From: Rhizobiaceae bacterium
Lineage (GTDB): Bacteria; Pseudomonadota; Alphaproteobacteria; Rhizobiales; Rhizobiaceae
Assembly (NCBI GenBank): GCA_020628775.1
Contig: JAHDEP010000003.1
Span: 1 to 46,229, forward strand
Direction: 5' to 3'
DNA length: 46,229 nt
This document shows, in pieces, positions 1 to 46,229 of the stretch. A model generated the notes under the pieces. The model was not told where the DNA came from and did not search any database. It saw only the letters and a list, made by a program, of their open reading frames with translations. Position 1 is the stretch's first letter, and each line of letters opens with the position of its first letter. The position numbers and the translations under genes are program-made.

Positions 1-1296
1 GATATCATGACCAGATGGCACTTCCTGCGTTTTGAGTAAATCACGGGCGCGGGTCGTCAAATTATAGTCGTAAAGTTGGGAAGGTGTGGTCATCGATGAA
101 TAGGAAAAACGCACAACATCCGTGTCGTATTCCGCAGCACCAGAGAAGCCAAGTGAAAATGCTTCTTCGTCAAATTCAATGGAATGAATGTCGCCACTCG
201 TGCGGTCCATGATGTTGATTTTCGGCAAGCCTTCTTCGCGTTCCATCCAAACAAGATGGTTTTTATAAGCACCATGGCTAATGATTAGATTACCCGGCTT
301 GTGCGCAACAACTTCAGTCCAGTGTTCTTTTTCTGGGGTTGCAAATGGTGCGCGCATGATTTTGAAGTCTTTAGCACCACCATCATTTGTAAGGATGAAA
401 AACTCGTCGCCACCTTCAGTGAGATCATATTCAATACCGGTTTCTCGTTTGGCAACCAGCTTTGGTTTTGTCTCAGGGCTATCAGCTGGGATCAGCCAGA
501 TTTCTGATGTTTCATGATCGTGGATGCTGATATAAATCACATCATTAAGCGCACTTTGACCCACGCTCATAAAGTAGCCTGCATCGTCCTCTTCGTGAAT
601 GAGAAGATCATCTGATTGGTCAGTGCCAAGCTTGTGATAAAAGATCTTCGATGGACGATGATTTTCGTTTAAGGCTGTGTAGAAAAAACCGCTGCCTGAT
701 GCATCCCAAGCCCCTGATCCGCCTGTGTTTTCAAGCTTGTCATCAAGGTCTTGCATAGTTTTAAGATCACGAACCCGCAATGAGAAAAACTCAGAGCCTT
801 TATCATCAAAACCCCATAAACCGAGCGAATGATCGGGAGATGCTGAAATGCCGCCAAGCCGGAAATAGTCTTTACCTTTTGCCTCATCATCACCGTTGAG
901 CAAAATCTCTTTGTCTGCGCTATCTTTATTTGCATCGCGCGGGATACGGAAATAGTGCGGCTGCTCGCCTCCGGTCACAAATTCAACGCCATACGCATAC
1001 GGCCCATCTTTCACTGGCACTGAGGTGTCATCTTCCTTGATGCGGCCCTTCATTTCGCCAAATAACGTCTTTTGCAGCGCTTCCGTATCCTTCAATGCTG
1101 CATCCTGAAACTCGTTCTCTGCTTCCAAATAATCACGAATATTTTGATCTAAGACACTTGGATCTTGAAATACCTCTTGCCAATTATCAGCGCGCAGCCA
1201 AGCATAATCATCGGTTCGTGTGATGCCGTGACGTGTATCAGTTTGTGGCTTGATGTCAGCGATTGGGGCTTTAGGAAGGTTTGAAAATACGCTCAA
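1..1296 (-). CDS. ptrB: Oligopeptidase B (S9A peptidase), N-terminal part; runs off the window start
   Basis: Not in ORF track. Manual translation from TTG at 1296 (GGAG RBS) is open to base 1: HGITRTDDYAWLR..YLEAEN..LFGEMKGRIKEDD.SVP..RFSYSSMTTP, typical of PtrB. Confidence 0.92.
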   Translation of the reverse strand, partial: MSVFSNLPKAPIADIKPQTDTRHGITRTDDYAWLRADNWQEVFQDPSVLDQNIRDYLEAENEFQDAALKDTEALQKTLFGEMKGRIKEDDTSVPVKDGPYAYGVEFVTGGEQPHYFRIPRDANKDSADKEILLNGDDEAKGKDYFRLGGISASPDHSLGLWGFDDKGSEFFSLRVRDLKTMQDLDDKLENTGGSGAWDASGSGFFYTALNENHRPSKIFYHKLGTDQSDDLLIHEEDDAGYFMSVGQSALNDVIYISIHDHETSEIWLIPADSPETKPKLVAKRETGIEYDLTEGGDEFFILTNDGGAKDFKIMRAPFATPEKEHWTEVVAHKPGNLIISHGAYKNHLVWMEREEGLPKINIMDRTSGDIHSIEFDEEAFSLGFSGAAEYDTDVVRFSYSSMTTPSQLYDYNLTTRARDLLKTQEVPSGHDI

Positions 1297-1338
1297 GGCG
1301 GTACTCCGAAATTAGAAATTTAATTTATGAAATTGGAA

Positions 1339-1360
1339 TTGGCAGCCGATAAGCTGCCAA
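1339..1360 (-). terminator. Hairpin downstream of msrB
   Basis: TTGGCAGC-cgataa-GCTGCCAA perfect 8-bp stem; U-tail is modest. Confidence 0.55.
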
Positions 1361-1377
1361 AATGAGGTGGTTAATCG

Positions 1378-1791
1378 TTATTCGTCTTCGGCTTCGAAAT
1401 CAAGCACAGCACCATTCATACAATAACGTAATCCGGTTGGATGGGGACCATCTGGAAAAACATGGCCTAAATGGCTGTCACAAACAGCACATCTAACTTC
1501 GGTGCGTTTCATGAAAAACGAACGATCTGTATGTTCTGACACGGCTTCTTCGTTTAATGGCGCGTAATAGCTTGGCCATCCTGTGCCTGAATCAAATTTT
1601 GTTTCCGATGAGAATAACTTGGTCTGACAACCCACACATCGATAGATGCCTTTTTGCTTGTTATCGTTCAACGGGGAGGTAAATGCGCGCTCAGTTCCAT
1701 GCTTTCGTGCGATTTTATATTGCTCAGGTGTCAAGCGCTCACGCCATTCGGCGTCACTTAGGACCAGTTTATCAACAATTTTATCGGTCAT
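1378..1791 (-). CDS. msrB: Peptide-methionine (R)-S-oxide reductase
   Basis: [33 protein letters not shown] motifs and two CxxC. Start moved to ATG 1791 after GAGGAG. Confidence 0.96.
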
Positions 1792-1963
1792 TTTTATCTC
1801 CTCATTTCTCTTACGTATATAAATAAGTATCAGTTCTATCACCCGCAATGCTGATCGCTCATTTTGTGCTGAAAATCGGTAATTCTACCCTTGTACTTTT
1901 GACAGCCGCGCCCTAATTGTGAAACTAATATATTTAGGGCTTTCGCTCGGAGGTGGAGTTTAG

Positions 1964-4408
1964 ATGTTTGGTGATGCCAATGGCATGATGATGTTTGCAA
2001 TGTTGTTGCCGTTTTTGGCTGCCCTCATTGCTCCTAAACTCACGCAAATTATGGGTTCAAAGGCCGCTTGGGTCCTTGCGCTTGCGCCTGCCTTTATCTT
2101 TTTGCACATCGCTGGTTTTTTGCCACAGGTCGCACTTATCGGCACAAGTCCTGATCATCCGCCAATAACCGGCGGTTATCTCTGGGTGCCAGAGTTTTTT
2201 GTCAGCTTTTCCTGGTTCATCGACGGACTTTCAGCGACATTTGCACTGCTAATTTCTGGTATCGGCACCTTCATCATTTTGTATGCTGGCGGTTATTTGG
2301 GCGGACATGCGCAATTAGGTCGTTTCTTCTCGTTCCTATTTTTGTTCATGGGGGCAATGCTCGGTGTCGTATTAGCCGATAGCTTCTTCACGTTCTTCAT
2401 CTATTGGGAATTAACGTCCATCACCTCGTTCTTGTTGATCGGCTTTAACCACAAAAGCGCTGCATCTCGCAGATCAGCTATTCAGGCTTTGGTCGTTACA
2501 GGTGGCGGTGGATTAGCTCTTATGGCTGGCTTGATTGTGCTATGGCTCACAACTGGCACGAATAGCTTTTCGTTCATGCTTGCATCGACAGAAAGCATTG
2601 AATTCTACAACGAGTATCTTACGCAAAGCCCGTTCTATCTGGCTCTTCTGCTCCTCGTATTGGGCGGTGCATTTACAAAATCTGCACAATTCCCGTTCCA
2701 CTTCTGGCTACCTAATGCCATGGAGGCGCCAACGCCTGTTTCAGCATTTTTGCACTCAGCGACGATGGTGAAAGCAGGTGTTTATCTGCTTATGAGGCTT
2801 AACCCAGTGCTGGGTGGTACGACAGAATGGCTAACCATTTTACCTGTCTTTGGTGGCGCGACGCTGATTATTGGTACGCTGCTTGCGATCCGTCAAACAG
2901 ATCTTAAGCTGATGCTTGCATATACCACGGTTTCATCGCTTGGGCTTCTAGTCATGCTGATCGGTTTTGGAACCGAAAAAGCAATTGCAGCTGCGGTTCT
3001 TTATTTGGTGGCGCACTCCTTGTTTAAAGGCGCATTGTTCATGGTCGCAGGTATTATCGATCATGAAGCAGGTACGCGCGATATCACCAAGCTGGGTGGT
3101 TTGCGAAAAGCCATGCCGATCACTTTTGGGGCTGCACTGGTCGCCGCAATTTCAATGGCTGGTTTGCCGCCACTATTTGGGTTCTTGGCGAAAGAAGAAA
3201 TTTACTATGCACTGATAGGTGCAGATGCCTGGTCTATTGCTTTCACAGTGATTGCAATCATCGGTAATGGCTTGATGTTCGTTGTTGGTTTTGCCGTCGC
3301 GCTGAAACCGTTTCTTGGCGAGAAAGTTGAAACACCGAAACACGCACATGAAGGACCGCCATTGTTATGGCTTGGGCCTGTTGTGCTCGGAGCCATCGCG
3401 GTCCTTGCAGGCGTTTTCTCAAGCGTCAGCCATTTCTATATTTCAAACCCGATGAGCTCTGCTGTTTGGGGTGAGTTGGTCAATATTGATCTGTCGCTTG
3501 CTGCTCTATTCCACCCTAGCTTGCCGCTGTTATTATCTGCTGTCACGGTCGCATTTGGTGTTCTTGCTTATCGAAATATTGATCGCTTGCGTACCGCAAT
3601 TGACAACTTCTACAACTGGTTCTTCGGTGGTTGGGGTCCAGATAAGGGCTTTGATCAGTTTATCTCCGGCATCGTAAAAGCGTCTTTTGCTGTTACGAGC
3701 AGAATTCAAACAGGCCGCCTTGAAGTTTATATGACAATTACATTTGCGATCATTGCGCTCTCATTGTTCATTCCGATGTGGGTATATGATGAGTTCCCAG
3801 CTATGCCTGATTTTACCGGCGAAGTGAACTTCTATGAGGCTGCCATCATGGGCATTTTGATCCTGGGTCTATTAGCTGTTATCTATGCGAAAGATCGTCT
3901 CACAGCGATTGTCTCTCTTGGTATTCAAGGCTTTGCGGTTGCGGTTCTCTTCATGCTGTTTGGTGCGCCAGATCTATCGTTTACCCAGTTCATGGTTGAG
4001 ACACTTTCGGTTGTTATTCTTGCTCTTGTTATGACAAGGCTCAAACTCACAGCTGCTGATCACAGATCTTGGCGACAAGTGATTGTTGATGGAACAGTCG
4101 CGCTCGCCTGCGGTGTTGGCTTCATGCTTTATCTCATGCGCGTTACCCAGGGTAAGTTTGATCCATATCTGTCTGAATTCTTCTCGGCCTATTCGAAGAT
4201 TATCGCCAACGGCACAAATGTTGTGAACGTTATTCTGGTGGACTTCCGCGGAACTGATACTTGGGGCGAGATTGCCGTTGTTATGGTTGCAGGACTTGCA
4301 GTTCTTGCGCTCGTACGCATTCGCCCGCATGGAAAAGTGGTGGCTGATAACGATCCAGATGCGCCAGTGAACGAAGACATGCTGGCAAAAGCGGAGGCGT
4401 CCAAATGA
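1964..4408 (+). CDS. mrpA: Mrp/Pha Na+(K+)/H+ antiporter subunit A
   Basis: NuoL-like: [48 protein letters not shown]; C-terminal [15 protein letters not shown]. Confidence 0.96.
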
Positions 4409-4824
4409 GAACTTTGATTTTCAAAACGGCGGCACCTTATCTCGCCAGCTTAATGATCTTATTTTCAATCTTTGTGCTATTGCGCGGCCATAATGAGCCT
4501 GGTGGTGGCTTTATTGGCGGGCTGATTGCAGCTTCTGCGTTTGCCATCTACGGGATCGCAAACGGTGTTGCACCTGTTCGCAGAGCAATGCATTTCCACC
4601 CAATGTCCGTTGCAGCGGCAGGGCTTTTGATGTCGACGATTTCTGGTCTGGTTTCGGTGTTTGCTGGTGTGCCATTTATGACTGGTCTTTGGGGCAGCAT
4701 TTATTTCCTTGGTGAGAAGATTAAAATCTCGTCCATCTTGTTTTTCGATATTGGTGTTTATCTGGTTGTTGTAGGAGCAATTGCCTCCATTGCACTGGCC
4801 CTGGAAGAAAGGGAGCGCGAATAA
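4405..4824 (+). CDS. mrpB: Mrp antiporter subunit B
   Basis: [13 protein letters not shown] and FDIGVYL motifs; ATGA overlap with mrpA. Confidence 0.95.
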
Positions 4825-5201
4825 TGGAAGCTTGGATGGCCGTTGTTGTTGGTGCGTTATTTTCAGTTTCAATTTATTTGATGCTGTCAAAACACATTAT
4901 TCGTATTTTAATTGGTGCTGCGATCTTGGGTAATGCTGTGAACTTGCTAATTTTCACAAATGGCAGATTAACACGCGAAGTCCCGCCAATTATCGGTGCA
5001 GATGAAAGCATTTTGTCTGCGCAAGCTGCAAATCCATTACCGCAGGCGCTTGTCCTGACGGCTATTGTGATTGCATTTTCGTTTTTCGCATTTTTATTGG
5101 TGTTAGGTTACCGCGCTTATCAGGAGCTGGGATCGGACAATACCGATGAAATGCGCGTTGCAGAACCGGTGGATGATCAAACACCACCTTTGGGGTATTG
5201 A
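4824..5201 (+). CDS. mrpC: Mrp antiporter subunit C
   Basis: NPLPQALVLTAIVI motif; TAATG overlap. Confidence 0.95.
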   Translation: MEAWMAVVVGALFSVSIYLMLSKHIIRILIGAAILGNAVNLLIFTNGRLTREVPPIIGADESILSAQAANPLPQALVLTAIVIAFSFFAFLLVLGYRAYQELGSDNTDEMRVAEPVDDQTPPLGY

Positions 5202-5206
5202 AGTAA

Positions 5207-6805
5207 ATGGCCGGTAGTAGCGAAGCTCAAATTGATTTAACGCCTGCAATGAACCTTGAACCGGTCGCATTGCTTGACTGGCTGATTGTCGCGCCAGTTG
5301 CTTGGTGTATCTTAGTTGGCACCATCTTATTAATGGTGCGCAAGAACACTGCACGACACCATTTCATTGCAATTCCTGCGATGGGCGTTCAGGTTTTAAT
5401 CACCGGAGCTTTGTTAGCTCAGATCGTGATAAATGGCCCAACAACGATGGTCATGGGCAGATGGTTGCCGCCATTTGGGATCGCATTCACCGTCGATATT
5501 TTAGGTGCGGTTCTTGCATTTGTTGCAGCTGTTGTAGCGCTTGCATGTACAATTTACGGGGTGAGGGACGTCAATTCCTCTGGCCGCAGATACGGTTTTT
5601 ACTCATTCTTCTTCCTGTTAATGGCAGGTGTAAGTGGCGCGTTTCTAACCGGTGATATCTTCAACCTTTATGTTTGGTTTGAAGTGTTGCTTATTGCTTC
5701 ATTTGGCTTGCTCATTTTGGGATCAGAAAAAGGCCAGCTTGATGGCGCCACCAAATATGCCTTCTTAAACCTCGTTGCGACAACGCTCTTCTTGATCGCC
5801 ACGGCTTATCTTTATGGTATCTTTGGCACGCTGAATATGGCGGATATCGCGCTTAAGATCGCACAGAGTGATGGCACATTACCGCTTAACACAGTTGCCG
5901 GATTATTTGTTCTCGCCTTTATCATGAAAGCTGCGGCATTCCCGGTTAACTTCTGGTTGCCTGCATCTTATCACACCCCACGGGTAGTGGTTTCTGCGCT
6001 CTTTGCGGGCCTGCTAACCAAGGTGGGTGTCTATGCGATCCTGCGCGTATACACGATGCTATTTTCATTGCAGCGTGAAGCGCTTGAGCCTACGGTCAAT
6101 ATTGATGCCTTGTCATTTGCGGTGGCAATTGTTGCTTGTTTGACCATGGTCTTGGGTTCGGTGGGTGCACTGGCGCAGACAAATGTTCGCCGTTTATTGG
6201 GCTTTTTAGTCGTGTCCGGAATTGGCGTCATGCTCATGGGTGTTGCCATCGGTACAGAGGCTGCACTTGGGGGCACAGTGTTTTATGCGCTTCATTCAAT
6301 CCTAGTTATGACAGCGCTTTATATCGCAGCTGGTATGGCCGCAAAAATGTGTGGTGGTGCGGAAGATATGACCAAAATTCGGGGTATCTACCAAAAGAAT
6401 ACACTATTGGCCGCAATTACATTAATGCTGTTCTTCGCAGTTGCTGGTTTACCGCCTTTCTCAGGGTTCTGGCCAAAACTGATGTTGGTGAAAGCCTCAA
6501 TCGAAGGCGCGCCATGGTGGGCACCATTCTCTATCCTTCTCACCGGGTTCCTCACAACTATTGCTGTTGGCCGTGTTTGGGCGTTGTCCTATTGGAAGCC
6601 TGCAGACGAGGGATCGGAAGATAAAAATGAGAAAACAGAGCTTGCTGTGACCGATCTTGTCCCATTGGTAGGATTAACAATCATCGTGGTGGGGATTGGC
6701 TTGTTCCCGCAAACTGTGTTTGAATTGGCTTATCAATCAGCAGAACAATTGGTAAATCCAACCGCCTATATTGAATCGGTCTTTGGAAGCGAGGTCGTCG
6801 AATAA
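5207..6805 (+). CDS. mrpD: Mrp antiporter subunit D
   Basis: NuoM/N-like: TGDIFNLYVWFEV, KAAAFPVNFWLP, GLPPFSGFWPK. Confidence 0.95.
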   Translation: MAGSSEAQIDLTPAMNLEPVALLDWLIVAPVAWCILVGTILLMVRKNTARHHFIAIPAMGVQVLITGALLAQIVINGPTTMVMGRWLPPFGIAFTVDILGAVLAFVAAVVALACTIYGVRDVNSSGRRYGFYSFFFLLMAGVSGAFLTGDIFNLYVWFEVLLIASFGLLILGSEKGQLDGATKYAFLNLVATTLFLIATAYLYGIFGTLNMADIALKIAQSDGTLPLNTVAGLFVLAFIMKAAAFPVNFWLPASYHTPRVVVSALFAGLLTKVGVYAILRVYTMLFSLQREALEPTVNIDALSFAVAIVACLTMVLGSVGALAQTNVRRLLGFLVVSGIGVMLMGVAIGTEAALGGTVFYALHSILVMTALYIAAGMAAKMCGGAEDMTKIRGIYQKNTLLAAITLMLFFAVAGLPPFSGFWPKLMLVKASIEGAPWWAPFSILLTGFLTTIAVGRVWALSYWKPADEGSEDKNEKTELAVTDLVPLVGLTIIVVGIGLFPQTVFELAYQSAEQLVNPTAYIESVFGSEVVE

Positions 6806-7278
6806 TGTTATTTATCTTCAACGTACTCCTTACACTTGCTTGGGCGACCTTCACAGGATCGTTCTCAGCATTGAATCTATTGTTCGGATTTGTGCTCTCA
6901 ATTTTCGCGCTTTGGGTCATTCGAGGCGAGGTGGGTACATTTGGTTATTTCTCACGTTCCCGTCGGATCATCTCGCTTATCCTGTTGTTCCTTTATGAAT
7001 TGGTTATGTCCGCATGGCGCGTTGCTGTGTTGGTCATGTCACCAAAACTGGACATCAAACCTGGGATATTTGCATTCCCGCTCACGGTTCAAAACGATAT
7101 GCAGATAACGATCCTTGCAAATATGATCACGCTGACACCAGGTACTTTGTCTGTCGATGTGTCAGATGATAAAAAATATATCTATGTGCATGCAATTGAT
7201 GCATCAGATCCTGAGGCGGCGCGTCGCGATATTGCTGAAGGCTTTGAGAAAAAGATCATGGAGGCATCGCGACCATGA
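6805..7278 (+). CDS. mrpE: Mrp antiporter subunit E
   Basis: [15 protein letters not shown] motif. Confidence 0.95.
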
Positions 7279-7673
7279 GTGCTCAAGACGTCCTCGATAT
7301 GAGTATCAACATTGCGCTGGCATTACTCAGCCTTGCATTTTTGTTGACGATTTTCCGAATTGTAAAAGGCCCAACTTTACCAGATAGAATACTTGGTCTT
7401 GATATGCTGGTTGGTGCTGCTATCGGTTACATCGCAGTTATTGGCGTTAAAACCGGTTATACGCTTTACGTGGATATTGCCATCGCCCTTGGACTTGTTG
7501 GATTTTTGGCAACCGTTGCATTTGCCCGATTTATCTTAGTCAGAGGCCAAGCAGATGAAGGTGGGATGGAAGATGGTCATGAACTAGATCCAGATGCTGT
7601 CATTGATCATAAGATCGGCGAGCTTGGCAATGCGATCCCAAAAACCGATGATACAGAAAAGCAGGGGTCATAA
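7275..7673 (+). CDS. mrpF: Mrp antiporter subunit F
   Basis: [12 protein letters not shown] motif, three TM segments, charged C-terminal extension. Confidence 0.93.
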
Positions 7674-8021
7674 ATGGCAGATCTTGGTACTTATGTCGTT
7701 TCATTTTTGATCATTGTCGGTGCGTTCTTTGCGCTGGTTGCTTCTGTGGGGCTAATCCGTCTGCCTGATGTTTATTCCCGAATGCATGCTGCTTCTAAAG
7801 CTGGCACACTTGGCTCAGGTTTAATGCTGATCGCGCTGGCGATTTATTCTGATGATTTGGCGACAATCACACGTGCTTTGATCGGCGTTGTATTCTTCTT
7901 GCTAACTGCTCCGATCGCATCTCACCTATTGGCAAAAGCAGCTTATGCAGTTGGTTATCGTCTTAGCGATATATCTGTAATGGATGAAATGTCCAAAAAA
8001 GACGAAAAAATCAAAAAATAG
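7674..8021 (+). CDS. mrpG: Mrp antiporter subunit G
   Basis: [17 protein letters not shown] and LTAPIASH motifs. Confidence 0.95.
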
Positions 8022-8259
8022 GACTAAATCACCCCCAAAAGGTCCCATTTTCGTATTTTTGATCTGTGAAATTTTATTAAAAATCTAATAATTACTTGTT
8101 TTATCCTACGGTATGATCTAGGTATTTTTACATAATAGGATCTCGTGGTACGATTTTTTATCTGTATAAATTTTAATTTGTGTGGCAGATTTATAAAAAG
8201 TTAGTTTTGCTCAAGTTCACGACGTACTCTGATAGATCTATTTTAGGTGCGGGGGAATT

Positions 8260-8676
8260 ATGCCTGAAAATTCAAAATTACAACAATCGAATTTTTGTGT
8301 TGAAGTCACATCTGAAATTGTTGCCGCTTATGTTGGAAATCACAATGTAAGCCCTTCAGAATTAACCGATCTTATTCAGTCTGTACATGAGACTGTAATG
8401 GGAATTTCTGAATCAGGAAATGCCTCGCAAAATGGACGCAGCAAACCTGCGATTGATGTTGATCAGTCTATTCATCAGGATTACTTGATTTGCCTTGAAG
8501 ATGGTAAGCAATTTAAGTCTCTTAAGCGCCATTTGATGACCCATTATAATCTCACTCCAGAAGAGTATCGGGAAAAATGGGGTTTGCCAGCAGACTATCC
8601 AATGGTTGCTCCCGCTTATGCAAAAGCTAGATCTGAACTTGCCAAGCAAATGGGGCTAGGCCAAAAACGCGCCTAA
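8260..8676 (+). CDS. mucR: MucR/Ros family zinc-finger regulator (nucleoid-associated silencer)
   Basis: IVAAYV.N..CLEDGKQFKSLKRHLMTHY.LTPEEYREKWGLPADYPMVAPAY signature. Confidence 0.95.
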   Translation: MPENSKLQQSNFCVEVTSEIVAAYVGNHNVSPSELTDLIQSVHETVMGISESGNASQNGRSKPAIDVDQSIHQDYLICLEDGKQFKSLKRHLMTHYNLTPEEYREKWGLPADYPMVAPAYAKARSELAKQMGLGQKRA

Positions 8677-8719
8677 ATCTGCCGATTTTTTCGAGATTTA
8701 TGAGACGCTGCATTAATTG

Positions 8720-8761
8720 TAGACTGACCGTTCATGGCATGGTATAAGAAAATATTCCTAT
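8720..8761 (+). promoter_or_regulatory. Putative sigma70 promoter of the gafY-like gene with an overlapping palindromic operator
   Basis: TAGACT (8720)-N17-TATAAG (8743); inverted repeat ATAAGAA-aata-TTCCTAT at 8744-8761. Confidence 0.5.
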
Positions 8762-8783
8762 TTAATTATTTACGGCTAACTTT

Positions 8784-9221
8784 ATGCATTGTTTGCAAAC
8801 ACAAGTGCTCTCAGAAATTCGTTTTGTTGTGCCCGTACTTCCCAAGAGCGAGCAGGACCATAACGGAACATTTGAATTCAAATCCATAAAGCAAAATGAC
8901 GTTGAAATATACGCAATCATAACTGCGCTCGTCAAAGAGCTATATCTCGATCGCGTTGTTATGCGCGATCACACATTCCAATTCTCTGCGGAATTGAGCT
9001 ATCGTGAGGCCGCATTCATCAAACATCTCAGCATTTATCTTTGTCATGTCGTATTGGGACATTCCATGCGAAAGATTGCGTCTGGATTTAAGCTAGATCG
9101 GACAAGTGTTTCCTACGCCTGTCGAAAAATTGAAGACATGCGCGATGATGATGAAAAGGAGAGGTTTATTTCATTGGGTGAGCGACTGGTTGAAATTTTT
9201 TCACTAAAGCCAATAAACTAG
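8784..9221 (+). CDS. DnaA domain-IV-like HTH protein; probable GafY-like GTA activator
   Basis: HLSIYLCHVVLG.SMRKIASGFKLDRTSVSYACRKIEDMRDD resembles the DnaA C-terminal HTH; lies between mucR and sufE. Start uncertain (no clear RBS). Confidence 0.7.
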   Translation: MHCLQTQVLSEIRFVVPVLPKSEQDHNGTFEFKSIKQNDVEIYAIITALVKELYLDRVVMRDHTFQFSAELSYREAAFIKHLSIYLCHVVLGHSMRKIASGFKLDRTSVSYACRKIEDMRDDDEKERFISLGERLVEIFSLKPIN

Positions 9222-9222
9222 C

Positions 9223-9642
9223 CTAGAGCACATCGTTGGCATGTTGCTTGATACGTGCGGCCATCGCACGAAGCCCATTGGCGCGCTGCGGCGTTAAATG
9301 CTCCACAAGACCGAGTTTTTCAAAGATCTCGTTCTCATTCACATTTGCAACCTTTTTGGCCGGAACGCCGGAAAAGGCAATAAGCATAATAGCGACAAGA
9401 CCACTGACAATATGCGCGTCTGAAGCTCCTCTGAAGTGCATAATCGGGTTGTCAGCATCGCTTGTATCAGGTTCAGATACCAACCAAACTTGGCTCACAC
9501 AGCCTTGTACTTTGTTTTCTGCGTTCATTTCACTTTCATCAAGGGGTGGCAGTTTCTTACCCAACTCGATGACATAACGATAGCGCTCTTCCCAATCGTC
9601 GATAAATTCAAAATCATCAATAATGTCGTCTAAAGTCGCCAT
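9223..9642 (-). CDS. sufE: SufE family Fe-S sulfur-transfer protein
   Basis: WEERYRYVIELGK, KVQGCVSQVW, SDAHIVSGL, LTPQRANGL. Confidence 0.94.
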   Translation of the reverse strand: MATLDDIIDDFEFIDDWEERYRYVIELGKKLPPLDESEMNAENKVQGCVSQVWLVSEPDTSDADNPIMHFRGASDAHIVSGLVAIMLIAFSGVPAKKVANVNENEIFEKLGLVEHLTPQRANGLRAMAARIKQHANDVL

Positions 9643-9764
9643 GCTACACTCTTTCCTTGCTTATTTATTCATATATAGCGCTTGGGAATAAAAGAAACCC
9701 CCATGGACCAATAAGTCGCAACTGGGGGCTAAATCTGAACTTAATCAGTGAGTTATATAAGACG

Positions 9765-9786
9765 ATTGCGAATGGCGTTTCGCAAT
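9765..9786 (-). terminator. Hairpin after the DUF5330-like gene
   Basis: ATTGCGAA-tggcgt-TTCGCAAT 8-bp stem just past the stop at 9799. Confidence 0.45.
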
Positions 9787-9798
9787 ATCTTGTAAATG

Positions 9799-10119
9799 TT
9801 ACTCTGGAATTGAGGCGGTAGTAAGTTCATCTGGTGTTTCTTCACCAAATTTACCATCTAGATATTGATAGGCAATGCGAGCACCTTCTTTAGCACGGGC
9901 TCCGAGCACGCCGATTGTGTGGCTTCCAACTTCGCAAACTTGCGGCTCACGTTCACAGATTGATGTTACGTCATCATAAAGCGCCCATGCAGCTGACATG
10001 CTGCCGGCTGTTTCAAAATTTGGTCCCTCTGCCAAGCGGTCCGAACTTTCCGGATTGAAAAGCGGTAGAGCGATTAGCACCAATGAAAACCAAAATGCAC
10101 CTTTAATGAGCGTCCACAT
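9799..10119 (-). CDS. DUF5330-like exported/membrane-anchored protein
   Basis: MWTLIKGAFWFSLVLIALP..ICEREPQVCEVG..RAKEGARIAY pattern; start moved to ATG 10119. Confidence 0.72.
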   Translation of the reverse strand: MWTLIKGAFWFSLVLIALPLFNPESSDRLAEGPNFETAGSMSAAWALYDDVTSICEREPQVCEVGSHTIGVLGARAKEGARIAYQYLDGKFGEETPDELTTASIPE

Positions 10120-10425
10120 AAAACCTGTCCCTGTTTGTCCTCGTTTGCGCTGTTTTTCGCGCTTGAGACCATTTCTAATCGATAATTCCAAATTCTAGAT
10201 TGATATGAAAATCAGCTTTTGAGGCAAATTTATTTCAAATTTTATCTATTTGTTGATTCGATCAGTTTTCAGCCCTTAAATGCGGCTATCGAGTGCCCAA
10301 ACACGCTGAAAACAGCCAATTTGCGAAATAAATATACCTCTGGTTAACCATGAAATGACTTCTTGGTTAAATTTGGGCTTTATCAAGTGATTTTTCCGCA
10401 AAAACCTCTTTCAGAGACGCCGGCT

Positions 10426-10441
10426 TTATCCATTCCTTAAC
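10426..10441 (+). promoter_or_regulatory. Putative CtrA binding site upstream of the DivJ-like kinase
   Basis: TTAT-ccattcc-TTAAC, one mismatch to TTAA-N7-TTAAC; additional TTAACCAT half-site at 10344-10351. Confidence 0.5.
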
Positions 10442-10478
10442 AAGAGGATGGGATTTTAGAACCAAGACGTTTTTAAGT

Positions 10479-12398
10479 TTGGGTGTTGTATTGAGTTTTC
10501 AGCCAAAGACAGGTTTAGGTTTTTTAGATGCTATCGCTACGAAAGTAGCAGCAACAGCAAAGCTGTGGCTCGGTGCACGTGATAGTGATGAGAATACCTC
10601 TGATCTAAAGACAATTGATCTAAAGGCAATGAAATTGTTGATCACTTGGTCGCTTGCAGCGCCGATTTTGGTGTTTGCGCTTGCCGCTCAATTGCTCACA
10701 ATCCCAACCGCTATCGCATTGGCTTTGTCTACATCAGGCATCTTTATGTTGAGTTGCGGTATTATATCCAAACAAAAAGATATCAAAAACGCAGGCATCT
10801 TAGCAGTTATCGGTTCCGCTATTGTCATTTCGGTTCTGGTCTCCGCATCGGGCCAAGCAGCGATGCAAATGGCGATGTTGTATTTTGTCATCCCTGCAGA
10901 AGTTTATTTAATCACGAAGCAGCGTCAATCTGTGATCGCTGCGACCTTTGCTTCATTTGTTTTGGGCGCATGCGCGGTTATCATCGCTTCAGTTGGCGCA
11001 AACGAACTTGCGCATTCACAGTTGTTGGGTGCAACAATCATCGTAATGCTGCTTGGCTATGGATTTGCGCGTGTCTTCCATAATGACAATGCATCAATGA
11101 CTAAAGTAGCTGATCAATCAGAACTTGCCGCGGAAACAACATTAGCGCCAGAGCATGCACCAGTGAATGTACCAGTGGTATCTCATAATAAGTTGATTGA
11201 AGATCTACCTGGTTTGGTTACGTGCCACGATGCAAATGGCGATGTAATGAGCGTCCATGGTCAATCGCCTGAAATTTTATCAGCGCGCGCTAGCAACTTG
11301 CTTGGCAAGGGATTTGTCAATCAGGTCCATGTCTCAGATCGCATTCGTTTTATGTCTGCGATTGATAAACTAAGACAAGGGGTTAAATGTGTTTGTGTCG
11401 ATCTGAGATTTGAAACAGGGTTTCATAATACTGCGTCTGATCTGCAATTTACGCATATCCAGGCTAATTTAATCGGTCAATTTAATCACGAGAACGACTT
11501 GGAAAAATTCTATATCCAGTCAATCGACATGACCTCATTGCACAACACCAAAGCGTTGGTTGAACAATATCAAACCGCTGAACGTGATGCTGAAATCAAC
11601 AAGACACGGTTCTTAGCGGGTGTTAGCCATGAGCTGCGTACGCCGCTCAATTCAATTATGGGCTTTGCCGATGTTCTTATTCATGAAGTTATCGCGCCGC
11701 TACCTGATGAACGTCATAAGGAATACGTCTCACTCATTCGGGAATCTGGCGAGCATTTGCTAAATGTCGTCAACACAATGCTTGATATGAGTAAAATCCA
11801 AAATGGACAATACACGCTTTATAGCGAACCATTTGAATTTTCGAGCTTGCTTGATCGCACAAAATCAATGCTCGATATTCAAGCGGGTAAGAAGAAAATT
11901 GAACTAAATTGCCGTACGCAAAAAGGTTTGCAGGAGGTCAAAGCAGACCGCCGCGCCATGCAACAGATCCTGATCAATCTAGTGGGCAATTCAATCAAAT
12001 TCACCGAGGAAAAAGGTGTTGTAACTGTTGATGCGGATATCAAAGGGTCAGAATTTATTCTGAAAGTAAGTGATACCGGCATTGGAATCCCAGCAGATAA
12101 ATTATCTCAAATTGGACAGCCGTTCATGCAGGTAAATTCAAGTCTCGCTCGCCAGTATGAAGGCACAGGACTAGGTATCTCGCTGGTAAAAGGTTTGGTG
12201 GAGCTTCATCACGGACGTTTTGATATCCAGAGCGTTGAAGGTGAGGGCACACAAATCACCATCACAATCCCGCAGTTGGATGAGTTGAAAGATGAGACGC
12301 ATTCAAATGAGGATGCACCTGAAATTAAAGATTTAAACAAGGCCATGCATGATGATGGCCAAGCCGTATATCAGGGGGGTCGCGCAAATGTCGCTTAG
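10479..12398 (+). CDS. divJ: Membrane sensor histidine kinase of the DivJ/PleC (PdhS) family
   Basis: N-terminal TM helices, PAS-like region, H-box FLAGVSHELRTPLNSIMGF, NLVGNSIKFT, DTGIGI, GTGLG. The divJ name rests on recalled synteny with mrp-mucR. TTG start uncertain. Confidence 0.75.
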   Translation: MGVVLSFQPKTGLGFLDAIATKVAATAKLWLGARDSDENTSDLKTIDLKAMKLLITWSLAAPILVFALAAQLLTIPTAIALALSTSGIFMLSCGIISKQKDIKNAGILAVIGSAIVISVLVSASGQAAMQMAMLYFVIPAEVYLITKQRQSVIAATFASFVLGACAVIIASVGANELAHSQLLGATIIVMLLGYGFARVFHNDNASMTKVADQSELAAETTLAPEHAPVNVPVVSHNKLIEDLPGLVTCHDANGDVMSVHGQSPEILSARASNLLGKGFVNQVHVSDRIRFMSAIDKLRQGVKCVCVDLRFETGFHNTASDLQFTHIQANLIGQFNHENDLEKFYIQSIDMTSLHNTKALVEQYQTAERDAEINKTRFLAGVSHELRTPLNSIMGFADVLIHEVIAPLPDERHKEYVSLIRESGEHLLNVVNTMLDMSKIQNGQYTLYSEPFEFSSLLDRTKSMLDIQAGKKKIELNCRTQKGLQEVKADRRAMQQILINLVGNSIKFTEEKGVVTVDADIKGSEFILKVSDTGIGIPADKLSQIGQPFMQVNSSLARQYEGTGLGISLVKGLVELHHGRFDIQSVEGEGTQITITIPQLDELKDETHSNEDAPEIKDLNKAMHDDGQAVYQGGRANVA

Positions 12399-13236
12399 AC
12401 GTAAACCTTCAAAAAAAACAATTGAGAAGCCAAGTGTATTTGCTTCCTTAATGTCTTCCGTCGGAGAGACAATTGTCAAACACCCGTCAATTGTCGGCGG
12501 TGGTACTGCTTTTGTAATCATTTTCAGCTTCATTGCGTCCAATGCGCTTTATTATCAAAAAGGTGCGCACCCGGCGCCGATTTTAAATATGCGCGGGCCA
12601 CAATTTATCGTGTCAGGTTCAACCCGACCAAATGATGATGTGCGTGTAATTAATCCAGATGACGGGGTAAAAACCTTCAAAGTCCGCCACAGCGATGATT
12701 TGCAAACATCGAGCATTAATGTCCCGGTACCAGCACAGCCAGTACGTAAAGAGACAGCGCGTGTCCAAACGGTTAAACCGATTGTTGAAACCGCGACCGT
12801 TGAAAGCGCAATCCAAGGCGATGATCTCGTTCGCAACATTCAGAACGAGCTTGCCAAGCAAAAGCTCTATCTAGACGTTGTTGACGGTTTAACAGGTCCA
12901 AATACATCCAAAGCTGTGCAGAGTTTTCAAGAGCGCGCCGGTTTGACAGTTGATGGTAAGATCACCGAGGCATTGCTTGAAAAGCTGATCGCTTCGAATA
13001 CGCCAAAACAAGTGGCGCGCCTTGAGACAAATACGCAGCAAGCTTCAAATGACCTGGTGCGCAGGATCCAAATTGGCCTATCGCAATCAGCTTATCCGCA
13101 TATTGAAGTGGACGGCATGGCCGGAAAGCAAACTCGTGAAGCTATTGCGCAGTTTGAAAAGCATTACCGATTGCCGGTAACTGGATTGCCCAATCAACAA
13201 GTCCTTGATAAGCTTAAATCAATCGGCGCGTTTTAA
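12388..13236 (+). CDS. Peptidoglycan-binding domain protein
   Basis: One TM, then two PG_binding_1 repeats (VDGLTGPNTSKAVQSFQ..GLTVDG; VDGMAGKQTREAIAQFE..LPVTG). Start moved to ATG 12388. Confidence 0.85.
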   Translation: MSLRRKPSKKTIEKPSVFASLMSSVGETIVKHPSIVGGGTAFVIIFSFIASNALYYQKGAHPAPILNMRGPQFIVSGSTRPNDDVRVINPDDGVKTFKVRHSDDLQTSSINVPVPAQPVRKETARVQTVKPIVETATVESAIQGDDLVRNIQNELAKQKLYLDVVDGLTGPNTSKAVQSFQERAGLTVDGKITEALLEKLIASNTPKQVARLETNTQQASNDLVRRIQIGLSQSAYPHIEVDGMAGKQTREAIAQFEKHYRLPVTGLPNQQVLDKLKSIGAF

Positions 13237-13301
13237 AACCACGAACTTATTTTAGCTAAATCTCCATCGCTTTTTGGTGGCAAGCACCTGAAGACGGATC
13301 A

Positions 13302-13649
13302 ATGCGTATTACTTCTGCAATTTTTGTTGCCAGCTTAACCCGAAGATTATTCTCCGAGGGGCAAATGGCTGCGGTGGAGAAAAAAGGTGCCGAAGAAGCA
13401 GGGGCAATCTTTATTCGTGTTGTAAAACGCGATCGCACGCAGATGCTTTTAAGTCCCGCACCACAATCTTATTTTGAAGAGAAGAGCACGTTTCATATCT
13501 TTGAGGTTCGGCTCAAAGATGCGTCTGAAATGGACGTGAATGAAAAACTCGAGCGCGAGAAGTCATTTGATAATGATATCTGGATCGTTGAGATAGAAAC
13601 CGATACGCCTGAAGCTTATCTTGATATGAGGAATGAAGAAGAGGGCTAG
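13302..13649 (+). CDS. DUF1491 family protein
   Basis: MRITSAIFV..KKGAEEAGAIF..LEREKSFDNDIWIVEIE. Confidence 0.85.
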   Translation: MRITSAIFVASLTRRLFSEGQMAAVEKKGAEEAGAIFIRVVKRDRTQMLLSPAPQSYFEEKSTFHIFEVRLKDASEMDVNEKLEREKSFDNDIWIVEIETDTPEAYLDMRNEEEG

Positions 13650-13650
13650 T

Positions 13651-13682
13651 TCATCCCCGTTTCTAAGTTAAAACGGGAATGA
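13651..13682. terminator. Hairpin between convergent genes
   Basis: TCATcCCCGTTT-ctaagtta-AAACGGGaATGA. Confidence 0.6.
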
Positions 13683-13696
13683 CATATTGTCTTTTC

Positions 13697-15292
13697 TTAG
13701 TCGCCAATCGCTTTTAGCCAATCAGCGTCTTTCGCATCCATTTGTCGTTCTTCTGTCCACATAGGAAGTTGATCATTATTATCAGCAATTGGTGTGATGT
13801 AAGGTAGATCATCCGCTGTTAGCTTCGCATAATCAACATTAGCTTCGCTCAGATCCAGGTCAACCATATGATGCTCACGCGTAATAATGTCTGCACGTAG
13901 CCAAGTGATCAAGCGATTTAGACATTCACCATGCTGCATATTCTCAAGTAGATAGTCAGCACCTTCTTTCGTGCCTTCCATGATGGAAACATGCGGGAAG
14001 AACTTGTTCAATGCATTGATGCAAAGCTCTTGAGGGGCAAGGATTGCATTAAATGTCACCGCAAGTTGGTAGCCTGACATATCATCCATAATGCGTTCAG
14101 CAAGTTCAACACTTGAGCCAATCGCATCAGCCAACGCCGTTGTGAAATACTCAACATGGTTGTTTTCAATATGCTTCTCCATAACAGAGATGTATTTGCG
14201 ATGTGCGATCTCACCTGAATGGATAGGTAGCGTGACAATCGGCGCAGTCATCTCGCCGTCTTCAGTCAATTGTTGAGACTGTTTTGCAAGGATTGTCGCT
14301 TGCTCTGGTGTGAGATCACCTTGTGCAAGTTCACGCAGTGTTTGGCGTAGATATTCTTCAGCGGCAAATTGTTCATCGTTGATTGCTGCAAGATCGCTAT
14401 CAAGTTCACCCTTGTCCGCAGGAGCCATATTTTCAAAGGCTTTGATGCCACCGGCGCTAAATTCGTCGCCCAGTTCCATCCACTGTTCTTGTGTTGATGG
14501 CGCTTCAGCTGAAGTTTCAGATGTAGCATTTGTATCATCGAAGAATTCAACATGCCCTGGGCGAAGGTTGTCTTCAACTTCGGTCCATTGTTCTTTGCTT
14601 GATGCTTTAAGTGCATCCACGTCTTCAAAGAATTCAACGTGTCCTGGGCGAAGATTATCTTCAATCTCGATCCATTCTTCGCTCGAAGCTGTGTCTTCCA
14701 TCTCTTGATTTGATTGCAACTCAACATCGCTGAAGAATTCAACACGGCCGTAATTTTCGGCAGAGCCGTCGATCTCTCCCACTACTTTATGTGAGATGTT
14801 TAAACGGGTCACTGCTTCTTCATCCATATGAATAGCTGCATCGCCAACATACCCGCGGAGCTGAAGTGCGCGGTTCACACTGTCTTCATTTAGCGCAAGA
14901 AGGCTTTGTACAACACGTTTGTTGAGTTCCTGACGTTTAGCAATGATCCTAGCATGCTCAGTATCTGATTTTGCGATGACATAGCAAAGAATAGCATTTG
15001 TTAAGGAAGGTGAGTGCGAAAGAAATGGAGCGGAAATTTCAAGTGGTTGCAATGACAAGAATTCGCAGACATTCGCAGGAACAAATGGGCATCGCGATAA
15101 AGATGAGGACGCGCGTCGCTGGGTTTCAATCGGAGCAGCGTTGAAAAGAGGGATGAAAAGTTCGCCAAATTTTCGCGATTCAGCCGGGTTCGGTTTCCGT
15201 AAATCGTCCAAACTGGCTACCAAAGCTAATAGGATTGCTGATTTTCGCTGATCTTCGCCAGCAGATTCCAAATCTCTAAAACAATACGACAT
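13697..15292 (-). CDS. DUF2336-like protein with an acidic repeat insertion
   Basis: FGELFIPLF..RRASSSLSRCPFVP..PLEISAPFLSHSPSL..HARIIAKR pattern. Likely start ATG 15292; ORF-track TTG at 15346 is possible. Confidence 0.72.
   Translation of the reverse strand: MSYCFRDLESAGEDQRKSAILLALVASLDDLRKPNPAESRKFGELFIPLFNAAPIETQRRASSSLSRCPFVPANVCEFLSLQPLEISAPFLSHSPSLTNAILCYVIAKSDTEHARIIAKRQELNKRVVQSLLALNEDSVNRALQLRGYVGDAAIHMDEEAVTRLNISHKVVGEIDGSAENYGRVEFFSDVELQSNQEMEDTASSEEWIEIEDNLRPGHVEFFEDVDALKASSKEQWTEVEDNLRPGHVEFFDDTNATSETSAEAPSTQEQWMELGDEFSAGGIKAFENMAPADKGELDSDLAAINDEQFAAEEYLRQTLRELAQGDLTPEQATILAKQSQQLTEDGEMTAPIVTLPIHSGEIAHRKYISVMEKHIENNHVEYFTTALADAIGSSVELAERIMDDMSGYQLAVTFNAILAPQELCINALNKFFPHVSIMEGTKEGADYLLENMQHGECLNRLITWLRADIITREHHMVDLDLSEANVDYAKLTADDLPYITPIADNNDQLPMWTEERQMDAKDADWLKAIGD
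14430..14760 (-). repeat. Intragenic degenerate tandem repeat (~29-35 aa unit)
   Basis: AAGAATTCAAC recurs at 14541, 14628 and 14733 (spacing 87 and 105 nt); protein W.E.EDNLRPGHVEFF x2 plus degenerate copies. Confidence 0.85.
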
Positions 15293-15460
15293 TTCACTCA
15301 AACTCTCATACTCGAACTCATATTTCGGTAAGAAAACCTTCGCCAAACATCAAAAAAGCAAAGGATTGTCCCCGAAATCCCAAATGTGATCAACTTTCTT
15401 TGAAAAAAACGTGTCTTAGACTTGATTGTTGATCCCACTGTCTCAGATTATAGTGAAAGT

Positions 15461-15477
15461 GTTAGCGTTTCATTAAC
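15461..15477. promoter_or_regulatory. Putative CtrA site in a divergent promoter region
   Basis: gTTAG-cgtttca-TTAAC; on the minus strand TTAA-N7-CTAAC. Confidence 0.55.
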
Positions 15478-15554
15478 TATGAACCTGCTTAATAATAATA
15501 TGTAAAAAGGATGAAATTTAACCCGCGTACATCCGTCACCCAATGGAGACGAGA

Positions 15555-15743
15555 ATGGCAGAAATTATAAGATTACTAGACTACGAACCCGTCGCACGGC
15601 CAGAAGGTTTTAGACCATCAAAGCCAGCAGACATCTTGTTTTTTACAGGTGTTCGTTATGAAAAAGCTCCGAAAAAGAAGAAGTCTCGGAAGCCAGCTAA
15701 ATCGAATAATCAGACGCGAAAAGTCAAACGTAGCGGTGTTTGA
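15555..15743 (+). CDS. Small basic hypothetical protein (62 aa)
   Basis: GGAG RBS before ATG 15555; ADILFFTGVRYE core and Lys/Arg-rich tail. Confidence 0.7.
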   Translation: MAEIIRLLDYEPVARPEGFRPSKPADILFFTGVRYEKAPKKKKSRKPAKSNNQTRKVKRSGV

Positions 15744-15792
15744 TAGCTGTCACGAACAAATTACTGATTAAGCTGATACGTAAAATCAGCGG

Positions 15793-16332
15793 TTAAAGTC
15801 GCGCGCACAAAGCATTTGATAAGAAGTCTTGAGCTTCTGCCAGAGAACTAATACTCGGCACAATTGATCTTAGCGCAACATATCCTTCAACATCCCCAAC
15901 TTCGATAGCAATTGTTTCGGCAATCAGCTCTGGTTCTTCGCTGCGCAAGTTCAACAGCTGGCCCTTAGTTCCTAAAATGAAGTTCACTTCGCCATTAATC
16001 GCGGATCGAGCACTCATTGAGAAAATCTCATTTGAGCCTGTATCAAAAGCGGCCAATGTCCACATTTCAGTTGGATTATTTGCAACGATCTGCAATGGAC
16101 CTTCGTCAAGTATGTAATAGCACACGGCCGTTTGGATGAAGATATCTTCGTTATATAATCCGCTATCATTAGGTTCATTTGCTAATGGGAAAAACTCAAA
16201 CGGTTCGCCAAGATTTTCAACTTTGCTCCAGGCATCAACATTTGAGTTAAATGGCAAAATCAATATCAATAAAATATGCAGTACGGCAGCGCCGACAAGG
16301 CCAGTGATCATGGCAAGGAGAAACTTAAGCAT
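15793..16332 (-). CDS. DUF1254-like membrane-anchored protein
   Basis: GLVGAAVLHILLILILP..AVCYY.L..GP; overlaps the upstream gene; start moved to ATG 16332. Confidence 0.7.
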   Translation of the reverse strand: MLKFLLAMITGLVGAAVLHILLILILPFNSNVDAWSKVENLGEPFEFFPLANEPNDSGLYNEDIFIQTAVCYYILDEGPLQIVANNPTEMWTLAAFDTGSNEIFSMSARSAINGEVNFILGTKGQLLNLRSEEPELIAETIAIEVGDVEGYVALRSIVPSISSLAEAQDFLSNALCARL

Positions 16333-16912
16333 TGACGCATTCTCCTTTGATAATTTTTGGCATCTCCAACGCGCGAATGCCGGACACATTTGATATCGGT
16401 GTATCAACCAATGTCAGTTGCAGTTCAAATTCTGAATTTGGATCAATGGCAAGCCAATTTCCCGGTTGAGGATTTTGCGATAGCTTGATCTCAATATTCC
16501 CCTCACTATCACGCAGAACTTTCTGCGCATTGATGGTGCTTGGTCTACCCTGGGGAATGTTGAGCGGTTCGTTATCTGGATGGACTGTCCGCAAAGTCCA
16601 AAATAGAGCAGGGGGCACTCGGCCTTTAAGCGTATAATCGCATGTGCGCACTAATGGTTCTTCGTTTTGGTCAACCTGTGCACGGAACACCAAACCTTCA
16701 GCACGTCCAAGCAAAATCTTGCCATCATTTGCACGGTGCGCCCGCGCATAGGGATCCGCATCTTTTGTTTGAATTTGAGGGTAAGCGACCCAATTGTTCA
16801 CTTGCAATCCGCCAAATCCGCGTGTTGCATCTAATGCCCATTGTGCTGAATAAATTCCACCCAAAAACATAATGACCAAAGCGGTGCCGACCAAAAACGG
16901 AATACGTAACAC
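16325..16912 (-). CDS. DUF1214 domain protein
   Basis: ADPYARA..LGRAEGL.F..CDY.L.G.VPPA.FWTL..PGNWL. Confidence 0.78.
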   Translation of the reverse strand: MLRIPFLVGTALVIMFLGGIYSAQWALDATRGFGGLQVNNWVAYPQIQTKDADPYARAHRANDGKILLGRAEGLVFRAQVDQNEEPLVRTCDYTLKGRVPPALFWTLRTVHPDNEPLNIPQGRPSTINAQKVLRDSEGNIEIKLSQNPQPGNWLAIDPNSEFELQLTLVDTPISNVSGIRALEMPKIIKGECVNA

Positions 16913-16933
16913 TGATTTCAGCCTTTCGGTGGT

Positions 16934-19090
16934 CTATTGTGTGATATTGGTGACGGCTGGATTTGTTTCCAACTTAGCCAAATTATCTCGTGACGTTTCT
17001 AAAACTTTTGCAAGTTCTCTGAGTGCTTGTGTTGCCTGGCGGTTTAACAAGCGTGTGCGAGATGGAAGTGATACTTGGCTGATCCCACCTTCTGCTTCAG
17101 CAATTAATGGACCGAATGTTTCTTCAGGAAGCGCATCTTCAATTCCCGGAATTGCTCGTAGCTCAATGCCTTGGTGAGCATATTCCATAACTTTCTTGAA
17201 CGTCATTGCAGGGAGTGAACCACCTGTCATACGCGCTGTTGTGGTGAAATCATCATTGCCAAACCACACAGCCGTTGTGAAGTTACCCGTATATCCAACA
17301 AACCATCCATCGCGATAAGATTGCGTTGTTCCGGTTTTCCCAGCTGTTTTAATACCTTCAAGTTTTGCTCTGCGCCCCGTACCCCATTCAGGGATTTGCA
17401 CCATGATTTCGTTCATAGCGGCTGCCGCCTCTTCGGTAAGAACTTGCTTTGGCTCAGGGCTATCTTTTGCGTGATCGTAAAGCACATCACCTGAATAATT
17501 CATCACCTGCACGATGCCATGACGATTGGAATGCTTGCCGCCTGCCGGGAAAACGGCATAGCCTGTTGCCTGATCAAGTACGGTCACTTCAGACGTGCCA
17601 AGTGGCATAGTTTTTTCAGCACGAACGGTTGACTGGATACCCATCGCACGAGCTTTTTCCGCAATTTTATCTGTGCCCAAATGATCGCGCGCTAATCGCA
17701 CCGGGATGGTGTTAACTGATTTAACCAAAGCGCGGGTTAAATCCATGCGGCCTGAATAACTGCGCCCATAATTTCGAGGGGACCAGCCGCGCCAAGTAAT
17801 TGGACCATCAGAAATTCTCGATTGTGGCGTGAAACCCGTTTCCATGGCTAATGCATAAACATAAGGCTTGAACGATGAACCTGGTTGACGCAAAGCGCTT
17901 GTTGCGCGGTTAAACTGGCTGCGACCATAGTCTTGCCCACCGACCATTGCGCGTACGGCGCCGCCGTGTTCCAAAACAACCGCAGCACCCTGACCAACAC
18001 GATATCTGCGACCAAATTCACGCAAACCCTGTTCGACGGCTAATTCAGCTGCGCTTTGTAAACCCAGATCGATCGTCGTGCGCACCACTACAGCGGTTTC
18101 ATCAAAGTTCACAGATAAACGTTTGACTTCATCAAAGGCCCAATCGAGGAAGAAGTCCGGGCTTTCAACATCACCGCGGTCAACAACAGTCGCTGGGCTT
18201 CTGCGCGCACCAACTACTTGCCCTTCCGTCATCATGCCACCCTGCACAAGGTTGGTCAGGACTTCATTTGCACGCGCGCGCGCTGCGGGCAGATTAACAT
18301 GTGGTGCATATTTCGCTGGCGCTTTGAACAAGCCTGCAAGCATTGCAGATTCTGCGAGCGTCACATCGGTGATATCTTTACCAAAGTAAAATTGTGCTGC
18401 AGCGGATGCGCCAAATGTGCCGCCGCCCATATAAGCGCGGTCCAGATAAAGCTGAAGAATTTCGTTTTTTGAGAGGTTCGCTTCAAGCCATAACGCAAGA
18501 AACGCTTCTCGGATTTTACGTTCTAATGTGCGCTCGCTGGAAAGGAAAATTAGTTTTGCCAATTGCTGAGTGAGCGTTGAACCACCCTGAACAACTGAGT
18601 TAGCGCGCGCATTTTCAGCCATCGCGCGGGCAAGGCCGATAAAATCAATGCCAAAATGCTGATAAAAGCGTCGATCTTCCGTTGCTAGAACTGTTTGGAT
18701 CAAATGTTCTGGCAATTGGTCAACGGGTAACGATTCTTCGCGAATATTGCCGCGATTACCGATCTCATTGCCATAACGATCTAAAAACGTAACAGAGAAT
18801 TCATCCTGCGCGCGCCAGTTACCTTCGGTCATTTCGAAGGAAGGCAGCGCCAATGCAAGCAATAATACAAAACCGGCTGTCCCAACATTGGCAGCTTCAT
18901 CGACAACTTCAACAAGTGCTTTTTTAAAACCGGTGACGCGGAATTTGTGGAAAAAGATCGAAAGATTTTCCCAGGTTTCACCTAAATTGCGAAACGAATG
19001 CCAGATGGTTGAATCAATCCAACTATCAAGACGCAAAAAGAAGTATTTCAAGCGCCGCATAAAACCTGGTTTTTCATTCATTTCTGACAT
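16934..19090 (-). CDS. Class A penicillin-binding protein (PBP1A family, transglycosylase/transpeptidase)
   Basis: EDRRFYQHFGID, QGGSTLTQQLAK, RKIRE; RQPGSSFKP (SxxK), SVN, KTG. Confidence 0.95.
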   Translation of the reverse strand: MSEMNEKPGFMRRLKYFFLRLDSWIDSTIWHSFRNLGETWENLSIFFHKFRVTGFKKALVEVVDEAANVGTAGFVLLLALALPSFEMTEGNWRAQDEFSVTFLDRYGNEIGNRGNIREESLPVDQLPEHLIQTVLATEDRRFYQHFGIDFIGLARAMAENARANSVVQGGSTLTQQLAKLIFLSSERTLERKIREAFLALWLEANLSKNEILQLYLDRAYMGGGTFGASAAAQFYFGKDITDVTLAESAMLAGLFKAPAKYAPHVNLPAARARANEVLTNLVQGGMMTEGQVVGARRSPATVVDRGDVESPDFFLDWAFDEVKRLSVNFDETAVVVRTTIDLGLQSAAELAVEQGLREFGRRYRVGQGAAVVLEHGGAVRAMVGGQDYGRSQFNRATSALRQPGSSFKPYVYALAMETGFTPQSRISDGPITWRGWSPRNYGRSYSGRMDLTRALVKSVNTIPVRLARDHLGTDKIAEKARAMGIQSTVRAEKTMPLGTSEVTVLDQATGYAVFPAGGKHSNRHGIVQVMNYSGDVLYDHAKDSPEPKQVLTEEAAAAMNEIMVQIPEWGTGRRAKLEGIKTAGKTGTTQSYRDGWFVGYTGNFTTAVWFGNDDFTTTARMTGGSLPAMTFKKVMEYAHQGIELRAIPGIEDALPEETFGPLIAEAEGGISQVSLPSRTRLLNRQATQALRELAKVLETSRDNLAKLETNPAVTNITQ

Positions 19091-19346
19091 GCATCGTCCA
19101 AAGTTAGACGGCTCTAAAGGTGCATGATTGCTACGAAAATGCCCCTATTTCGTAACTTAGCTACGACCCCGATAAAACCGCATCTTGATATTGTATCTTA
19201 TATAACGTCAGCGTCAGAGCTTTTTGCAGTATTTTTACCAAAAGGACAAGCAAAAATCGTTACCAATTCGTCTCATTTGTGCAACAAGGGGAATGAAATA
19301 CAATGGAATTTTTGCTCAATTCCAAGAAATGCGTGAGAGACTTGAA

Positions 19347-19811
19347 ATGACGGACCAGCCATTTTGGCAAACAAAGTCACTTGATGAGATGACAAATGAG
19401 GAATGGGAATCACTTTGCGACGGGTGTGGGCGATGCTGTTTGAACAAATTGGAAGACTGGGAAACTGGTGAAATTGCGTTCACAAATGTAGCCTGCACAT
19501 TGCTGGATGATCAGACATGTCGATGTAAGGATTACGCAAACCGGCAGAAAAAAGTATCCGATTGCGTGCAACTCACACCCAAAGAAGCACGTGAATTACC
19601 TTGGCTGCCTCCAACCTGTGCTTATCGGCTTGTTGCTGAAGGACGCAATTTATATTGGTGGCATCCGCTTGTCTCACATGACCCTGAAACCGTTCACCAA
19701 GCGGGTGTTTCAGTGCAAAACAAGACTGTTCCAGAAGACGGAATGGACGCGGAAGACTATGAAGACCACATCGTATACTGGCCAGGTTACGAATATATTT
19801 CCGATAAATAG
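19347..19811 (+). CDS. YcgN (UPF0260) cysteine-cluster protein
   Basis: [36 protein letters not shown]; start moved to ATG 19347. Confidence 0.92.
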
Positions 19812-19851
19812 GAAAATAATCCTTGACCAAGGAAAGGTTGTTTGTTAGAAA
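19808..19851 (+). promoter_or_regulatory. Putative GTA cluster promoter with a palindromic site abutting -35
   Basis: ATAGGAAAATAATCCT (19808-19823), then TTGACC (19823)-N17-TAGAAA (19846). Confidence 0.5.
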
Positions 19852-19957
19852 GCAGATAACATCTATAAATTGTATTTAATTATGTTGCAATTTTTGATTG
19901 ATGTGCTGATGTTCTTAAATCAACCTTGTTAAAACATACCAGAAATCGTTTAACCAT

Positions 19958-20233
19958 ATGACAAGTGATCATTCAGAAACACTTGTGCAGCTTGGCCATG
20001 CACGCAAGATTTTGCAATCTCAATTAACGCACGCTGAGTTTGACGACAAACTTACAGATAGTTCGATAAACACAATCTCTCTCATCGTAAGGACGCTTGA
20101 GAAGATTGATCAATTGTCGCGCGCTCTTTTAAAGGACCAAAAAACAGCCGATGAGGAGTTGTCAGAAGAAGACTTTGAAAAGCTCAAAGAAAAAGTTGAA
20201 CACCTCCTCAAACAAGCAAGTCAGAGCCGATAA
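19958..20233 (+). CDS. Probable GTA small terminase (g1)
   Basis: 91-aa helical protein (ISLIVRTLEKIDQL) immediately upstream of and overlapping the large terminase. Confidence 0.65.
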   Translation: MTSDHSETLVQLGHARKILQSQLTHAEFDDKLTDSSINTISLIVRTLEKIDQLSRALLKDQKTADEELSEEDFEKLKEKVEHLLKQASQSR

Positions 20234-21536
20234 TTCTAAATATCGGGATTTCAAATCCTTTTTAAAAAGCTTGTCTTTGAACGAATTAAAAGCGCTAAGC
20301 CGTGATTGGCAATTATCTGCACGGCGAGAGCAATTACCTCCCATTGGTCAGTGGTTTACCTGGTTAATATTGGGCGGAAGGGGTGCTGGCAAAACCCGGG
20401 CCGGGGCAGAATGGGTGCATGATGCTTCAAGCTCCGGCCATTTGATGGATAAGGTATCAGGCAGAAAACTAGTTTATGGCCGCATTGCGCTGGTGGCTGA
20501 AACATTAAGCGACGCACGTGAGGTGATGGTGGATGGTCAAAGCGGTATCCTGAATATCGCAAAGCGTAATCGTCCAGTTTATGAAAGTTCGCGTCGACGT
20601 TTGATTTGGCCAAATGGAGCCATTGCGCAGATCTTTTCATCGGAAGATCCTGAGAGTTTACGGGGACCACAATTTGATTTGGCCTGGTGTGATGAGCTGT
20701 GCAAATGGAAATATGCGCAGGAAACTTGGGACATGCTGCAATTTGGATTGCGGCTAGGTTCGCAACCCCGGCAATTGATCACAACCACGCCGCGCCCGAT
20801 TGAATTGTTAAAACAGATTATGGAAGATCCATTGACGGTGATAACAAAAATGCGCACCGACGATAATAAGGCGCATTTGGCCAAGAGCTTTTTGCATAAT
20901 GTAAATGCGCGATATGCTGATACAAGATTGGGACGTCAGGAGCTTGATGGCGAGGTTATATCTGACCTTGAAAACGCACTGTGGCAACGTGAAATGCTTG
21001 AAAAAATACGCTTGCCGCAATTGCCTGATCTTCAGCGGATTGTGGTGGCAATTGATCCACCTGTATCGGCGACTGCGAAAAACTCCTGCTGCGGGATTGT
21101 TGTTGCGGGTCTTGATGCAAAAGGTTCGGGGATTGTTTTGGAAGATGGTTCTATTGATGGTGCAAGTCCAAGCAAATGGGCTGCGCGCGCGGTGGAATTA
21201 TTCCATAGATATGAAGCGGATATGGTGGTGGCAGAAGGTAATCAGGGCGGAGATATGGTGCGCTCGGTGCTGCAGGCAAGTGATGCGACCCTACCGATCC
21301 AAATTGTCCATGCAACGCGTGGCAAATGGCTGCGCGCTGAACCGGTTGCTGCGCTTTATGAGCAAAATAGGGTCAAGCATTTAGGTGCATTTAAAAAGCT
21401 TGAGGATCAGATGTGTAATTTCTCAAACACAAATGGTTCAAATGCAATTTCTCCAGATAGGCTCGATGCGCTTGTATGGGCGTTAACGGCATTGATGCTT
21501 GATCAATCTGGTGCGCCTGCAATTCGTGCTGTTTAG
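20151..21536 (+). CDS. GTA large terminase (g2)
   Basis: GGRGAGKTRAGAEW Walker A, LRGPQFDLAWCDE Walker B, VVAIDPP, SPDRLDALVWA. Start uncertain. Confidence 0.95.
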   Translation: MRSCQKKTLKSSKKKLNTSSNKQVRADNSKYRDFKSFLKSLSLNELKALSRDWQLSARREQLPPIGQWFTWLILGGRGAGKTRAGAEWVHDASSSGHLMDKVSGRKLVYGRIALVAETLSDAREVMVDGQSGILNIAKRNRPVYESSRRRLIWPNGAIAQIFSSEDPESLRGPQFDLAWCDELCKWKYAQETWDMLQFGLRLGSQPRQLITTTPRPIELLKQIMEDPLTVITKMRTDDNKAHLAKSFLHNVNARYADTRLGRQELDGEVISDLENALWQREMLEKIRLPQLPDLQRIVVAIDPPVSATAKNSCCGIVVAGLDAKGSGIVLEDGSIDGASPSKWAARAVELFHRYEADMVVAEGNQGGDMVRSVLQASDATLPIQIVHATRGKWLRAEPVAALYEQNRVKHLGAFKKLEDQMCNFSNTNGSNAISPDRLDALVWALTALMLDQSGAPAIRAV

Positions 21537-21589
21537 TCGGCAGTTTTTTTAAATTCTATATCGAATAAGATGTTAAAAAGGATCACTCT

Positions 21590-22801
21590 ATGAGTTGGTT
21601 TACAAACCTTCGTGGCATGATGAAAGCTAATCATGAGGCTCAGGAAAATGGGTCGAATGATGTCGATCTGTCGCAAAAAACAGCACCCGCAAACGGCTAT
21701 ATTTCATTGCATGAAACGGGATTAGCCAATTGGTCATCTCGCAATTATCTATCAATGTCCCGCGAAGGTTTCATGAAAAATCCAATTGCGCACCGCGCCA
21801 TTAGAATGATTTCTGAAACGGCAGCAAATGTGCCCTGGACTTTGTTTGAAAACGAGACAGAACTTTCAGATCATCCGGCGCTTAAACTCCTTCAAAAACC
21901 CAATAATGTATCCGGAGCTGCAGATTTTCTAGAAGGGCTTTATGGCCACTTGCTTCTATCAGGAAATGCCTTTGTGAAAGTTTTGACAGATGGCGAAACT
22001 CCGCTTGAGTTACATGCGCTCAGGCCAGACCGAATTCGCGTTATTTCGGGGCGAGACGGATGGCCGGAAGCCTTTGAATATCAAGTGAGTAATCATAAAG
22101 AACGGTTTGAACTTAATACTAATTCAAAGCCTCAGATCCTGCATTTGAAATTGTTTCACCCATTGGATGATCATATGGGGTTTGCACCACTTGAAGCCGC
22201 TTTGATGGCGCTAGATTTGCACAATTCTGCAAGCGGATGGAATAAAGCCTTGCTTGATAATTCCGCTCGCCCTTCAGGTGCATTGGTTTATCAGCCAAAA
22301 GACGGCGGCAATCTAACACAAGATCAGTTTGACCGGTTAAAGGGTGAACTTGAAGAAGGATATTCCGGTGTACAAAAAGCCGGCAAGCCGCTGCTTTTGG
22401 AAGGTGGGCTCGATTGGAAAGCCATTGGGTTAACACCAAAGGATATGGATTTTGTCGAAGCTAAAAATGGTGCCAGTCGTGATATCGCATTGGCGCTCGG
22501 GGTTCCGCCTATGTTGCTTGGTATTCCTGGCGACAATACCTATGCCAATTATCAAGAAGCCAATCGTGCTTTTTCACGCTTAACCGTTTTGCCGTTGGTT
22601 ATGCGTATTGCCGCCAGCATGAGCACTTACTTGCAAAATTTTTATGGTGGTGAATTTCGCTTTGAACCCGATATTGATAAAATGCCGGGGCTTTCATCTG
22701 AGCGCGATATGCTTTGGGCAAGGCTTGAAAACACGACATTCTTGACCGACCAAGAAAAGCGGAAAGCCGTTGGTTATCAATCTGTTGCTGGCGACGAATG
22801 A
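21590..22801 (+). CDS. GTA portal protein, HK97 family (g3)
   Basis: LHALRPDR, WNKALLDNSARPSGAL, GVPPMLLGIPGDNTYANYQEANR. Confidence 0.96.
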   Translation: MSWFTNLRGMMKANHEAQENGSNDVDLSQKTAPANGYISLHETGLANWSSRNYLSMSREGFMKNPIAHRAIRMISETAANVPWTLFENETELSDHPALKLLQKPNNVSGAADFLEGLYGHLLLSGNAFVKVLTDGETPLELHALRPDRIRVISGRDGWPEAFEYQVSNHKERFELNTNSKPQILHLKLFHPLDDHMGFAPLEAALMALDLHNSASGWNKALLDNSARPSGALVYQPKDGGNLTQDQFDRLKGELEEGYSGVQKAGKPLLLEGGLDWKAIGLTPKDMDFVEAKNGASRDIALALGVPPMLLGIPGDNTYANYQEANRAFSRLTVLPLVMRIAASMSTYLQNFYGGEFRFEPDIDKMPGLSSERDMLWARLENTTFLTDQEKRKAVGYQSVAGDE

Positions 22802-22880
22802 GTTCCCTGTAACTTAAAAACACAAATCAAATCAATTTAAAAACAAGTATTACGCAAATCAAAAAGGTTCAGCGGAAAGC

Positions 22881-23402
22881 ATGAAACACGCCAATATTTT
22901 ACTTTCTGATGCCAAAGATGATGGCTTTATTTCCGGTTATGCCAGCCTGTTTGATATCGCAGATTTATCCAATGATGTGATCGAAAAAGGCGCGTTTAAA
23001 AACTCTATTGCAAGCCATAAAGCAAGCCGCATCAAACTCTTATTCCAGCATGATCCGAACCAACCTATTGGTCATTGGGTCAAAATCGTTGAGGACAAAA
23101 AAGGGCTGTATGTCGAAGGTAAATTGACCTTGGGTAATGCGAAGGCAAAAGACATTCACGCGCTCATTTTATCCGGTGCCATTGAGGGTCTCTCAATCGG
23201 CTTTAAAACAAAGCGTTCGCGCAAAGACCCAAAAACCGGGGCACGCCACATTATTGAAGCTGAGCTATGGGAAATATCCATCGTAACGTTTCCGATGCTC
23301 CCTGCTGCACGCATCGATGTGGCCAAGGGCCTGCCATCGCCACCTTCAAGTTTTGATAATCGAATGGCCCAAGTGATCCGCAATGCCGTTGCGCGGTTTT
23401 AA
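22881..23402 (+). CDS. GTA prohead protease, HK97 family (g4)
   Basis: GYASLF..LLFQHDP..PIG.W..GLSIGF..LWEISIVTFPM. Confidence 0.95.
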   Translation: MKHANILLSDAKDDGFISGYASLFDIADLSNDVIEKGAFKNSIASHKASRIKLLFQHDPNQPIGHWVKIVEDKKGLYVEGKLTLGNAKAKDIHALILSGAIEGLSIGFKTKRSRKDPKTGARHIIEAELWEISIVTFPMLPAARIDVAKGLPSPPSSFDNRMAQVIRNAVARF

Positions 23403-23454
23403 CCGCAAGTAATTTCTCAAACCAACATCAGTTCATCTTTTGAAAGGAACTATA

Positions 23455-24762
23455 ATGACGATTGCAAACCGTAAGCGTGCTGCTGAGGATAAGCAGCTGG
23501 AGAAGAAAGTGCGCCCGCCGCAGAATTTGGAAACCAAAACCGTTGAGACTAAATCGACCGGTAATGAAGTTGCCAATGCCTTTGAAGATTTCATGCGCGC
23601 GTTTGAAAGTTATAAGGAAACCAACGATGAGCGTTTGGCCCAGGTTGAACAACGTATTGGCACTGACGTTGTAACCACGGAAAAAATGGACCGCATTTCC
23701 CGATCCATGGATGAACAAAAGCGTAAGCTTGATCAGTTGATGGTAAAGGGCTCACGCCCTGTATTGGGTGATCAATCATTTGATTTTTCAGACAATGAGC
23801 ACAAGAACGCATTTAATGCTTATATCCGTCGCGGCGATGAAATGGGTCTGCGTCTTGTCGAACAAAAAGCGCTGTCGCAATCAAGTGATCCTGATGGTGG
23901 CTATCTGGTGCCGGATGAACTTGATCAACAAATTGGACGTCGTCTATCAGACTTATCACCAATTCGCAGCATTTCATCGGTGCGCCAAGTCACGGGTTCG
24001 GTGTTGAAGAAACCATTTTCTCAAAATGGTATGGCTGTAGGCTGGGTGGGCGAAACTGATGCTCGCCCGCAAACAACCACAGCGCAATTGGTGGAGCTGC
24101 AGTTCCCCACTATGGAACTTTATGCCATGCCAGCTGCAACGTCATCTCTTCTAGAAGATAGTGCGATTGATATCGATACCTGGATTATGAGCGAGGTTGA
24201 AGCAGCCTTTGCAGAACAAGAAGGATCAGCATTTGTAAATGGCGATGGTGTGAACAAACCAACAGGTTTCCTAAACGCCCCGCAAGTGGATGATGCAAGT
24301 TGGAGCTGGGGTAATCTTGGTTATATCGCAACAGGTACCGATGCAGGATTTGGCGATGATCCGTCTGACAGACTAATTGAAACAATTTATTCGCTCAAAT
24401 CCGGATATCGTCAGAATGCAAAATTTGTGATGAACCGCAAGACGCAAGGAACCATTCGCCAGTTTAAAGACGCAGATGGGAACTATATGTGGCAGCCACC
24501 TGCAGCACCCGGCCAGCAAGCTATGCTGCACGGATTTCCCGTCGTAGAAGCTGAAGATATGCCAGATATTGCAACGGATACAATGTCAGTCGCATTCGGT
24601 GATTTCGAGCGCGGCTATCTTGTTGTTGATCGCCAGGGTGTTTCGGTCTTGCGTGATCCGTATTCGGCCAAACCTTATGTGTTGTTTTACACCACAAAAC
24701 GTGTCGGCGGCGGCGTACAAAATTATGAAGCATTAAAGCTCATCAAATTTGGCACCGCATAA
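23455..24762 (+). CDS. GTA major capsid protein (g5)
   Basis: DGGYLVP, ELYAMPAAT..LLED, FVNGDGVNKP.GFL, RDPYSAKPYVLFYTTKRVGGGV; AAGGA RBS before ATG 23455. Confidence 0.97.
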   Translation: MTIANRKRAAEDKQLEKKVRPPQNLETKTVETKSTGNEVANAFEDFMRAFESYKETNDERLAQVEQRIGTDVVTTEKMDRISRSMDEQKRKLDQLMVKGSRPVLGDQSFDFSDNEHKNAFNAYIRRGDEMGLRLVEQKALSQSSDPDGGYLVPDELDQQIGRRLSDLSPIRSISSVRQVTGSVLKKPFSQNGMAVGWVGETDARPQTTTAQLVELQFPTMELYAMPAATSSLLEDSAIDIDTWIMSEVEAAFAEQEGSAFVNGDGVNKPTGFLNAPQVDDASWSWGNLGYIATGTDAGFGDDPSDRLIETIYSLKSGYRQNAKFVMNRKTQGTIRQFKDADGNYMWQPPAAPGQQAMLHGFPVVEAEDMPDIATDTMSVAFGDFERGYLVVDRQGVSVLRDPYSAKPYVLFYTTKRVGGGVQNYEALKLIKFGTA

Positions 24763-24784
24763 ATAGCTTTCAAAAACTGAAATC

Positions 24785-24818
24785 AACCCCTGCTGAATGA
24801 TCATTTGGCAGGGGTTTT
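24785..24818 (+). terminator. Intrinsic terminator after the capsid gene
   Basis: AACCCCTGC-tgaatgatcatttg-GCAGGGGTT followed by TT; the inner arm extends the stem with G-U pairs. Confidence 0.75.
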
Positions 24819-24862
24819 ATCACTCAATTTTTCTTCCAAACACTTTTGCAAATAGGTATTTG

Positions 24863-25429
24863 ATGACGCTCGTTTTATCTCAATCACCCGAAACGGAACC
24901 GGTTACGCTTGAAGACGTAAAAGCGCATTTGCGCCTTGATCATGAAAGTGAGGATGAGCTTTTAAATTCGTTAATCGCCGCAGCCCGCGAGTATCTAGAG
25001 CAACAAACTCAATTGGCGCTCATGACGCAAATCTGGCGATTGTGCTTAGATAGCTGGCCAATTGATAAATGCGTAAAACTGTATAAATCGCCGGTGCAAT
25101 CGATCGATCAAATTGAACAATTTGATGCAAGTGGCATAGGGTCACAAATCTCGACCAGCGAAATGCTGCTTGATAGCAACGCGCATCCCGCGCGCCTTTA
25201 CATCAATGCGCAATCTGCCCCTGAACAAGTGATCAATGGAATTGAAATCACGTTTACTGCAGGCTTTCAAAGTGCAAGCGAAGTGCCTGATATGCTAAAG
25301 CGGGCTTTGCTTATTCATATCGCACAAATGTATGAATTTCGCGGTGTGGTGTCTGCTAATATGCAGCCCGCCGCTGTGCCTCAAGGTTATCTCGCATTAA
25401 TTAGCCCATGGGTTCGGAGATCAATCTGA
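24863..25429 (+). CDS. GTA head-tail connector/adaptor (g6)
   Basis: EPVTLEDVKAHLRLD..ED.LL..LI.AAR..TQ.W..VP..LK.A.L; start moved to ATG 24863. Confidence 0.9.
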   Translation: MTLVLSQSPETEPVTLEDVKAHLRLDHESEDELLNSLIAAAREYLEQQTQLALMTQIWRLCLDSWPIDKCVKLYKSPVQSIDQIEQFDASGIGSQISTSEMLLDSNAHPARLYINAQSAPEQVINGIEITFTAGFQSASEVPDMLKRALLIHIAQMYEFRGVVSANMQPAAVPQGYLALISPWVRRSI

Positions 25430-25764
25430 TGGAACTCCAGTTTTTTGACCCAGGCTTGCTGCGCATCCCAATTGAGCTGCAAACATGTCAACTAATCCCA
25501 GATGGACAGGGTGGCGCTGATGAAGCATGGATTGGCGTTGCAGAACTTTTTGCGCATATCGCACCGATGAATTCTTCGCTCCGTACCCGTGCTCAATATG
25601 ATGATCAGATCATCACACACGGCATTACGATCAGGTATCGCGAAGACATCAGTTTAGATCAAAGGTTTTTAAGAAATGCGCGCGTCTTCGCCATTCGCGG
25701 TTTTTATGATCTGGATGAAACTAAACGATATCTCATCTGCAAATGCGAGGAAATTTCATCGTGA
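25429..25764 (+). CDS. GTA head closure/stopper protein (g7)
   Basis: DPGLLR..PDGQGG..W..THGITIRYR..RYLICKCEE; TGATG overlap. Confidence 0.87.
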   Translation: MELQFFDPGLLRIPIELQTCQLIPDGQGGADEAWIGVAELFAHIAPMNSSLRTRAQYDDQIITHGITIRYREDISLDQRFLRNARVFAIRGFYDLDETKRYLICKCEEISS

Positions 25765-25803
25765 ATATTTATGCAGACATCCTGGAAAACGTGAGGTGTT
25801 AAG

Positions 25804-26208
25804 ATGGGGCATTCAACTTCTCATTTACAAAAAGCTATCTTTGAAACATTGAACGAAAACGCTGCATTAAAAGCGCTAATTGGTGAAGACAAAGTGTTGA
25901 GCCATGTGAGGTTAAAGACAGATTTTCCCTATATTGTGATTTGCAATTGGCAAACAGAAGACTGGTCAACATCCACCGATAAAGGTGAGTTACATCGGTT
26001 TGATATCGATGTCTGGGATGATAATCCATCAACGCTATCGCAGCAGAATATTGCCTCCAAAATCATTGAATTGCTGCATGATCAACCGTTGGAGTTGGTC
26101 CTTGGAAACCTTGTTAACCTTCGTTTTGAAAACTCAGTTCACAACACGCAAGGTAGTAAAAAATTGCAACCATTGAGTTTAAAATTTCGCGCCACTATCG
26201 AATTTTAA
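25804..26208 (+). CDS. GTA tail terminator, DUF3168 (g8)
   Basis: LQKAIF..FPY..DWSTSTDKGELH..VW..LVNLRF. Confidence 0.87.
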   Translation: MGHSTSHLQKAIFETLNENAALKALIGEDKVLSHVRLKTDFPYIVICNWQTEDWSTSTDKGELHRFDIDVWDDNPSTLSQQNIASKIIELLHDQPLELVLGNLVNLRFENSVHNTQGSKKLQPLSLKFRATIEF

Positions 26209-26234
26209 ACTACCAAATTGGAAAGGTAATAATT

Positions 26235-26642
26235 ATGGCAGCTCAAAAGGGAAAAGATCTTTTGATCAAGGTTGACCAAGATGGAACATTCATCACGGTT
26301 GCAGGTCTACGCGCGAAGAGATTGGCATTTAATGCCGAAACGGTTGATATCACGGATGCTGAATCAAGCGGTCGTTGGCGGGAATTGCTCGAAGGTGCCG
26401 GCGTGCAACGTGCAAGCATATCGGGTTCCGGGATATTTAAAGATGCGGACAGTGACGAATTGGTTCGCTCTGCATTTTTTAATGGAAACATCAAAAATTG
26501 GGAAATCACAATTCCAGATTTTGGGGTGGTTACAGGGTTATTCCAACTCACATCACTTGAATATTCCGGACAGCATAATGGTGAAATATCATTTGAAGCT
26601 GCAATGGAATCTGCTGGTCTATTAAGCTTTGGGGCGGTGTAA
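26235..26642 (+). CDS. GTA major tail tube protein, TP901-1 family (g9)
   Basis: MAAQKGKDLLIK..AGLR..FNAETVDIT..GRWRELL..IPDFG. Confidence 0.95.
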   Translation: MAAQKGKDLLIKVDQDGTFITVAGLRAKRLAFNAETVDITDAESSGRWRELLEGAGVQRASISGSGIFKDADSDELVRSAFFNGNIKNWEITIPDFGVVTGLFQLTSLEYSGQHNGEISFEAAMESAGLLSFGAV

Positions 26643-27058
26643 TGAACAAAATCACCCCAGTAGGCGAAGCTGCGCAGAAGACGGCTTCCAGTGTTTTACC
26701 CAACCGAAGGCGTGGCGAGGTTTTAATCACGATCGATAATACCCCTCGCATCATGTGTTTAACGCTCGGCGCTCTTACCGAGCTTGAGGATGCCTTTCAT
26801 GTTGATAATCTTTCAGAACTTGGCACATATTTTTCAAATGGAAAATTTAGCGCCGATGATCTTGTTCATATCATCGGGGCAGGGCTTCGAGGCGGTGGTA
26901 ATCTTTATACAGATGAAGATATCAGAAGCCTCAGCATCGAAGGCGGTGCAGTCGGTCTTGCACAAGTTGCAGCTGAGTTGTTGAAGATTACATTTTCCAG
27001 CGGGCATAATGAGGAAAATGAGCAATTTGAAGAGCACAAAAAATCTGAAAAAAAGTAG
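26642..27058 (+). CDS. GTA tail assembly chaperone (g10)
   Basis: NRRRGEV..CLTLGAL.ELE..IIGAGLRGGG; ends GAA AAA AAG TAG. Confidence 0.9.
   Translation: MNKITPVGEAAQKTASSVLPNRRRGEVLITIDNTPRIMCLTLGALTELEDAFHVDNLSELGTYFSNGKFSADDLVHIIGAGLRGGGNLYTDEDIRSLSIEGGAVGLAQVAAELLKITFSSGHNEENEQFEEHKKSEKK
27049..27055 (+). other. Putative -1 programmed ribosomal frameshift site (A AAA AAG)
   Basis: In-frame X-XXY-YYZ heptamer directly before the g10 stop; the -1 frame opens here (TGA at 27046-27048 closes it upstream). Confidence 0.78.
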
Positions 27059-27324
27059 GTCGCGCAGCTGAACACAAAAAAATAACAATAAGTCAAAATC
27101 CGGGATCAGCCCCTTATAGAAATGATAAGTTTCCATGGGACCAGCTACTCGGATTTGCCCTTGTTCGGTTGCGATTATCACCTGGTGAGTTTTGGGGCTT
27201 GTCATTGCCCGAACTAACCGCTGCCATCACTTATTTAAGTCCCGGTAAATCCTCACAAACCTCGTCCATGAAGCACGATGATTTGCATGTTCTTATGACC
27301 CGATATCCCGATCTTAAAACTTAA
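27049..27324 (+). CDS. GTA g10.1-like tail chaperone C-terminal segment, in the -1 frame of g10
   Basis: Not in ORF track. Translates KKVGRAAEHKKITISQNPGSAPYRNDKFPWDQLLGFALVRLRLSPGEFWGLSLPEL..DLHVLMTRYPDLKT*; FPW..LRL.P..FW..EL..LM..YPD is the g10.1 pattern. No ATG/GTG/TTG before FPW. Confidence 0.85.
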   Translation, partial: KKVGRAAEHKKITISQNPGSAPYRNDKFPWDQLLGFALVRLRLSPGEFWGLSLPELTAAITYLSPGKSSQTSSMKHDDLHVLMTRYPDLKT

Positions 27325-27352
27325 GCAGTTCGTACCCTTGAAAGTGATCAAT

Positions 27353-27943
27353 ATGGTTGCAGATAACATACCTGTAGAGATTTCGATCTCCGGTAATTTT
27401 GACGAAATATCAAGTGAATTATCCCAACTTGAAATCCAAGCAGATCAGTTTGGCAAAGCAATGACGAGCGCGCTTAAAAGTTCGATCCTTGATGGTGAAA
27501 GTTTTTCACAAGTTCTCAACAATCTCGCCCTGTCGCTCTCTGATATGGCGTTAAATGCTGCATTGGCACCAATTGAAACAGGTATCAGCAATCTGTTCAG
27601 TTCCGTATTGGGTGGTGGATCATTATTTGCAGGTACCAATGCCTTGCCGACCAATCTCATCCCTTTTGCAAATGGTGGTGTCGTTTCATCGCCGACATTG
27701 TTTCCCATGGGCGGTTCAGGTTCGAATGTCGGGCTTATGGGGGAAGCTGGTTCGGAAGCAATTTTGCCTCTAGCACGCGGCGCGGATGGGAGTTTGGGTG
27801 TTGCAACATCAGGTTCACAATCACCACCTGTCAACATCTCATTTAATATCAACACCCCAGATGCCGATGGATTTAAACGCTCAGAAACACAAATCTCTAC
27901 CATGCTCGCGCGTGCTGTGGGGCGAGGGCAACGCGGTCTTTAA
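27353..27943 (+). CDS. GTA tail tape measure protein (g11)
   Basis: ~196 aa; PFANGGVVSSPT.FPM..GLMGEAGSEAILPL.RG.DG.LGV..F.RSE.Q..RGQR. Confidence 0.92.
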   Translation: MVADNIPVEISISGNFDEISSELSQLEIQADQFGKAMTSALKSSILDGESFSQVLNNLALSLSDMALNAALAPIETGISNLFSSVLGGGSLFAGTNALPTNLIPFANGGVVSSPTLFPMGGSGSNVGLMGEAGSEAILPLARGADGSLGVATSGSQSPPVNISFNINTPDADGFKRSETQISTMLARAVGRGQRGL

Positions 27944-27999
27944 TGGCTTTCAACAGTTAAAAAACTTCAAGGTGAATATATGAGAAATAGGAGTTTTGC

Positions 28000-28644
28000 A
28001 TGACATCTGGTTTTCACGAGGTTTCGTTCCCCATGTCATTAGCGCTTGGAACCACCGGTGGCCCGGAACGCCGGAACGATATCGTTTTGTTGTCCAATGG
28101 ATATGAAAGCCGAAATGCGCGCTGGCGGGATTCAAGGCGCCGCTATGATGCCGGGTCAGGGATGAAAAGTGCCCGAGATTTATATGAGCTCATTTCGTTT
28201 TTCGAAGCGCGTTGCGGCAACTTATATGGCTTTCGCTTTAAAGATCCGCTCGATCATTTATCCAGTGCATATGGCGAAGATATTTCCGCAACTGACCAGC
28301 AATTAGGCGTAGGTGATGGCGTTACATCTCTCTTTCAGTTGAGCAAAAGTTACGCTGATATCGGTGGATCATCATCGCGCAATATTCAAAAACCGGTGAA
28401 TGGCTCAGTCCGCATTGCTTTGGATGGGGTTGAAGTATTCTCGCCGGAATTTGACGTAAATACTCAGACCGGTCTTGTCTCATTTAACGAACCGCCCACT
28501 CAAGATGTTGTCTTAACCGCAGGGTTTGAGTTTGATGTGCCTGTTAGATTTGATTTAGAGCGTTTGGATATCAATTTATCAAATTTTCACGCCGGCCATA
28601 TTCCTTCTATCCCATTAATTGAAATCAAGACCGAGGATGGGTGA
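28000..28644 (+). CDS. GTA distal tail protein, DUF2460 (g12)
   Basis: FHEVSFP..GGPERR..FFEAR.G..GFRFKDP.D..TAGFEFDVPVRFD. Confidence 0.93.
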   Translation: MTSGFHEVSFPMSLALGTTGGPERRNDIVLLSNGYESRNARWRDSRRRYDAGSGMKSARDLYELISFFEARCGNLYGFRFKDPLDHLSSAYGEDISATDQQLGVGDGVTSLFQLSKSYADIGGSSSRNIQKPVNGSVRIALDGVEVFSPEFDVNTQTGLVSFNEPPTQDVVLTAGFEFDVPVRFDLERLDINLSNFHAGHIPSIPLIEIKTEDG

Positions 28645-29534
28645 TGAAAGAGATTAGCGATGACTTTTCCAGCCAGCTTGAAAACCAGTCCAAGACACTT
28701 TGTAATGCTTGGCGGTTAACGCGTAATGACGGCTTGATTTTTGGTTTTACCGATCATGATCATGCTCTTAACTTTGGTGGAACAGATTTTCTCCCCAATA
28801 GTGGTTTTCTGCCAAGTGCTGTGCGGTCAGAACTTGGCCTTAACGTAGATGAAAGCGAAGTTGCGGGCGCATTTGTAAACGATGCTGTGACAGAAAAAGA
28901 TCTGCGCGATGGTCGTTATGATAATGCAATCATCGAAGTTTATCTGGTGGATTGGAGCTCACCCGATAAGGCTATAAAATTACGCACACAAGAAATTGGT
29001 GAAGTGAGTTTTTCAGATCATCAGTTTCGTGCAGAACTTCGCTCAATAACGCATCGGCTAAACCAGCCCCAAGGACGTGGTTATTGTAAAAAATGTACGG
29101 CTGATTTGGGTGATGATGCCTGCGGCGTTATTCTTGATGACCAGCTATTTAGTGCCACAGGAACCATTGTTTCAGCTTCAAGTGAACAGAGCGCGATTGT
29201 CTCTGGACTGGATGGTTTTGAAGCTTCGTGGTTTCGATTTGGCTTAATCACATGGACGAGCGGTGAAAATGCAAATCTCTCAGTTGAGATTTATGATCAT
29301 GAAAACTCAGAGGGTGATGTGACGCTGAAGTTTTTCGCTCCATTACCTAATCTCCCTCAGGCAGGAGATAGTTTTAAGATCACTGCAGGTTGCGCTAAAA
29401 CATTCTCTGTTTGTGGCGACAAATTTTCAAACACACTGAATTTTCAGGGGTTCCCACACATGCCTGGGCGAGATTTTGCTTATGGATATGCAGATGAGGA
29501 AACCGTCCATGATGGCAGTCCGCTCGTAGATTGA
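28641..29534 (+). CDS. GTA baseplate hub protein, DUF2163 (g13)
   Basis: W.LTR.DG..GFTDHD..C.ADLGD..C..GC.K....C..KF.N..NF.GFPHMPG. Confidence 0.93.
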   Translation: MMKEISDDFSSQLENQSKTLCNAWRLTRNDGLIFGFTDHDHALNFGGTDFLPNSGFLPSAVRSELGLNVDESEVAGAFVNDAVTEKDLRDGRYDNAIIEVYLVDWSSPDKAIKLRTQEIGEVSFSDHQFRAELRSITHRLNQPQGRGYCKKCTADLGDDACGVILDDQLFSATGTIVSASSEQSAIVSGLDGFEASWFRFGLITWTSGENANLSVEIYDHENSEGDVTLKFFAPLPNLPQAGDSFKITAGCAKTFSVCGDKFSNTLNFQGFPHMPGRDFAYGYADEETVHDGSPLVD

Positions 29535-29554
29535 ACCTGAAATTTATGTAATTT

Positions 29555-30007
29555 TTGGAGAGCATTTTGTCCGATGTAAATGTACGCATTGTCCAACTGG
29601 CAAGCGAATGGATTGGTACGCCTTATCGTCACCAAGGGTATCAAAAGCATATTGGCTGTGATTGCTTGGGTTTGATCCGCGGAATTTGGCACGAGCTCTA
29701 CGGCATTAAGCCAGATAATCCGCAACCCTATGCAATGGACTGGGCGGAAGCTTCAAAAGAGGAGCGGATGCTGGACGCAGCGCGCGCATATTGCGGACCG
29801 GAAATTGCCCTTGAAAACATGGAAGCAGGCTGTTTAATCCTTTTTCGTTGGCGCCAAAGTGCATCAATCAAGCATGCGGGCATATTATCCGCGCCACATC
29901 AATTTATTCATGCATATGAGCGCATTGGCGTCACGCAATCTGCGTTAGTGCCTTCGTGGCGTAGGCGCATTGCCGCTGTTTTTAAGTTTCCCAATATTTC
30001 ACAATAG
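29555..30007 (+). CDS. GTA NlpC/P60 cell-wall peptidase (g14)
   Basis: WIGTPYRHQ..GCDCLGLIRGIW..KHAGI..FIHAY..WRRRI; TTG start. Confidence 0.93.
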   Translation: MESILSDVNVRIVQLASEWIGTPYRHQGYQKHIGCDCLGLIRGIWHELYGIKPDNPQPYAMDWAEASKEERMLDAARAYCGPEIALENMEAGCLILFRWRQSASIKHAGILSAPHQFIHAYERIGVTQSALVPSWRRRIAAVFKFPNISQ

Positions 30008-30026
30008 TTTTCCTTCGGAGGGGCGT

Positions 30027-33000
30027 ATGGCCACTATCTTATTGCAAGCGGCAGGGTCGGCAATTGGCGGTTTATTGGGACCGCTTGGTGGCGTTATTGG
30101 TGGCGCGGCTGGTGCGCTTGTGGGGAACGTGATTGATCAGGCAATATTTGGCCAAAAAACTATCTCCACGCCGGGACTTGAAGGTGCACGTATTGCCTCG
30201 CCCGATGAAGGTAGCCCAATCGCGCGCGTTTATGGGACGATGCGTATTGCAGGGAATTTGATATGGGCAACGCGCTTTGAAGAGGAAATCACAACCGAAC
30301 GACAAGGTGGCAAAGCTACAAGTGGCACATCTGTTGAGACGCGCAACTATTATGCAAATTTCGCGCTCGGTTTATGTGAGGGTGAAATCAATCAGATCAA
30401 ACGTATTTGGGCAGATGGCAAAGAAATTGATCTCAGCCAAATAGAATATCGCCTTTATAAAGGCAGTCCTGATCAGCTTCCCGATCCGCTCATTGAAGCC
30501 AAGCAAGGGGAGGGTAAAACGCCCGCATATCGAGGCCTCGCTTATATTGTTTTCGATCATTTCCCTATTGATAGCTATGGCAATCGCATTCCAATTCTGC
30601 ATTTCGAAGTCACCAAAGTTATCTCGCAGCTTGAAAGTAAAATTGAAGCTGTAACCTTAATCCCCGGTGCAACTGAGCACGGATTATCAAATGTGCAGGT
30701 AAGTGAAACGCCCAATATCGGCGAGCAAAATTTGCTCAATCGGCATATTAGTTTTGCAACTTGTGATCTTGAGGCTGCGCTTGATGAATTACAAAATCTC
30801 TGTCCCAATCTTAAATCAATCGGTCTTGTCGTTTCATGGTTTGGTTCTGATTTACGCGCAGATCATTGTCTTTTTGCGCCGAAGGTTGAAGTCAGCGAAC
30901 GCATTGGTGAAACGCGGATCTGGTCCGTGGGTTCAAAAACGCGCAACACGACGGAGCTCGTCTCCAGCACGAATGATGTTCTTAATTTTGGTGGCACGCC
31001 AGATGATCAATCGGTGATTGACGCGGTTACCGCAATTAAATCACGTGGTCTTAATGTGACGCTTTACCCATTTATATTAATGGATATTCCCAGCGATAAT
31101 ACACTGCCTTCTCCTTATGGGGATGAAACGCAAGCCGCGTTTCCCTGGCGTGGTCGTATCACTTGTAATCCAGCCATCGGTGAAACTGGAACCGTTGATC
31201 AAACCCAAACAGCTGCGAACCAGATAAGCACGTTGATGGGTATCAGCGAGGTTGGTGATTTTGCAATAAATGGCACATCGGTCACGTGGACGGGTGGAGA
31301 CCAAGGCTACCGGCACATGCTGTTACATTATGCACATTTAGCCAAAGCCTCAGCCGATAACGGTTATCCAATCGATGGTTTTGTCATAGGGTCAGAAATG
31401 GTCGCTTTGACACGTGTTCGAGATGATCAAAATAATTTCCCCTTCGTGTCTGCGCTGTGTGAGCTTGCAGAGGATATTTATGGCATCATTGGTGATCATA
31501 CAAAGCTAACTTACGCTGCAGATTGGTCTGAATATTTCGGATATCACCCCCAGGATGGATCAAGTGATGTCTATTTTCACCTTGATGAATTATGGGCAAA
31601 TTCGGCAATTCATGCGGTTGGAATTGATAATTATATGCCGCTCTCAGATTGGCGTGATGAAGACATGATGGCTGCAAATCCTGATGGATTTCGTACCCAA
31701 AATGATGAGGCCGCGCTCAAAACTCAAATCACCTCTGGGGAAGGGTTTGATTATTATTATCAAAGCACTGAAGACCGCAAAGAGCGCATTCGAACACCCA
31801 TTAGTGATGGCTTAAACAAACCATGGGTCTTTCGTTATAAAGATCTAAGATCGTGGTGGGAGAACCAACATTATAATCGCGTAAACGGTGTTGAACAATC
31901 AACACCAACTGGATGGGTGCCTCAATCAAAACCCATTTGGCTCACTGAGTTTGGCTGTCCGGCAGTTGATAAGGGGGCAAACCAGCCAAATGTATTTCCT
32001 GACCCCAAATCGTCGGAAAATGCACTGCCATATTATTCCAGCAATGCGCGTGATGATCAGGCCCAAAGGTCCTATCTTTCTGCGCATATTGATCATTGGT
32101 CTTCAGATGAAAACCCCGTCGGCATGGTGGATCTTGAAAATTCCTATATCTGGACTTGGGACGCACGCCCGTTTCCCGCTTTTCCCGCTAATACCAGCGT
32201 TTGGACAGATGGCGAGAACTGGCGAAATGGTCACTGGATAAATGGTCGGTTAGGAAATGCGCCTCTTCGTGAGTTGATCTCAGCGATTTTAACCGATCAT
32301 GGGTTTGAAGCGTTCGATGTAGATCTTGTTGAGGGAACATTACAAGGTTATGTGCAAGCTGAATTTACCTCCGCGAGAGCATTGCTTGAAAGCTTGTTGG
32401 CGCTGTTTTTAATCGATGTTTATGAAAGTGAGGATAAGTTAGTTTTCACTTCACGGCTTAAATCTTCGAAATCGCCAACGCTTATCGATGCCGTGATTGA
32501 TCAAACTGATGAACCTTTTGTACGCCATAGCCGCGGGCAGGAGAGCGAATTGGCAAATGAAGTGCAAATTACCCATCTTGCGCCAATGTCAGATTATCAA
32601 CCATCAACAGTATATTCCAGGCGTTTAAGTCGCGGGAGCCAACGGCAAGAAAATTTAACATTGCCTGGATCCGTTGATCACGACACAGTGGCAAATCTTG
32701 CGGATCAGTGGTTACAAAACCATTGGGCCAGTCGTGAAACCATCGAGTTTCAACTCCCAATGGGAGAGATTGCGCTAGAAGTGGGTGATCGTGTTCAGTT
32801 TGATCAAGAATGTGCGTTCAACCCGCCACCAGGAACATATTCGATTGTTCAAATTGAGGATGGATTTCAACGTCAAATTACAGCAGCGCGCATGGTTGCT
32901 TCAAACAATCTGATCCAAGACAATGACGCGCAGAGTAATCAGATACTAGATGTGAGCGCAGGATTTAATCCCAATGTGATCCTGCTCGATCTACCGATTT

Positions 33001-33890
33001 TGTCCGGTAGTAGCGCAAGTGATTGGGCGCGGGCTGCAGCTTATGCAAAACCTTGGGTGCCAATCATTTTATCCAGCTCAACTGGTGATGATGGATATGA
33101 ACAACGAACAACGCTCACTGTCCCCGCCTATATCGGAACTCTCGCTGCAGATTTAACTGCAGGGCCCGAGGGTCGGTTTGATTATGCAAATCAAATCATA
33201 GTTGATCTGCCTTATGGTGCGTTTGAGACAATCGAATTATCAAAGCTGCTCGCAGGCGGAAATGTCCTTGCAATCAGATCAGAAAATGATGCTTGGGAAA
33301 TAATCCAGTTCCAAACAGCTTTAGAAATCGCAACAAATCAATGGCAATTATCCACGCTATTACGTGCGCAAGCTGGAACGGAAGATGCGATGAATGCAGG
33401 TGCGTTATCAGGTGCTGATGTTGTGCTCATCAATGATAATGTCCTGGCTTTGGGGTTAAACTCATCTGAGCTGGATGCTGAACTTAATTGGCAGATAACC
33501 GGCATTGGTAAACCAAGCGATCATCTTGAAACTATAGCCTTCTCCGGTGGCGTACGCGCTCATACACCATTATCACCTGTGCATTTACGGGCGGTGCGAA
33601 ACGCTAACAATATCGAACTGAGTTGGACAAGGCGCGGGCGTATCTCCGCAGATAATTGGACAGGTGCAGAAATCCCCGAGGATGAAGATCAATCGCAGTT
33701 TCTGATTAAGATTTTCAACGGCACGCAGACAATCCATGAAGCGATTTCAGATACATTATCCTACGTCTATGAAGGTGATCAACAGCTCGCAGACTTTGGC
33801 GAATATCCGTCAAATGTTGTATTTTCTGTTCAGCAAATCGGTGGTCAAATCGCCCAAGGTATCTCCAGAACAGCTACGATTTCGCTGTGA
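30027..33890 (+). CDS. GTA baseplate multidomain 'megatron' protein (g15)
   Basis: MATILL.AAG, PAYRGLAY, AYAADWSEY-like YAADWSEYFG, GIDNYMPLSDWRD, SKPIWLTEFGCPAVDKG.NQPNVF.DPKSSE; start moved to ATG 30027 after GGAGG. Confidence 0.95.
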   Translation: MATILLQAAGSAIGGLLGPLGGVIGGAAGALVGNVIDQAIFGQKTISTPGLEGARIASPDEGSPIARVYGTMRIAGNLIWATRFEEEITTERQGGKATSGTSVETRNYYANFALGLCEGEINQIKRIWADGKEIDLSQIEYRLYKGSPDQLPDPLIEAKQGEGKTPAYRGLAYIVFDHFPIDSYGNRIPILHFEVTKVISQLESKIEAVTLIPGATEHGLSNVQVSETPNIGEQNLLNRHISFATCDLEAALDELQNLCPNLKSIGLVVSWFGSDLRADHCLFAPKVEVSERIGETRIWSVGSKTRNTTELVSSTNDVLNFGGTPDDQSVIDAVTAIKSRGLNVTLYPFILMDIPSDNTLPSPYGDETQAAFPWRGRITCNPAIGETGTVDQTQTAANQISTLMGISEVGDFAINGTSVTWTGGDQGYRHMLLHYAHLAKASADNGYPIDGFVIGSEMVALTRVRDDQNNFPFVSALCELAEDIYGIIGDHTKLTYAADWSEYFGYHPQDGSSDVYFHLDELWANSAIHAVGIDNYMPLSDWRDEDMMAANPDGFRTQNDEAALKTQITSGEGFDYYYQSTEDRKERIRTPISDGLNKPWVFRYKDLRSWWENQHYNRVNGVEQSTPTGWVPQSKPIWLTEFGCPAVDKGANQPNVFPDPKSSENALPYYSSNARDDQAQRSYLSAHIDHWSSDENPVGMVDLENSYIWTWDARPFPAFPANTSVWTDGENWRNGHWINGRLGNAPLRELISAILTDHGFEAFDVDLVEGTLQGYVQAEFTSARALLESLLALFLIDVYESEDKLVFTSRLKSSKSPTLIDAVIDQTDEPFVRHSRGQESELANEVQITHLAPMSDYQPSTVYSRRLSRGSQRQENLTLPGSVDHDTVANLADQWLQNHWASRETIEFQLPMGEIALEVGDRVQFDQECAFNPPPGTYSIVQIEDGFQRQITAARMVASNNLIQDNDAQSNQILDVSAGFNPNVILLDLPILSGSSASDWARAAAYAKPWVPIILSSSTGDDGYEQRTTLTVPAYIGTLAADLTAGPEGRFDYANQIIVDLPYGAFETIELSKLLAGGNVLAIRSENDAWEIIQFQTALEIATNQWQLSTLLRAQAGTEDAMNAGALSGADVVLINDNVLALGLNSSELDAELNWQITGIGKPSDHLETIAFSGGVRAHTPLSPVHLRAVRNANNIELSWTRRGRISADNWTGAEIPEDEDQSQFLIKIFNGTQTIHEAISDTLSYVYEGDQQLADFGEYPSNVVFSVQQIGGQIAQGISRTATISL

Positions 33891-33943
33891 CAGATTAACC
33901 AAACCCCTCAAAAACATGGGTTTTTGCTTGAAAATCAATGTCA

Positions 33944-33979
33944 TTTATGTTCATTCATACACCGTTCAGAAATGTTCAT
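33944..33979 (+). promoter_or_regulatory. Phased TTCA direct repeats, putative FeuP (OmpR-family) binding array
   Basis: TTTAT 33944, TTCAT 33954, TTCAG 33965, TTCAT 33975 (10/11/10-bp spacing) upstream of feuNPQ. Confidence 0.55.
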
Positions 33980-34022
33980 GTAAAAGATGGATAACAATTT
34001 AGTTTTTTAAGGTTTTCGAACA

Positions 34023-34259
34023 ATGAAAATGAGTATGATCGCATCCATGTTTTTAGCCAGCACTTTGCTGAGCGCAACGCCTTCTTTGGCGGCAGACTGT
34101 TCTGCATCTGCGCAACAGGTGGTCGCGCAAACAGGCGGGCAATTGCTATCTGCGGTATCGGGAACAAAGTCTGGTCGCAAAGTTTGTACGATCACAGTGC
34201 TTGTTAAAGGCAACTCATACCAGCGCCCTAAGAAAATGTCGGTGACAGTGCCGCAATAA
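34023..34259 (+). CDS. feuN: Small periplasmic protein, FeuN-like modulator of FeuPQ
   Basis: Signal peptide, ADC.......QTGGQLLS..C.ITVLV..RP.K..V.VP; first gene of the operon. Confidence 0.72.
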   Translation: MKMSMIASMFLASTLLSATPSLAADCSASAQQVVAQTGGQLLSAVSGTKSGRKVCTITVLVKGNSYQRPKKMSVTVPQ

Positions 34260-34305
34260 TTGCGCTAGATTACTGTAACAGCCAATCAAATTTCAGGGGT
34301 GAGCC

Positions 34306-34989
34306 ATGCGTGTTCTTGTTGTCGAAGATGATCCAGATTTAAATCGTCAACTTTGTGAATTGCTTGATGAGCGCGGTTATGTGGTCGATAAAGCATTTGA
34401 CGGGGAAGAGGGACATTTCTTAGGCGATACAGAGCCTTATGACGCTGTCATCCTTGATATTGGTCTGCCTGAAATGGATGGCATCACCGTCCTTGAAAAG
34501 TGGCGTGAAGAGGGGCGTGATATGCCTGTTTTGATCCTCACAGCCCGTGATCGTTGGAGCGATAAAGTTGCTGGCATTGATGCTGGCGCCGATGATTATG
34601 TAACCAAACCATTCCATGTTGAAGAAGTGTTGGCTAGACTTCGCGCGCTTATTCGCCGTGCCGCAGGTCACTCCACAAGTGAAATCACCTGTGGTCCGTT
34701 AGTTGTCGATACCAAAGCTGCAAAAGTCACGCTTAATGGTTCTGTGTTAAAGCTCACTTCGCACGAATTTCGTCTAGTTTCTTACCTAGTTCACCACATG
34801 GGGGAAACCGTTTCCCGCACAGAATTGGTTGAGCATATGTATGATCAGGATTTTGATCGTGATTCTAATACAATTGAAGTTTTTGTAGGTCGATTGCGCA
34901 AGAAAATTGCCAAGGACTATGATGGTGATCTGATCGAAACCGTCCGTGGTTTGGGCTATCGCATTCAGCCGCCAGAATCTCAAAAGTGA
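34306..34989 (+). CDS. feuP: OmpR/PhoP-family response regulator
   Basis: MRVLVVEDD..DGEEGHFLGDTEPYDAV.LD..DQDFDRDSNTIEVFVGRLRKK; located upstream of ccm genes. Confidence 0.88.
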   Translation: MRVLVVEDDPDLNRQLCELLDERGYVVDKAFDGEEGHFLGDTEPYDAVILDIGLPEMDGITVLEKWREEGRDMPVLILTARDRWSDKVAGIDAGADDYVTKPFHVEEVLARLRALIRRAAGHSTSEITCGPLVVDTKAAKVTLNGSVLKLTSHEFRLVSYLVHHMGETVSRTELVEHMYDQDFDRDSNTIEVFVGRLRKKIAKDYDGDLIETVRGLGYRIQPPESQK

Positions 34990-34999
34990 TCATTCTCCA

Positions 35000-36448
35000 A
35001 TGAGCGATGACGAAGCTTCTGCAAAAAACGCAAGTGATAATGGCGCAACAGACCCAAAGCGCAAAAGAAGAAGTTTGATTGCGCGTCGCTCTTTAACCGG
35101 CCGAGTTTTGTTTTTCGCTTCCATTTGGACAATCATCGCCTTTGCTGGTGTCGCTATCATTGTTTCCACCCTTTATAAAACCCGCAGTGAACGCGCATTT
35201 GGTGATTTACTACGTGCGCATTTAAACACGGTGATTGAAGCTGTTTCATTTGATGATCAGGGCAAATTAACGGGTAATCCTCAATTGGGGTCTCTGTCAT
35301 TTTCGCAGCCGGGTTCTGGATGGATTTGGATCGTGGATCCAATTGATATCGATGGCAATCAGCAAGGCGAGAGCTTAAGTTCAAGTTCGCTCGGTTTGGA
35401 AGTCATCGCCCGACCGACACCTCAACAAGTGCCTTTCAATGCGCAATATATCCGCATCTATCCGATGAATGATAGCGTTGGAAATGCGCTGCTTATTTCT
35501 GAAACGGAAGTTGAATATGGCGATGAAGGGCAGGCTGCGCGCATCCGTATTGGGGGTAATCTCAATGTGTTGGAAGAGGATGTAAACTCCTTTATCGGCA
35601 GGTTAGCGATTTCATTGCTGGTCGCAGCAATTGGCACTCTTTTGATCAATATGATCGTGATTTTATATGGCTTAAAGCCGCTTGATCATGTGCGTTCATC
35701 GCTTGAGCAAATTCGAAATGGTGATGCGGATCGATTATCGGGTGATTTCCCCAAAGAGATCGCGCCGCTTGCGGATGAAGTCAACGCATTGATCGATAGC
35801 AATAAACGCGTTGTTGAACGGGCGCGAATGCAGGTTGGCAATCTAGCGCATTCACTTAAAACTCCAATCGCTGTGATGCTCAACGAAGCACGCGGATTAC
35901 CAAAAGCGCAAAGCGAACTTGTGAAAAACCAAGTCGGTATGATGCAAAACCAGGTGCAAACTTATCTCGATAGGGCGCGAATTTCTGCCCAGCGTGGATC
36001 AGTTTTAGCGCGTACGGATGTCATTCCTTCGCTTGAACGGTTATTGCGTGTGATGAACAAACTAAATCCCAATGTCGAATTCTCTTTAGAACAAAAAGCC
36101 ACATCAACGCTTATCGCACTTGAGGGGCAGGACTTTGAAGAGGTCATGGGTAACTTAATCGAAAATGCGGCAAGATTTGCCCGTGAACGTGTGGTTGTCA
36201 CCGTAGATGATTTTGACAAAGACACGATATCCGTGACCGTTGCAGATGATGGCGATGGCTTGGCGGATAAGGAAAAAACCAAAGCACTCAAACGCGGCGC
36301 ACGTTTGGATGAAAGCAAGCCGGGCAGTGGTTTAGGACTGTCTATCGTTGGTGAAATAGCAGAAGAATATGAAGGTAAGTTTGTGCTGTTGGATGCTGAG
36401 ATAGGTGGCCTCGCGGCGCAATTACAATTGCCAAAGGCGGCTTCTTGA
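35000..36448 (+). CDS. feuQ: Sensor histidine kinase
   Basis: Two TMs, HAMP, RARMQVGNLAHSLKTP H-box, RGARLDESKPGSGLGL; start moved to ATG 35000. Confidence 0.88.
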   Translation: MSDDEASAKNASDNGATDPKRKRRSLIARRSLTGRVLFFASIWTIIAFAGVAIIVSTLYKTRSERAFGDLLRAHLNTVIEAVSFDDQGKLTGNPQLGSLSFSQPGSGWIWIVDPIDIDGNQQGESLSSSSLGLEVIARPTPQQVPFNAQYIRIYPMNDSVGNALLISETEVEYGDEGQAARIRIGGNLNVLEEDVNSFIGRLAISLLVAAIGTLLINMIVILYGLKPLDHVRSSLEQIRNGDADRLSGDFPKEIAPLADEVNALIDSNKRVVERARMQVGNLAHSLKTPIAVMLNEARGLPKAQSELVKNQVGMMQNQVQTYLDRARISAQRGSVLARTDVIPSLERLLRVMNKLNPNVEFSLEQKATSTLIALEGQDFEEVMGNLIENAARFARERVVVTVDDFDKDTISVTVADDGDGLADKEKTKALKRGARLDESKPGSGLGLSIVGEIAEEYEGKFVLLDAEIGGLAAQLQLPKAAS

Positions 36449-36531
36449 TGTTGATCGTTGAAAAATCCTGCCTCACCATATTCTCACCACATAATTTGTG
36501 TCATAAGCGGCAGAGCTGGGGGTTGTCATAA

Positions 36532-36969
36532 ATGAGACGATTAAGACTAGGTTTTATATTATTTGCAATGAGCTTTTTAAGCGCCTGTGTGAGCACTGGT
36601 GGAACCGGTAATGTTGCCTCAGATTTGCAAGTTGATAAACCTGGTGTTGCCACCGGCCGCGAAATCGTCAAAGCGTTCGATGGCGGCATTTTGCCAAAAG
36701 ATGTTTACAACAAGTTCTCCCGCAAGGATAAAACGCGTGCGCTGCTTGCAGAATATCGCGCACTTGAAAATTCAGCCACTGGGCAATCCACCTATTGGGA
36801 AAATCCAAATGGCAAATTGTCAGGCATTGTTACACCGTCTCAACCCTATCAGGTCGGTTCGCGCAATTGCCGTCAATATAGCCATAAAGCGCGTATAAAT
36901 GATCAGGATATCGAAGCTTCAGGTGCAGCATGCCGCACAGCTGATGGCCGATGGATCCCACTAAGGTAA
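36532..36969 (+). CDS. 17-kDa surface antigen-like lipoprotein
   Basis: Lipobox FLSAC; W.NP..SG..PYQVGSRNCRQYSH..GAACR..DGRW. Confidence 0.8.
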   Translation: MRRLRLGFILFAMSFLSACVSTGGTGNVASDLQVDKPGVATGREIVKAFDGGILPKDVYNKFSRKDKTRALLAEYRALENSATGQSTYWENPNGKLSGIVTPSQPYQVGSRNCRQYSHKARINDQDIEASGAACRTADGRWIPLR

Positions 36970-37019
36970 GTCAAACTTCCCCATGGACTTGTTATAAAGA
37001 ATCGCGCCATGTTCAGCGC

Positions 37020-37586
37020 ATGGAAACTTTACGCATTCAATCAATTCTGACTTTTTTAAAGGGCACTGAGCAGCTTAAAAACACGCTCCGGAGCGCGCAT
37101 ACCTCACAAAAGCGGCCCGAAAGCGTGGCTGAACACACATGGCATCTTTGCCTGATGATTTTGCTGTTTGAAGATCAGCTTGAAGACATTGATTTTCTGC
37201 GTCTTATTAAGCTCGTCATCATCCATGATTTGGGAGAAGCTGTATCTGGCGATATCCCTGCAATTTACCAAAACCCCGATATCGATAAATCACTTGATGA
37301 ACGCAATGACTTTAAAAGCCTATGTGCACCACTACCAGATGATTTGAAAATCGAGTTATTGGAACTATGGGATGAATATGACAAAGGCGAAAGCCCTGAA
37401 GCCGTTTTGGCAAAAGGATTTGATAAGCTTGAGACGATGTTGCAGCACTTGATAGATGGTACGACCGGCAATATCGATTTCGAATTCAACCTATCATATG
37501 GGGTTGATCGAACAGATAAGCACCCGCTTTTGATATCAATCCGCGAGCTAATCGATGAAGAAACTAGATCTCGCATAAAACCTTAA
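37020..37586 (+). CDS. HD-domain hydrolase (YfbR/HDDC2-like)
   Basis: LK..LR..RPESVAEHTW..IIHDLGEA..GD..LW.EY..DKLE; start moved to ATG 37020. Confidence 0.88.
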   Translation: METLRIQSILTFLKGTEQLKNTLRSAHTSQKRPESVAEHTWHLCLMILLFEDQLEDIDFLRLIKLVIIHDLGEAVSGDIPAIYQNPDIDKSLDERNDFKSLCAPLPDDLKIELLELWDEYDKGESPEAVLAKGFDKLETMLQHLIDGTTGNIDFEFNLSYGVDRTDKHPLLISIRELIDEETRSRIKP

Positions 37587-37652
37587 ATCTGGCAGTTGAT
37601 CCCACAGCGTTAAAAACGTTATGTTGCGCACAAAATTACAGCCAGTTTCAGG

Positions 37653-39614
37653 GTGGTGAGGGTCGCGGGTTTGTCATTCTTTTCTAAAATAAAATTGTGT
37701 TTCTTTGGGCTTTTGATAGCAGTTTTGAGTGTTTCTCATAGCGCTGCCGTTGAGGAAATTTTGCAATATGATGTGAAGATTGATCTATCCAAAAATGGCG
37801 ACATGCTGGTGAGAGAAACCATCACTGTAAACGCAGAAGGTCGAGAAATCAGGCGCGGTATTTATCGCGATCTACCGCGATATTTTGAAGGTGAGGATGG
37901 CACATCTCTAAGGGAAAATTTTGATATTGTGTCCATCACCAGAAATGGCCGCGAAGAACCTTATCATACCCAATATGTAAATGGCTGGACACGCATCTTG
38001 ATTGGCCAAGAAGATGTTTTCATCCCGCGCGGTCAGCATATCTATGAAATTACTTATGAAACCGATCGGCAAATTGGCTTTTTAGATGAAGGTGAAGAGC
38101 TTTATTGGAATGCGATTGGTGACGGATGGATTTTCCCCATCAAAGCGTCTCAAGTCGTAGTGCAGCTTCAAGATGGCGGAACATTCAACGGGTTTGAATT
38201 TTTCACCGGCGCATACGGTTCGACCGATAAAAACGCCCGTGCTGTGGTTTCAGCAGATGGTAACATTATTAGTTTTGAGCTCACGCAATCACTAAACCCT
38301 AAAGAGGGTTTTACCATTGTTGCGAAGATGCCGCGAGGCACCATTGATGAACCAACAGAAGCGCAAACGCGCAGCTGGTTTATGAGGGATTTTGGTCATA
38401 TCGTCGTAGCAGCTGTCACCTTGGGGATCGTTGGGCTTTATTACATATTTGCATGGTTCTTTATCGGTCGTGATCCGAAAGGATCGCGGATCGAACAACG
38501 TAAAACGCTTTCATTGGGGATTTCCCCAGCGCTCACGCATTACATCGATAATAAAGGGCGCATAGATGGCGGATGGACAGCAATATCTGCAGCTATATTA
38601 AGTTTGGCAATCAAACGGCAAATCCGCATTGAGCAAGATGGTGATGACCCGGTCTTGGTCAAAGATGAGGTCACAGGATTAAATCGCCTACCCGTGGGTG
38701 AGGCTGCGATTATGAAAATGGTTATGAGCAAGCCGCAATTTGCTCTGAGCAAAGCTAATGGCGCAAATGTCTCAAAGCTTAAATCCAGTTTTCAAAAAGC
38801 CATTGAAGACGAGCATCGCGGCGTGTTTTATGAGCATAATTCAAAATGGATTTGGATAGGGATTGCGCTAAGTGTCATCGGAATATTATCAACTCTGATC
38901 TTCAACGCCGATGGTTTCTTTTCACTTTTAATCTCTGCGATTATCTCCGCGGTATTTTCCGCATTTCTGGTACCAGTTTATTTCCTCATTAACCGGCTTT
39001 GGCGCGCGCAATCTAAGTTTTGGAAAATCTTTGGATTGGTGCTGGTAGGGATATTCGGCTTCTTGCTGGTTTCATTCTTTGCAGCCTTTATTTTGGCCTT
39101 GTTTGAAGAAACACAGTCGTGGATTGAATTTGCATTTATCGGTGCGGTGTTTGGTTTAGTTGCGCTCAACATTATCTTTTATCAACTCATGGGCCGACCA
39201 ACTGCATTGGGCGCTGAGATGATGAACCAGATCAAAGGTCTGCGTTTGCATTTGGAAAACTACCACCAGCAGCGCATGAACTTAAATGACGTGCCGGATA
39301 TGTCGATTAAGTATTTCGAAAAGCTATTACCATTTGCCGTCGCGCTAGGCGTTGAAAAACCTTGGTCAGAAGCATTTGATACATGGTTTAAAAGCGCAGC
39401 CGGTGCAGCATCCGGACTGAAGGAATACGATCCATATTGGGATCGTCACCGTTGGTATCGTAACAGACATAGCCGTGGTGGAACATATTCAGATTTTGGT
39501 TCACAAATGGCCTCTTCACTTTCATCTGCAATGCCGAAGCCCAAATCCTCCTCATCATCAAGTGGAGGTTTCTCCGGCGGCGGCGGTGGCGGCGGCGGCG
39601 GGGGCGGCTGGTAG
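37653..39614 (+). CDS. DUF2207 (YciQ-like) membrane protein
   Basis: V.ETI.V..IRRGIYRD.P, ELYWNAIG..W.FPI, FEKLLPFAVALGV..W, terminal SGGGGGGGGGGGW. Confidence 0.88.
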   Translation: MVRVAGLSFFSKIKLCFFGLLIAVLSVSHSAAVEEILQYDVKIDLSKNGDMLVRETITVNAEGREIRRGIYRDLPRYFEGEDGTSLRENFDIVSITRNGREEPYHTQYVNGWTRILIGQEDVFIPRGQHIYEITYETDRQIGFLDEGEELYWNAIGDGWIFPIKASQVVVQLQDGGTFNGFEFFTGAYGSTDKNARAVVSADGNIISFELTQSLNPKEGFTIVAKMPRGTIDEPTEAQTRSWFMRDFGHIVVAAVTLGIVGLYYIFAWFFIGRDPKGSRIEQRKTLSLGISPALTHYIDNKGRIDGGWTAISAAILSLAIKRQIRIEQDGDDPVLVKDEVTGLNRLPVGEAAIMKMVMSKPQFALSKANGANVSKLKSSFQKAIEDEHRGVFYEHNSKWIWIGIALSVIGILSTLIFNADGFFSLLISAIISAVFSAFLVPVYFLINRLWRAQSKFWKIFGLVLVGIFGFLLVSFFAAFILALFEETQSWIEFAFIGAVFGLVALNIIFYQLMGRPTALGAEMMNQIKGLRLHLENYHQQRMNLNDVPDMSIKYFEKLLPFAVALGVEKPWSEAFDTWFKSAAGAASGLKEYDPYWDRHRWYRNRHSRGGTYSDFGSQMASSLSSAMPKPKSSSSSSGGFSGGGGGGGGGGGW

Positions 39615-39617
39615 AAT

Positions 39618-39812
39618 ATGCGCCTAATTCCGGTTTATCTGCTCTTTGCTGCACTCATCGCCATCACCTTTGCATGGTGGGGTTTGGAAACGGAACAAGG
39701 ACGCCAAAATTTTGATGAGATGGATGGATTATATCCGTTTTTCACAGGTGTAGGCGGTCTCGTATTAATGGCGCTTTCACTGTTGCTATTGATTTTGCAA
39801 AGGCGCAAATAA
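39618..39812 (+). CDS. Small two-TM hypothetical protein (64 aa)
   Basis: Starts 3 nt after DUF2207; two hydrophobic helices around FDEMDGLYPF. Confidence 0.65.
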   Translation: MRLIPVYLLFAALIAITFAWWGLETEQGRQNFDEMDGLYPFFTGVGGLVLMALSLLLLILQRRK

Positions 39813-39857
39813 AAACCCCCCAAAATTGCGAGGGTAATTATCAGTTTCATTTAAATT

Positions 39858-40937
39858 CTACTGCGATATCCGATAAAGCCCACCATCTTTTTGGTCGCTG
39901 AGCAAATAAATAGAGCCATCAGAAGCTATTGAAACATCGCGCACTCGGCCGATGGTATTTTCAAACATCGGGGTTTCGCTAACCGGACGATCACCCTCTA
40001 GATCTACCGCATATAACGAGCGGAATTTGAGCGACCCTACCAGCAATTTGTCCTTAAACTCTGGGAACATGTCGCCTTGATAAAACGCCATGCCCGATGG
40101 TGCAATTGAAGGGATCCACGTCCAGATTGGATCTTCAAATTCAGGCGAAGATGTGCCAATCCCAATTTTACCGCCGGCATATTCTTCCCCATGCGAGACA
40201 ATCGGCCAGCCGTAATTTTCTCCCGCTTTAACGACGTTAATCTCATCACCGCCGCGCGGCCCATGCTCATGCAGCCATATTTCACCCGTTGAAGGATTGA
40301 GCGCCATGCCTTGCGGATTGCGATGACCTTTGGAGTAAAGCTCTGGTTCCCAGCCATCCAAGTTTGGATTGTCGGCGGGAACAGTCCCATCAAGGTTTAA
40401 ACGAACGACGGCACCTGAATGAATTTTAGGATCTTGAGCGTCGAACCGGCTACCACGATCGCCCATTGTGACGTAAAGCTTGTCATCTGAAATCTCGATG
40501 CGGCAACCAAAGTGGATGCTGGCATTGGATTTGTTATTGGCCACAAATATCGTTTGTGTGTTTGTCAGCGCATTGCCATCAAGTTTAGCCATATCAACAG
40601 CGGTTGAAGCTCTGTTTCCTTCAGGGCGGGAATAACAATAATATATGGTTGAAGGATCTTGCTCAGAAACCTTTACGTCCAACATACCGCCTTGGCGAAA
40701 TGAAAATACATCCGGCACACCGGAAAGCTCATCGCGCACACCGCTTTCAAGATCAATCTTGAACATTCGGCCACGGCGTTCTGTCACGATCATTGAGGTA
40801 TCGGATAAGAAATCCATGCCCCAAGGGTGGAACAAGGTTTTGCCAATGCGTTCGATTTGCGGTTCAGCCTGGCTTTGTGTCACCAATGCTGCGGATGAAA
40901 TCAAACAAAGGGTGAGGGCGGTAATAAGTTTGCGCAA
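39858..40937 (-). CDS. PQQ-dependent soluble sugar dehydrogenase (YliI/Asd family)
   Basis: Signal peptide; HPWGMDFL, QGGMLDV, HFGCRI, GHRNPQG, EHGPRGGDEIN, NYGWP, GRVRDV; TTG start after GGAG. Confidence 0.92.
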   Translation of the reverse strand: MRKLITALTLCLISSAALVTQSQAEPQIERIGKTLFHPWGMDFLSDTSMIVTERRGRMFKIDLESGVRDELSGVPDVFSFRQGGMLDVKVSEQDPSTIYYCYSRPEGNRASTAVDMAKLDGNALTNTQTIFVANNKSNASIHFGCRIEISDDKLYVTMGDRGSRFDAQDPKIHSGAVVRLNLDGTVPADNPNLDGWEPELYSKGHRNPQGMALNPSTGEIWLHEHGPRGGDEINVVKAGENYGWPIVSHGEEYAGGKIGIGTSSPEFEDPIWTWIPSIAPSGMAFYQGDMFPEFKDKLLVGSLKFRSLYAVDLEGDRPVSETPMFENTIGRVRDVSIASDGSIYLLSDQKDGGLYRISQ

Positions 40938-41171
40938 TTTAGTTCTCCGTCTGGAATGTTCTTATAAGCTTCATTCAACGTTGCGGCACACAAGTTTACG
41001 CCCATTTTATCACCCGATGCCGAAAAGGATAAATGATCCTTCCACTATAAATGGGCACACTTTAGCTTAACGCCAAGGGCATGTTGCCAAATTACGTAAA
41101 TTTTATAGTGATCTATAGCTTAACTAAATCTAGCACAAAAACCAGATTGTCGGAGATTAGATAAATTCCAC

Positions 41172-41200
41172 TTGATTTTTAAGTTCAAATAAATTAGAAC
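41172..41200 (+). promoter_or_regulatory. Putative sigma70 promoter of the small SOS gene
   Basis: TTGATT (41172)-N17-TAGAAC (41195). Confidence 0.6.
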
Positions 41201-41211
41201 AAAAGTAGAAC
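41197..41211 (+). promoter_or_regulatory. LexA (SOS) box 1
   Basis: GAAC-aaaagta-GAAC, exact match to the alphaproteobacterial GAAC-N7-GAAC consensus; overlaps -10. Confidence 0.85.
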
Positions 41212-41243
41212 ATTGTTAACTTGTTGTGCGTATTGTAGCTTTA

Positions 41244-41258
41244 GAACAAAAAGGAAAC
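41244..41258 (+). promoter_or_regulatory. LexA (SOS) box 2
   Basis: GAAC-aaaaagg-AAAC, one mismatch; overlaps the AAGGA RBS. Confidence 0.7.
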
Positions 41259-41264
41259 ATTAAT

Positions 41265-41435
41265 ATGATGACCTCTACTTTACAAAACAACTTCTGGCAA
41301 GACGTGTTGCAAACATTTCGCAAGCTTCCGCTTTCTATCAAGTTTGCTTGGATGCTCGCGCCGCCAATGGCGCTGCTTGTTGTTATTGCCTTTTTGTTGA
41401 TGATGTCGACACGGTTCACGGTAGCAAGCCTTTAA
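41265..41435 (+). CDS. Small single-TM membrane protein (56 aa), probably SOS-inducible
   Basis: AAGGA RBS, ATG 41265; NFWQDVLQTFRKLP..IKFAWMLAPPMALLVVIAFLLM; own promoter and terminator. Confidence 0.75.
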   Translation: MMTSTLQNNFWQDVLQTFRKLPLSIKFAWMLAPPMALLVVIAFLLMMSTRFTVASL

Positions 41436-41448
41436 TGCAAAGAAACGA

Positions 41449-41470
41449 AAACCTCTCCCCCCAGAGGTTT
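41449..41470. terminator. Bidirectional terminator between the small gene and tetR
   Basis: AAACCTCT-cccccc-AGAGGTTT. Confidence 0.65.
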
Positions 41471-42086
41471 ATATAGCGTTAGCGGTTCGCCATAATATTC
41501 GCTCATACGCATCCTGGAGCTCTTGCCCCTGAGGTCCACCATTTCGTTTTCGTCGTGCAAAAAGGCTTGCTAACCCGTGTGTAGTTGCCCACACCATAGG
41601 CGCTGCATCTGGGTTGTCTTTTAGTTGCCGATTATCCAGCTCTAACACTGCCTGAACATGATCTTCTAGGATTTGATAGCTGTTGCTGGAGAGGGTTTCC
41701 AGCAAAGCTTTGGACGGATCAATGCGATCAGATGAGAATTGCAGATCAAACATATCTGAATGCTCACTGGCATATTTGATATATCCCATACCAATCCCGA
41801 CAAGTTTAGCTTTGGCTTTTTCAGGATGTTGATCATCCACAGCATCAGAACTTGATTGCATTGCATGTGCAAAGCGCTGGAATGAAATGCCAGCAAGCGC
41901 ACTTAGTAATCCCGTTACATCACCGAAATGAGGCGCAGGGGCTGCATGGCTGACCCCAGCTCTTTTTGCGACACCGCGCAGCGAAAACTTTTCAACACCC
42001 TTTTCAATCAGTTCAAGCTCAGCAGCTTCGAGCAGTGCTTGGCGAAGATTGCCGTGGTGATACGATTTGGAAGGTTTTGAGTTCAT
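41469..42086 (-). CDS. TetR/AcrR family regulator
   Basis: YHHGNLRQALL..FSLRGVAKRAGVSHAAP..HF; C-terminal WATTHGLA. Confidence 0.93.
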   Translation of the reverse strand: MNSKPSKSYHHGNLRQALLEAAELELIEKGVEKFSLRGVAKRAGVSHAAPAPHFGDVTGLLSALAGISFQRFAHAMQSSSDAVDDQHPEKAKAKLVGIGMGYIKYASEHSDMFDLQFSSDRIDPSKALLETLSSNSYQILEDHVQAVLELDNRQLKDNPDAAPMVWATTHGLASLFARRKRNGGPQGQELQDAYERILWRTANAI

Positions 42087-42125
42087 AGATCATCCCTATA
42101 CCGATTCAGTCAGTTTGAAAACAAT

Positions 42126-42198
42126 AAATAGACAGCGTCAAGATTTAACTTGACAGTGTAAAGATATTTGCATTATTTGATATAGACACTGTCAAGAT
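42126..42198. promoter_or_regulatory. Three palindromic TetR operators in a divergent promoter
   Basis: AAATAGACAGCGTCAAGAT (42126), AACTTGACAGTGTAAAGAT (42147), ATATAGACACTGTCAAGAT (42180); idealised palindrome ATCTTGACA-N-TGTCAAGAT. Confidence 0.82.
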
Positions 42199-42233
42199 CA
42201 ATTGCCACAAATTAAATTATCGAGAGAAAAAAC

Positions 42234-42695
42234 ATGTCTATGGAAACTTTATTTGCAATCTCGTCCCCCATCGCAATGTTGGGATGGATTGCGCTCATCA
42301 TCTCACCAATCATTCCAAAATGGTCGGATCGTATCGCAACTTATATTTCACCAGGCTTGTTATCGCTTGCTTATATGTCGCTGATCCTAGCATTTTGGGC
42401 CAATGCAGAAGGCGGATTTGATACACTCGCAAACGTTCAACTGTTATTCACACAAAGCGAAATCGCGATGGCTGGTTGGCTGCATTATCTCGCATTTGAT
42501 TTATTTATGGGTGCATGGATTGTGCGTGAGGCGCGTAAAGCGTCGATTTCTCACTGGTTTATTATCCCAATATTGCCAATGACACTTTTATTTGGACCAA
42601 TTGGTTTCGTGCTGTTTTTGGCCTTGAAGGCTGGACTGTCATTGAGACGCAATCAAGCCCCCTCAACAAAATCCGCCCAATCCGCTTCAGCATAA
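42234..42695 (+). CDS. ABA4-like (DUF4281) membrane protein, copy 1
   Basis: GGFDTLANV..AGWLHYLAFDLF.G.W..LLFGPIG. Confidence 0.85.
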   Translation: MSMETLFAISSPIAMLGWIALIISPIIPKWSDRIATYISPGLLSLAYMSLILAFWANAEGGFDTLANVQLLFTQSEIAMAGWLHYLAFDLFMGAWIVREARKASISHWFIIPILPMTLLFGPIGFVLFLALKAGLSLRRNQAPSTKSAQSASA

Positions 42696-42714
42696 AACAC
42701 GTAGGAAGAACAAA

Positions 42715-43593
42715 ATGAACAACGCCATAATCGTGATGAACAAAGATATTTCAACCAACAACCCAGCGCAATTCATAGCGCGGTCAAAACACTTTTTTAA
42801 AAGCGCCTATGCGGACGCTCCAGCGTTAAGTGCGCTGACAATAATCATGGTCTGTTTAATGGTGCCAAAGCTCGGCGCGATGCTGATTGATACTCGCCTT
42901 CACAATGGTATCAATATCTGGATCAAGCCAGTTAAGTTCGACGTTGCTTTGATCATTTATACCGCAACGCTGGTGATCTTTGCGCGCTGGATACCTCAAC
43001 AAACGCGCACAAAAACCTGGTTCAAACTTTTCACCGCAGCTGTGGTCATTTCAATTGTGTATGAACAAATTTGGATTGGCGGCGCTGCAGCGTTTGGAAC
43101 ATCATCGCATTTTAATGTAGCAACTCCGTTGATGGGGATAGCCTATACTATTGCAGGTTTTGGGGCTGTCACGCTCACAAGTGGGGCATTGGTGTTTGGT
43201 ATCCTCATTGCGCGCAATAAACATACAGGTCTTTCTGACACAATGCATTTGTCGATCTGGCTAAGTTCTGTGCTTATGTTCGTGCTCACTGTGATAACGG
43301 CAAGTTATATGTCAACAAGCTTAAGCCATTTTGTTGGTGGCAATATGCTTGATACCGAAAGTTATCCGATCATGGGTTGGGCAAAAGATGGTGGAGATTT
43401 ACGTGTTGCGCATTTCTTTGCAAGCCACATTTTTCACGCGTTACCGATTTTCGTTCTCATAGCTGGGTATGTTTTCAAATCAGTCAATCGGACAATGGTG
43501 CTCGCATTTGCGATTTTGTACAGTTTATTCACGCTTTATACCCTTTGGGAAGCGAGCCAGGGCTTGCCATTTTTGGCAGGCATTATAGGCTAA
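42715..43593 (+). CDS. Polytopic membrane protein of unknown function
   Basis: About seven TMs; NIWIKPVKF, SHFN, GWAKDGGDLRVAHFFASH. Confidence 0.8.
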   Translation: MNNAIIVMNKDISTNNPAQFIARSKHFFKSAYADAPALSALTIIMVCLMVPKLGAMLIDTRLHNGINIWIKPVKFDVALIIYTATLVIFARWIPQQTRTKTWFKLFTAAVVISIVYEQIWIGGAAAFGTSSHFNVATPLMGIAYTIAGFGAVTLTSGALVFGILIARNKHTGLSDTMHLSIWLSSVLMFVLTVITASYMSTSLSHFVGGNMLDTESYPIMGWAKDGGDLRVAHFFASHIFHALPIFVLIAGYVFKSVNRTMVLAFAILYSLFTLYTLWEASQGLPFLAGIIG

Positions 43594-43674
43594 CCTGTAA
43601 TCTAAGAAGACAGATTTGCCGTATAGTTTGATAAAGATGCGGCAAATTTGGACCCAGAAGATCAGGAGCTAACA

Positions 43675-44100
43675 ATGGATATGGAAACAGTATTTACGTT
43701 CGCCAACGCTTTTGTTCTAGCCGGTTGGTTAGCGCTACTTTTAGCGCCACGCGCACCAAAACTGGCTGACCGCATCGCTTCTGTCATCATCCCTTTATTG
43801 TTGGCCATCGCATATCTTCTATTAGCACCCGTATTTTTCACCTTCACCGAGGGTGGTTTTGATAGTTTAGCAAATGTGATGATATTGTTTGATAATCCCC
43901 GCGCTGTGATGGCTGGATGGCTGCATTATCTCGCATTCGATCTATTTATCGGAGCATGGCAGGTGCGCCAAGCTCGTGAACATGGAATTAGACACCTCAT
44001 CATAATCCCATCACTGATACTGACACTGTTATTGGGGCCAGTTGGATTATTATTGTTCTTCATCATCCGTTTTGCATACACAAAGCGATTGTTTAACTAG
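43675..44100 (+). CDS. ABA4-like (DUF4281) membrane protein, copy 2
   Basis: AGGAG RBS, ATG 43675; GGFDSLANV..AGWLHYLAFDLFIGAW..LLLGPVG. Confidence 0.85.
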   Translation: MDMETVFTFANAFVLAGWLALLLAPRAPKLADRIASVIIPLLLAIAYLLLAPVFFTFTEGGFDSLANVMILFDNPRAVMAGWLHYLAFDLFIGAWQVRQAREHGIRHLIIIPSLILTLLLGPVGLLLFFIIRFAYTKRLFN

Positions 44101-44191
44101 GGCTACCCCTTTTATGTTCATTGACCAATCAAATTAAGATGCGACCAGAAAACCAATTGGCTTTGTGAACAGGGTGCGATAAGGCTAAAAC

Positions 44192-45415
44192 ATGATGTTT
44201 TGGATTTTGATATTTGGCCTGACAACTTTGACAATAGCTCTGTTGTTACGTCCGTTGTTGCGTGATCAACAAAGCGATGGTGATACGTTGGCGTATGACC
44301 GCGAAGTGTACAAAGATCAACTGTCTGAGATTGATCGAGACTTCGATAATGGCTTATTGACAGAAAACGAAGCTGAGCTTGCACGAATTGAGATTTCTCG
44401 TCGTTTGCTCGCAGCGGATGCAAAAGACAAATCCTCCGCAAGTGGCGTGAAAATGTCCTATGCGCACATTTTTCCTATCGCCTTGTTAATTCCTTTAATT
44501 GCGATTGGAACCTATTCAATCGTAGGTCAACCATTAGCACCTGACATGCCGTTGGCGTTGCGTACACCGCCGCCGGCAAATCAAGTTGCTTCGCGCGCTG
44601 TACCAGACGATATTGCCGAAATGGTTGCGCAGGCTGAAGCGCATTTGGTTCAAAATCCAAATGATGGTCGTGGGTGGGATGTGCTTGCGCCCATTTATTT
44701 CCGCATGGGTGAATATCTAAAAGCTCAACAAGCCTTTGCAAAAGCTATCGAGCTTGAAGGTTCAACAGCTTTGCGTCATGCAAGCCTCGGCGAAGCAATT
44801 GTCACAGCGCAAGAGGGTTTGGTAACGCCTGAAGCGCGGTCAAATTTTATAAAAGCGCTCGAGTTGCAACCAAACTCGCCGCGCCCCAAATTTTTCCTAG
44901 CACTTGGTTTAGGCCAAAACGGGCAAAAAGAAGCTGCCATTGCAGCATTTGAGCAATTGGCAAAAACATCACCGGCTGATGCGCCTTGGATCAGAGCCGT
45001 ACAGGTTCAGATTGCAGCGCTTAAGGGGGTCGAAGCAGATAGTGTTCAGCTGGAAACTCTGCCGGCAAGCACGACAGCTCAATCGCAAGAAACACCATCT
45101 CAGCTTGGCAATCCAACACAGGAAGATATCGCTGCAGCAGGTGAAATGGACACAAGTGATCGCATGGCGATGATCAAAAACATGGTGTCTTCACTTGATG
45201 AGAAGTTGACAGATGAGCCGAATAATTTTGCAGGCTGGCAGCGATTGTTGCAGTCTTATATTGTTTTGGGTGAGCCTGATACAGCAGCAGATGCGTTAGC
45301 GCGGGCGCTGAAAGTCTTTTCATCTGACACAGATCAAGGACGTGCATTGCTTGCGCAAGCTAAGAGCCTGGGTATTGTAGCACCAGATGCTGCTCCCAAG
45401 GTTGATAATGAATAG
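44192..45415 (+). CDS. ccmI: c-type cytochrome biogenesis protein CcmI (CycH)
   Basis: VYKDQLSEIDRD..EISRRLL, TPR region (P.DGRGWDVLAP.Y), MI..MV..L..L. Confidence 0.92.
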   Translation: MMFWILIFGLTTLTIALLLRPLLRDQQSDGDTLAYDREVYKDQLSEIDRDFDNGLLTENEAELARIEISRRLLAADAKDKSSASGVKMSYAHIFPIALLIPLIAIGTYSIVGQPLAPDMPLALRTPPPANQVASRAVPDDIAEMVAQAEAHLVQNPNDGRGWDVLAPIYFRMGEYLKAQQAFAKAIELEGSTALRHASLGEAIVTAQEGLVTPEARSNFIKALELQPNSPRPKFFLALGLGQNGQKEAAIAAFEQLAKTSPADAPWIRAVQVQIAALKGVEADSVQLETLPASTTAQSQETPSQLGNPTQEDIAAAGEMDTSDRMAMIKNMVSSLDEKLTDEPNNFAGWQRLLQSYIVLGEPDTAADALARALKVFSSDTDQGRALLAQAKSLGIVAPDAAPKVDNE

Positions 45416-45421
45416 GTTGAT

Positions 45422-45877
45422 GTGATGACGAGAAAACAAAAGAGATTTACAATTATTGGCGTAGGTATGAGCTTTTTGCTCTCCGCCGTGTTGTTGGTCA
45501 TGTTCGCGCTTTCGAGCGAAATCACATATTTTCACTCGCCAACAGATGTGATCGAAAAAGCAGTTAAACCAGAAACGCGTATTCGTTTGGGTGGTTTGGT
45601 TGAGCAAGGATCGATTATCCGCGGGCAGGGCACCAAGGTGAGTTTTACTATTACTGACAACGAACAAACTGTTGTTGTAAATTACGACGGTATTCTGCCA
45701 GATCTATTCCGCGAAGGGCAGGGTGTGATCACCGAAGGCGCGTTCAATGTCATGGGCGGTCCGTTTGTTGCCGATAGCGTGTTGGCAAAGCACGATGAAA
45801 ACTACATGCCAAAAGAAATCGCCGATAGTTTGAAAGAACGCGGCGTCTGGAAAGATGGCGAACCCATTACGAATTAG
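45422..45877 (+). CDS. ccmE: Heme chaperone CcmE (CycJ)
   Basis: RIRLGGLV..GS, GILPDLFREGQG, LAKHDENYMP. Confidence 0.96.
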   Translation: MMTRKQKRFTIIGVGMSFLLSAVLLVMFALSSEITYFHSPTDVIEKAVKPETRIRLGGLVEQGSIIRGQGTKVSFTITDNEQTVVVNYDGILPDLFREGQGVITEGAFNVMGGPFVADSVLAKHDENYMPKEIADSLKERGVWKDGEPITN

Positions 45878-45885
45878 GAGTTAAT

Positions 45886-46229
45886 ATGAGCACAGAACTT
45901 GGTCACTTTGCGCTCATATTAGCGCTCGCAACAGCAGTCATGCAGTCGATATTGCCGATGATTGGCGCTGCGCGTTCCGATACGCGTTTAATGAATGTTG
46001 CACCCATGGCAGCGATCACTTGCTTTGCGCTCGTGCTATTGTCTTTTGCAGCTCTCACACAAGCTTATCTTACATCTGATTTCTCGGTTCTGAACGTTTT
46101 TGAAAACTCACATTCGCTTAAACCAACCTTGTATAAATTTACCGGCGTATGGGGCAATCACGAAGGCTCGATGCTGCTATGGATTTTAATCCTTGCGTTT
46201 TTTGGCGCGCTTGTTGCCGTATTTGGTAA
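45886..46229 (+). CDS. ccmF: Heme lyase CcmF (CycK), partial; runs off the window end
   Basis: Not in ORF track. AGGAG RBS, ATG 45886; MSTELGHFALILA..SDFSVLNV..NSHS.KP..YK..GVWGNHEGSMLLW. Confidence 0.94.
   Translation, partial: MSTELGHFALILALATAVMQSILPMIGAARSDTRLMNVAPMAAITCFALVLLSFAALTQAYLTSDFSVLNVFENSHSLKPTLYKFTGVWGNHEGSMLLWILILAFFGALVAVFG

Follow-up and report, generated by a model that had tools for sequence, protein, structure and literature searches.

The tail chaperone frames g10 and g10.1 in the GTA cluster of a marine Rhizobiaceae bacterium very probably form a lambda G/GT-type pair, joined by programmed −1 frameshifting at the end of g10. This reading of the sequence is based on the layout of the two frames, the lack of a standard start codon for g10.1, a conserved slippery heptamer in the register of g10, and a covarying stem at a fixed distance from the heptamer. 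In the proposed mechanism, a fraction of the ribosomes would slip by −1 at the heptamer and make a 227-aa g10–g10.1 fusion beside the 138-aa g10, the two lysine tRNAs presumably re-pairing one base back while the ribosome stalls at the stem.

The window, i.e., the whole stretch of 46,229 nucleotides that was analysed (GenBank assembly GCA_020628775.1, contig JAHDEP010000003.1), holds a complete RcGTA-like head–tail cluster at 19958–33890 (~14 kb; Pfam, PHROG and TIGR/NF family matches), with terminase, portal, protease, capsid and neck genes, the tail tube gene g9, g10, g10.1, the short tape measure gene g11, and g12–g15. The g2–g15 homologues, with families matched across this interval, stand in RcGTA order, and the nearest named records are Lentilitoribacter and Rhizobiaceae genomes. 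The gap between portal and protease genes (22801–22881) is too small to hold a homologue of RcGTA g3.5. g10 and g10.1 lie between the tail tube and tape measure genes, which is the lambda G/GT-type placement; g11 matches NF058675 (RcGTA_tape) with E 6e-47, yet its 160 bits are under the cut-off of 220. The features referred to below are as follows.

26235..26642, + strand: g9, tail tube protein (PF06199, E 1.2e-45; TIGR02126), predicted partner of the g10.1 domain
26642..27058, + strand: g10, tail assembly chaperone, G equivalent, 138 aa (PF11836, E 1.8e-22)
27046..27048, + strand: TGA that shuts the −1 frame directly 5′ of the heptamer (from the sequence); changed to TAA, likewise a stop, in two other runs
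27049..27055, + strand: slippery heptamer A_AAA_AAG in the g10 register (from the sequence and genus comparison)
27056..27058, + strand: g10 stop codon, adjoining the heptamer; TAG in the window, TAA in two of four runs
27049..27324, + strand: −1 frame, made up of a linker and, from 27130 on, the g10.1 core; T equivalent (PF09550; TIGR02216)
27063..27074, + strand: 5′ arm of the predicted long-range stimulatory stem, after a 7-nt spacer behind the heptamer; register conserved in the family
27096..27156, + strand: predicted inner helix, 27096–27104 with 27148–27156, enclosing the start of the g10.1 core (MFE and centroid)
27162..27173, + strand: 3′ arm of the predicted stem, falling on V-R-L-R codons of g10.1
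27338..27943, + strand: g11, short tape measure protein, 201 aa (NF058675 RcGTA_tape; PHROG tape-measure matches)

The end of g10 and the −1 frame

The last codons of g10 read GAA AAA AAG TAG and contain the heptamer in register. The −1 frame is shut by the preceding TGA, opens exactly at 27049 and runs for 91 codons to the TAA at 27322–27324; it matches PF09550 with E 4.4e-13, starting at residue 28 (Pfam), and TIGR02216 (the rcc01693 family) with E 1.1e-8, under the family cut-off. Its earliest ATG, GTG or TTG is the TTG at 27169, 13 codons into the conserved core, and the recomputed lengths of the predicted products are 138 aa for g10 and 138+89 = 227 aa for the fusion. All of this is in agreement with an earlier note made from these letters alone, which had described the in-register heptamer, the −1 frame closed immediately before it and ending at 27324, a linker free of standard starts, the g10.1 identity of that frame, and products of 138 and about 227 aa.

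By crude gene calls, an in-register A_AAA_AAG occurs within the last 15 codons of 9 of the 2722 genes in the same genome, and g10 is the single gene of the 2722 in which it stands immediately before the stop. The −1 frame remains open for more than 60 codons in two of the nine, g10 and a transposase-like ORF. L221 (G000:C192), an ORF of this genome that ends in an A9G run and whose 332-codon −1 frame weakly matches a DDE transposase (below the cut-off), is likely a recoded insertion sequence. Nine tRNA genes were found in the draft genome, none of them for Lys; a tRNA-Lys reading AAG would damp slippage.

The earlier note had raised the concern that the split is a homopolymer error and the true gene one fused frame. 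A-runs are error-prone, and one genus locus resembles a one-base loss in the same run: L033 (G004:C128) has A6G and an intact stem (8/10 pairs) that are out of register, with a start-less g10.1 in the +1 frame, and looks like the product of an assembly error or a damaged allele. However, contigs of four runs from four studies, one of them possibly the source of the window, have no indel at the junction and an unchanged heptamer; none of 177 loci examined carries an in-frame g10–g10.1 fusion; and the −1 layout recurs in relatives that have other heptamers. At the sequence level, these contigs and relatives refute the error reading, the probability of which is negligible. A weak, single-sequence search of longer proteins likewise returned no natural in-frame fusion. 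Two fused candidates among four longer proteins from a profile search (P0003 and P0004) were rejected, being single-contig and frame-garbled.

The variants among the four runs, TAG to TAA at the g10 stop and TGA to TAA upstream of the heptamer, leave both stem arms untouched. The run itself is A7 in the window and A8 in two other runs, which would suit a fusion made by RNA polymerase slippage on the A-run with addition of a base, a process known for A-runs in bacterial genes. The genus relatives, however, have only A6, and most of the family carries A_AAC_CCY, which lacks a long run, in the same place with respect to the stem; we therefore regard polymerase slippage as very unlikely and retain slippage of the ribosome as the preferred reading.

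With respect to the proteins, the g10 model (pLDDT 90.8) has as its top PDB match the HK97 tail assembly chaperone 2OB9, with a middling Z of 5.1, an rmsd of 3.7 Å and 79 aligned residues (48161 chains), and its best match among viral models is a tail assembly chaperone (E 1.3e-3). g10.1 is predicted as a small helical domain (pLDDT 81), for which a fold search against viral structures gave nothing under E 0.3. The predicted complex of g9 and g10.1 scored 0.33, compared with 0.00 for the best control, with contact agreement of at least 73% and a partner pLDDT of 51–54; 116 of 157 solved pairs reached a mark of this kind, as did 2 of 215 mismatched ones, neither of the latter with a score above 0.60. 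The model thus gives a hint that g9 may bind the g10.1 domain. By analogy with lambda, the short tape measure would be coated by g10, and the fusion, as the rarer product, would recruit the tail tube protein g9 via its g10.1 domain.

A predicted long-range stem behind the heptamer

The earlier note had seen no clear 3′ stimulatory hairpin, and our analysis does not lend support to this. Folding of 27049–27190 predicts a strong structure (MFE −39.6 kcal/mol, z −3.35; 0/200 shuffles as good), in which 27063–27074 pairs with 27162–27173 at probabilities of 0.75–1.0 in four folding windows; by eye, helices resembling the inner helix occur in other genus members. Pairing begins at the 8th base after the heptamer at the locus and at the 6th in most family members. 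Five Rfam matches were obtained for the locus, all far under the gathering score, so that no family was assigned, and no RNA holder is listed for the stretch.

The stem was compared across 54 family and genus loci, selected by frame and heptamer (strict or N_NNC_CCY), with the register anchored on the heptamer end and the FPW motif; at L091 the heptamer was shifted one codon by hand. In register, 88% of the cells are paired, as against 28–56% in slid registers, and at least 8 of 10 pairs are formed in 44 of the 54 loci, the other 10 having fewer. Pairing amounts to 88.9% versus 81.5% in shuffled sets, and 22 cells are changed on both sides versus 3.9 in shuffles, none of 500 shuffles being as high, but since the register was spotted by eye in the same data, in protein-coding arms and among related loci, these shuffle counts are not probabilities. 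Mapped on the tree, the double changes fall on a pair in 36 of 45 cases, compared with 38 of 89 in six slid registers. Judged from these comparisons, the 3′ stem is a conserved and covarying predicted element. Its position tracks the heptamer and not the g10 stop: in the 15 loci where the heptamer lies 3–24 nt before the stop, at least 8/10 predicted pairs are found in 13 with the register anchored on the heptamer and in none with it anchored on the stop.

Six loci of one well-supported clade have lost the distant arm and have a local hairpin of −26 to −33 kcal/mol at the same spot, and two of the ten poorly paired loci (L079, L105) have no good substitute structure. Outside the family, the fixed long-range register was encountered only at single loci (L012, L038 and L203), and the other start-less loci there have local hairpins, a different stem, or no evident structure. 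The different stem belongs to family f61 (L043, L156–L158 and L160), in which another predicted long-range pairing stands behind C_CCT_TTR heptamers (z −1.3 to −4.8); an ATG or GTG overlaps in four of these five loci, possibly an intermediate state.

Many family members may in addition use an internal Shine–Dalgarno (SD)-like site upstream of the heptamer. Such a site is present 4–22 nt upstream in 32 of the 54 loci (59%), compared with 21% of 1604 windows from g10 bodies and 19% of 52 start-class loci, and it is absent from the window locus (−2.1 kcal/mol). The family spacings of stem and SD-like site agree with the ranges given in the available text of PMC5009743, i.e., 3′ stimulators beginning 6–9 nt downstream and SD sites 9–14 nt upstream.

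g10–g10.1 junctions across relatives

g10 and g10.1 were called with iterated profiles, and 152 loci with GTA context were classed. Left out were duplicate genus loci (L001–L005), an unpublished genome (L073, G259) on which none of the claims depends, second copies or weak hits (L034, L056, L057, L059, L113–L125, L155, L161, L162 and L190), loci with no g10.1 call (L035, L089 and L181), and loci flanked by only one GTA gene or none (L042, L050, L053, L055, L058, L065, L170 and L177). In three of the second-copy loci (L113, L114 and L123), the PF11836 gene is directly followed by a long ORF that we take, by eye, to be like a prohead protease and not g10.1. A locus was called start-less if no ATG, GTG or TTG occurs from 30 nt before the g10 stop up to the g10.1 motif, and a strict heptamer was defined as X_XXY_YYZ. 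Because an ATGA overlap start also places g10.1 in the −1 frame, the −1 relation was rejected as evidence by itself, and the loci were split by start codon.

g10.1 is start-less in 35 of the 152 loci; 34 of these are in the −1 relation and 28 carry a strict heptamer. In the family of the window (f1), a strict heptamer stands in the g10 register at 36 of 60 loci, compared with 5 and 1 in the other registers and with 208 of 2722 genes (7.6%) as genome background, and the commonest form is A_AAC_CCY. Within the genus the heptamer is in register in seven of eight genomes; among the seven other than our own it is A_AAA_AAG in five, A_AAC_CCC in one and out of register in one. The genus appears to have switched from A_AAC_CCY to A_AAA_AAG with the stem retained. 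In 25 held-out loci of the same order, classed by rules fixed beforehand, 12 are start-less, 12/12 are −1, and the heptamers divide 11/0/0 by register. In Shinella sp. PSBB067, a start-less g10.1 goes with A_AAC_CCT and a complete stem.

Other lineages differ. In family f99, which is Rhodobacteraceae-like and was placed with Paracoccus by 69% DNA matches, g10.1 has an ATG or GTG start in 30/30 loci, with a strict heptamer in 2/30, and in the order of genome G101 it has its own start in 22 of 25 loci, the remaining three being start-less and all carrying a heptamer. Taken together, 52 of 55 loci have their own ATG or GTG, and only 2 of those 52 a strict heptamer; the annotation of g10.1 as a separate gene is therefore probably right in these groups, and, given the 30/30 of the Rhodobacteraceae-like loci, the frameshift claim cannot be extended to all GTAs. 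Sphingomonas parapaucimobilis, the sole named Sphingomonadales record looked at, has an ATGA start. As far as sequences can tell, the frameshift arrangement is lineage-specific, found in most of the window's family and apparently replaced by separate starts elsewhere. The earlier proposal that g10.1 is a recoded extension rather than a separate gene hence is supported for the locus and most of its family, and probably does not apply to f99 and the G101 order; the survey of heptamers and −1 overlaps across Alphaproteobacteria that it had suggested gives the same division.

These data also bear on whether g10.1 is instead a separate gene with a non-standard start, reached by re-initiation, with the stem regulating the coupling. 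Candidate starts exist, i.e., two ATA codons in the linker (27082 and 27088) and, in relatives, a TTG within CCT-TGA that overlaps the stop in 28 of 54 family loci, and separate coupled starts are the rule in the 52 of 55 loci of the two other groups. The ATA codons, however, are not conserved within the genus, and an alternative start of any kind is missing from L030; an SD-like site accompanies none of the 28 TTGs; of the 39 loci whose heptamer adjoins the stop, 11 use TAA or TAG, which removes the TTG; and the stem follows the heptamer rather than the stop. We consider a non-standard start quite unlikely. Nor is g10.1 likely to be a silent remnant, with heptamer and stem inherited and the product no longer needed: the residues of its core are invariant or nearly so in 63 aligned sequences, start-less ones included, and in the A+T-richer genus the −1 frame is kept open over linkers of 59–74 nt in which the other frames carry stops, so that we give this reading an extremely low probability. 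A programmed −1 shift thus remains the favoured explanation for the locus.

Not all start-less loci conform to the family pattern, which, like the out-of-register run and stem of L033, speaks against the frameshift reading. Seven of the 35 have no strict heptamer, and 10 of the 35 have a g10 that extends across the FPW motif, within which a Met could serve as the start; several motif-overlapping or heptamer-less loci have no strong 3′ structure (z near 0). The motif-overlap class, in which g10 spans the FPW motif, comprises L007, L009, L036, L040, L051, L103, L199, L200, L207 and L215; in these loci the motif is itself encoded by the heptamer, in many cases C_CCT_TTC, a Met of the motif frequently overlaps with the g10 stop, and most members have no strong 3′ structure. 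In L046, L205 and L210, palindromic or repeated inserts stretch the g10–g10.1 interval to 125–298 nt, and in L205 the heptamer, a hairpin and the open −1 frame survive the insert.

Relation to known systems and evolution

The arrangement resembles that of lambda gpG/gpGT and other long-tailed dsDNA phages (PMC5009743, as excerpted), in which the same two overlapping chaperone frames lie between tube and tape measure genes in a −1 relation, the first with a slippery heptamer close to its end; in the lambda scheme, G binds the tape measure and T the tube. In contrast to lambda, the GTA locus is host-chromosomal with a tape measure protein of 201 aa, the family heptamer is mostly A_AAC_CCY, and in sister lineages the two proteins seem to come from genes with separate starts. 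Furthermore, a covarying long-range stem accompanies the heptamer in the GTA family, often together with an SD-like site; the available portion of PMC5009743 describes neither for lambda. The heptamer of the window is identical to that of the E. coli dnaX and IS3-family cassettes, whose three-part layout and spacings the family shares (PMC5009743, same portion); in the GTA stem, however, the partner arm lies ~50–105 nt away in downstream coding sequence, and the window locus has the predicted 3′ structure and not the SD part. The chaperone cluster in PMC3711429 is HK97-like, and some phages have two unjoined chaperone genes, according to PMC10885494.

RcGTA of Rhodobacter capsulatus (g10 = rcc01692, g10.1 = rcc01693) has the same gene order and families as the window. 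In the sections consulted, g10 and g10.1/g10.5 are named tail chaperones 1 and 2 (PMC11409702), RcGTA g10 and g10.1 are given as two separate ORFs (PMC5026251), and the sole frameshift found in print for RcGTA is the one predicted at rcc01079/rcc01080 (PMC5026251). The contrast with RcGTA drawn here rests on the Rhodobacteraceae-like f99 loci (30/30 ATG/GTG) and not on the R. capsulatus junction itself. The earlier note knew of no demonstration of such a frameshift in GTAs, and no report of one at g10/g10.1 was found in the literature, including the available parts of PMC8601537, PMC9765227, PMC10299305, PMC8718954 and PMC7296036; Xu 2004 and Pell 2013 could list GTA loci. New here, on the strength of the sequences, would be the GTA case, the covarying long-range stimulator and the split of lineages between slippage and separate start.

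In a midpoint-rooted tree of g9, g10 and g12, the root of which is not secure, the start-type loci L008, L023, L078 and L098 nest inside frameshift clades, and frameshift loci with differing heptamers recur in several distant groups. This nesting and scatter fit an ancestral shift that would have been lost many times, and other GTA lineages likely swapped it for an ordinary coupled start. In-register heptamers are also present in five non-canonical, possibly prophage, loci with g10.1 homologues. On balance, we lean towards a history in which alphaproteobacterial GTAs inherited the G/GT shift from phages; Rhizobiaceae would have kept it together with an undescribed covarying stimulator, the far arm of which lies within the g10.1 code, and other lineages, probably including the RcGTA family, would repeatedly have dropped it for a separately started T-domain protein.

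If this is true, GTAs would amount to a natural experiment, showing that a tie between the T domain and G is dispensable and that either slippage or translational coupling can fix the ratio of the chaperones. A frameshift at g10 would also carry the best-known recoding event of phages over to bacterial genes that are inherited vertically. With frameshift and separate-start lineages forming a patchwork, it would become testable whether a covalent G–T link and a low ratio are needed for assembly of a very short tail. A new RNA stimulator with natural compensatory variants would be gained, and the annotation of g10.1, now cut at an internal Met or missed, would be corrected in many Rhizobiaceae and related genomes. 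L195 (MW091529.1, 8051–8613) comes from a record that was submitted as a sewage bacteriophage; its genes follow the GTA order, it carries A_AAC_CCT-TGA and a stem with 9/10 pairs, and the annotated g10.1 starts at an internal ATG and leaves out the FPW motif. In Paracoccus ferrooxidans (L192; CP038202.1, after 145373), g10.1 has an ATGA-type start and a frame break within the gene.
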